Positions 1 to 59,413 of a stretch of 59,413 nt of DNA are shown in pieces. Below the pieces are notes generated by a model. The model saw only the letters and a list, made by a program, of their open reading frames with translations, did no database searches and was not told the DNA's origin. The stretch's first letter is position 1. The number at the start of each line of letters is the position of its first letter. The stretch spans positions 1 through 59,413 of the forward strand of contig NW_005434526.1 in NCBI RefSeq assembly GCF_000315625.1, in the 5' to 3' direction. The translations under genes were made by a program, and so were the position numbers. The DNA comes from Guillardia theta CCMP2712 (lineage: Eukaryota; Protista; Cryptophyta).

Positions 1-138
1 CAGCAGGAGCAGAAATTGAGATATGAGCAGGGGCAGGGGCAGGGGCAGGGGTAGGAAAATAGAAGAAAGAGACTTCAAAAGGAGGGCAGATCAAAGGAGA
101 GCAGATCAAATGAATTGAAGAGAATCGCAAGCGGATAC

Positions 139-573
139 CTGCCACGTTCCTAGCATCATTCTGCCAATTCCTTGTCAGAATGAAGCACACGAAGACAAAA
201 AATTCGGCAACACCTCTCGCCCCTCGCTGACTACTTCGAACATGGAGCTCTTGACTAGAGATACAACCCGTCGTTCGTGATTGGTCAAGAAAGCATGCAG
301 GACGTACGTCCCGCTCGGCAGTTCAGGCAGGATCAGCACACACGCCGGGTTGGAGGAGATCTCATGGCGGTCTATTTCAACAGAGAAGTTGTACACGTAG
401 AAGTTCAAAGACACGTCGACCCGATGAATGTCGGGCTGCCGCTGAAACGCGTCGAGTGCGAACAAGAGCACCAGCACGACTCTCTGACCAGGTAAGAACT
501 GATGCCCGGAGGCAGGGACAGCGACGATGAGGTGTTCGAGCGAGACCATGATAACTCGTCCTCTCCTCCTCAC
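139..573 (-). CDS. 5' part of a hypothetical multi-exon protein continuing off the left edge
   Basis: ORF 175..573 has protein-like sequence (VSLEHLIVAVPASGHQFLPG...ELPSGTYVLHAFL). On the minus strand a plausible ~45-nt intron ends in ctgacaag, and a further donor (gcag|gtatcc) lies near 139. Start uncertain (ATG at 549). Confidence 0.4.
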
Positions 574-1120
574 TCTTACATCCCCGTCGCTTCCCGCCCT
601 CCCTGCTCGAAATGCATCGCTGCTGCCATAGGTGGTAGCAGTTGAGTCGCATCCGAGAACAGTGAAAATGTTAGATCGATTTTTACCTTCAAATTTTGCT
701 GTCCTCTGCTACTGCACAGAGGCTGGCTCGTAAAACTTTGTATGAGAAAATCCTGCGAAAGTAAGTTATTGGGAAATTGTCAATGGGTACCGGAACAAAG
801 ATATGAAAGCTTTGCTGACTATCGCGAACGTGACTGGATACAAACGAAGAGGTTGCTTGGTGGGGTACTTTATGGGGTATTTCAGGGGTAGGGTGTTTCA
901 AGCGCCCGCTGGTGATCGAAATCGAGGCTTTCCCGTTGACCTGCACCAACGATGATTTTTGAAAAGAGATATTTTCGAATTATTTTTTCTTTAGATAAAA
1001 ATTACATCCCCCCAAAACTTGCATCATCAAGCCGCTTTGCGCTGACATCAGCTAGCAACGCCTTCATTGTGCTTGCGCCCTGTTTCACTGACATCTCATC
1101 ATCATAACAGCAGTCTCCTC

Positions 1121-1540
1121 ATGAACGTGCAAAGTGCCTTCAACCGTCAAGATCGACTCGTCAAAGTCGTTCCAAGACCACGGTATGGTCCAAGCACGGA
1201 AAACTCCAGCGCGCCCGTCACCCTGGACCTCGCCTTGATCCAGAGCCTCTTCCACATGCGCCAGAGCAACGCTGCTCACTGCCTCGGGATCTCCGTCACC
1301 TCCCTCAAAACCGCGTGCAGGCGCATGGGGATACACAAGTGGCCCTACAGCAGGTGGCCGATGCCCGAGGACACAGGGGAGCAACATGGCGAGGGCAACG
1401 AGGGCGACAGGAGAGGAAGGGAGGGAGACGAGGGGGGCCAGGAGATGTGGGAGCTTGAGAGAGGGAGGGGGGGAGATCAGGAGCTGATGGAGGAGGGGCT
1501 GGATCACGTGTCGGGGACGAGGTATGCGGACTTCCGTTGA
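1121..1540 (+). CDS. RWP-RK domain transcription factor (type A)
   Basis: LFHMRQSNAAHCLGISVTSLKTACRRMGIHKWPYSR fits the RWP-RK consensus (F..P..EAA..LGV..T.LK..CR..GI.RWP.R). ATG at 1121; intronless. Confidence 0.88.
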   Translation: MNVQSAFNRQDRLVKVVPRPRYGPSTENSSAPVTLDLALIQSLFHMRQSNAAHCLGISVTSLKTACRRMGIHKWPYSRWPMPEDTGEQHGEGNEGDRRGREGDEGGQEMWELERGRGGDQELMEEGLDHVSGTRYADFR

Positions 1541-3738
1541 GAGGATCAGAACGGAAAGAGGAGGCGGACGAGGAGGGGGGCGGCGTATGGGCTGAGGGGA
1601 AGGAGAGATAGGGAGGGTAGGGGGGAGAGAGAGGGCAATGGAAATTGAATAGTAGGAGCAGGGAAATGATTTATCTAGTAGAGATCAGATTGAAGATCGC
1701 AGTTGGCTATGTCACGGCAGAAGGAAATGTTGGAGTTTGTCACGGAATCAGAATCCAGAAAAAATTGGTGGCCGCGGAAAATCAAAAAGGTAGTGGAAGG
1801 AAGTGTTTGGAGAAGTGTTTGAATTGAGGTTTGATCAGCAATTCACACTTACCCATCGATGGCTGAGCACTTGTACAGTTGTTCGCGGAAAAAGTACGGA
1901 AAGCACTTGAATATTGCAGGAAAGACAGATCCGTTTCTCCAGCCTGATTTGAATAAGCCGAATTCTTGATAATCCCGTGAGTGTTAGATTTAAAGTTTAC
2001 GATAATACAAACATGTTGAAGCAAGGTCAAACACTGACGAGAAATCGAAAACGGGCCTTAAATACTTTGAGTTTTTATGTCTTTACGGCCTTTTCTGCAT
2101 ATGCATTCTTGAATGCCAGCAATCATGAATCCAAATCATGAAAAGCAAATTCCATCCCCAGATTCTGACGCAGCTCATGTTCTTTTTTGACGAAATCTAA
2201 AGTTGTCTTGATATTATCTCATCACCCTGGTAGGCAGTGTGTCGATTGAGATGGTTTGATGGACTAACTCGCGACATTTGAAAGCGACTTCATCCTGCTG
2301 CTTCTTCTTCCTTGGCTGCTGCTGCAGGGTTGCATGAAGCAGGATGTTGGCTCCGCGTTGGCGAGCTGAGCAATGCTTTTTTATTTGTTCGAGAGAATTG
2401 TTCGGCTCACGTGATAGTTCTACAGTTCGTTGAAAACGTTCCCTGCCTACCGAGAGCTATTGCATTGACACAATCTGTGGTACACCAGACCATGCCTCAT
2501 ACCGAGCATGCCTCGTGCGCATGCTGGGAAAGGAGCTTCATCTCCCAGAGAGCAGTAGTCATCTGTCTTTATTCTTGTGCTGCAACAATTTTGAGCGCAG
2601 TTCGTTCATCTCACTCTCGCAGAACCTCTGGCTGCAAATCTGATAGATTTTCATCCTCGAGCGACATCTATTGAGAAAACCTCCATGTTTCAGAGAGAGC
2701 TCAATTCAGCATATCGCAGCTCAAACTCTGTCGTCTAGATACTAAATTTCAAGCATGATGCAGGAAGATTTGCATGCATAAGAACAAAGTTTCCCATGAC
2801 CAAACAGAGAGACAGAAAGCTACAATAAGTCTCAAACAAAATCGTGCTTTTCATCCAGTTGAGAGAGGCGACTCGTCGTCCTAAAACGGCAAGACACCTT
2901 CATCCCCTCCTCCTTCCCCGCAGTCAGGTTGCACACCTACTATCCATGAGAGCTAGCGCCTCCTCTGTTTCATGTCTTGCTCCATTCCTGGTCATGCTCC
3001 TTGTCCATCAGCTCAAGACTTCTTGGATACCTCGACCCCGCAATGCGCGACTGTCATGTCGTCAGGTCATAAAACATATGATATTTACGAGAATTATATA
3101 TAACCAACCATCTGATTTCACGATGTTATGTATAAACCCATAAAACCCTTAGCGCACCCCACCCCTACCATTTCTTTTAAGACCATAAAAAAGAACACCA
3201 CCCACCCTTACTGCCCTCAAAGGACCCATGAACAACCCCCTGATAAAAAGAGGCCAATGAAAAAGCGTCAAGCCTCCGCCTTCCGCCCTACTCGTTCCGT
3301 CCTCCGCCTCCTGCCTCCTGCCTCCCGCCTCCCGCCTCCTGCCTTCCACCCCTCCTCTACCGCCCCCGCCCCGACCATGGCTTCATTGATTTGCGCTCAA
3401 GAATCTTCCCTTTGCTAGTTTTCGTCATCGATCGCCTGTCTCCTTTCCTCCTGGCATGCACTCCTTCATCCTTGAATTGTTCCCTGGCTCCTGACTAGGA
3501 ACTACACCGTCGCTTTCGATTCCGTTAGCTCTATCTGTCAACTTCGATTGTTTTCAGAATTCATTTCTCACATCTTCCTCCGAGCTAAACACTCCATTCC
3601 CTTTCTTGTTGACAAATTATTTCTGCCTTTCCAGGCAGACGCTGTCTATTTTGGTCAGCAAAAATCAAGTTCGCTTGAGTTCAGAAACTCCTACACACAT
3701 CAAAATCTTGTTGCTGTCGCAAAATATAGGATTTCCTC

Positions 3739-4269
3739 ATGGAGCAGCAGTCAAGGCCTTCTCCCAGCACAGTCCTGATTCATCCACGCAGACGGCGGGG
3801 AGTTAATCCTACCGCCACCCTCCCTCAGCCAATCCGTCTCCGCAGAGAGCAGGTAGAAGACTTGCAGAAGCGATACCGACAGTCAGATGCTGCATTATAC
3901 CTTGGGATCTCTCTGACAGCGATGAAGAATGCGTGCAGGAAGCTTCGACTGGGCCCTTGGCCAAGTTTGCAACGCACCGGTGATAAAGAGGAGAAAGAAA
4001 CTACAGCGGCAGGCGACGAGGAAAGAGAAGGAGGGGCTTCAACGGAGTATATAGAAGAGATTGTGGTCGAGGAGGAGCTGGAGCAGGGAAGCTTCGTGAA
4101 GCAGGAAGGCGGGGAAGGGGAGAGTGGAGCAAGCCAGGAAAGTCTCAATCTCTCGCATTCGAGAGGAGGATATCAGAGTAAGTGGAAGTCGGAGCTCTTT
4201 GATGAAGCTCTCAGGCATGTGTGTGGCTGTTGTCTGATGCGAAACGTCAGAGAGACGCTTTCCGAATGA
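3739..4269 (+). CDS. RWP-RK-like transcription factor (type B, divergent)
   Basis: RYRQSDAALYLGISLTAMKNACRKLRLGPWP core and acidic C-terminus; paralog of 14843..15337. Confidence 0.85.
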   Translation: MEQQSRPSPSTVLIHPRRRRGVNPTATLPQPIRLRREQVEDLQKRYRQSDAALYLGISLTAMKNACRKLRLGPWPSLQRTGDKEEKETTAAGDEEREGGASTEYIEEIVVEEELEQGSFVKQEGGEGESGASQESLNLSHSRGGYQSKWKSELFDEALRHVCGCCLMRNVRETLSE

Positions 4270-5324
4270 GGTGTGAATCCGAACAGTTTGTCAGAACAGA
4301 TATCATTAGCATTGCGCGCGCAGTTACTTGAATACATTACAGCTTTGAAAGATTTTCGTTTTCTCGCAACAGAAGCTCTATAAGCCATGCACAGAGGCTC
4401 CTGAGGGGTTATGCTCCATGGCACAGGCACCTGAGTGGAATGTGTCGGTTCAGCCTTTCAAACCCCTCCATGTTACTTACTGTAGCGACATCAGACTCGT
4501 GCACCTTGGGAGAAATTTATGAGCCATCATCATTAACAGCCTTGGTAGTCACTCCTGGATGGCTCAAGCTCAGAATTTGCTACACCCCAGGTCTGTATAT
4601 GTTATTGTCGATGCCTGGAAGCAACAGGAAGTAGAGCACACACATGAACGTGGAGGAGAGGAGAGGGGAAACACGTGCCAAGGTTCTCACGAGTTGTAGC
4701 TCCTTTTACAGCCCAGCTCCCCATGAGGGAGACAGACCTGTAGCTTCCAGTGTGCATGACCTAGTAAGGTCCATACGTCTTTGGGACTGTAAGGTGGTGT
4801 TGTTGCAATCCTTGGAGGTCCTGAGAGGTTTGAGACCCGGTTGTTCTTCTGCTTGCTGGCACCAGCCCTCACAACCACATGTTCCATGAGACCCCTACTT
4901 TCGACTCGATAGCATTCGCAGGGTCCTCGGCAATAAGGTGAGCTCCGTGTAAGGAACACGGGTCGGTTGCGTATCAGGGCCAGACAGGGTTAAGCATAGC
5001 ATATCTCATTGAGATTCCTACCGTTGTGTTACAAGAACTCAGAAGCAGCATCTGACTTTATCTTTATTACTTGTATGATTGTTCTTTGATTGCCCCCCTC
5101 GTTCCAAATCAGCAGCATTCCCTCCTTTGTGCCGCGCAGCACCCGTCAGACACAAGCGTGTTACTGGTATCTGGTCACGCGACTGCTTTTCATATCCGGA
5201 AACCAATCTTTTCGAAGATACGCGGCTGATGGAAGGCTCTAGATTTTCTTTACATGTTTTTATTGGCCTCCTCTTTATGAAAGGCTGCGTTGTTCTGCTC
5301 ACGGATGCCACCAACTTCTAAGCG

Positions 5325-5837
5325 ATGCGATCCTCCCTCCTTCTGCCCCATTGCGGGCCCCTGCTTTACTCAGTCAGTTTGCTACTGCATGAGAGCATGC
5401 CACTCCCCTCCAACCTTCACGGAATCGCTCCCGAGCCAGACCCCGAGCAAGACCTCTCCGACGCCCTCTCCTGGCAGCAAGTTCTCTTCCCAGCCGGAAG
5501 GCCCATGACTTCTTCTTCAAGCTACAGTACAGCCACCCTCTCCGATGCTGACGAGAGTGAGATCAAAGCCAGCGCAGCAGCTCAGCGCAGTCTAGACGAA
5601 ACAATGCACATCAGAACAGCAGGAGAAGGAAGCGTTTCCTGCGTGTGCTTCGGCGATGAGAGGAGGTACGAGGGAGGGGAAGAGATAGCGATTGGGACAT
5701 TCAAGAAGTGGATCTCGCTTCCGAGGCAGGTGGTGCTGGAGGCCAGACGACTGAGCCTTGCAATCAGAGACAAGGGAAAAGCAGGGATGCTTCTTAGATC
5801 GCTGGAAGACGCAGTTCGAAAACGAATGCAGAAATAA
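5325..5837 (+). CDS. hypothetical protein
   Basis: 170-aa intronless ORF, probable start at ATG 5397, followed by aataaa. No recognisable domain. Confidence 0.45.
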   Translation: MRSSLLLPHCGPLLYSVSLLLHESMPLPSNLHGIAPEPDPEQDLSDALSWQQVLFPAGRPMTSSSSYSTATLSDADESEIKASAAAQRSLDETMHIRTAGEGSVSCVCFGDERRYEGGEEIAIGTFKKWISLPRQVVLEARRLSLAIRDKGKAGMLLRSLEDAVRKRMQK

Positions 5838-6569
5838 TCAATAAATACACCTCACCAACGTAAATATGAGAATCAAGAGGTATGATTATGGTGAAGGTCC
5901 CCTGTTGGCAACCATCAAACAACATTCTAAACGTTTAATTCAATTTCAAGGAAGAGGATTCTGAAATGCGAGAGGAACAGGAGGGAATTCGGGGTTACAG
6001 GAAGGGACGGCAGGTCACAATTGTAAACAAATGCGACAAGACTTTGTAAGAAACGGATAAGAACTGCGACAGTTTTCAAAGATTATGTGATTGTTAGTGG
6101 CAAAGACTGGAACAAATCAAGGAGATACAAGATTGATTTTAATTGAATATCATCAACTTCTCGACTATCTCCGCTCCCTCCACTCCATGATTTGTTTCCT
6201 CTCAGGAAACAAACAAAGCACAAGCACATATGCGAGCCATCCCGCATGTCCCTGCAAGCAAGGTATCTCGGCAATCCAGAAATCAACAATACTTTTAAGA
6301 GGAACCCGCTCCAAAATTGTAAGCACAATCTTCTATAACTTTTTTAAAAGCTTCGACTGTACGACGGTCAGGTCCTGAAAAGTAGTATGTTCGATCTGTG
6401 ACCTGAATACCTCTCCTCCTCCCTACCCCCTCCTCCTCACCCCATCTCGCAGGGCTGGTGTCATACGTTTCATCATCAGCGTTAGGTCAACCCGACAGCA
6501 GCACAGCAGACAACAACATCATCTCTCTACATCTAGATCAAGATAATCTCCGCGCGTCTTGTATCCATC

Positions 6570-6989
6570 ATGCAGAACGATCTCCCCCACCCGGCCAACA
6601 ATCGAGTAGAAGTAATCCCTAGGCCAAGATGCAAAATCTTGGGCGTCGAAAACTCCAGCGCGCCCGTCACCCTGGACCTCGCCTTGATCCAGAGCCTCTT
6701 CCACATGCGCCAGAGCAATGCTGCTCACTGCCTCGGGATCTCCGTCACCTCCCTCAAAACCGCGTGCAGGCGCATGGGGATACACAAGTGGCCCTACAGC
6801 AGGTGGCCGATGCCCGAGGACACAGGGGAGCAACATGGCGAGGGCAACGAGGGCGACAGGAGAGGAAGGGAGGGAGACGAGGGGGGCCAGGAGATGTGGG
6901 GGCTTGAGAGAGGGAGGGGGGGGGATCAGGAGCTGATGGAGGAGGGGCTGGATCACGTGTCGGGGACGAGGTATGCGGACTTCCGTTGA
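6570..6989 (+). CDS. RWP-RK domain transcription factor (type A')
   Basis: Same RWP-RK core as 1121..1540; nearly identical from ENSSAPV onward, with a different N-terminus. Confidence 0.88.
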   Translation: MQNDLPHPANNRVEVIPRPRCKILGVENSSAPVTLDLALIQSLFHMRQSNAAHCLGISVTSLKTACRRMGIHKWPYSRWPMPEDTGEQHGEGNEGDRRGREGDEGGQEMWGLERGRGGDQELMEEGLDHVSGTRYADFR

Positions 6990-7069
6990 GAGGATCAGAA
7001 CGGAAAGAGGAGGCGGACGAGGAGGGGGGCGGCGTATGGGCTGAGGAGAAGGAGAGATAGGGAAGGTAG

Positions 7070-7116
7070 GAGAGAGAGAGAGAGAGAGCGAGAGAGGAGA
7101 GAGAGAGAGAGAGAGG
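7070..7116. repeat. (AG)n microsatellite
   Basis: Imperfect agagag run read directly. Confidence 0.85.
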
Positions 7117-8447
7117 GCTATGGGGATGGAATAGCAAGTGTGTCAGTAAGATGCTTATGTTTACATGCTTATTGTGACGGTATTGCGAGAGCTTTTGCAT
7201 AATCGTATGTTTGAGAACTTTGACGAATGAATAAAAATTTCATCAATTTCATCCGAACGGTCAGTTGGACGTTCATGCTTGAGGTCGAATCAGGGCACAA
7301 AAATGGATCAAGCAATTGATGTTGACTCTAACATCTTTCGCTGCTACTTTGAGGCACGACGCTCAAACGTTCACATTCAGACAAGAGGACGTGACAGCTT
7401 GAGAGTTTATGCTTATAGCAACGGCAGGTAAGATTCAAGAATCAATCACAATGGTTGGACCGCAACTCCTCCCAAAGATTACAAAATGCTGGCAGAAAAA
7501 GTTTTTCCTGGAGCAGTTCGAACAACAAAAGGAGAGATAAATAGATTTAGGAATCTGAGGGTAGAATTGAGACAAGCAAGCAAGAGAAGTTTCAGTCGCC
7601 AACAAGATCACAAGTGAGAGAATGTAAAATTTCAAGAATGAACAGTGAGGAAACGAGGAGGAATCACGTCAAAAGGGTTACATTGAGAATTGAACAAGGA
7701 GCCAGTCAAAAACAAGGAGCCAGTCAAAGGAAGACAGCGGCAGCTGAGGGGAGCAAGAGGCAGAAGGATCAAGGCTTCATGGAGCAGGGGACAAGAGATT
7801 CAGATGGGAAAGGATGGGTGAACAGAGAGGATGATGGAGGTTGGAGGAATGCAGGAGGGAGAGAGAGAGGATCTGGGGAGGAGTGATCAGCAGACGAGGG
7901 CAGGATAGACTAGAATGATCCGGAGATGGACGATGCTTGAGGGAAGGAATTCAGAGCATGGGGAGGGGAAACGGAGAGATGGGGGACGCAAGAGCGAGGA
8001 GGGGAGTGGGAGGATGAAACGATGAGGTCGGAAGAGATCTAAGAAGATGGGAGGGATCTCAGAGCATGGCAGCCGGGGGCGGGGAGGATGGGCGGGGAGG
8101 ATGGGCGAGGAGGAGGAGCGGGCCGAAAGCCGCATATTCGCTGCCCTTGCAAAAAATCTACCCCTTTCCCCTTGTCCATTTTCACCCACCCCCTGCGCCG
8201 AGAATGTGAGGAGCAAAGGGAGGGCGGTTGGGCGAGGGCAGCAGGTGCAACGGAAAGCAGGGAGAGGAGAGGGAGAGGAGGGAGAGGAAGGAGAGGAAGG
8301 AGACGAGGAGACGAGATAGAGGAAGACGAGGGGGTCCTCCAGAGCTCCTAGAGGGGGTACGGCAGCAGTCATGCTCTCTTTCCCTTGTCTGCCGGCGTCC
8401 TCGTAGGACTCGCTTCCTAGATCTCAAGCTCTGCCTTCGAAGCGACG

Positions 8448-11400
8448 ATGGTCGGTCATGCGCAGGAGGGGGTCGGCTGCTTTAGCTTCTTCTCGAGCAA
8501 GAGGGTATCCCCGGAGCAGGACGGAGCTCAGGCGACGCACTCTTCAACCAACTTTGAGGAGGCGCAAGCAAGGATCGCCGAGCTGGAGGCGGAGCTCAGG
8601 ACCCTGTCGGGGAGGGGCGCAGAGATGGAGATGATGAAGAGCAGGAGCGTGGAGCTTGAGGAGGAGAACAGAGCCTTAGTCGCGAAGAACCGTGAGCTCG
8701 GCGACAAGATCCGCTCCCTGTCTGAAACAGTCAAAGACCCTCTCAGTCCGGCAGCTCCTCAGCAGTCTCCCCAACTACCTTCCCAGCAGCATCCCCAGCC
8801 TCCGCCTCAACAGAATGCAGAGGACATCTTGAAAGTCTGGAAGCTGCCGGCAGAAGACACGAGGAAGCTCGATGACCTGCTGAGGGCCGTCGGCGAGCCT
8901 GACAAGCAGCAGTTGCTTGCGAGCGAGCTCCAGATCTCTCTGGGAGTGGGAAGGGTGCTGGACCTTTTGTCTCCAGGAGCCGGGGACTCGCTCGAGAGCG
9001 TGGAGAGGAAGGTTGCTCGAGAGTGGGAGCTTGTACACAAGTCCAACGTCCTCTCGGAGATGAGAATCGAGCGGGTCGTGGCTGAGTGCATCCCCGGAGG
9101 GAGTGTAGAGGCACCTCTTGCCGCCCTCCGTGCCATGTCGTCGGACTCCCTCGCCGAACTGTGCAGAACGAAGATAGCTGGAAGGCTGCTGGAGGCGTTC
9201 TCTACGGTCCCAGAGTCTCATGGAGGTCGGATAGCGCACAGCCCGAGCGCGAACAACAGCAAGTTCTCGCTGAACGAGACGAGGCTGGGCAACGAGAGCC
9301 TGCGGGAGGCAGTCTACGGAGGGATCGACGAGTTCTACGGAGGGCTGATCGAGAGGATCGGGTTGCCGCAGCTGAACCTGATGAAGGGGCTGCAGGAGGA
9401 TCACTGCAGAGGGGAGGACGCGGACCAGGAGTTTGCAACCAGCAACTACAGCATCAAGACGACCTCCAGGAAGGAATGGCTGGCAGTGACTGATGCCGAC
9501 GTGCGGCGAGAACTCTCTGTACCCCCGAGGGTCATCAGGGACGTGGACGAGCTCATGCAAGCTCCCCTCGCCATCAAGGCGAAACTCCTGAGAGAGGAGA
9601 TCCTTGCCCTGCAGCTGTACACAGGTGAGACGCCAGTTGTGGGTGGGTGGGTGGGTGGGTGGGTGAGTGAGTGAGTGAGAACAAGGGAGTAAGAGAAGGA
9701 GCGGGGAAGCAGGAGGTAGTGAAAGGGGAGGAGGAGGAGGAGAAAGTTGTGGTGCTGGTGGTGGTTCTGGAAGAGGAGGAAGGAGGACAAGAAGGAGAAC
9801 AAGGAGGAGGAGGAGGAGGAGGATAAGGTCGACCGGGATGCCTGAGGTTTGACTTGGCAGGCCCCATGTACTACAAGTACAACTTCGCTCTGCGAGCCCC
9901 GAGTGCCGCGGTCAACATGTACACGACGACGATCCACTGCATCGTCAGCGGGCTAGTCAAACTGTCTCGCCATACGTCCCTCATCGGTAGCAGGCAGGTT
10001 CTCAGGGGACTGAAGGGGCTCAGGCTGCCCGATAGCTTCTTGCGGGAGGACGAGTATGGAGTGTCGGGAGGAGTAGAGTACGGGCTACTGAGCACAACGA
10101 CAGACATCAGGACAGCCATCCAGTACGCAGGAGATGAAGGGGATCCGATCGTGTTCGAGATCGGCTGCGGAGCGATAGATCGCGGAGCCAGCCTTGAGTT
10201 CCTGTCCCAGTACCCCGAGGAAAAGGAAATCTTGTATCCTCCACTGTCATACTTGGAGGTCATGCGGCAGCCGAGGTATAAGGAAGTAGGAGGGCAGCGA
10301 GTGAGAGTGCTGGAGCTGAAGATCAACGCAAACTTGACGAATCTTACGATCGAGGACTTTGTTGGTAAGCGCAAGCAGCTGCACATTTCGCTCATGGAGA
10401 ACTTGCTGCGAGAGGTTGAGAGGGACGTCAAGGACTGGGAGTCGAGGATCCAGACCCGCCTCAAGACAGCATCGTGGGATGCCTCGCAGAAGTATGACGT
10501 GCAGCTGACCCAGTCGATCATCGACGAGTGTAAGGAGCTGGTGGAGGAGAGCAGGGGGAAGACCGCAGAGTGGTACAACGACGACTGCCGCTACAAGGAT
10601 GCGATCGAGCAGTCAAGCATGACACGGGAGATGGCGATCAACAAGCTCAGGTTCTGGGTGGAAGACACGATAGGTGACGAGCAATGCTCCGACTTGTCTG
10701 AAGAGACAATGAAGACAGTCCACTGGAAGTCCATGTCAAATCTCACCCGAAAGATCAACAGCAGGGCGGCCAAAGACTCAGAACGACGAGATCTGAGCAG
10801 AAAGCTGTGTCAGATGTACGGCATGCGGGTCACCGACGAGGACGCCGACGGCGATCCGCCTGTCGTCATGGCGGTCTTCCGAGGGCAGGGCGAGCTGATT
10901 CCCTTCCTCAAGACAGCAGGGTGCGATGTCAATGCGCTCCTGAGCAACGGCAGGACGGCGTTGCACGTCGCTGCCATGCTGGGGATGAAGGGATGCCTGA
11001 CGGAGCTCATGGTGGCAGGAGCCGACGTGTGGGCGGTGGATGACTATGAGTGGACTTGCGCGCATGTCGCGAGCTCTGAGGGGCACGTGGAGATGGTGAA
11101 GTTCCTCAAGGAGCAGTGTGGGCAGGAGATCTTGGTGCAGAAAGAGCAGAACGGGTTGACATGCGCCCATCTCGCGAGCAAAGGAGGATACTTGGAGGTT
11201 CTCAAGTACATCAAGAAAGTCTGCGGCAAGAACGTCTTCGTGGAGAAGGACGATAATGGTGAGACTTGTGCTCACAAGGCAAGCAAGGAGGGTTTCCTGG
11301 AGTTGGTGAAGTTCTTCAAGGAAGAGTGTGGGATAGAGTCTCTCATGCAGGAAGACAAGGCTGGCTGGACGTGCGCACATGCAGCAAGTCTGAACGGGCA

Positions 11401-12462
11401 CTTGGAGGTTGTCAAGTACCTCAAGAAGATTTGCGGCAAGGAAATTCTCCTCAAGAAGGAAGGGGACGGTAGGAGCTGCGTGCAGATTGCGAGTGGTGAA
11501 GGCTACCTCGACGTCGTCCAGTACGTCGTTGGCATTTGCGGGAAGGACCTGCTGGTGCAACAAGACTCTCTCGGCTGGACGTGTGCGATCGAGGCGAGCA
11601 AGGGGGGATACTTAGACGTCCTTGAGTACATCAGAGATCAGTGTGGCAGTGACGTGCTGAGTGTGCCGGAGAAGGAAGGCTGGACCTGCGCGCATGCTGC
11701 TGCAAGTGAAGGACGTCGGCAGGTGGTCGAGTTCCTCAGGAAAGAGCTCGGGCGCCCTTGCCTGCAGCAGATAGATCAGGAAGGAGAGACGTGCGCGCAT
11801 GCTGCGAGCGCCGGAGGCCACATGGAAGTTCTGGAGTACATCACAGCAGAGCTGGGCAAGGAGGTGCTGCAGGAGAAGAACAACGACGGAGAGACGTGTG
11901 CGCATGTGGCGAGCAAGAAAGGGCGAATTGAGGTTGTCAAGTACATCCAAGGAGAGTGCGGTAAGGATGCGCTGCTGGAAGAGAACAAGTCAGGACATAC
12001 TTGCGTGCTGAGTGCGAGCGAAGGAGGTCAGGTGGAGGTGTTGAAGTACCTGAGAGAGCAGTTCGGAACAGAGACTCTGCTGGCCAAGTGCAAGAATGGG
12101 GGGACATGCGCGCATGCTGCAAGCGCGGGAGGTCGAGTCAAGGTGCTCAAGTACATCACGGCAGAGCTGGGCAACGAGGTGCTGCTGGAGAAGAACAACG
12201 ACGGGGAAACATGCGCACATGTGGCGAGCAGGGAAGGGCGGGTGAGAGTCTTGAAGCTGATACAGAAGGCTTGCGGCAAGGACGTCTTGCTCCTTGTGGA
12301 CAACGACGGCAACAGCTGCGCACATGCTGCGAAGAATGCGAAGCGTCGGAAGATCCTTCAGTATCTTAAAGATCTTGGGGTGTGGATGAATGGCGAGGAA
12401 CAGAGCGAAAAGAGCAAAGCTGGAAGGGAGGACGAAGGAGAGAAGACAGTGGGTGATGACGT

Positions 12463-12552
<90 letters not shown>

Positions 12553-12679
12553 AGAGGAGGAGGAAGAGGAGGAGGAGGAGGAGGAGAGGGAGGAGGAGGA
12601 GAGGGAGGAGCAAGAGGAGGTAGACGGCCAAAACGACGGCAAGGTAGACGAGGAGGTACAAGAACAAGAAGAACAATAA
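8448..12679 (+). CDS. Coiled-coil + R-S-E-clade mono-ADP-ribosyltransferase + ~15 ankyrin repeats + poly-acidic tail; exons 8448..9624 and 9861..12679
   Basis: Intron 9625..9860 (acag|gtgaga...ttggcag|gcc) joins LQLYTG-PMYYKYN. ART motifs VLRG (R), LLSTTTD (STT) and QYPEEKEILYPP (ExE) are followed by repeated GxTCAHxASxxGxLEVxKY ankyrin units. Confidence 0.88.
12464..12550 (+). repeat. (GAC)29 coding microsatellite (poly-Asp), followed by GAG-rich poly-Glu
   Basis: Read directly; in frame within the ART-ankyrin CDS. Confidence 0.9.
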
Positions 12680-13134
12680 GGAATCAAGCTAGAAAAGTCT
12701 TATAGATGCATATTTACGATAACATTCCAATCGTGTTTTTAATCTTTCATGGTGGAATGAAAAAAAACTACCCTGGACCTCGTTCTTCATCCTCAAAACA
12801 AAACAAAAGCTGGGAGAGCTTCAGTGAACAACATAGCAAAGACATTACAACATCGACATGTTCATGTACAACCAAAGACGAGTTGATGTGAAAGATGCAG
12901 CATGCCAAGAACAAGCAATGAGCCATGCATGGGAAGGGATGGAGAACTCGAGCGGAACAGACATGGAAGACTAGGAGCGAAAGGGGTACGAATGGGCGGG
13001 TGAAGAGAATAAAATAAGGAATGGAAGGAGAATGGGAAAAGAGAGGGGGTGGGGCCACTAGGCGACCCTCCGCCGGTTGAGGCTCTGTTTAAGGGTGAAA
13101 GGGGAGGCCAACTTGCTTATCCAAAATTGAAGGG

Positions 13135-13236
13135 GCAGGAGCAGGAGCAGAAGCAGGAGCAGGAGCAGAAACAGGAGCAGGAGCAGAAACAGGAGCAGAA
13201 GCAGGAGCAGAAACAGGAGCAGGAGCAGGAGCAGAA

Positions 13237-13334
<98 letters not shown>

Positions 13335-13405
13335 GGAAGCATCAGGAGCTGAAACAGCAGGAGCAGCAGGAGCAGTGGCAGGGAAGGAGCAGGAGCAGGA
13401 GCAGG
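13135..13405. repeat. (CAGGAG)n hexamer satellite with CAGAAA/CAGAAG variants
   Basis: Read directly; the same unit occurs inside an intron near 55480. Confidence 0.9.
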
Positions 13406-14842
13406 GGCAGCGACAAGTGCAGGAGGAAAGAAGTGCAGAAGGAAGGCGGGGGGGGGGAGGGTTGGGAGGTAAAAGAAAACTCGAAGAGAACGAGGAGAGC
13501 ACGCAAGCAAGAGCAAGCAAAGAGAAGGAAAGGGGGAGGCAAAGAGGCTTGGAGGGGACTTGGGAGGGCGGGGAGGGGAGGGCGAGGACTGGGGCGAGGA
13601 CTGGAGGGAGGGGAGGGGGGAGGTTTTGGGCTTGGAGCCTTCGGGTGTAAATAAGGTAAATATTCCCCATAGTGACTTACTACCATTAATTTTACTTATT
13701 TTATAAGGCTACCGCCGGTCACGGCCACACGATGTTGATCCACCCCTGTATACCTCTTGTAACCACCCCACCTACACGTCAGGCCTTGAACTACCTCGTT
13801 TGTATCCTGTAACCTTGTCCTACCCTACCCTCGGCCTCCCTTCGACCTACCCCTACCTCCCAAGATATAACAAAATTTCCCCCTAGTTTAGGCACTGCCT
13901 CTGACGCCCTCTGAAGCGATGGCTGCCGGGACTGTCCCCGACCCGCATGCTGCCGCCCCCTCCTCGAGCACACCTGCTCTTCCATCTAACTGTCTCCTGC
14001 CATCCTCCTTCAGCCCTTGTTGATTTTCTGCCTCACCTTTTACTTGTCATTCGTTCCCTTCTTCATTCTCGCCCTTGCCTTATCTCGAACTGTTCCCTTC
14101 CCCCACATAATCATTGGTATATCAAAACTTGACGAAAACGTGTCAATGTACAGATTTCTTTACTATTTCATCTCCTCACATTATGATTTCACTTTTGTGC
14201 TCTTCTCTTAGCCGATCACTCAGCGCGTCCTAGAACCACTTCTCCTGTTGTAAACCTAACTTTGTCTGCGCGGCCTAGCATAGCCTGACCTACTCATTGC
14301 TCTGTTGTCAGAAATTCTCTTCTCCACTATCTTATCTCTGATGTCGTCAACTTTTGCTTCACTCTCTTGCTCTTGATTCCTGAATTTAATCACATTTTGA
14401 ACATGCACTCCGCCACACGCATACGTTAGGGTCGCTCAGTCTTTCCCTTTCAAGCTTTTTCCTTTGTTGCTGCCACATGCTTGAACGTCCATATTCTTGG
14501 TAAAATCTAGCATCACCACCCGATTTGTAAACAGACGTGATCATGTAGAGCTACTTGATAGCTTTATATATCAGCGATGGAAAAATTACACTCTTCTCTT
14601 TCCTAACAGCCTTCTGTCACGCTGTTCTCAATATCCAAACCCGATCGTGCTCCACTCTAGCTCTTTCTCTTGATCTTCTTGTACTAGAACATGATTCACT
14701 TCACTTCATGCCTCCTGTGAGACAACTTTGTGTTCTTGTCATGCTTTTCTTGAACGGATGAGACATCCGTTAGTTGTCTCATGTAGCTGACCATCCTGAC
14801 AGGGGTTGAAAACTTTATCGCTGTCAACGTCAGTTGGCAATC

Positions 14843-15337
14843 ATGCAGCAAGGGTCTCGATCTCCTCCCAGCACAATCCTGGTGCATCCACGCAGACGCA
14901 GGGGGGCTCCTCCTACCGCAACCATCCTTCCACCCATTCGTCTCCGCAGAGAGCAGGTAGAAGACTTGCAGAAGCGATACCGACAGTCCGATGCTGCGAA
15001 CTACCTCGGAATTTCTTTGACGGCGATGAAGAATGCGTGTAAGAAGCTTCGACTTGGCCCTTGGCCATGCTCACGCACTGGGGACGGAGAGGAGGAAGAA
15101 ACTACAGCAGGACGCGACGAGGAGAGAGACGAAAGCGAAGGAACTTCAACGGAGGTGATAGAAGAGATTTTGTTTGAGGAGGAGCTGGAAGAGGGAAGTT
15201 CCGACAAGAAGGAAGACATGGAAGGGGAAAGTGGAGCAAGGCAAGAAAATCTCGATCTTTCGCAGTCGATAGGAGGTCGCGACGTGAGATGGAAATCAGA
15301 GCTCCTTGATGAAGCCCTTGAACACGTGATGTCATGA
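14843..15337 (+). CDS. RWP-RK-like transcription factor (type B')
   Basis: RYRQSDAANYLGISLTAMKNACKKLRLGPWP; collinear paralog of 3739..4269 (PIRLRREQVEDLQKRYRQSDAA is identical). Confidence 0.85.
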   Translation: MQQGSRSPPSTILVHPRRRRGAPPTATILPPIRLRREQVEDLQKRYRQSDAANYLGISLTAMKNACKKLRLGPWPCSRTGDGEEEETTAGRDEERDESEGTSTEVIEEILFEEELEEGSSDKKEDMEGESGARQENLDLSQSIGGRDVRWKSELLDEALEHVMS

Positions 15338-16100
15338 CTTTGGCAGGAGCTTTTTTTTTTGTTTTTCTCGTCAATGGAGATGATTGAGAAAACAGGTTAA
15401 AGAGTTTCACGTTTCAGATTCTTTATGATTCCCAAGGGGATTTTCTCCTACTCCCATCTGCTGTTGACTACGTTACAAGACATCCTACAGGATTTTTCCT
15501 TCCTCTGGAACAAATCCTGCTGTTGCAAAAATATACATCTAAACTTTGTCTGTACTAAAATCTGTCTGAAATGTAGCGATTGGATTGCAAAATTTGTCTT
15601 TTATGCAGCATTTTTCAGGCCGCCACTATGTCAGTCCCTGAAGCTCAGTCTCATGTCGTTCTCCTCTGAAATTTCTCGCGACCCAACAAACAGGATCGGT
15701 GGTGTTGAAGAAAAGATACAAGAGAAGTTGATTGCAAGAAGATTGACGATGATCAGAAGCAGATACAACGCTCGCCATCACTCAGTCAACAAGTGCACCC
15801 GTTGACTCGATCGGCGAACGTCTGCAGAAGAAGGAAGACGAGAACGAGCGCCAGGAAGGCTCAAGATTAGAGTGGCAAAAGCCCACAATTAAGAGCTCCT
15901 GGACAGCCTCCTGATTTGTCACGTGGCTTGCCGAACATTACTGTTGTGAGCAAACGTGACACGCCAGCTGCATCGTGGAGCGCGAGAGAGATGGCAGGGC
16001 GGACAATGAAGGGGCTTTCGGACATACATTGCAATCTCTGCTAGCGGCAACTTAAAAGTTGACACCATGGAACAGTCGACACCAATCGGGTACATCACTC

Positions 16101-16201
16101 TTACATCCCCGGCATCTTGAAGCCTCCAGGCATTCCTGTCAACATCCGCCCGTCACTTCGAGTGCGGTTGAGCAAAAGAAACGACAACCTCCCATCCCCG
16201 G

Positions 16202-16258
<57 letters not shown>

Positions 16259-18314
16259 CCCCGGCATGCCACCCTTTCCTCCGCCCATCTTCGACTGCAG
16301 GAACGAGAGGTCACAGGGAGCGTCGAGGGCGCGAGCAAGTCAGACCTGAATCTTCATGATGAGGTTCATGATCTCCGGGTCGTTGGCGTACTTGGCCATG
16401 GCTGTTCAGCATCGCTCAGCAACTCATCGCCCTCAAGCTCAAGGAGGCTCAGAACCTGCCGGCCCTCCCGTTTGCATCTCCATCATGGCCTGCAACGACC
16501 CTGAGTGGCACCTCCCCTCACGAGCCTGCCTCAGTCCTACCTGCATCACTTTTGGGTTCTGCATCGCCATCATGATCTCCGGGTCATTGAAGATTTTCTC
16601 CATCCCGGGAGGGACGTTCATCCCGGCCCCCCCTGCCTGCTGCTGGAAGTCCATGAGACGTTCAGCTCTCTCCCGTGAGATCCTACCTCAGCCTGCTGAG
16701 CCCTTTCATTCTCCTCCTCCACCTCCTGCAAGTCGGGTTGGTGAAAACTTCAACGTTCTTGCTGGCACCATTTACCTTAGCTCTCTGCCTAATCATCTCT
16801 TCTCTGCGCCTCTCAAGTTCCTTCCTCTTCTCCTCTTCCTGCATGTGGCTGTAAGTGCATGAAGACTGGGGAGCTGAGACAAACCTCTTTCTTCAATTGC
16901 TTTTGCCTCTGCTTTGCTTCCTTGGCGTGAACCTAGAATTGCCCGTTTATCAGCACTCGCAGGCAACCTACAATTCACCTTGTCGGACTTGGGCTGAATC
17001 TGCTTGCGAAACTCGTCGGTGTCCTCGTCGAAGTCGATTGTTTGACCAGTTCCAAGGTCCTGAAAGGCAAAACCTTGAGGCATTAGAAACCGAGAATGGA
17101 TCATCGAACCTGTACAGCCTCCACCCACTTCCCGAGCATGGCGTAGGCCCTTCCTCTGGAAACCAGGGCTTGTTAAACTAGATCAGCAAGGAACTCCTCG
17201 CACCTTGTCTTGAAGGCTTTAGCAGAATCAGGGTTGATCTCGAGAGCCTTGTCTGTGGTTCAAGATCAACTTCTGACTAGCCAAAAACGCATGTAAGAAC
17301 GAACCCGTGTCACGCTTGGCTGCCACAGGCTTCTTCATCTTCAAAAAGCAGTTTCCTCTCGATGCGAACGCCATGGCCGTTGGCGAAAGTTTGATGATTT
17401 CAGTCCTGCAGGCAAGTGTGACCCTCCATCGAAAGGAGGTAGCGAAAATGTCTACCAGAGGTCTGCTGCTTTTGCATAGTCGCCATTGCCAGAAGCCTCC
17501 ATGGCCTGCGGCTTGAGCTCTGCGACCTGAAAGAACGATTATGAACGGAGGAGGCAAACACCTCGAAGACCTTGGCGTAGTCGTCGTCAGTAGGCTCTCG
17601 TGTAGGATCGCCCATATCTGGCATTACGCTGACGTCCCCTACAGAACTTGATTTACAACGGATGCAACGGCTGAGCACAGGGGACCATCTTCTTCACGAA
17701 CAATGTCCTCGTCGTCCTCCATGTCATCTTCTTCGTCCTCTTCTTCTTCTGTCATGTCGAATCAAACCAGCACCATTTCGATGTGAACCAAACAATGCAC
17801 TTGCTTGCAATCTCTTACCTTCAGCCTCTGCACGAGTACTCTGTTTGGATCTTTCGTTGCTTTCTGCACCAGACGTCTTGTCATCAGTTGGAATTCTGCC
17901 GCCATATTCCTTGATCAAATCACGGAGAAATCCAAGTTTTGCATCATTGATAAGTTCAGGGTTCTGTTCAGTTGAGGATCAGTCTGTCAGGAAAGCAATC
18001 ACTATCAAACTTCATCGTCAAACCTTTCGGATCTTCTCTACAACATTGGCTGCACCACTGACGTCTTCGTCGTTCAAAGTCGTGTCTTCATCATCCATCA
18101 CCTCCAACTCCACGCCCCCGCGGAGCCTCATGTTCAGGGATCGAGTTGGGCCCGCAAGGCTGCTGACATGTTTCCAACCGGGTGCTCCACGACCATTATT
18201 CCAGGCAGGTTCTGGCACATGACCAAGTTCTGACGCGTAGCAAGATGAGATGTTCTCGATGGAGAAGAGCAGGGAGAGCAGAGCGCTCAGTGCAAGCATT
18301 CTCGTCGCCGTCAT
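16101..18314 (-). CDS. ST13: Hsp70-interacting protein (HIP/ST13-like co-chaperone), multi-exon, with N-terminal targeting leader
   Basis: HIP-N-like NPELINDAKLGFLRDLIKEYGGRIP, TPR segment TEIIKLSPTAMAFASRGNCFLKMKKPVAAKRD, STI1/DP motifs FNDPEIMMAMQNPKVMQ and KYANDPEIMNLIMKIQ, and GGM repeats. Many ~50-nt introns; TAA at 16101..16103. Confidence 0.85.
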
Positions 18315-19209
18315 TGATCTGCACCTACTTCAGCGATTGAGAGTCCCACAACACAAAACAGTCAACAATGAGGTGGTTGAAATCGTGGTCGGTTCACGAT
18401 GTCTCACAGGACTACATCTATCCGGTACCGACTTCTCCCCCTCAAGCACAAAAATTGACAGACGAACTTCTTTCGAGGTGTCAACACACACACACGCGTA
18501 GCAACTGGGGAGCATTGTTGAGGGATCAAGTGCACACAGGCTCTAATGCTTTGCACGCTACCCATGAGGGAATTCCATGTATCGAATGCATGTTTTGCTA
18601 CCACTGCTGCTCATTCAGCACACGCATCACTGTGCACATTCAATGTGAAGGAACACCAGCACACGCATTCCCAAACCTCTCCCTTGATCGTTCATTCCGC
18701 GTTCTTCCTGGTCGGCGATATATCCCTTCTTTCGTCTTATCATGATTTCCCCTCCTCTGATCTTATACTCTGATCTTCTCTACTCTGTTCTCATCTTCTT
18801 TCATCTTCTTCGCATCTCTTCTTCCCTTCATCTCTTCTCCCCCTCTCTCTTCCCTCCTTCCTTCTTCAGTATCCTGCATCCCTTCCGCGCCATGATGCGC
18901 CCTAAAGTATACGACTACCCACCCACTCTAGTCATTCCTCAAGACCCTACCCTCCATCAATATCGTAATGTGAAGGCTTTCGTTTCTCAGTACCCACATA
19001 GACATGAAATTTCTTATTGATAATAATAGTAAAAGAGAGACATGACTTATTGTATGCCTTTTTTCAAACAGCAAAGAACCCAGTACCCGTATATTTGTAT
19101 CACCCTACCCGTACACGAGACACATGCCCCTCTCGAGGAATTCTTGTAGAACACCATTGGTAAGCTTACTTTACTCAAAGTTAAGTTAAAATCATTACGA
19201 GTAGGCACT

Positions 19210-19990
19210 TGGGCTCGTTTGCTGTCACCCGACCTCATCCCCGCTCCACCGTAACGGGCGCCGCCGCAGTGCCTCAGTGCTGGCCGGGCGGCGGGCATCG
19301 GGCAGCGATGGGCCTGCCGCCCGGGCACCAGGGCCGGCCATCATCAGAGTCCGAATGCTGGCCTGACCGTACCATCACGCGCCGCCCGACCGTCCGACGG
19401 CCGTCGGCGCCCGGCTGGGCCCCGGGGGCCCACGGCTCAGTGACTGGCTCGGCGCCGGCGCCGGGGGGCCGCTGAGTGATCGGATCCGGTGACTCTGTGA
19501 CCCGACGCAGGCACCGTCACGGTGCCCCGGGCGCCAAGGCCCGCAGTGAGGAGTCCGGGCCCGGGACGACCGTCCGATCATGGCATGTCGACGGTCCGAT
19601 CGATGATCATCGGATCCGCCGGGCCCCGCGGCCCACTGCCGCGGCTCCCGCCGGCGGCGGCGGGCCCGGGGGCCGCGCCGCCCGGCCCGCACTGCCATGA
19701 CAAGTCAACCGTTGAAGAGAACACGGTCCGATCCTGGCATCAGTGGCAAGCGGCCCAAGTTACCGTGGAATGCGCGCCGCCGGGCCGGGCCGGCCGTACC
19801 GGCGCCCCGGCGGGGCAATGCGGCCAACTTCGGCTAACTTGAACTTTCAACTTGCAAGGCGGTGGCACTGAGTGCCGCCGGGATCTCTCGGTCGCCGGGA
19901 CCACGACGGTACGGTCACCGTGGCACCGTCACGGCGGCACAGGCTGAGTGGCCGCCTTCAACTTCCCGGCCTGAGAGTCACTGGCCATGT
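19210..19990. other. GC-rich island dense in short palindromes (CCGG, GGGCCC, CGATCG, GGATCC)
   Basis: Composition seen directly; ORFs here are R/P/G/A-rich and unconvincing. Similar island at 51100..51945. Confidence 0.6.
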
Positions 19991-22836
19991 CAACTGCGTG
20001 TTATTCGCCCCTTTTCTGAAGTTGTCACGATCCTTCACTGGCATCGTGCGTATCAATTCCACACGAGGTGACCGTCTTCAAGGCTTGCTTGATTCAGCAT
20101 GCCATGATGCTCGAGTCAGATTCCGGTCAGAAGGCCTACAGACTCAATAATGAGTTACAACTTGTGCCCCGAAAGTGGAAAGCATAGCATCAGCATAATG
20201 AAACCAGCTTGGAACGGAAACAAGCATCCGAAGAATGGATCGAGAGATGCTGTGCAGCTGGCGATGAAAGCAGCAAACTTTTCAAGTTGAGGATGAACGA
20301 GTGAGTATAGCTATCCGGCGCTCAGTTCAGCATGCCAGGGCTGAGCTAAAGCCGACCAGGTGATCCTTGCTGGCAAGGACGTGAAGCTCATTACCTAGCA
20401 CGTGCAATAAGTGTGGGCGATATGATCTTGGGTCAGGTCTACCGCAGCTTACTTTGTATCGACTCATTCTATTATTCGAAGTTCTGATGAACGGCAGCAG
20501 TGGACCGAAGCAGCGTCAACAGCGCCTACGCAACTGGTTTGCATATCACGTTTACTCTCCTGCCGAGTCTACACATATTAACAAAGAGAAGAAGAACATA
20601 TAACGCATCTCATGTAGCCATCATATCTTACACACCACATGGAAGGAAGCGAGCATCAGTTTAGATGAAATGTCAGATGAAATGTCACGTCTCCGCATTT
20701 CTGGCCATAGTACCCCTCATCAATATATCGAGGCGTTCCCCTCCAGATCGAAGCCAATCATCCATCGAGTTGAAGGCAACGAGAATGGTCAGGGGGGTTC
20801 CAAGTGCCAAAGCTGACCAATCTCGTTTCCTTCAATCCGATAGGTTCTAGAACCCACCGAACCCCATATGACGGCCCGAGCAACACGCTCTGATACATTG
20901 ATAATGCTCCAATTGAATTATGCGATTGTCAGCCATTTTAGCATTATTCAGTCATCATTATTGTTGCATTGTCAAAGGACTAAGATGGGCCTTGGGGCTT
21001 GCCATGACCCGCACTCATGGGGACTTAACTACTAGGAACTCAGTCGGTGGACCCCTTGTCCTTCCTTTTGTACATCTACAGAAAGGTTTCCTTGAGAATA
21101 TGCCGTCTGTCCTGTTTGAATCCATCTGAGGACAAAAACTTGACGATCGGCACAGAGTGGAAGAGGGAGACTTCCGAATTTCTGCCAGTAGCCCCCCGTT
21201 GCGTCGGGTTTCATTTGTTATCGTCGGGGTTTTTCGTTTTTCTTCGACCCGTTTTGAAAACTCTTCTTTTCACACAACTCCTCGCATCTCACAGAAATCT
21301 TCGTTTGGATCGGGAGTTTTTTAAAAAACAGAGTAGTTAATTGAAGAGGTCAACCGGTATAAGCCTCTAAGAATACTATTTTCGGTTTGTAGCTCGAAAG
21401 TCTTCCATACACTAGCAAGTGTATTTCTTATGTAGAGCTCTAAGTAATTCACACCTAGCTTCTTTTCAATGCTCTCTGGAAATAGAAGGGTGCAGAGTCC
21501 TTTAGGTACTGCGTGCCAAGATCGAAGAGTGCATGGGCAGCAACACGACTTCTCAATATTCAAATTACCCAAAGTAAATTGAAAATATAGTCCAAAGTCC
21601 AAATCGCTTCCGGAGGGTGTTCCTATTTTAAAAGAGTATTTAAGCGTGGGGCGATGACTTTTAAAAAACTAATAGCTCCCCGCTCACATACTAATTTTAC
21701 GCCCGACCCCCGGAGCGGTCCGAAGGAACACACTTTTACATTCCCGCAGATACACCCGTTTCGAGAACCCCCTGGCGTACTCCTGACCACCCGTGTAGGC
21801 AAGAACCTCGTGTACCGATCGCTTTACCTCAGAAAGAGGCTATCTCGTGGTGGGTCACAATACTACCTTTTCGGCTATGTGGGGGGGTGGGGTCAGCAGG
21901 GCAAGGTGCTTTCTGTGTGGTCATGCAATTTTTCTTTGGACCCGTCCATTCCTCTACAAACGACCCCACTTTCGAGGAGCCACTGAAAACCCTAAGCCTA
22001 GAAGTATTTTTAAAGTCGTCACGGCTCAATGGTTATAAAGATGTTTTAAGGCGACCCCCGCCTCTCCGAGACTCCCCGGACTTTTGCGTTTGTACCAGAC
22101 AGACTGCATGCAGGTGTACCCTACCCTTCACGATAAGAAATTGAAATTACAAATTCTCTTTCATTGAAAATTTATCTTTGTTATTCAAAGTATAACCATC
22201 ATATTTATTTGATTTTGTACTATTTGACATAAATCGCAAATTGAGGTAGGTAGTACCCTCGACCTTGTCTTTTTTAGTTCCCACCCCTCCCACCCTACAT
22301 GTACCTCTCATTCGGTGTACCCTTCAACTCACCCCACCTACCCCAGATGTACCTCCTACCTACAAATGGAACACATTAGTACCAGAAATTTTCCTTGATA
22401 CCCCCCATTAAACCTGACCCCACATTACCCCTACCCCTCCATACCCAAGAGTGGGCAAGGAGTAAGAGGTGGCAGCATACGGTGTGGGACAAGAGCGCGG
22501 AGTCAGGAGCGGAGAGCACGTCGCAGAGAGACAGGTGTTGACTGTTGAGACTACTTTGAAGAGAGGTTGGAGTGGAAGAGAAGATCGGAAAGTTGTCCTT
22601 CCAAGAGATTTGATCAAGCTTCGGTCTATTGCGAAGAGTGTTTGGGCAGCAACGATCGGTTTCGATTTGGTGGTGGTCGACTTTGTAAGACGAGCGAGGG
22701 AGATTGGACTTCTGGTTCAAGCGCCAAGACCCAATACATTATCAACTGAAACACGCGGAAAGCTGCAAATTGAGTACCAACTGAGTCTTTTTTCACCGCG
22801 TGAAGGCAAATCCGATTTCGCTGGATTACTAATTGT

Positions 22837-23232
22837 ATGATACAAATGAACAAGACTGCCATCGTTCTCCCAAGAAAGCAGAATGGCGAAGGCGTTGCCA
22901 GCAAAGACCCTGTCTGCCTTGACATGGCCAAGATTAGCAGCCTCTTCAAAATGAGTATCTCGCTATCCGCACTGCGCAATGCTTGCCGTCATGTGGGGTT
23001 GGAGAAATGGCCGTACTCAAGGAACAGAGACAAGTCCGACATGTCTGACCATCAGGTGTTCTGCTCCGACGGCTCCAAGAGTCCATCGAGCTCATCTGAG
23101 GACGAGATGTATCCCGCCTACGGTTGCATGTGGGACGCCGGCCAGCGAGGTCTTCCTGTGAGCGAGGACTTGATGCAAGAAGCTCTTCAGCATGTTACGG
23201 GGGGCCGAGAGTTTGGGGTCAGGGTGTGGTAG
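22837..23232 (+). CDS. RWP-RK-like gene with an in-frame deletion in the domain (possible pseudogene)
   Basis: VLPRKQNGEG...LFKM-[gap]-SISLSALRNACRHVGLEKWPYSR, plus C-terminal DLMQEALQHV. Confidence 0.7.
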   Translation: MIQMNKTAIVLPRKQNGEGVASKDPVCLDMAKISSLFKMSISLSALRNACRHVGLEKWPYSRNRDKSDMSDHQVFCSDGSKSPSSSSEDEMYPAYGCMWDAGQRGLPVSEDLMQEALQHVTGGREFGVRVW

Positions 23233-23385
23233 ATCCGCTCCGAGGAAGGTCCAATTTCCATCTTGTACATGCTCTCTTGTCTGGTGAAAGACAGTTTTGG
23301 AGACTCTGTCTGCGCTACCTGTAGTCTGCTTTTTTCCTTTTGATTCGTTACTCGCTATAGCCTTTTTCCCACATCGGATGTTCGT

Positions 23386-26300
23386 TTATTTCACACCGCG
23401 AAAGTTCGAAATAAAACCCTGATCTCTTTCACCGATTGCATACCTCGCTCTTGGTTTTCTCCTCAACAGACAGACTGATGTACAGAACAAACGCAAACTT
23501 CTGTTCAGTGCATCATCCACCGCCGTTGAACTTGTCTTCCAGCGCTTGAATCTGCTGTTGCAATTGCTCTCTCTGGAGTTGACATCTTCATCACAAGAGC
23601 AGCACAAGGACCCTTTGAACACCTGATTCATGTTGGTATTCAGTGCCTGCAAAGAAAGATCAACAAAAGCCATTGAGAGAGATTAGTAGACGTACCGCAG
23701 CGAATCTTTGTTTCAACACCGGATTTGCAGCTCTGTTAAGATGTCATCAAATTCAGAGGAAAGAACGTGATCAAGATGTTCCTGTCTTGGTCTTCCTTCT
23801 TCTTTTTGTACTCCTCCTCCAGCTCTTGTATCTTCGCCTGTGTGGTAACGAGAGTCAACCCTTCACAAGCAACGCAGTCAAACAGCTCTTGCCTTAAGCG
23901 TGTTCATCTCCTCTAACAACATCTTCTGCTCTTCTGTCAACTCCTTGGGCTCCTCAGGAGCAGCAGCAGCCGCTGGACTCTCCCCCGCTCCTTCATCCAC
24001 TTGCTCCCCATGCCTTGGTTCCTCTCCATGTCCATCAAACTCGCCTCCTTCCTGCACTGCCTGCTCCTCTTGCTGTTCTTGTCCTCCCACTGCCTGCTCC
24101 ACAGTCTCCTCTTCAACCATGTCATCCAGACCGTCAAGCATGTCCTGATCTTGATCTGCCTCCTGCTGTGGCAGCATGGTCAGGCTAGGGCGATGACCAG
24201 TCCTGACTGCTCACTTGCTCTGCGGAGGCTTCTTGGGAAAATCCTCTGACTGCAATGAAGCAATGAGACAAGAGATTGAAGTTTGAGAGGAGGAGGAAGA
24301 GGATGTGAGACAAGGATCGTTACCATCGTCTTGTGGTTCTTGACTGAGAGATTGCGTGTCTGACGTGTAAAGGTCAGTTGATCATTTCATGCCACCTCTT
24401 GCAGACCTTGACCCATCACGTCTCCTTCCATCTGCAAATACGACAGTGAGATTTGAGCAGCGTCTCATCAACATCAAACTTACACTCATGTTGTCTGTTT
24501 CGGCGTTCACGTCTGGAGTAGCCCTATCCCCGAGGTCCTGGGCAGCATCAAGAGAGTGATTCTGGGTGAAAGGCAATCCTACATCGGCGGGAACGAAAGT
24601 GACTTGAGTCTGCAGAGCGATCAACTAGAGACTCGTCTCCTCTGACAGATCCTCCTTTCCTCTTACTGACCTCGTCCCCGTGATCATACACTTCTCCGTG
24701 ACTGTCCGCATGATTGTCGTCACCCTGGTGGACGTTTCAAGAAACAGCCTCGGGAGGAAGGAGAGGGGGTCTCTTTCAGGGTTAGAGTAGGGATCATACC
24801 GGCATGAGAATTTCTGGATCCCCATCTTGACCTGCCGGTCAGCATGAGGACACGAGACGCGTATAGGAAGAAGCAGACGCCCATGACGACCTGACATATC
24901 CTCTGGCGGAAGGATCTTCATGGAGAAGAAGTCAGCGAGAATGAAGCAGACCGCACAAGATAGGACAGAACATCGATCTAGCTCAAGAAGAACACAAGTT
25001 CGTAAGGTGTCTTGTTACCTGGGGCTCTGGCGAGTCGTATCCCTGGGTTTGTTCGAGCTGATAGAGGACAAAATGAGGAGAAGGCGTGATATGGCAAGAA
25101 GGTACAACATGATTGGCAGGGGCGCCAGCATCTTCCATCTGTGAAGTTGTAGACGTCAGCATCGGTCAGGGAGTGAAGGATTGGAACGAAACGGGCTGAA
25201 GGAGAGAAGAAGGAGAGGAGGAGTAAAGTTCGCGGATGAACACGAGAAGGTCATGATGTGTCGAATTGAATGCGAATGATACACCAACAAGGTCGAGGAC
25301 ACTGTTCTTCACCTCAGGAGGATTCTCTTCATCGTCAAGAAGTGCGTTCTCCAGCTCCTCCGCGAGTTTGTTCTCCTGGTTGTCTTGCTGTTCGGTGAGA
25401 AACGACATCAGCACCCGACTGACACACACTCAACCCACCTCCACAGTATCCAGCTCTGCCTGGGCTTCGTCGTCCAGCTCCGCTTCCAGCCGGGCCTACA
25501 AACAAGCACGCCCTCAGCAAACAAGCTGCTGTCCTCCCCACTGATACTCGATACCTCCTCGTCGAGATCGAGGGGAAGCTGGTTGTCATGTACTGGGGAC
25601 GAATGCCACGTCACGATCAGTCGCTCTCAAGTCAGTCAATCACCCATCAGCTCCTTGGGCATGTCGCACTCGGCCTGAGTCATGAGACCTCCAGCTCCGT
25701 CTCCTACTCAGCCAGTCAGGGAGGGACAGTGCAGAGGCAGGAGGATTTCACCGTAACATCTCATCTTAAACCTGACTTTGGTAGCAAGGAAACCAACCTG
25801 TTGTGACAAGTTCAACCAACTATGACGATCTCGATGGTTGTTGTTGTCGTCGTTATGATCACTCGAATTACAATCATTTCCATAGTCATCATCATCTTCA
25901 TCACCATCCTTGTCAACATCAACTACGTGTACTAGTTTTTGTATCTGTACTCGTACTCCCTCTACTCTACATCTTATGAGGCACCTTCATATCATCCACC
26001 ATCACAACGACCGATAACAACAACTTACCCTCTTGTGGTTGTCCTGGCGATACGCTCGTCCATTTTTTCGATAATACATCTCACCATCCTGCAACACACA
26101 CATCCGGCAAGTGATCAGCATGTTCAAGCTCTGCCCTGTACTTCACCTTCCCGCGATAGGGCTCCCCTCCTCCCTCTCCAATGTCTTCGTTTTCTGCCCC
26201 GTTGAAAGCCGTCGGCTCGCACTCCTCCTGCACCCGCGTCATTCGAGACCAGGAGCTGGACAGCACATTGTACGACAGCGCAGGCATGTAGCAAAGGAGG

Positions 26301-28245
26301 ACAGCGTTCAGGGAGGTAAGGAAATGTACACAAAACAGCAGAACAATCACGTAGACAGCAGATGTTAGCAAGCAACAATCAAACATCTCCGTTCCTCTCC
26401 ACACATCGACAGAGACAACGGAAAACAGAAGCAACAAACTCAAAGACCATTAGCAATCTCACCTCGATTTCCTCCACTTCCGTATCTGCAAGCATCATGA
26501 GTTTTCACTACATTACGTTCAAGCTCAAAGTAAAGAGTTCACCTGTTTGCTCTGCCCCTCTGCTCAAGAGCAACACGAAGAAAGCCAATGAGTCACGGAA
26601 CAGCAACGTCAAACATGCGTCGATTCGAACTCACTTGTTCTGAAGGCGTAAGATGTGTCGTTCTGCTCTCATGATCGCGTTTTTACGATTGCGCTTCTTC
26701 TGTAACGCCCACAACCTCGTCAGAGAGCGATGGCGACAAGACCAGAAGAGAACATCTCCAAGAGTATCTACAACATTACCAGCAGGCACAGCTTCTTGTA
26801 GTGGGGGGTGTGACGTAGAAATTCCCGTGCAATCTTGTGCGTCGGGGGAGTGATACCGCTTGACAGGAGTCAAGAGCAGTCAAGGGTGGAGAGGGAAGCA
26901 TGGAAAAAATAGAGTTGGGGGGGGAGGGGGGAATGTAAGGAGTTAGGATTGGGGACAGGAAAGAGTGAGGGAGGTTGGGGGGGTTGAGAAAGCACAGGAA
27001 AGGGGAGTGGTGAGGAGCAGGAAGGAGGAAGGAGTTGTTGAAGAAAGCAGACGGCAGGACGTTAGGGGTAGGAAGGAGGTGGTGGAGAGGAGAGTACCTC
27101 TCCAGCCGACCAGAGGGACGGCTCTCACGCAGAGTCTGCTCGCAATGCACATGACGCATGGTGGTGCATTGATGAGTTTTCAAACCTTCGCCTCCTCGAC
27201 ATCTTCGTGCACAACCATGATCTGCAGCGGGAGAGAATGTCAGGGACGAGGCCGAAGGAGAGACGAGGTGAATGCTGGGTCAAGATGTGTTCTGAGCAAC
27301 CTTGCAAACACTCTCTAGCACATCACAAACTCATCCTCATCCGCGCATCCTCTTCACACGAGACACTAACCTGAGAAACATCGCATGTCTTGATGTAATC
27401 TCCACTCTTCCCATCGATCGTTCGGTAGGCCTGTCGACACGTGAGGACGCGTCCTCATCACTGCATGCTCGACTCGCCTCCACAAGAGTCGGGAGGTCGC
27501 AGAGAGACGCCGGGAGGTTCTCAACCTGAGGCGTTCCAGCGCCAATGGTGAAACATCCTGTTTCCACACGTCAAGCAAGGCTGAAAGCAACGGTATCAAG
27601 AGTTTGAGCAGGGCAATGACACGGAGAGAGGTGGAGAGGTGGAGAAAGGTGGAGGGAAGGGGAGGAAGGGGAGGGAGGGAGGAAAAGAAGAACACAAGTC
27701 GTCCTCTGGTACCTGGTCGACCTCTGAACCCGGGTGTCGTTTTTTCCTGCAGGGAAGGATGAGGAGAGGAGGGAGTAGACGCAGCATGTACAGGATCTAT
27801 TCTCAGCTCGAGCCCCTCGAAGTTGTTGGCCTCGATCATGGCACGAACCTTTCCATAATGTCATCAGTGCGTGTACGGCTGCAGGGAACAGTCTTTACTC
27901 GCTGGGCATACGCGGGAGGGAGCCTCAGGATGAATGCTCTGCGGGGATTGATGAGAAGGGAGGGGCAAGAGGCAAGGTTCACCTATCTCCTTCTTCGGTG
28001 TTCTCCTCCATCCTTCGAGCTCCTCCAGGGAACTGCGAGGAACAGCTTTCTTAAACCACAACCTCCTTCCTGGTCCGCTGAATCCGCCTCTCCTCAGTCT
28101 CTGCTGATGCATATCTGCCTCCTAGCTGCCTCATTGTTGTCACATCGTCGTTTCTCTTCCATTCTTCCCTCCTCCCCTCCCTTGTTCCCTCCCTCCCTCT
28201 AGCTCTCCCTTCCTCCACCTCGCTCGTTTCTCTCAGCCTTCCCAT
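23386..28245 (-). CDS. Large multi-exon hypothetical protein(s); acidic central region, C-terminal coiled coil; structure not resolved
   Basis: Chain of minus-strand coding-like segments separated by short GT-AG introns (e.g. NVVDTLGDVLFWSCRHRSLTRLWALQKKRNRK, QQDNQENKLAEELENALLDDEENPPE, EPKELTEEQKMLLEEMNTLK, AKIQELEEEYKKKE). May be more than one gene. Confidence 0.5.
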
Positions 28246-28875
28246 GGTCGGCCTTGTTGGTTGACTAGAAGTAGCTGAGTAAATTTGAACCGGCGACCAC
28301 CTACTGCCGGGCCCCGGGGCCCGGGGACCGGGGCCCGGCGAAGGTAACTACTGAGACGCGGCAAGGTCAGGCCAGAAACTGGCTCAAAAGTGATGTAACT
28401 GCCAACGTAACGTTAAGGCTATTTTAGAAAACAAAAAAAAAACGTCTTCAGGGTTTGAATACAGAACCCCTCTTTTTCTCCTTCAAAGTACCGGTGAATT
28501 TAACTTTGAGAGTACAACTTGGAATCTGTTTGTTCTTTGATACTGGCGCTGACGGGGCTCATGGCGGAGTAAACGGCGGATAGAGTGGAGAGAAGGGAGG
28601 AAGGAGAATGAGAGGCGAGGAAATGCTGAAAGGACGAAGGAGCGAAATATATGCAGAGAGTGTGTGATATGAAGACAGATATCCAGTCAAGGCAGGGAAG
28701 GCAGGGAAGGCAGGCAGGGAAGGCAGGAATGCAGGCAAGGCAGGAAAGAGAGAGGGAGGAAAGGAAACAAAGCACAGACGCGGACACTACTTCTGCTGTG
28801 CTACACTCAGTAGAGCTGTTGAACCACCGTGAGGATATGTCATGATCTGATTGTTGCTAACGTGGGAATGTACCA

Positions 28876-31800
28876 ATGTCCTCCACCTACTTCGAGCTTC
28901 TTGATCTGACGCTGCCTGCCTGCAGTCTCGACGCCGTGAGGGAAATCATGGGCTGCTGCGAAAGTCGCCATGATCCCTCCCTCATGTCTTCGGGGAGACC
29001 GGAGATGTACAAGAGCTCTATCGACGAGGGAGGAAGCATGCCGGCGGTGGAACGAGCAGCCGAGGCGATCCGCGCCTCGGCTGGAGGACAGCTGACGCCT
29101 GGGGGGCTCCGAGACGTCCGACTCGCCCTCCTCGCCCTCCCTCGCGACCCCAACAGCGTCCCGGAGGTCGAGCAGCGCGACATGTCGGAGATCGTTCAGA
29201 TTCTCAAGTGTGAAACTCAGAGTGCCGACTTGATGCTGACGGGGCTGGTGCTCATGCGGTACCTGGCTCAGCGCCAGGTCAACCAGAAGAGAATGGCGGC
29301 GACGGACTGCGTTTCCCTTGTGCTGCAGGCCCTTCAGATCCACGACTCGAACCCGACGCTGCAGGGAGTAGCGTGCGATACCCTGGGGAACCTGCTGCAG
29401 GAGGAGATCAATACCGAGCAGTTCCTGCAGCAGAGAGGGGTGGATGCTGTCTTCCGAGTGATCAATGCCAACATGTCTCACACGCGGGTGATGGAAGCGG
29501 CATGCTTCCTGCTAGGGAACGTGGCGTCGTCGGAGGAGGGACTGAAGCACATTGCGAGGAACGGAGGAGGGAAAGTTGCGCTGTCGGTGATGAAGGCCCA
29601 TGACAAGGATCCTGAACTTCTGCGGGAGCTTCTCTTCCTGACCTCCAACGTCGCGCAGAGTCCACAGCTACAGCAAGAGCTGACGGACGCAGGGGCGGTG
29701 GAGGCTGTGCTGGGGGTTATGCAGCAGCATGTCGCGTCCCCTGAGCTTCAGGCGATGGCCTGCTCTGCCATCGACAACCTGTGCTCCGCTCCTAGCAAGG
29801 GTGAGGCGATGTTTCCATTCATGTGTGGGAGTGGAGAGGAGGGCGTACAAGACGTTGCAGAATAGATGGGAGGAGGAGACGGTAAAATGACGGGAGAGGA
29901 GGAGGAGGAGGAGGATGAGAAGTTACATGTCTACAATGATCTTGAAATTAGCGGATTCTGTTGCTCATGATTCAGACAGTGGTGGTGTATTGTAGTAGCT
30001 ATTGAATTGCAGGAATGAGCTTCGGGAGATTGTGCAAGCATGGAACAACGAGGAGGATGACGAGGGCAGGAAGGAGGGAGTAACGCGGTTCAATGCAGGA
30101 ACTGAAGGAAACAATAACAACACGAACGCTTATCGGCCTTCTGATTCGGCGGTAAAGACTATCATCCAGGCTGTTGACAGGCATTGCAACGATGCCTCCG
30201 TAGTGAGAAGAGGAGCAGGTAGGAGAACTTGTCCTGCTGTTCATCAGCGTACGCAGTCGATTTTGCTTCTCTGCATTGCAATCTTGTTCCGTTGATGACC
30301 CTGATGATGATTTCTTGATATTCCTGCAAGACTTTGAGCCTCGTGCTATCAGGTGCCCTTGCAACTCTCGCAAGTCTCAAGCCAGCGCTGTCAAGCTTCA
30401 TCGGCAAGGAGGAGACGGTCCAGTGCCTGGTAGAGGCTGGGAGCTCGGTGCTGAAAGGGAAACAAGACAACCAGGCGGTGATTCAGGTACTGCCCTCTCG
30501 AGTTTGTTCGCTTCCTATCCCCTCCTCTCTCCCCTCCTCTGTCTCCCTCCTCTTCCCTCCCCTAAAGATCTCTTTAGAAATCGCAACCTTACTCCTCGAA
30601 TCATTCTCTTTTTGCACTTCCAACTTTCATATCCTTCCCGCCCAGCTCCTTTCTCTCCTCCTTCAGACTTCATGGATCCTTACAGCCTGCTGCGTCCTCC
30701 TGCAGTCCCTCACTCCTCCTTCAGGTGTTCCGAGCCCTGGAATCTCTCGCAGACGTCAAGGAGAACAAAGCTCTTCTGAGCAGAGAGGATGGAGCCGTAC
30801 AGCTTGTTATGACCCTCGTGAATGTACTTGAGCCTCTTTCGTCTTCCCTCCTTTCTCTTCTTGCCCTTTCCTCCCTCATCCCTCCACCCCCTCCTCCCTC
30901 ATCCCTCCACCCCCTCCTCCCTCCTCCACCCCCTCCTCCCTCTACTTCCTCTGTCTCTTCGCTCACCTCAACCTCTGCAGTCTTCAAGTCCTCGTCCGGC
31001 TCCTGTCGCCAGAGCTCTTGCCTTCATCGCCAAATTGTGTGAGAACGATGACATGAAGCAGCATCACCCCCAGGTTGATCCCTGTCAACTCACATGTCCC
31101 TCGAATTCCGTCCTGCCGCGATTGATGTTGCTTGCTATCATCATCCTCTTAATATACTCGTCCCTCCCTCCCTCCCTACTTCCATCTCTCCTTTCCTCTC
31201 CCTCTCTCCTCTCCTCTGTCCCGCTTCATTTATTTTCGTTCTCTCCACCCTCCTTGTTGCCATTTTTTCCATCCATCTTTGACGCATCTCCGTTCTTCCC
31301 GACCCTGCTTCTATCATCGTTTTTCCCACCAGCTTCACTACCATGATTCTCGTTGTGCTCGTCCTCATCAACATCGTCAGATCAAGGAGGACTTGGGGCT
31401 TGAAATGGTCTCCTCCTCCCTCTCGCACTTCTGGAATCATCCTTCTGTCGTCATCCCGGCATGCACCATCATGGCAGGTCTTTTTCCTCCCCCCCTCCTC
31501 CCCTCACTTCCTTTTTCTACCCTCCCCTCCTCTCCTCTCCCCTCCTCTCCTCTCCCCTCCTCTCCTCTCCCCTCCTCTCCTCTCCTCTCCTCTCCTTCAC
31601 TCACCTCCCCCTTCCCTCCTCCCCACCCCTCGCCTCCTTCCTTAACTTGAGCATTCCTCACCAACTTTCCCAGCGCTGGCAAAGGACACGCAGGAGGAGG
31701 AGACGATGAACGGCCACAGATCAAGCATGGGTGAGAACGTAGACTTGTGGAAGAGAGCTATGGGAGGCCTTCTCAAGGCTGTGAGGGCTCGACCCGGTAT

Positions 31801-32243
31801 CTTCCTCTCCTCCCCTATCCTCCCCCACGCTTCCCTCTCCTCTCCTCTCCTCTCCTCTCCTCTCCTCCCCTTCCCTCTCCTCCCCTTTCCTCCCCTCCCC
31901 TCTCCGGATCCCTTCCCCTGTCCTGTCCCCTCTTCCTCGTCCTGTCCTGTCCTGTTCTGTCCCTTGCTCTCCCTTACTTATCTCTTCTCTTCATTTCCTT
32001 TCTCCTTTCCCACATCCTCTTCCTCTTTCTACTTCTCCTTCTCATCCTTCTCTTGCAGGTGATGTGGCTGTCGCTGTGAGCGCCTGTGTTGCTCTGGCTT
32101 GGCTGTGTGAAAGGAGGGTGCAGGTGAGAAGAACGAGTTTGAGTTCTTCATCCTCCCTTAGCCTGCGACCTGATTGATCCCTTCCTCCACTTTGTCCTCA
32201 GTATCAAACATGTCACAAACAGCACCAAGAACATTCACTTTTC

Positions 32244-32292
<49 letters not shown>

Positions 32293-34209
32293 CTTCTTAC
32301 TACAACTACCCCCACCACCTTGATTGTCGTCATTGGTGGTGGTGGTGGTGGTTTTATTGTTATTATTGTTGTTGTTTTTGGGAAGGAGAGTAGAACGAGG
32401 GTGCTGTTGTTTTTGTTGATGATATCTCCTCCTCCTCCTCCTCCTCCTCCTCCTCCTCCTCCTTCTCCTGCTTGTTACTTTGTCAATGTGTTGCTGACTG
32501 TCTTCTCTATCAGCCGTCAACCTCGGAAGTTGGTGATCTCATGGGAGCATTCGTCATGGTCATGCGAGCGCATCCGAGGGATGCGGATGTTGCAGAGGTG
32601 AAGGAAGAGGCGGGAAGAGGCGGGAAAGAGGAGGCGAGCAAGAGGCGCAACATAATGGAGGAAACCAAGGCCCAATGTGGCTGAAGGAGGGGAAGAAGGG
32701 TTGTAGAAAGACAAGGGGGAGGGTGTGGAGGGAAGAGAAAGAGGGAAGGAGAGAGATGAAGGGATGGGAGAAGTGAAGGGGTAGGAGACGAAGAGTGTGA
32801 AGGTGGAGAGGGTTACTTCACGTGTACTTTGAGGACTCCTGGGCTACAGCTGGAGCTGACGGCATGGCCTTGCAGGCGGCGTGTTTCATGTTTTCATCGG
32901 TTGCCAAGGAGAACTCCCCAGCTATCCGCCAGCAGGCGAGACTACCTGACAAGGGCCGTGCGCGGGTGTAACTCAGAGCGTCAGGTGATCAAGTCTGGAG
33001 CTCCTCTGCTCGTCGTGATGGTCCTGCGCCACTTCAGTGAAGCCCCTGGTGATTTGCTTCCTCCTCCTCCTCCTCCTCTTTGCTCCTCCTCCTTGCTTTC
33101 TCTTCCTCCTCCTTTTCTTTCTCCTGCTTCTCCTTCTCTTCACTCCTTCTCTTACTCCTTCTCCACCTTGCTCCGTTCGCCTCCTTCTCCTCTCTCTACC
33201 TCCTTTTCACTCCGTTTGCCTTCTCATTATCATCAACTTTCTTCTTCTCCTCCTCCTCATCATCATCACCACCATCTTTCGCTCCACTCTCCGCTCCCCA
33301 TACTCCCGTCTCTACCTCCTCCCCCTCTGTCCCCTCCCTTGTGTCCCTTCGTCCTCCTTAGTGTTGCTATCGCCATCGCCACCACCTCTTTCTCTGTCCT
33401 GTTTTGAATCTTTGGTCCTATTTCTTCCCTCCTTGCTCTATCTTCCTTCCTCTCCTGCTTGCCCAGCCTTGTTCCCCTCCTCTCTTTGCTTCTCCTCTCT
33501 CGCCTCCTGCTCCTTCTCCTCTCTCGCCTCCTGCTCCTTGGCACGGCATGCGCTGATCCTCTAGCAGGGGAAGTTCAGCCTGTCTTGAGGAGGGCAGTCA
33601 ACGCCATCCGCCTGGTGGGTCTCGATGACCAGGCGACCGCTGGTAAGAGGCGGGGAGAGGGGAAAGGAGACAGAGATAGAGACAGAGACAGACAGAGGCA
33701 GAGGCAGAGACAGAGACAGAGACAGAGGCAGAGGCAGAGACAGAGAGACAGAGAGACAGAGACAGAGACGGAGACGGAGGCAGAGGCAGAGGCAGAGGCA
33801 GAGGCAGAGGCAGAGGCAGAGGAATGTGGGGGGTGAGAGGAGGGGGGAGGAGGGAAGAGGGAGAGGAGTTGGTGAGTCGGCAGGTCTCTCTGTCTCTGAA
33901 GAAGACTGCGAGATGCAATGGACCAGGAAAAGATGTACCAGGAGGGAGAGCAGCAAAGGGGCAAAGAGGAGCGAAGGAGGAGGAAGCTGGAACTTGATTC
34001 TTGCTTCTTTCAGGTGCTGTTCGCCTGGCTCGAGCGCCTGAGGCTCTGAAGAAGATTATTTCGAGGTTTCCCGAAAATGCTTCTTTGTCGAAATCAGGTC
34101 ATCACTGAATCCCTTGCGATGATGTTTGTTGTGGTGACATGTTCATTTGTCTCCGGCAGCTTCGACAGCTTTGAACAGCATCGAGCAATCAGCATCTTCA
34201 GGCTTGTGA
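28876..34209 (+). CDS. Armadillo (ARM) repeat protein, multi-exon
   Basis: Exon 1 (28876..29800) has ARM units (LQGVACDTLGNL, VMEAACFLLGNVA, LQAMACSAIDNL, DAGAVEAVLGVMQQH). Later exons continue ARM-like text and end ...ARAPEALKKIISRFPENASLSKS|ASTALNSIEQSASSGL*. Confidence 0.75.
33666..33822. repeat. (GACAGA)n/(GAGGCA)n intronic satellite
   Basis: Read directly; lies between a gtaag donor (~33643) and a ttcag acceptor (~34013). Confidence 0.85.
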
Positions 34210-34704
34210 AAGTTGCAATTGTGTAGGAAGCAGGCGGAGCTGGAGAAGACTGATGTTGTTCTTGTATAGTTTTTCCATTACATTCGATCACTGTCGAGAA
34301 ATTCGTCTATTTGTCCTCTTAAAAATATTCACTCTCACTATTCTGAAATGTGGAACGAAACCTGAGTTTTGATGGGAACAATGAATGATGATGACCACAC
34401 CACATTAAACAATATCTGATTAAATCATATTGACAGCGTAGATAACAAAGTTTACAAGCAGTGCGATCTGTACATACCCCCCGCATTGAGTTCTTGCCGA
34501 TCGTTCAGCTAGTGAGCATCTCGATAGCGCACATCAACAAGCGAGAGAATCGTCGGTGGTCGCAGATGATCAAAGTTGAGGAGTTGTTGTGATGCAAGAA
34601 ATCATGTGTCCTCTCTCTGCTTTCAAACCAGAGGAAAGGTCTGCGTGTCGTCTCTTTGACATGGCCTGTCACAACATTTCAAAGAAAGCAGATCTTACCA
34701 CTGA

Positions 34705-35481
34705 TTACAGAGACAAACAGATACAAGTTGAAGAACACTGAACATGACAACAGACATGCTTTCTACACAGGTTATAGTTACCTGTGCATATTGCACTGTT
34801 TGAATGGTTGTGACAACAGCTTTTGGTTTGATGATGAGGATGATTTAAAGGTTGACTGTCGCCGATGACCTCCATCAAACCTATCCACTGACTCTGTTCT
34901 GGCCATCTTTCATCTTCTGATTCACAAGCTCGTTCAAGACCACGATTGTTCTCTTGCTCGCGTTGATTGCGGAAGTAAAACATTCGAAACTGATCCCAAG
35001 TCATCTCCCTCATGCTGCTTGTGATTGAGGCAGGCATCAGTGATGCTGGTAGCTGCTTGAGTTCACAGAGCAACTCTGATAGCCTCGAGTCCTGTCTCGC
35101 TGCAGATACAATCTCGTCACATGAGATCTTGAAGCCCTGATGGCTCAGACTTGAAGATCGCCGACGAAACATCTTCTTGGCTGTGAAACTACCATTCGGT
35201 TCCAAGTTCGGCACTAGCTGCTCTGGTGCCCCGTGCTCAAACATGGACCTCCTGCTGCCATGTTGAGGCATGCTGGTGTTGCTGATATGTCTTGGTGATG
35301 TGGCACCTGGTGAGACCCCGAAGAAGTCGTCGAACAACTCTTTGTGCGCAGGGACGCACATCGGGTTCCCAAAATCCTCAAGAAGTTGCATCTGAGTCAA
35401 GCATGCATGTTGGCCGTGATGCGACATGGACGACGGAGGACGCTCCTGACAACTCTGCGTCATGTTGATATCCTCCTCCAT
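34705..35481 (-). CDS. hypothetical protein (ends probably spliced)
   Basis: 258-aa ORF with coding-like composition; no confident domain. Confidence 0.5.
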   Translation of the reverse strand: MEEDINMTQSCQERPPSSMSHHGQHACLTQMQLLEDFGNPMCVPAHKELFDDFFGVSPGATSPRHISNTSMPQHGSRRSMFEHGAPEQLVPNLEPNGSFTAKKMFRRRSSSLSHQGFKISCDEIVSAARQDSRLSELLCELKQLPASLMPASITSSMREMTWDQFRMFYFRNQREQENNRGLERACESEDERWPEQSQWIGLMEVIGDSQPLNHPHHQTKSCCHNHSNSAICTGNYNLCRKHVCCHVQCSSTCICLSL

Positions 35482-36776
35482 AAAGCTCGCTGACCTGGTG
35501 AGTCCAAGAAATCAGATGCCATAGATCGCATTGCTCTGAATCAAATTCTTTATCCTCCTGCCGAAAAATGATCGTGCGACTCGCTGTCGCATGATCATCT
35601 TTGAGCATCAACCTCTCTGAGCAGTACTTTCCTTTGTGCCCAATTCTTACATCCTACCTATTCGTATCTTGTGCAACGATTGTTTTCGTCACAGTGCATC
35701 ACTCGTTTCTACCATCGATGTCGCATCACAACTCACGACGAGGTCCAACACAAATTCAAGGAAGGTAAAATGCTGTGGAGAAGATTTCCAAACACCATTT
35801 TTTTTCTATCCTATCATTCTTTCAACTTATGAACGACTTCTCTCTCGTTGTCTTGATGTCTCTTGCATTCTCTGAGCCGTCCTGCGTTTCACTCATATTC
35901 CTCTGTGCTAGACGTTCGCATGCTAGTTGTCATTCTCTCCTCCTCCCTAACCTTCCACATGTTTCGCACGTGTCGCCCCCCTCCTTCATCTTATCTCTGC
36001 CACAAGTCTCCGACTCATTTCGCTGCTCGTCTCCCTTCCTTCCATCGCTCCCGCCATCCCCCATCGCGTCTCCAACCATATCTCACGTTGCGTTCCCCCA
36101 TTCAACCCCTACCCCCCCCTGCGGTAAATATTCTTGTACCCGACCTTCACCCCCTTGTAGTACCAATACTGTACCCCACCACCCCACCCCTACCCCCTCT
36201 GCGCCCTTCGTGTCCCCTCGGAGAGTCCAGCACACATCACATCCAGTACGGTAGGGGCAAAAGGCTCTACCACTGAGTACCGGTACTTGTTGTTTGAGAT
36301 TACGGATATGAGGGGTGGGTGGTGGGTCCTTTTCGTACAATTGGTAGTTCCTTTCCGCCGCCCCTTGGATACGACCCCCGCGAGTCTACCTACCCACCAT
36401 CTCGAAATTGGACCCCTCGTTAAACTAGGAATCTACCCCCTCGATTGACCCTCACAGTGAGTTTTCGGACCCCACCCCATACCAATCAGTCTCGTGGTAT
36501 ATCTCGCAGGACTCGGAAGTTCCAGTGGACCCAGTTTCAGTGCTTTTAATTTCAAATCTTCATTGATTCAATTTGACATGGAAGGGAAATGAACTAGGCG
36601 AATGGTTGACGTGTGAAAACTCCAAAAATCAATCTCGAGATATTTCAGCTCTGGCGCGCGCCCGTTGATTCACTGCTGCCGTGACCGGGCCCGGGCCCGG
36701 AGCCGGCGAATTCTGCGGCGCCTTCTTAGTATTGGGTCTTAGTGGAGATGAGGGTTGCAAACAGACGGGCGCAGGC

Positions 36777-37358
36777 ATGGCAAGGGTTGTTGCGATGGTT
36801 GCAGTTGGCCTGACGTGCTGTAATGCTTACATCAGCTCTCTATACCCCCTCCCTGCCAGATCTCTGTCCACAGATCATTCCAGCGCCTTGCTGACAGGGT
36901 CCTTGAGAGGACCATGGGTTGAGCCCGCCTCTGTCGCATGCTACATGGCGGGAGGGGAAGGCGCCGGGAGCAGCGGGGAGGAGAGCCTTTCAGTGAAGGT
37001 ATTCAGAGAGCAGCTGGAAAGGAAGTGGATGTTGTCAAGAATCCGAGCGAAGACTGTCTTCTTGCCCTTCGAGGAAGCTGTGAAATGGACGAGAGCGCTG
37101 GTGAGGAGGTAACGACCCACCCTTGTCAAATTTGTAACTTTGCTACAGGGGTGGTGGGAGAGCAAGGAGGAATGGCAGGAGTGGATCGAATGGGGCGAGC
37201 TAAAGAATCCTTACATCCCCTCCAACCCTGAGAGGTATTACGGAGAGCGTGGAGAGTGGAAGGGATGGGATTATTGGCTGGGAGTTAGGAGCGGCTGCTC
37301 TCCTGAGGACCTGGTGGACATTGCGACGAGGCGGACGGAGGACGGAACGCCACTTTAA
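36777..37358 (+). CDS. Probable plastid-targeted small protein with a phage-integrase-repeat-like (INT_rpt) W-rich domain; intron 37101..37148
   Basis: Leader MARVVAMVAVGLTCCNA-YISS. The spliced product reads FLPFEEAVKWTRAL|GWWESKEEWQEW...IPSNPERYY...EWKGWDYWLG. Confidence 0.75.
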
Positions 37359-37579
37359 GTCAGAGAACGCAGCAAGTTTGGGACTGTTCCCTAGTCGCGA
37401 GCCTCCTTGTGAAACTTTTTGTTATTCTTGCCGAGAAAAAAAACCTGCTTTCAAGTAATTCATTGTGCACACAGCGATTGAAAATCACCGCGGCGCATTT
37501 ACATGGTGGGTATGTAGAACATTTACAAGATAACAACGGAGAAGCGAAACAAAAAGAAGAGATAAGTAGGAATGTCACA

Positions 37580-39191
37580 TCATCGTGATGATGTAACATT
37601 GCAAGATGGTGGCAGAGTGAGGTCGTCCATCTGTTGGCAGTACTTGTCTACAAGATCCTGTCAGAGCCTGTCAGGAGCCTTGAACAGAAGACGGAATGAT
37701 CATGATAGCTCACAGAAAACAATCCAAAACATCCTCATTCAGAACATCAGAAAATCCACAGCAACAACAAAACAAAACACTGAAATGACACTGCAAAGGA
37801 TACTACACCTTTGTCCTGTGCGTCAACGACGTGCAGCCCCTCAGATCGAGCCTCGTCAACGAAGAGCACAACGGCAGAAGGTTTGCGACAGCGTCTTCGC
37901 TCAGTCTGAAAGTCTCAAAACAAGCAAAGAATGCGCGATGAAAGAAGCATCACGGAACCGATGGGAACATTGGACGTAACGAACGTAAAAGAACAGGGAT
38001 CGGGTCATTGATCTGGTGAAGTGCAGCAATTGTAGTGATACCTCGAGCAACCACCCATGTCCAGCTCCCTCAAAGGCTACAATCGCATCAGCCTCTCGCA
38101 CTCCAACACACAGGAAGCACCGCACTCAGAGCTGCCCTGTGTTGCTTTCGCAACAATTGACTGACAGCCTTCACAGACCCGTCTGTAAGTCTGCGACTGC
38201 TTGACCGAGAAAGATCATCGGAAACACTTGAAGTCAGAGATCAGAAAACGAACCATGCTCTCAGGTTCAGACTCTGCAGCCTTGTGCACCGTTTGCATAG
38301 GTCTTCCACGTCAAGATCCATTACCTAGAAGGCGGCATGTTCATAGATGTGATCGCAGAACGGCACGTAGAGTACCTGCATGCTCCCAGCGATCGAGACT
38401 GACTGTAAGTCGACGCAATGATCTGCAATGATCTGAATAGAGATGTTGCTCATTTGTCTCAGATCTCCCAGATTCAACGTCTGACACAGGACCAAGTAAG
38501 AAAGCATGATTGGCGTATTCCAGTGCATTACCAACAACGAAGAGCCACGATTTCTAGCGATAGATTGTATCCCCATATCCGTTATCTGCATGCATTGCGC
38601 TATCACATGTTATGTTTGATTGAGGCGCATCCTCCACTACCTTATTACACAGCTCGAGTTCGAGTTCCCGGAGAGATTTCATGCCTGCTATACTTGTGCA
38701 ACCATCATCGGTTATCTGACGACATCCCACCGCCGACAGGGACTCGAGTAGGCTGCAGCTACATGCTAGGCTCTATGATCGCGTACAAATGCAAGTCAGG
38801 CTCGTACAAGACAACCAAGAAGCAGGTTCACCTCCATGGTTTTGTTGCCCACCAGCTCACTGAAAGAAAGATCGATTCTTCTCAGCGCATGGCAATAGCT
38901 CACAGCCAATGCCATGGCAGGATCAGTTATTTTCAGACAGGATCTGAAGTTGAGGAATCCAAGACGTTCAGCCGGAGTGGTCTGAAAGGTAACGGCCAGA
39001 AGGAAGGGAAGGTCTTGATCAACCATTGCCTCGTTGCTCCTCTGTTCCAAAATGCTGTCTAGCAGGTGACTAGGGAGCGCATCGACGCTGGGTATGATGT
39101 GAAGGTTCTTGGATATGAAGCACGTGCACAGGTGGATCAGGGAAGGACATGATTGGCATCCCGCTCCTCGCTGCCTACCTTGTTCCAGCAT
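37580..39191 (-). CDS. Cysteine-containing LRR protein (FBXL/AMN1-like), multi-exon
   Basis: SLIHLCTCFISKNL...LPSHLLDSIL N-terminus. LRR-CC units LNFRSCLKITDPAM, LRRIDLSFSELVGN, IAQCMQITDMGIQSIA, LNLGDLRQMSNISIQII, LQSVSIAGS. Confidence 0.75.
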
Positions 39192-39294
39192 GGACTCGAT
39201 TAAAAAACACTAAAAAATGAACAGAACCTTTTAACTTTTACAGGTTTCTTGAGTAACCGTTTAACCGTTTTCTTGAGTTTAAAAAACGCTTTTA

Positions 39295-40090
39295 GGGACC
39301 CTGTGAAGAGAAGTAGTTTCGATGGGGTTTCTGATTACACACACCTACCACCACCTGTATTTGGGACAAAATTTGGATTTTTTTAAGATGTTGCAACAAT
39401 GTTTTTAAAGTACCCACCCTCATCTCCTCCACGATAGCACGGGTGGGGGGGACTCTCCCTTCCCCTCCTCCTCCCTCCCCAAGGTCCGCGTCTGCGTCTC
39501 AGTCCTCGAGGCTTTCTTCCACCTCCCCCAGGAGGCTGCTGCAAGGCGCCTGGTAAGTCTTGAAGCTCTTGTCATTACTCTGCCTTCTTCACTCCTCCCC
39601 CCCTGCCGCTCCTCTCAGTCTGTGCGCGATGGCAAGAGCCTGCTGCTGACCCAGCGCCTGTGCCGCAGGGCGTGTCGCTGACCAGCCTCAAGGCGGCCTG
39701 CCGCAAGATCGGCATTAAGCGCTGGCCCTACCGCCGCTGGCCGGCAGCTGACCTCGAGCATGACGCACACGCCCCTTCATCGCGTGAGACTGCAGCGTCA
39801 TCCAGCGGCCCTCAGGGCATGGCGGCAGCAGTGCCATCGCCTCCCGTACCGGACGAGGAGGCTGCCAGCTCCTCCCTTGCGCTCGCTGAGGGTGAGCGGC
39901 GGAGCTCACCGGCATCGGAAGCGCCGGCCGTGACATGTGGGGAGAGAAGAGACGGATGGTTGGCTGACGTGGATGAGCTGGGAGGGTACGGCGAGTGGAT
40001 GTCATGGTGGATAGACTGCGACGACGATGCCGTCTGAAAGCACCTGAGGCTCATGAATACGTACAATCATGAGACCTTGCCGTCTGAAAG
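39295..40090 (+). repeat. Left arm of a large inverted repeat (partner ~50120..51085)
   Basis: ccctgtgaagagaagt.gtttcgatgggg...aagatgttgcaacaatgtttttaaagtacccaccc...acgatagca, plus the RWP-RK gene, match the reverse complement of 50120..51085. Confidence 0.85.
39451..40037 (+). pseudogene. 5'-truncated RWP-RK copy (type C); intron 39553..39668
   Basis: Matches the array gene from DSPFPSSSLPK onward but lacks the ATG and MAIPSAVLVSPRPR. Confidence 0.7.
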
Positions 40091-40717
40091 AATTTTTGGT
40101 GAGATGGCAACAAATTATCCTGCAGCAGCAATGGTTTTGATGTTTGGTGTTATTTTTTGAGTAGCAATGTTGCGATGTAGGAAAGATATTTGATATACAC
40201 TAGAAGACATGCTAAACGTGTCATTTTTGCTTAATAAGATGCTCAACAAGAATATCGAGGGTTTGAACTGTACCCCGCGACCTCCGATGATTGACTGAGT
40301 AGCTGTTTTGCGACAGAGTGCTGCGGTTGTATTGACGGTGGCAAGTTGTACTGAACAAGCTGTTTGGTCGCGCCACTAGTACCCTCTGATACGGTACAGT
40401 GTTGCATTACCACAGTCACGAAGAACAAAGCTACTGATTCTAAAGTTCCGGCGACGCCGACTGATTGAAACTTGAATCATGACTGGCAAGTATGTGTATG
40501 CCACTGGCATCCTGGCACGTGTTTGCATCTAAGCACATGTTTGCATCTAAGCATCAATTAGACTCGCAATTCTCGGCGGATACTTCTGCAGAGCCTATGA
40601 CGACTCGGATGAAGCCAAACAACGCTATCAGCGCACGTCAGTTCCATACTCATTGTCAAAATACAATCGCTTCAAATCCTCCTGTCCGACCTTGTTTGCC
40701 ATGCCTAGACGTTCTTG

Positions 40718-41322
40718 TCATCCAGCTCGCACTGCTCGTACCACGCCGACCAGACGTCCTCCTCCTCCCCGGGCTGCTCCAGGCTCTTTCAGCCATCCAT
40801 CGCCATCGCTATGGTGTGCTTCCTGGAGGCGGCAGGGCAAGGGAAGAGGCTGCGAGGGGAAGCTGTTTAGGTCTTGACGGACTGCGAGCTGATGCAAGTC
40901 TGGCTCGTTGTCGTCTACAATCGGAGGAGCAGGCACAGCCTCGTGTTCGTGACTGGAAGGGAAATGCAGGTCTGTGCCGTTGGGATGTTGCCAGCGGCGG
41001 TAGGGCCAGCGCTTGATGCCGATCTTGCGGCAGGCTGCCTTGAGGCTGGTCAGCGACACGCCCTGCGGCACAGGCGCTGGGTTAGCAGCAGGCTCTTGCC
41101 ATCGCGCACAGACTTAGAGGAGCGGCAGGGTGGGAGGAGTGAAGAAGGCAGAGTAATGACAAGAGCTTCAAGACTTACCAGGCGCCTTGCGGCAGCCTCC
41201 TGGGGGAGGTGGAAGAAAGCCTCGAGGACGGAGACGCAGACGCGGACCTTGGGGAGGGAGGAGGAGGGGAAGGGAGAGTCGCGGGGGCGCGGGGAGACGA
41301 GGACAGCAGAGGGGATCGCCAT
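40718..41322 (-). CDS. RWP-RK transcription factor (type C core, alternative C-terminus); intron 41063..41178
   Basis: MAIPSAVLVSPRPR...FFHLPQEAAARRL|GVSLTSLKAACRKIGIKRWPYRRW; canonical gtaagt...gcag intron. Confidence 0.85.
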
Positions 41323-41620
41323 GGACGGGGATAGGCGAGCAACCCCATCGAAAAGATCTATTTTCGTATCTACGCACGGCGCTCTCGTTAGCTCCTGGCT
41401 AGCATTGACTATCAACTCACGGCTTTCCACAGGGAATAGCAACTCTGACTGTTTCATTTCACACAAACGCAACGTTAGGGTGGTGCGTTTGTCTAGCACC
41501 TTGCGGAAGAGAGCTCCTTTCGTTCCCCGTCATGGCTCGAGGATCCAGCCCCCTCGACTGTCAGCTCAATTTTACCCCGCAACTCTCACCGGCCGCTCAC
41601 CCCTCCCTCCCTCCCTCCCC

Positions 41621-41854
41621 ATGCTCCCATCCCCCTGCCTCCCGCCTACCATCTCAAGCCCCGACTCTCCTGACCAGCAGGTCGAGTCCTTTCTCTCCTC
41701 CTTCCGCGCCATGTACGGCTCCTGCCCCTCCGTCTGCCCGGTCTCCGACGCCTCCAACCTGGTCACCGACTTCACTGCCCTAGAGCGACCAGCGGGCATG
41801 GTGCTGGACTGGAAGAAGGACGAGCGGCTGCGAGGTCTTGAGACCCGAGCGTGA
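41621..41854 (+). CDS. Small hypothetical protein, divergent from RWP-RK, repeated in each array unit (copies end at 43904 and 46029)
   Basis: MLPSPCLPPTISSPDSPDQQVESFLSSFRAMYGSCPSVCP...LDWKKDERLRGLETRA*; GC3-rich codons; open in all three units. Confidence 0.45.
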   Translation: MLPSPCLPPTISSPDSPDQQVESFLSSFRAMYGSCPSVCPVSDASNLVTDFTALERPAGMVLDWKKDERLRGLETRA

Positions 41855-42565
41855 GGGAGACAGGCGAGTAGGACTAGCAGTCTTGATGTGTAAAGTAACC
41901 CTGTGTGTGTAATATAAGCCTTTGTACGACCACCTGCCTCCTGTGTGAGCCTGTCCTAGACGTGGCTTGAGAGTATTGAGGTGAATCAGCCTGTGATCAG
42001 GCAGCTCGGGGGATGAAGCGAGCTGACTGCTGCTGATCTGTCTGCCTTGGTATCAGTATCGATGCGGCATGCTCTCAGTGCGACGCCATGCTCTGGGTGT
42101 CTCGTGCGTGACAGGGCAGGGATAGGGTTGAGGCAGCCGCCAGACCTTGACAACCCGCCTGAGACCTGCTTGATCGGTTGCGTTGATCCATGACGTCATT
42201 CCTCCAGGCGTCACGATCTGCCGGTATCACGATCGGACCGCAAACGACATTCTCACAAGATCGCAGAGCGAGGCAAGCAGACAAACTCCACCGGCATCTC
42301 TACGATACCTCCAGCGGCATAGCCTGCTGTGACGCATCTGTACTGATAGAGGTACAAGTCAGATCTTTGTCACGTCACATGTTTGAGCTTGTTCTTTTAA
42401 TGCAATGTAACATTGAAATATTAAATAGGGCAGTGTAATGTCGTTGAGGCAATGCACCATAGTGATGATGCTGTTGAGTACATGCGCGAATGTATCGTCC
42501 GATCGTTTGCTACCTTCACACCATGATCCGTACCTCCAACCTTCGAAAACCAGTTTCTTGTCGTG

Positions 42566-42749
42566 CGTCTTCATGAGCCTCAGGTGCTTTCAGACGGCAA
42601 GGTCTGATGATTGTACGTCTTCATGAGCCTCAGGTGCTTTCAGACGGCAAGGTCTGATGATTGTACGTCTTCATGAGCCTCAGGTGCTTTCAGACGGCAA
42701 GGTCTGATGATTGTACGTCTTCATGAGCCTCAGGTGCTTTCAGACGGCA
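42566..42749. repeat. 50-bp minisatellite, ~3.7 copies
   Basis: Unit cgtcttcatgagcctcaggtgctttcagacggcaaggtctgatgattgta, head-to-tail, no spacers. Confidence 0.95.
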
Positions 42750-43368
42750 TCGTCGTCGCAGTCTATGCACCACGACATCCACTCGCCGTACCCTCCCAGC
42801 TCATCCATGTCAGCCAACCATCCGTCACTTCTCTCCCCACATGTCACGGCCGGCGCTTCCGATGCCGGTGAGCTCCGCCGCTCACCCTCAGCGAGCGCAA
42901 GGGAGGAGCTGGCAGCATCCTCGTCCGGTACGGGAGGCGATGGCACTGCTGCCGCCATGCCCTGAGGGCCGCTGCATGACGCTGCAGTCTCACGCGATGA
43001 AGGAGCGTGTGCGTCATGCTCGAGGTCAGCTGCCGGCCAGCGGCGGTAGGGCCAGCGCTTGATGCCGATCTTGCGGCAGGCTGCCTTGAGGCTGGTCAGC
43101 GACACGACCTGCGACACAGGCGCTGGGTTAGCAGCAGGCTCTTGCCATCGCGCACAGACTGAGAGGAGCGGCAGGGGGGGAAGGATGAAGAAGGCAGAGT
43201 AATGACAAGAGCATCAAGACTTACCAGGCGCCTTGCGGCAGCCTCCTGGGGGAGGTGGAAGAAAGCCTCGAGGACGGAGACGCAGATGCGGACCTTGGGG
43301 AGGGAGGAGGAGGGGAAGGGAGAGTCGCGGGGGCGCGGGGAGACGAGGACAGCAGAGGGGGTCGCCAT
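42740..43368 (-). CDS. RWP-RK transcription factor (type C), one intron
   Basis: MATPSAVLVSPRPR...AARRL|VVSLTSLKAACRKIGIKRWPYRRW...WMSWCIDCDDDAV*. Confidence 0.85.
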
Positions 43369-44640
43369 GGACGGGGTTAGGGGGCTCGAGCAACCCCATC
43401 GAAAAGATCTATTTTCGTATCTACGCACGGCGCTCTCGTTAGCTCCTGTCTAGCATTGACTATCAACTCACGGCTTTCCACAGGGAATAGCAACTCTGAC
43501 TGTTTCATTTCACACAAACGCAACGTTAGGTGGTGCGTTTGTCTAGCACCTTGCGGAAGAGAGCTCCTTTCGTTCCCCGTCATGGCTCGAGGATCCAGCC
43601 CCCGCGACTGTCAGCTCAATTTTACCCCGCAACTCTCACCGGCCGCTCACCCCTCCCTCCCTCCCTCCCCATGCTCCCATCCCCCTGCCTCCCGCCTACC
43701 ATCTCAAGCCCCTACTCTCCTGACCAGCAGGTCGAGTCCTTTCTCTCCTCCTTCCGCGCCATGTACGGCTCCTGCCCCTCCGTCTGCCCGGTCTCCGACG
43801 CCTCCAACCTGGTCACCGACTTCACTGCCCTATATCGACCAGCGGGCACAATGCTGGACTGGAAGAAGGACGAGCGGCTGCGAGGTCTTGAGACCCGAGC
43901 GTGAGGGAGACAGGCGGGTAGGACTAGCAGTCTTGATGTGTATAGTAACCCCGTGTGTAATATAAGCCTTTGTACGACCACCTGCCTCCTGTGAGAGCCT
44001 GTCCTAGACATGGCTTGAGAGTATTGAGGTGAATCAGCCTGTGATCAGGCAGCTCGGGGGATGAAGCGAGCTGACTGCTGCTGATCTGTCTGCCTTGGTA
44101 TCAGTATCGATGCGGCATGCTCTCAGTGCGACGCCATGCTCTGAGGTCCCGTGCATGACAGGGCAGGGATAGGGTTGAGGCAGCCGCCAGACCTTGACGA
44201 CCCGCCTGAGACCTGCTCGATAACTGCTGGCGATGGAGCTTCGAGCGATCGGTTGCGTTGATCCATGACGTCATTCCTCCAGGCGTCACGATCTGCCGGT
44301 ATCACGATCGGACCGCAAACGACATTCTCACAAGATCGCAGAGCGAGGCAAGCAGACAAACTCCACCGGCATCTCTACGATACCTCCAGCGGCATAGCCT
44401 GCTGTGACGCATCTGTACTGATAGAGGTACAAGTCAGATCTTTGTCACGTCACATGTTTGAGCTTGTTCTTTTAATGCAATGTAACATTGAAATATTAAA
44501 TAGGGCAGTGTAATGTCGTTGAGGCAATGCACCATAGTGATGATGCTGTTGAGTACATGCGCGAATGTATCGTCCGATCGTTTGCTACCTTCACACCATG
44601 ATCCGTACCTCCAACCTTCGAAAACCAGTTTCTTGTCGTG

Positions 44641-44874
44641 CGTCTTCATGAGCCTCAGGTGCTTTCAGACGGCAAGGTCTGATGATTGTACGTCTTCATG
44701 AGCCTCAGGTGCTTTCAGACGGCAAGGTCTGATGATTGTACGTCTTCATGAGCCTCAGGTGCTTTCAGACGGCAAGGTCTGATGATTGTACGTCTTCATG
44801 AGCCTCAGGTGCTTTCAGACGGCAAGGTCTGATGATTGTACGTCTTCATGAGCCTCAGGTGCTTTCAGACGGCA
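44641..44874. repeat. 50-bp minisatellite, ~4.7 copies
   Basis: Same unit as 42566..42749. Confidence 0.95.
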
Positions 44875-45493
44875 TCGTCGTCGCAGTCTATGCACCACGA
44901 CATCCACTCGCCGTACCCTCCCAGCTCGTCCATGTCAGCCAACCATCCGTCACTTCTCTCCCCACATGTCACGGCCGGCGCTTCCGATGCCGGTGAGCTC
45001 CGCCGCTCACCCTCAGCGAGCGCAAGGGAGGAGCTGGCAGCATCCTCGTCCGGTACGGGAGGCGATGGCACTGCTGCCGCCATGCCCTGAGGGCCGCTGG
45101 ATGACGCTGCAGCCTCACGCGATGAAGGGGTGTGTGCGTCATGCTCGAGGTCAGCTGCCGGCCAGCGGCGGTAGGGCCAGCGCTTGATGCCGATCTTGCG
45201 GCAGGCTGCCTTGAGGCTGGTCAGCGACACGACCTGCGACACAGGCGCTGGGTTAGCAGCAGGCTCTTGCCATCGCGCACAGACTGAGAGGAGCGGCAGG
45301 GGGGGAAGGATGAAGAAGGCAGAGTAATGACAAGAGCATCAAGACTTACCAGGCGCCTTGCGGCAGCCTCCTGGGGGAGGTGGAAGAAAGCCTCGAGGAC
45401 GGAGACGCAGATGCGGACCTTGGGGAGGGAGGAGGAGGGGAAGGGAGAGTCGCGGGGGCGCGGGGAGACGAGGACAGCAGAGGGGGTCGCCAT
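44865..45493 (-). CDS. RWP-RK transcription factor (type C), one intron
   Basis: Near-identical to 42740..43368 at +2125 bp. Confidence 0.85.
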
Positions 45494-46060
45494 GGACGGG
45501 GTTAGGGGGCTCGAGCAACCCCATCGAAAAGATCTATTTTCGTATCTACGCACGGCGCTCTCGTTAGCTCCTGTCTAGCATTGACTATCAACTCACGGCT
45601 TTCCACAGGGAATAGCAACTCTGACTGTTTCATTTCACACAAACGCAACGTTAGGTGGTGCGTTTGTCTAGCACCTTGCGGAAGAGAGCTCCTTTCGTTC
45701 CCCGTCATGGCTCGAGGATCCAGCCCCCGCGACTGTCAGCTCAATTTTACCCCGCAACTCTCACCGGCCGCTCACCCCTCCCTCCCTCCCTCCCCATGCT
45801 CCCATCCCCCTGCCTCCCGCCTACCATCTCAAGCCCCTACTCTCCTGACCAGCAGGTCGAGTCCTTTCTCTCCTCCTTCCGCGCCATGTACGGCTCCTGC
45901 CCCTCCGTCTGCCCGGTCTCCGACGCCTCCAACCTGGTCACCGACTTCACTGCCCTATATCGACCAGCGGGCACAATGCTGGACTGGAAGAAGGACGAGC
46001 GGCTGCGAGGTCTTGAGACCCGAGCGTGAGGGAGACAGGCGGGTAGGACTAGCAGTCTTG

Positions 46061-47611
46061 ATGTACTGCGTTCCCTGCAGGGCGACGCCGTTCCAGGACT
46101 GGGAGCTGAACGATCTGTCCTACCACTGGACAATGCCCTGCACCCGTGTCCTGAATGCCCGGCCGATACCCTGTGGGGTGCTCCAGAGGGGGAGGTACAC
46201 GGGATACGCGACGGAGATGGGGGTGGACTGCCCGGCCGTCTGCGATTCGGGGTTCACGCTGGAGTTTGTCACGGAGCAGATCGAGGTAGAGTACTGGGAG
46301 CCCGGGACGCAGCCGGGATCGGTCACTAAGGGTTTCTTCCAGTTTAACCGCTCCCACTGCAGGCCCTGTGTGGATTCCGGGGTGCAGATCGTGAATGGAT
46401 CCTTCAATGATGGTGTGTTCTCCCAGGATTGCGTCTTCACCTGCAATACCGGCTTCGTCCCTGTGTTCAGCTCGGATTACCTCTGCCCGACGGGGGTGGT
46501 GCATGTCCCCCCGTACCAATGCCACTTCTGCCCGCTGATCCAGTGCCAGGCCGGCGAGTTCCAGGTGGATTGCCCTCCCGACGCCTACTGTGTCCCCTGC
46601 CCCGCCATCCCAAACGGTTCCCACATGGAGTACTACCTCCCCGGCGGATACCAAGACCCTGCATCGTGCCCAAAGCGATGCATGCCCCAGTATTGGAGGC
46701 CCGACGCCGCCTCGAACTGCACCGCCTGCACCACGGAGGTTGCGCTGGCCTGCAACTACACCGTAGAGTTCATGAGGCCATGCGAAGAGTTCAGGGATGC
46801 GGCGTGCGTGGCCTGCAGCGATAGTTGCGATCCTGGCTTCTACCTGTCCGCCAATTGCAGCCGGTACAGCAATATCGCTTGCGAGCCGTGCGCATCCGCC
46901 GTGCCGCTGAATTCGAGGTATATACGGGGGTGCACCTATGAATGCCTCCCAGATTATGTCCCACATAACGCTTCTTATTGCGGGTATTGCGATCCGTATC
47001 GCCTGTGTGGCGTGGGTTACTATGTGGATGATTGCAATCTGGCGAACGCGTTCACCGGCTGCTCTCCGTGCAAGAATGGACTCGCTGTAAACACCACCGT
47101 GGTGTACCTCACGGCGGGCGACGCCTACAGCCCCTACTCGTGCTCCTGGAAATGCCCGGATGGCATGGTGCTGGGGAGGAACGCGAGCGGGGCGGTGGAT
47201 TGTGTGATCCTCCCGCCTGCAGTGGCGGCCACGAAGGAGCAGCTCTCGACCCCTCCCCCCTATTGCTCCCCCGGGACCTACAGGGCCTCGACGCTGGAGT
47301 GCCTGCCCTGCCAGGTGAACATTCCCAACGAGTTTGCGATCTTCACGGATGCCTGCCGCTGGGTGTGTGTGGGAGGGAGGATCGCCGTGCTGGACCCTGT
47401 TCAGGGGAGGCTGACCTGCATGGCCTATGAGGATTACATCTCGATCATGCAGAACACGAGGAGGGTGTTGATCCAGAACCCACTCAACGATACCTACCAG
47501 GATCACACCTTAGGGAATGGGGAGAGGGACCTGCTGTACGTGTCGCTGGCCTTTGTCACCGTGGTGGTAGTCGTAGGAACCCTGAATTATTTCTGTGGCG
47601 CCTTGAGATAA
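46061..47611 (+). CDS. Cysteine-rich (TNFR/furin/EGF-like repeats) membrane glycoprotein, probably 5'-truncated
   Basis: Repeated CxxxCxxG[FY] and CxPC units (DCVFTCNTGF, SCSWKCPDG, CDPGFYLSANCSRYSNIACEPC), many NxS/T sequons, C-terminal TM LLYVSLAFVTVVVVVGTLNYF; no signal peptide. Confidence 0.8.
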   Translation: MYCVPCRATPFQDWELNDLSYHWTMPCTRVLNARPIPCGVLQRGRYTGYATEMGVDCPAVCDSGFTLEFVTEQIEVEYWEPGTQPGSVTKGFFQFNRSHCRPCVDSGVQIVNGSFNDGVFSQDCVFTCNTGFVPVFSSDYLCPTGVVHVPPYQCHFCPLIQCQAGEFQVDCPPDAYCVPCPAIPNGSHMEYYLPGGYQDPASCPKRCMPQYWRPDAASNCTACTTEVALACNYTVEFMRPCEEFRDAACVACSDSCDPGFYLSANCSRYSNIACEPCASAVPLNSRYIRGCTYECLPDYVPHNASYCGYCDPYRLCGVGYYVDDCNLANAFTGCSPCKNGLAVNTTVVYLTAGDAYSPYSCSWKCPDGMVLGRNASGAVDCVILPPAVAATKEQLSTPPPYCSPGTYRASTLECLPCQVNIPNEFAIFTDACRWVCVGGRIAVLDPVQGRLTCMAYEDYISIMQNTRRVLIQNPLNDTYQDHTLGNGERDLLYVSLAFVTVVVVVGTLNYFCGALR

Positions 47612-47760
47612 ACCCCTTTAAAACGCCCAGGATCCGTGGGTGGGGTCACCGAGCTTTGCACCCCGTGGTATCCCACGCGTCGGGTGGTCCGTAACGGGTG
47701 GTCCGCAATCCGTAAAATTATCGCAGCTCCGGAAGCCTTCGATTATCCGCAAACCTCCGT

Positions 47761-48963
47761 ATGTCTTACTGGAGTGACGAAGAGGATAACAACCGTGAGG
47801 ACACACAGTCCCCACCCCCGGTACCCACCGCCTCCGGGAGCTCCTCCCTCGCGGTGGCCCCTCGCCCCTTACAGCGCGCGATGGCGAGGGTGAGGTCCCC
47901 TCAGCGCTTTGCCTCCGGATATGACTCCGACACCGCGATAGAGGATAGCGGCGAGGAGGAGGATGAGCAGGAGATCAAGAGCTCCTACAACCTGAGGGAG
48001 GGAGTCGACGGCAGGATGTACTATGGCAAGGCCAGTGATGAGATGCCGGGCTACGACGAGAGCATGGATCCCGAGTTCGATCCCGTCGCATTCGCCGAGC
48101 AGGAGATGAAGTCCAAGGACATCGAAGACGGCTATGATTCCATGGGCAGTGACGACCTGGACATGCTGGATGTTGAGATACGGGAGGATGAACTCGACAT
48201 CGTCCGTGACGTGAAGAAGGGAGATCTCGTCAGCTTCTGCAAGGGCTTCACCCCCGCCACCGTCTTCGAGGGCGTCATAAGGCTGAAGTGCGTGGAGGAG
48301 AGCGAGAAGGCGGGCTTTGGCGTCTGTGTCTGTGGTTCTGTCCCGACTTACTACTGCTGTGTCTGCAACATGATCACGACCTGCAAGTGCTGTAGTCACA
48401 AGGGTGGCTGCTCGATGTGTGGCAGCGATGACTCAGAGCTTGTCAGTGTGAGGCTGGACAATCCCGAGACGATCGGCAGTTTCATACATGACATCGACAG
48501 CACGGAGGTGAGGTGCAAGGCCAGGACTCTCAATGACCGGCTGGATGACTGCATGATGATCTTTGACAGTGTCAGGGACCGTGTTAGCTTCTTGGTCTAT
48601 CTTTACGAGACCGTGTTTGACGGCATCCTCACGCCCTCCCGGAATATCTGCACGATATGCTTCGATCGATCGGCCCGTGTCATCTATCATCCCTGTGGCC
48701 ATCTCGCTGCGTGCTCGACTTGCCATCTGCGTATGGGCTCCAATCATCCATGCCATATGTGCCGGACCATGGTGACACGGTCCTACGTGTACATGAATGT
48801 CCATCTCCGTGGGGTTGTGGAGCGCAGCAGCATGAGATGTGATTTTGACAAGTATATCGCTATTGAGAGAATGCTGGATTACAACACGCCGGATGCGCTC
48901 AAGCGGTATATCATTGCCCATGCGAAGAAGACGATGCATGAGCCGATCGAGATCTCGGACTGA
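47761..48963 (+). CDS. IAP-type C3HC4 RING finger protein (putative E3 ligase) with acidic N-terminus
   Basis: CTICFDRSARVIYHPCGHLAACSTCHLRMGSNHPCHMCR; second Cys cluster CVCGS...CCVCNMITTCKCCSHKGGCSMC; intronless 400 aa. Confidence 0.85.
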   Translation: MSYWSDEEDNNREDTQSPPPVPTASGSSSLAVAPRPLQRAMARVRSPQRFASGYDSDTAIEDSGEEEDEQEIKSSYNLREGVDGRMYYGKASDEMPGYDESMDPEFDPVAFAEQEMKSKDIEDGYDSMGSDDLDMLDVEIREDELDIVRDVKKGDLVSFCKGFTPATVFEGVIRLKCVEESEKAGFGVCVCGSVPTYYCCVCNMITTCKCCSHKGGCSMCGSDDSELVSVRLDNPETIGSFIHDIDSTEVRCKARTLNDRLDDCMMIFDSVRDRVSFLVYLYETVFDGILTPSRNICTICFDRSARVIYHPCGHLAACSTCHLRMGSNHPCHMCRTMVTRSYVYMNVHLRGVVERSSMRCDFDKYIAIERMLDYNTPDALKRYIIAHAKKTMHEPIEISD

Positions 48964-49044
48964 TCCATTTCGTTTGAATTGTGTGTGTGTGCGAAAATAA
49001 ATGCACTCGTTGCGAGCCCGGTTGGCATACGCCCTCCATCCCCC

Positions 49045-49356
49045 ATGCACTCCCACGCCTGCTTTTGCTGTCGGTGGTTCGATACGGATGTCCCATGTCC
49101 GTATCAGATGCGGCGACCCTTGACAATGGACGAGATGCTGAGGGCCGGCTTCGACGTCACGGCCGAGGCATTCCATGCCTGCAACCTGGAGAGGGTCCGT
49201 GGTTTGATCTCCCAGGGCCTCATCCCGGGGGTGACATCCTGGTGTTCCCGATGCAAGAGGATCACCCCTCTGGTCCCGATGGATTGCGAGGATGCCGGTG
49301 TGGCCATGGTGGATATCATACGGAGGCACGAGTCCATGGACTCGTGGCTGCATTAA
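49045..49356 (+). CDS. Small Cys/His-containing hypothetical protein
   Basis: ATG at 49045; HACFCC...WCSRCK motifs; codon style like the neighbouring insert ORFs. Confidence 0.55.
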   Translation: MHSHACFCCRWFDTDVPCPYQMRRPLTMDEMLRAGFDVTAEAFHACNLERVRGLISQGLIPGVTSWCSRCKRITPLVPMDCEDAGVAMVDIIRRHESMDSWLH

Positions 49357-50143
49357 AGACACCGTGGGCGGGTGGGTTCAGAAGCCTTTGTACGACCACC
49401 TGCCTCCTGTGAGAGCCTGTCCTAGACATGGCTTGAGAGTATTGAGGTGAATCAGCCTGTGATCAGGCAGCTCGGGGGATGAAGCGAGCTGACTGCTGCT
49501 GATCTGTCTGCCTTGGTATCAGTATCGATGCGGCATGCTCTCAGTGCGATGCCATGCTCTGAGGTCTCGTGCATGACAGGGCAGGGATAGGGTTGAGGCA
49601 GCCGCCAGACCTTGACGACCCGCCTGAGACCTGCTCGATAACTGCTGGCGATGGAGCTTCGAGCGATCGGTTGCGTTGATCCATGACGTCATTCCTCCAG
49701 GCGTCACGATCTGCCGGTATCACGATCGGACCGCAAACGACATTCTCACAAGATCGCAGAGCGAGGCAAGCAGACAAACTCCACCGGCATCTCTACGATA
49801 CCTCCAGCGGCATAGCCTGCTGTGACGCATCTGTACTGATAGAGGTACAAGTCAGATCTTTGTCACGTCACATGTTTGAGCTTGTTCTTTTAATGCAATG
49901 TAACATTGAAATATTAAATAGGGCAGTGTTATGTCGTTGAGGCAATGCACCATAGTGATGATGCTGTTGAGTACATGCGCGAATGTATCGTCCGATCGTT
50001 TGCTACCTTCACACCATGATCCGTACCTCCAACCTTCGAGAGCCATGACTTCTGTGAAGTAGCTTGTCGTTGCCATCCAAGGCACAAAACTTGCAGGTCG
50101 CCCAAGAGGCTTGGCTGTGCGTCTTCATGAGCCTCAGGTGCTT

Positions 50144-50772
50144 TCAGACGGCATCGTCGTCGCAGTCTATGCACCATGACATCCACTCGCCGTACCCTCC
50201 CAGCTCGTCCACGTCAGCCAACCATCCGTCACTTCTCTCCCCACATGTCACGGCCGGCGCTTCCGATGCCGGTGAGCTCCGCCGCTCACCCTCAGCGAGC
50301 GCAAGGGAGGAGCTGGCAGCATCCTCGTCCGGTACGGGAGGCGATGGCACTGCTGCCGCCATGCCCTGAGGGCCGCTGGATGACGCTGCAGCCTCACGCG
50401 ATGAAGGGGTGTGTGCGTCATGCTCGAGGTCAGCTGCCGGCCAGCGGCGGTAGGGCCAGCGCTTGATGCCGATCTTGCGGCAGGCTGCCTTGAGGCTGGT
50501 CAGCGACACGACCTGCGGCACAGGCGCTGGGTTAGCAGCAGGCTCTTGCCATCGCGCACAGACTGAGAGGAGCGGCAGGGGGGGAGGAGTGAAGAAGGCA
50601 GAGTAATGACAAGAGCTTCAAGACTTACCAGGCGCCTTGCGGCAGCCTCCTGGGGGAGGTGGAAGAAAGCCTCGAGGACGGAGACGCAGATGCGGACCTT
50701 GGGGAGGGAGGAGGAGGGGAAGGGAGAGTCGCGGGGGCGCGGGGAGACGAGGACAGCAGAGGGGATCGCCAT
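50144..50772 (-). CDS. RWP-RK transcription factor (type C), one intron
   Basis: MAIPSAVLVSPRPR...AARRL|VVSLTSLKAACRKIGIKRWPYRRW...CDDDAV*. Confidence 0.85.
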
Positions 50773-51099
50773 GGCCGCGGCGAGAAGGGATGAGGGCAGG
50801 CGCCCCTCGAAAGAAGAAGTGTTCCATGGGGATTCTGCTAGAACGTCTCCCCCTCACCCCTGCTATCGTAGGATATTCATTGGGAGAGATGAAGGGTGGG
50901 TACTTTAAAAACATTGTTGCAACATCTTTGTACCCCGCGAAACTACTCTTCTTCGATGCAGATCACACAAAAACTCACCCCTGACACCCGTCCCTGCTAC
51001 CCAATTTAGTCGCAAACAAAGGTGGTGGTAGGGCTGTGTAATCAACAACCCCATCGAAACCACTTCTCTTCACAGGGCACCTTAAACGGGTTACTAGCC

Positions 51100-51945
51100 G
51101 TGCAGTGCGAGGTGGCCACTGGCCCATGCGCGGCCCCCATGATGATCTGGCAGAGCCTCCTGGCATCTGATGCGGCCCATGCCAGCCGTGCCAGTCAAAT
51201 ACCGTACTAGATCATGGCCCAGTGACAGGCCCGTAACTGGTACTATGTACGGTAACATAGTAGCCGCTGAGGCTGCCCCGCGGCCGGCCGAGTCACTGAC
51301 TCCCGAGTTTGACTCCGAGCCTCCGGCTCACTGTCAGCTCACAGAGTCAGTCCGCGGACCGGGAGCCTCCGAGCCGCCGGGCCCGACTCGGTGACGGTGC
51401 CCGAGTCCCGAGTCAGTCACTCCCTCAGACGCCGGGCCTGAGTCTTGGCTGGCGGCGGCCGGCGGCGCCCCCCCGGGCCCGTAAGTTGTCAATGATCGGC
51501 CTGTGTGTGATCCCGTCCGAGGCTCAGGGCGGGCCGCTACATCACTGCATCATCATGATGTGGGTTGCGGCCGGGGCCGCTGCACGCCGGCGGGTCCGAC
51601 ACGGTCGCCGTAGTACTGAGTAGTAATTGAAATGATGTGTCCGACGGTACAGCCGGGCGGCCGGGTCACCGGGTCGGCGGGGCGGCCGCCCGCAGTGTAC
51701 GGTCCGTCGGCACTGGTCCGGCGGCCCGATGAGAGCCTGGCAGGGTGGCACTGGTAGTACCGTGACTCCGGGTGACGGTCACCGGGCCCGGGCCCGGTGT
51801 CGGCACTCAGCCTGGCAGTGGAGTCGGCACTCAGTGACTGATGTCGGCACAGCAGAGCTGTGTCGGTCAGACCCCAGACTGGGCCCGGGGCTGCCGCCTC
51901 GGCCGGCCCGGGCCAGGGCCCGGGCCGGCCGTACGAGACCGTGAC
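51100..51945. other. GC-rich palindrome-dense island
   Basis: Repeated ccgggcccgg, gactc/gagtc, cagtgactg, ggccggcc; lies between divergent genes. Confidence 0.6.
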
Positions 51946-52071
51946 TACTAGTTTACTATATGTTCAACGTTTTTGTCCAATCGGCACCTTGTAGTCTGCG
52001 AGGGGAGGAGGGTATAAATTTGTTTTTTCAAGTTCGGTTGGCCATGGCGGGGATCGAGGTAAGACGAAGTT

Positions 52072-52280
52072 GAAAGGAGGAGGAGGAGGAGGAGGAGAAG
52101 GAGGAGGAGAAGGAGATAGAGAAGGAGAAGGAGGAGGAGGAGGAGATAGAGAAGGAGATAGAGAAGGAGAAGGAGATAGAGAAGGAGAAGGAGATGGAGA
52201 AGTTGGAGGAGGAGGAGATAGAGAAGGAGGAGGAGAAGGAGAAGGAGAAGGAGAAGGAGAAGGAGGAGAAAGAGGAGGAT
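52072..52280. repeat. Homopurine tract (GAAGGA/GGAGATAGA units)
   Basis: Read directly. Confidence 0.85.
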
Positions 52281-52454
52281 AATCAACAGATAGTCTCTCA
52301 CCTGCATGTTAAGAATGAAAAAATTGAATATGCCATGCCTGTGGAGGGTTGATTTCTTCAGTGCCGTGTGTCGATGATATTATCTGAGTGAACTTGCCCT
52401 TTAACTGCAAAAAGACTCGCGCCCGTTCTGTTCCTGATCGTTTCACAGCCCACT

Positions 52455-55400
52455 ATGGAGCTAGAGCATGCCATCGGGTTCTCCGGAGATCTCAGGAAAT
52501 GCCTGATGTTTCATCCGAATGGCAGAGACATGGTGTATGCAGCGGGAGGGTGCTTGATCGTTGCAGACTTGCTGGACCCTCACAACCAAGTGTTTCTGCG
52601 GGGTCATGACGATTTCATAACGACTGTCGACGTCTCCCCGAGCGGCAGGTACATCGCATCGGGACAGAGGGGAGAGAACGCAGACGTGATCGTGTGGGAC
52701 TTCGAGGAGAAGAGGCTGCTCTACAGGATGCAGTCTCATGACGCGGGGGTGGCCGTGGTGGCGTTCTCCCATGACGAGAAGCTGCTGCTCAGTGTCGGGG
52801 TGACACCGGGGGACAATCGGTAATTACATCGGACGAATCGCTCGTGTTGTTTGATGCAGACAATCATCGCAAGTGTTGAGATTTATGTTGTTGTCGGAGC
52901 ATCAGGTTACCGAAGGGACTGATTTACACTGTTCGAAGGTTGTTTGTGTGGGACATGGCAAGCGGTCTGATGAACGCGCAATCTAATGCTGTCCAATCAG
53001 TCGATTCGCAGGTCAGTCATGCTCTCCTACTTTCTTTTCTGCAGCATCGCATCAGATGTTCACACGCCTCATATCACTCGATGATGTTGCATCGATCAAA
53101 TCCAATGCAAGCAGTATCATCTTTGACATTATCACACCATGATGACTTGCTGGAGCAATGATGAAGTGACATGTTTGGTCAGAACACCATGTGTGCAGTC
53201 TGGGGAGGTTTTTTCAAGGACATTAAAAGAAGAGACACTTCCAACTACATGTTTGCAACAGCAGGCAAGAAGAGGTATACAATCTTGTTCGGAAGTGAAC
53301 ATGTCAAGAGGTCACAACATGTTCACAACTCATGCAGCATTCGAATATGGTGTCTGGACCCTGTCAACGGGGCTTGGCCTGTCATGGGCGAGAATGTGAA
53401 TTGATCTTTATTCTCTTGTACCGAGTTGAGTGATGAATTTGTCAACATTGCAGTTCACTGCGCACAGTCATATTCGGGATTACACATGTTTAGCATTCTC
53501 GCATGATAGAAATCATCTTTTTGCAGGAAGCACAACAGGTGAGATGTATAGACAACTGCTTGTTGGAGGGCGATTGTTTGTTGACAAATTCCCATCTGAA
53601 GGAGACGTTTCCTGCTTTCAAATCAAGTCAAAATCCCTTGCGTCTTCCAAGCTTTGTACACAGGAATGTCTTGCATAACAACCGCGGATCAAACAGAAAG
53701 ATGACAGGCTTCTTATCACAGGGAGGAATCGAGTCATTGATGATTCTCCCTTCCAACGACAAGGTGAGTTGATGTGAAAGAATCCATCAGACCGCAAACC
53801 TCCCCAGCTCTTCCGCATCATCTCCAACGACTTGCTGACGCGGCAAGCAGGAGTCGAGCTCTCTGCTGATTGGAGGAGGGGATGGAACGTTGACCCGCAT
53901 TGTCTGCCTGCGACTCTCTGGATGGAAGCCTCGTTGACCATCATCTCAGGTGGCGAGGAACCACAGCGAGTTACACGATGTCATGAATGGGAGGATAACC
54001 CTCAAGGTAGAACCTTTCCTCTCCTCCCTTCCTACCTCTTACCCTGACAGTTCTCCTTTCTCTCCTCTCTTCCTGCCTAGCTCCCTTACCTCTACTGTTC
54101 TTCATCCTATCCTCTTTTCCAACATGGATCTCTTACCCCGACTACCCTTCTTCCTCCTTCCTTGCTCTCTTGCCCTGATACTGTTCGTTACAGGGCAAGG
54201 TTACCTCATTGTGTATCTCGTCCGACCTGTCAGAGACGATCGTTGGGAGTGCGGAGGTGTCCATCTTTCCTCTCCTGCAGCTCTGCTCTATTCCTCCCCT
54301 CCTCTCCCTTTGGGCATATCTGCCGTAGCCTCCCCTCCTCCCTCATCTTGTCTCGAAACAGCCTCGTGCCCCTCTCATACTCTTCTTCTCCTTGCCAGAA
54401 TCCTTGCTTTCCCCTTCTCTTCCTCCTCCTTCTCCTTCTCCTCCTTCTCCTCCCCGCACTCATTTGTCCTCCAAGATTTGATTCGAGCAAGTCAAAGATC
54501 TCGTGAACGTGACTGGTTGTACAGGGCCTGATGTATAGGATGCGAAATTCTGATATGAAAACCGTGAAAATATCCGGTGAACTTTGAAATCTTGTGGTCT
54601 GCGTTGATTCCAGACTGGAATTGATCTCTCCCCTTGGTCCTGTGCGGATAGAATCTCATCGAGGGGCTATTACCGCTGTCACGTTTCCAAGAGATTCTTC
54701 CGATCGATTTGCAACGTAAATAATGATGAGACCGGGGGAAGGAGAAGGAGAAATTTTCGATGATGATAGTAATGACGATGACGACGACGACGATGAAAAT
54801 GAGGATGAGGATGAGGATGAGGATGAGGATGAGGATGATGAATGAGATGACGTGTTAGAGGAAGGAGATGCTGATGCCACTAGACAACATATGTTTAGTT
54901 TGAGATGCAAGTCGAGATGATCACGACGACGATGATGATGATGATTGTGATCAAAACATCGAAGATTTCTCGGGCCTAAGTTGGGCCATGATGGCGGACT
55001 GACACCTTTTCAGATGCTCGGTAGACGGATCAATGGTTGTGTGGGACTTAACGGATTATCACATCTTGTGTTCGGGAAAATGCAGGTTGATGAATTATCT
55101 TTGTGTGACTTGCTGAGCATTGTGCCTTGTTCCTCTCCTCTCCTCTCCTCTCCTCTCCTCTCCTCTCCTCCTTCTCCCCTCCCCTCCCCACCTCCCCTCC
55201 CCTCCCCTCCCCTCCTCCTCTCCTCTCCTCCCCTCCCCTCCCTCCCCTGTCCACTTTACTCGCTTTTAGTCTTTTCTCTCTCCTCTCCTTCCGTTTCTTC
55301 CCCTTCCCTACTCTCTTTGACCTTCTATCACCTGAACTGACCTCTTTCAGGGATGGAGGAATCCCAACTTGTATTTCGTATGCCTTCGATTGTATCATCT

Positions 55401-58051
55401 CTGGTTGGACGGATGGAAAGGTGAAAACATTGGAAGTGATCGGAGAGGACGAGGACGACCGGGACGAGGACAAGAACAAGGAGCAGGAGCAGGAGCAGGA
55501 GCAGGAAGAAGAGGAGGGAGTGGAAGAGGAGGAGGAGAGTTTAAGAAGGAGAGAAGGAGGATTGAGGTGAAAGTTGAGCGAGCTGAGAAATGGTTGGCAG
55601 GTTCGATGTTTCGACGGGGAGACGGGGGAGATGCTGTGGGACATCAGCGACGTGCATAAGGGAGGCGTTACAGCGCTGCAGGTGGTCTCACGTGCTGTTG
55701 AAGAGCATCGGGGTTGACATGGTTGCGTTCAAGGTCTCATACAATCAAAGATTCATGATTACAGGCGGAGAGAACGGTGATGGATGAAACTGACTTGCTT
55801 CTCCTGTGTCCCCATTGTGGGGTTGTACCTGTTGTAACTCAATCCCGACCTCCTCTCCGCTCCTTCCTCTGCGCTTGTCCTCCTCCTCCTCCTCCTCCTC
55901 CTCCTCCTCCTCCTTCCCCTCCTTCTCCTCCTCCCCCTGCTTCTCCTCCTCTCCTCCTCCTCTCCTCCTCCTCTCCTCCTCCTCTGCTCCGCTGGATCTG
56001 CGATAATTGGGGATGGAGTGCAGGGGACATCAGAGTCTGGGACATCAAGTCGAGAGAGATGGTCTCCCATCTCAAGGTCCAGTGACAACTTTCATGTCAT
56101 TCTGTGAAATTCCGTTGTGTCTGGCTGATTTCTTCTTGATAAGCAAACTCACAACGTTGTGCAGCACAACTTTGATTGAATGTTGATTTCATCAATTCAC
56201 GATGATGATAAAAATGACGGAGATGATGATGATGATGATGATGATGATGTGTTGCTGTTGTTCTGAATGATGAAGAAGATGATGATGATGCATGCCATCT
56301 CAAAACAGCCCTACGTGTTCACCCGTCTGTCTTTGAACTTCTCACGCCACTATGTACTCTTGAACGATGTTCTCCCTCACATCTTTGTATGCAGGAGCAC
56401 ACATCAGCCATAACTTCCATCTCCATCTTCGAGGACGACGCGCATGCTCTGACAGGTACATGGATGCTTCATGGTATCGTGATCGTGCATGACCGAACGG
56501 CGGGCAGGGAGCAAGGACAGGAACATCCTGTGCTGGTGAGCTCTCGTGCAGGGGAGGAGTGAGGAGGGGTTAAGAGCGTTGAAGGGACCTCCGGCATGAA
56601 AAGCGAGTCGCTTCCCTTCGGCAAAGGATGGGAGGCATCAATTCCTTTGCTCTCCTCCCCGACCAGGTCCTCCTCCTCTTGCCTCCACCCCCCCTCCCTC
56701 CCCTTTCGTTCCATTTCTTCCCCACCCTCATCCCTCCCCCTTCCCTCAGCAGCCTATGCTCTATCTCCACCTCCTCCTCCTCCTCCTCCTCCTCCTCCTC
56801 CTCCTCCTCCTCCCCTTCCCCTCCTCTCCCTTTTGTTTACGCCTCGCAGCCCCTTCTCTTCCCCTGCTCCTGCTCCTGCTCCTGCTCCTTTGCTGCCCCT
56901 CCTTCAGCCTCTTTCTCTCTTGCTCCCCGTCCTCCTTCATCCTCTTTTTCTCATCCACCATCTTCATGGCCTTCCCTGCCCTCTCCATCCCCTCGTCTGA
57001 CAAGCTTCTTCTCAGCTCCAAGTAGTCTCAGTGGGTCAAGAAAGAAAACTTTCCTTCTGGGACCTCCGTGAGCCGGATCCGGTACGGGCCCACCCTCACT
57101 CCTGCTCTCCTGCCTTCCTCATTTCCCCTCCCTCCACTCCCCTCCCCCCCCCCCTCGCCTCCTCCTCCTTCCATTCCTTCTTCCACTCCTCCTCCTGTTC
57201 CTTTTCCTCCTTCTCTTCCTGATCCTCCGTCTCCCCTCTCCCAGCTTACCTCCTCCTCTCCTGCGCTGGCTCGCTACCTCCTCTCTTCTCTCGTCCTCTG
57301 CCTCATGTAGTGCCTTTAGATTCAGAGCATCGCGCTGGAGGGAGAAGCTCTTGCTCTTTCTATCTCCTCCTCTGGGAACTTTATCGTGACGGGAGGGAAA
57401 TCGCAGGTAAGGGAGGAGGAGAGGCAGGAAAGAGGTGGAAGAGGGAGGAAAGGGGATCAGAAGGGGAGGAAGGATGGGAGGGAGGGGGCACAGAAGAGGG
57501 AAGGGAGGGGAGAAAGTGGAGGAGGAGGGAGGATAGAGGATGATGGTGTATTTTCGCTGCAGGTTCTTCAGCTTTGGCTGTTTGAAGGAGGGAATCGGTT
57601 AGCAGATGGGATGGGCCATTCGGGAAGCATCAACAGGTAAAGGTGGAGCGCGAGAAGGGGAGGAGGAGGAGGAGGAGGAGTACGGATCAGTTGTGAAACG
57701 CGAAAAAAGGAAATGGAGGAGGAGGACTGGTAGGGTCGACTGACATGTTTTTAGTGTTGCCTTCAGCCCTGATGACAAGCAGGTAAAAGTGTAAAGGAGG
57801 AAGTGGAAGAGGAGGAGAACAGCGGGAGTAGAGTGCAGAGGGGGGAGGTGCTGAGGTTGCGAAGGGGAGAGGGAGGAGGAAGGGGAGAGGGAGGGAAACA
57901 AGGTAGGACAAAGCAAGGAGAACGGGAGGAAGGGAGAAGGAAAGTTCAAGCGAAGGGAGCAGATGAACGCGTGAATCAATGTGACGTGCTGTGTCAGATC
58001 GTGTCTGTCGGAGAAGATGGATGTATCTTCGTGTGGAACGTGTACACTTAA
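52455..58051 (+). CDS. CFAP52: Cilia- and flagella-associated protein 52 (WDR16)-like WD40 protein, many exons
   Basis: MELEHAIGFSG...HPNGRDMVY...QVFLRGHDDFITTVDVSPSGRYIASGQ...ADVIVWDF start and GHSGSIN...FSPDDKQ|IVSVGEDGCIFVWN end resemble the CFAP52/WDR16 family. Could be a paralog. Confidence 0.78.
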
Positions 58052-58259
58052 GAACAAGCCTGATCAATAAAACAAGACATGTTGAGAACGAGTGTTGATG
58101 AACAAGACATGTTGAGAACATACATGGATCACGGTAATCGAATTCTCAAGGTCACACAAGTGATGTCCAGCCCTCAACTCCTCGCACCCACCTCATCCTC
58201 TCTGACGTGATCCCGTCTCCTCCTACCACCTCGCTCTCCAACGTACACCTCTCCTCCCT

Positions 58260-59165
58260 TCACCTCCTGACCCGATTGACTATCCTCCCCATACCCTCGA
58301 TCGACACTTCCACCTCGTCCCCGTCCTCCAGGTACCTGCTCCCCGGTCATCCTTCCTCTTGCTCCTCCTCGCGATCCCTCCGATCGTCTCCGTCTCACCT
58401 CGCAGGGCTCTTGGAATGCCCGACTCCAGCTGGTGTCCCAGTGAGGATGATCTGAAGCAGGAGCAAAAGACGGAGGCGCAGGCGAAGGAGGAGGAGGAGG
58501 AGGAGGAGGAGGAGCAAGCATATCAAAATTTCATCGCATCGATCAGACAATCTCACTGTTCCAGGTAAGAGAGTCGAGCCGATGGAGAGGAAGGAGATAA
58601 TTTCAGCTACTGTGAAGATCATGTCGGAGGTGCTGCAATCCTGAACCACCTGCAGCACTGTGACAATGAGGAGTACACATATAGATGCTCAATCGGTTTC
58701 GTCCTAAAATCATCATCATCATCATCGATTGCAACAGCCAAATAATCATCGATAACATGAATTCCAACATCCACAAACGCATCACCGTCTATATTACCAT
58801 TAAAATCCATCAACTACTTTACACCAGGCAAAAACGCGCGGAGGGAATATGGAAGTGCAACAATAAGGTTGAAGGAGATTCGAGGAGAGGAACGCAATGG
58901 CGGGAGGAGGGAACGAGAGGAAAGGAGCGAAGAAGAGAAGGGAGAGAGAAGAGGGAGAGAAAGAGAGATGGAGAGGATAGATACGTGTGGATACATCAAA
59001 TGATGCCTGCACAATCATGCGATCTTGCACAGAACATGTATCAAATACTCACTTGTCCGTTGACCTTCGTCGTGATGCGCAGGTCCTGAAATGCAGGTGA
59101 GAATGAAAGAAAACAAAACTCCTCCTCCTTCTCCTCCTCCTTCTCCTCCTCGACATCAGCATCAT

Positions 59166-59197
<32 letters not shown>

Positions 59198-59370
59198 GCA
59201 TCAACACCACCACCACCACCACCACCACCACTACCACCACCACTACCAACACGTTGGACATCTGAATGACAAACTTCTACCTGCGGGTCCCTGATGTCCT
59301 GACTGTCAAACATCTTCAGACCGAGAGGAAAGGAATTGTATCGAAGGACTTTGACCGATTCCCACTGCTC
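58260..59370 (-). CDS. 3' exons of a fumarylacetoacetate hydrolase family protein (FAHD-like), partial
   Basis: Spliced text DIRDPQ|DLRITTKVNGQ|VVQDCSTSDMIFTVAEIISFLSIGSTLLPGT|IILTGTPAGVGHSKSPAR|YLEDGDEVEVSIEGMGRIVNRV contains the FAH signature ILTGTPxGVG. Confidence 0.85.
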
Positions 59371-59413
59371 AGATACTCAAAATCAATATATCCTCCTCCT
59401 CCTCCACCACCTC

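What the first reader, a model, noticed from the sequence alone, without database searches (positions are those of the whole stretch)
46065..49381. Virus-like three-gene fragment captured inside one unit of a TF tandem array, with both junctions readable
Seen: the sister unit at 43932-43970 reads cttgatgt-[gtatagtaaccccgtgtgtaatat]-aagcctttg. Here the 24 bp are replaced by 3317 bp holding three intact, co-oriented, intronless ORFs, in a genome where most long genes are intron-rich. There is no TSD, terminal repeat or mobility gene. Known: Cys-rich membrane proteins and RING ligases are frequent in large eukaryotic dsDNA viruses, and a small deletion without TSD typifies end-joining repair. Inference: recent double-strand-break capture of DNA from an unknown large virus or a resident endogenous viral region. 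Speculatively, the inverted-repeat-bounded array could act as a trap or small-RNA memory locus.
Basis: partly seen in the sequence, partly recalled or inferred. Interest (0 to 1): 0.85.

Follow-up and report, generated by a model that had tools for sequence, protein, structure and literature searches.

The report
Fresh mirusvirus DNA patch in alga
A 3.3 kb internal piece of a large virus, likely a mirusvirus, sits as one nearly silent copy in a gene array of the alga Guillardia theta, likely pasted in during DNA-break repair, and a 98%-identical sequence that runs on past both ends occurs in a freshwater sample, pointing to a virus that likely still infects these algae.

Summary
The insert is real: 3317 bp at 46065-49381 replace 24 bp of an RWP-RK array unit in Guillardia theta, with no TSD or TIR. 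Correction: ORF1 is not intact. It is the C-terminal part of a protein of over 1012 aa, cut at the junction and opened by a host ATG. A metagenome contig (L001) is colinear with the whole insert (74% nt) and encodes, 1.9 kb further on, a 1230-aa protein whose G. theta homologue resembles HK97-type capsids. Contigs of freshwater run X6 match the insert at 98.3% and continue as L001-like sequence exactly past both junctions, giving 0 and 1 nt of microhomology. Differences are mostly synonymous (29 of 35), so the copy has barely decayed. It is single-copy, no intact donor is seen in culture contigs, and 4 of 19.8 million RNA reads map to it. Best reading: recent end-joining capture of a cryptophyte mirusvirus fragment. 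Mirusvirus remnants in this assembly are published; the near-identical wild counterpart and base-level junctions were not found in my searches. Trap or small-RNA memory: no support.

The parts
46065..49381 (+). Captured viral fragment, 3317 bp, replacing 24 bp of one array unit
   Evidence: junction arithmetic; colinear with L001 at 74% nt; X6 contigs 98.3%, continuing as virus past both ends
46061..47611 (+). ORF1: C-terminal 516 aa of a large Cys-rich, C-terminally membrane-anchored (predicted) viral protein; 5'-truncated, start codon made of host letters
   Evidence: 78% to L001 residues 498-1012; L001 frame open at 5' end; relatives 1314-1579 aa; TNFR_c6 only E=0.029
47761..48963 (+). ORF2: full-length 400-aa acidic/Cys-cluster/C3HC4 RING protein, likely E3 ubiquitin ligase
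   Evidence: Pfam zf-C3HC4_3 E=2.4e-10; 65% to L001; 3 hits among 1687 candidates
49045..49356 (+). ORF3: full-length 103-aa Cys/His-containing protein of no known family
   Evidence: 75% to the syntenic L001 ORF; only itself found; no convincing Pfam or NCBIfam hit
46064..46065 (.). Left junction, 0 nt microhomology; break lies inside the viral ORF1
   Evidence: X6 contig begins at 46065 with 295 other letters upstream whose last 20 equal L001
49381..49382 (.). Right junction, 1 nt (A) shared; break lies just before the next viral ORF
   Evidence: X6 contig ends at 49382 with 79 further letters homologous to the next L001 ORF
43940..43963 (+). 24-bp empty-site sequence in sister unit 2
   Evidence: also seen as a joined form in X1 and X2 contigs
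40990..50780 (-). Host tandem array of about 2.1 kb units, each with an intron-split RWP-RK gene on the minus strand
   Evidence: self-BLAST 89-98%; Pfam RWP-RK
45796..46029 (+). 77-aa host-unit ORF of unknown status ending 35 bp before the insert
   Evidence: open in units 1-3; no Pfam hit
39290..40090 (+).
   Evidence: 79-98% identity in three blocks

Best explanation
The insert is a single, barely decayed, internal fragment of a large cryptophyte-associated DNA virus, likely a mirusvirus, that was likely ligated into a chromosome break in one RWP-RK array unit by end joining. Steps: (1, inferred) virus DNA was present in the nucleus of an ancestor of the cultured strain during infection or persistence; (2, inferred) a break in the unit lost 24 bp; (3, shown as outcome) a piece cut inside one viral gene and just before another was joined with 0 and 1 nt of overlap, no duplication and no mobility gene; (4, shown) the piece is now single-copy, present in runs of 2011, 2021 and 2026, and nearly silent in the one RNA run laid; (5, inferred) it is a passenger without function.
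For: L001 is colinear over 46065-49358 and is 93% coding over its first 13.7 kb. Its 1230-aa ORF has a 93%-identical N-terminal copy in G. theta whose nearest Atlas clusters are phage capsids, feature score 0.96-0.97, and 7 of 10 structure rows carry a capsid name. X6 contigs cover 2704 of 3317 bp with 46 differences in 2759 aligned letters and run on as L001-like sequence at both junctions. 29 of 35 coding differences are synonymous; 9 of 10 assigned to the window lineage are, against 0.725 nonsynonymous expected under neutrality, P=7e-5. Depth 70-76 on the insert against 224-239 on shared flanks in X1. PMC10827195 lists mirusvirus MCP, Triplex2 and maturation markers in this species' assembly; PMC12768974 lists C3HC4 RING proteins as mirusvirus core functions.
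Against: The capsid call rests on one Atlas search of a homologue, with a weak model (pLDDT 0.44, TM 0.39-0.48 by query); my own fold failed (pLDDT 30) and Pfam, PHROGs, NCBIfam and PDB sequence searches gave nothing for it. No portal, triplex, terminase or polymerase was identified in the 14.4 kb held. The capsid gene is linked to L001 (74% nt), not shown linked to the 98% X6 sequence. X6 contigs are shallow (depth 3-6) and one has a locally divergent 117-letter end at 48342. Unitigs overlap the host by 30 letters, one short of the tool's bridging rule, X1 may be the source of the assembly, and X2's shown piece stops at 49356. The outgroup for polarising changes is distant. End joining is inferred from the outcome only.
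Confidence: 0.85

Rival explanations
1. Same capture, but the donor is not a mirusvirus: a nucleocytovirus, a jumbo phage or another Duplodnaviria lineage.
For: Atlas hits are all phage clusters; RING and Cys-rich proteins are common in nucleocytoviruses (own knowledge); no mirusvirus reference could be compared directly; motif search of the PMC12768974 supplements found nothing.
Against: The neighbour capsid looks HK97-like, not double jelly-roll; it is 1230 aa against 278-579 aa for the hits; G. theta carries 93% and 98% copies of it and its neighbour, which fits a eukaryotic virus; Zhao et al. report mirusvirus MCPs in this assembly.
Confidence: 0.08
2. The piece was copied or moved from a longer near-identical endogenous viral region or episome that is still in this genome.
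For: G. theta holds other related fragments: GUITHDRAFT_117713 (42% to ORF1) and the capsid pair on a 214-kb scaffold; one 32-letter stretch in ORF2 is shared with another place in X1.
Against: X1 unitigs cross both junctions without a branch, the insert is single-copy in X1, X2 and X11, and 1 of 1643 X11 reads is only partly laid. A resident donor lost since cannot be excluded; contigs drop rare variants.
Confidence: 0.05
3. The array is a trap or small-RNA memory locus that stores viral DNA for defence.
For: The site is in a repeat flanked by an inverted copy; the insert is nearly silent.
Against: One insertion in four units; the wild host-like contig in X6 has the empty site; other viral fragments lie on other scaffolds; the inverted copy is a paralogous gene.
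Confidence: 0.04
4. Assembly chimera of host and a co-cultured virus.
For: No long read or PCR spans the junctions here; the array is a near-identical repeat.
Against: Junction-crossing unitigs in X1 (both) and X2 (left), one-to-three depth ratio in three runs over 15 years, no viral continuation in culture contigs.
Confidence: 0.02

Closest known systems
Mirusvirus remnants in eukaryote assemblies, clade E03 of cryptophytes (PMC10827195)
   Same: Same host assembly is listed with MCP, Triplex2 and maturation markers; HK97-like capsid gene next to homologues of the insert's genes.
   Different: This fragment has no hallmark gene, so a marker screen would miss it; both junctions are resolved against an empty sister unit and a 98% wild counterpart. 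Membership of E03 could not be tested.
Mirusviricota (PMC10132985, PMC12768974)
   Same: HK97-type capsid (predicted), eukaryotic host, C3HC4 RING gene, freshwater occurrence.
   Different: The L001 capsid is 1230 aa, suggesting a larger insertion than the small tower described for marine mirusviruses; held genes are intron-free; triplex, portal and terminase not seen in 14.4 kb.
Persistent mirusvirus episomes and integrant of thraustochytrids (described in PMC12768974 passages; PMC12606086 seen as listing only)
   Same: A nuclear, persistent virus would supply DNA for capture.
   Different: Those are whole genomes; this is a 3.3 kb dead-end fragment.
Foreign-DNA capture at double-strand breaks by non-homologous end joining, as for organellar inserts (recalled, no call); short prasinovirus inserts in Ostreococcus (10.1101/2025.09.17.676765 passages)
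   Same: No TSD, small target deletion, little or no microhomology.
   Different: Donor is a large virus and the piece carries two whole genes; the Ostreococcus inserts are 36-339 bp.
Polinton-like viruses of cryptophytes (PMC12220804 passages)
   Same: Viral DNA in cryptophyte nuclear genomes.
   Different: No terminal repeats, TSD, integrase or jelly-roll capsid here.

Membership tests
Mirusviricota (donor) | HK97-fold major capsid protein | tested here: met
   On the relative L001, through its 93% G. theta homologue: Atlas features 0.96-0.97 to phage capsid clusters, structure TM 0.39-0.48 by query on a weak model. One source; own fold failed.
Mirusviricota (donor) | Tower insertion in the capsid A-domain | tested here: inconclusive
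   1230 aa against 278-579 aa for phage hits fits a large insertion; no usable model.
Mirusviricota (donor) | Triplex 1/2, portal, terminase, maturation protease | tested here: inconclusive
   Only 14.4 kb held; the 309-aa neighbour gave a pLDDT 42 model and no significant fold match.
Mirusviricota (donor) | Unicellular eukaryote host | tested here: met
   Insert and 93-98% copies of L001 capsid and neighbour are in G. theta.
Mirusviricota (donor) | Placement among mirusvirus MCPs or clade E03 in a tree | not testable with these tools
   No reference mirusvirus sequences or HMMs on hand; supplement motif search empty.
Nucleocytoviricota (donor) | Double jelly-roll capsid | tested here: inconclusive
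   The capsid-like gene found is HK97-like; no jelly-roll capsid family hit among 10 L001 proteins, but most of the genome is unseen.
DNA transposon or Polinton-like virus insertion | Terminal inverted repeats and target-site duplication | tested here: not met
   TIR length 0, no TSD of 2-11 bp, 24 bp deleted; ends fall inside continuous viral sequence.
End-joining capture at a break | Small target deletion, 0-4 nt microhomology, no TSD, arbitrary donor ends | tested here: met
   24 bp lost; 0 and 1 nt overlap; flank similarity at chance level, 13% of random 30-mers score as high.
Small-RNA memory locus | Small RNAs from the insert; repeated captures at the locus | not testable with these tools
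   No small-RNA run listed; one insertion seen.

The most novel reading that the evidence does not exclude
An uncultured, intron-poor mirusvirus with an unusually large capsid protein lives as a persistent, roughly one-copy nuclear resident of wild Guillardia-type cryptophytes, and host repair repeatedly uses its DNA as break filler, scattering fragments of one viral neighbourhood over several chromosomes; the cultured strain lost the virus but kept the patches. In X6 the virus-like contigs (depth 3-6) co-occur with an empty-site host array contig (depth 16.8), a ratio like that of single-copy DNA to the array in culture. This would name a culturable host for a living cryptophyte mirusvirus.
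Probability: 0.3. Interest if true: 0.78.

Novelty: new member of a known kind. Interest (0 to 1): 0.52.

Why it matters
It ties a cultured model cryptophyte to a virus lineage still present in the wild at 98% identity, which gives a concrete host, sample type and probe sequence for isolating a cryptophyte mirusvirus. It is also an unusually clean record of how non-integrating large-virus genes enter a eukaryote genome: empty site, filled site and donor continuation are all readable to the base. It shows that hallmark-free viral pieces sit in the G. theta annotation as 'hypothetical' host genes, one of them as a host-virus chimeric model.

Tried and rejected
No whole genome was held, so other G. 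theta copies were seen only as proteins. Viral contigs: 7 scans (ORF2, ORF1, alignment A3, capsid whole and part, P0019, alignment A4) found no relative; genome contigs: 1 scan, none. AlphaFold of the capsid N-terminus: pLDDT 30, not searched. 309-aa neighbour: Atlas gave F-actin capping protein at 0.91, taken as a weak lead and rejected; model pLDDT 42, Foldseek 0 hits at E<=0.001, best VIA Z 6.1, uninformative. PDB sequence searches: nothing useful. Tetranucleotide test: insert 0.098 but GC-rich array windows up to 0.09, not discriminating. Homeology-guided joining at the left junction: chance level. No RNA holder listed. X7 holds 5 short pieces at 90-99%; not used for habitat. Antisense ORFs of 305-306 aa over the insert have no Pfam hit and are treated as shadows. 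Literature: 6 searches; none listed a paper on this locus, 0 papers hold GUITHDRAFT_147299; nothing usable on RNAi genes in G. theta. Earlier scan notes: 3 look-ups, all empty. Unseen supplements that may bear on novelty: three large tables and one scanned PDF of PMC12768974, and those of the bioRxiv preprints.
Full report
Observation. The window is from Guillardia theta: ORF1 matches GUITHDRAFT_147299 at 100% on a 144-kb scaffold. A tandem array of about 2.1 kb units spans 40990-50780, with an inverted paralogue at 39290-40090. Each unit has an intron-split RWP-RK gene on the minus strand (exon 2 E=4.3e-9) and a 77-aa plus-strand ORF of unknown status. In unit 3, 3317 bp (46065-49381) stand where unit 2 has 24 bp and unit 1 has 26 bp; there is no TSD and no terminal repeat. 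Units 2 and 3 are identical over 904 bp to the left and differ at 3 of 637 bp to the right.

ORF1 is not intact. Its ATG and the following base are host letters. It aligns at 78% to residues 498-1012 of a frame in L001 that is still open at the contig's start, and the three best full-length relatives among 66 hits are 1442, 1314 and 1579 aa, matched at their C-terminal ends. The family is Cys-rich with a C-terminal hydrophobic anchor; one member has ephrin-receptor-like repeats (E=1e-8) and L001 has a weak galactose-binding-like hit (E=0.012), so a surface or envelope protein is likely (inference). The public gene model starts with the end of the host 77-aa ORF and continues in ORF1, an annotation chimera. 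ORF2 (RING) and ORF3 are full-length against L001.

The donor. It is colinear with the whole insert at 74% nucleotide identity, with no introns, and no other part of the window matches it. It is 93% coding over the first 13.7 kb by my ORF selection. 1.9 kb beyond the ORF3 homologue lies a 1230-aa ORF. G. theta has a 433-aa model 93% identical to its N-terminus and, two accession numbers away on the same 214-kb scaffold size, a 98% copy of its 309-aa neighbour. In the ESM Atlas the G. theta homologue is nearest to phage capsid clusters (features 0.96-0.97; 7 of 10 structure rows named capsid, TM 0.39-0.48 by query on a weak model). An HK97-type capsid in a virus of a unicellular eukaryote points to Mirusviricota (PMC10132985, passages). 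PMC10827195 (passages, part 2 of 5 of the text, two supplement rows) lists this species' assembly with MCP, Triplex2 and maturation markers in clade E03, and PMC12768974 (passages) names C3HC4 RING proteins among core functions. Against: my folds failed or were uninformative, profile libraries gave no capsid hit, and no second hallmark gene was identified.

A near-identical wild counterpart. Of 24 runs listed, 7 hold part of the insert. Freshwater run X6 has 14 contigs at 95% or better; the 8 shown cover 2704 of 3317 bp with 46 differences in 2759 aligned letters and one 6-letter insertion. One begins exactly at 46065 with 295 non-host letters before it, whose last 20 equal L001 at that place. 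Another ends at 49382 with 79 letters homologous to the next L001 ORF. So the donor runs on at both ends, the junctions are fixed independently of the sister unit, and the overlap is 0 nt left and 1 nt right. Four other X6 loose ends lie inside the insert; the one at 48342 reads as a locally divergent allele, the others are likely unrelated short matches. X6 also has an empty-site contig of the host array with 27 other letters between the flanks, so a host-like organism and the virus-like DNA share the sample.

Age. I classed the 38 differences that one search listed (of 46 counted in the pieces): 35 are coding, 29 synonymous and 6 not. With L001 as outgroup, 10 coding changes fall on the window's lineage, 9 of them synonymous; neutral decay would give about 72% nonsynonymous changes (P=7e-5). 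The divergence therefore arose in functioning viruses, and the copy has hardly aged since capture. The outgroup is distant and X6 is shallow, so the polarity is rough.

Reality and state in culture. X1 unitigs span 46035-48171 and 48144-49411, each 30 letters into host flank (one short of the tool's bridging rule, as expected for 31-mers; X1 may be the assembly's source). Depth is 70-76 on the insert and 224-239 on shared flanks. X2 (2011) has one unitig 46035-49356 at depth 5.7, and raw reads of X11 (2026) cover all 30 bins at about a third of the flank depth. No viral continuation appears in these runs. In RNA run X10, 4 of 19.8 million reads read (6% of the run) lay on the stretch; no control gene was laid, so this shows near silence only loosely.

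Mechanism. Arbitrary donor ends, a 24-bp target loss, no duplication, 0-1 nt overlap, chance-level flank similarity and no recombinase are the signature of end-joining capture (established knowledge, recalled). The break and the nuclear presence of viral DNA are inferred. The piece is likely a passenger: ORF1 lacks its N-terminal half or more, and ORF2 and ORF3 keep their upstream DNA but are not evidently expressed. Nothing here supports a trap or memory role.

Verdict. Real, recent, single-copy viral capture; donor most likely a cryptophyte mirusvirus (0.85 for the whole reading). The kind is known and mirusvirus remnants in this assembly are published; six paper searches listed nothing on this locus or its wild counterpart. 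PMC12220804, 10.1101/2025.04.19.649669 and 10.1101/2025.09.17.676765 were seen as passages; other papers as listings only. Interest 0.52, mainly for the virus-host link.

Noticed in passing
L001 6731-10423 (-): Capsid-like ORF of 1230 aa, two to four times the length of the phage capsids it resembles; may carry a much larger tower than marine mirusviruses.
   Followed up: partly
L001 5331-13725: Further unannotated genes around the capsid: 227-aa coiled-coil protein (scaffold-like, a guess), 309-aa beta-rich protein conserved at 94-100% in four sequences, 348-aa hydrophobic protein, 90-aa Cys-rich protein.
   Followed up: partly
G. theta proteins P0010, P0012, P0005: Other fragments of related viruses on 214-kb and 244-kb scaffolds; the capsid pair could come from the same virus as this insert, since it lies only a few kb away in L001.
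   Followed up: partly
window 48142-48173: X1 unitigs break at a 32-letter stretch of ORF2 with higher depth (110), so another place in the run shares it; possibly a related viral RING gene.
   Followed up: no
window 46061-49382 in run X6: A freshwater run holds a diverged empty-site copy of the host array (depth 16.8) next to virus-like contigs (depth 3-6): a Guillardia-like alga may live there.
   Followed up: partly
window 45707-47611: The junction leaves one open frame of 634 aa from a host ATG through ORF1; the host part is a 127-aa frame in unit 2 and probably not a gene.
   Followed up: no
window 42563-42749 and 44638-44874: A 50-bp tandem repeat at the 3' end of the RWP-RK gene varies in copy number between units.
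   Followed up: no
window 9827-12679: 950-aa intron-free frame with ankyrin-like repeats (by eye) and an acidic tail; a host gene, showing that long exons occur here.
   Followed up: no
window 36040-36520: C-rich non-coding stretch with many short C runs that looks unlike its surroundings.
   Followed up: no
P0006: A Hanusia phi transcriptome protein is 48% identical to the C-terminal half of ORF1, so a related gene is transcribed in a sister cryptophyte culture.
   Followed up: no
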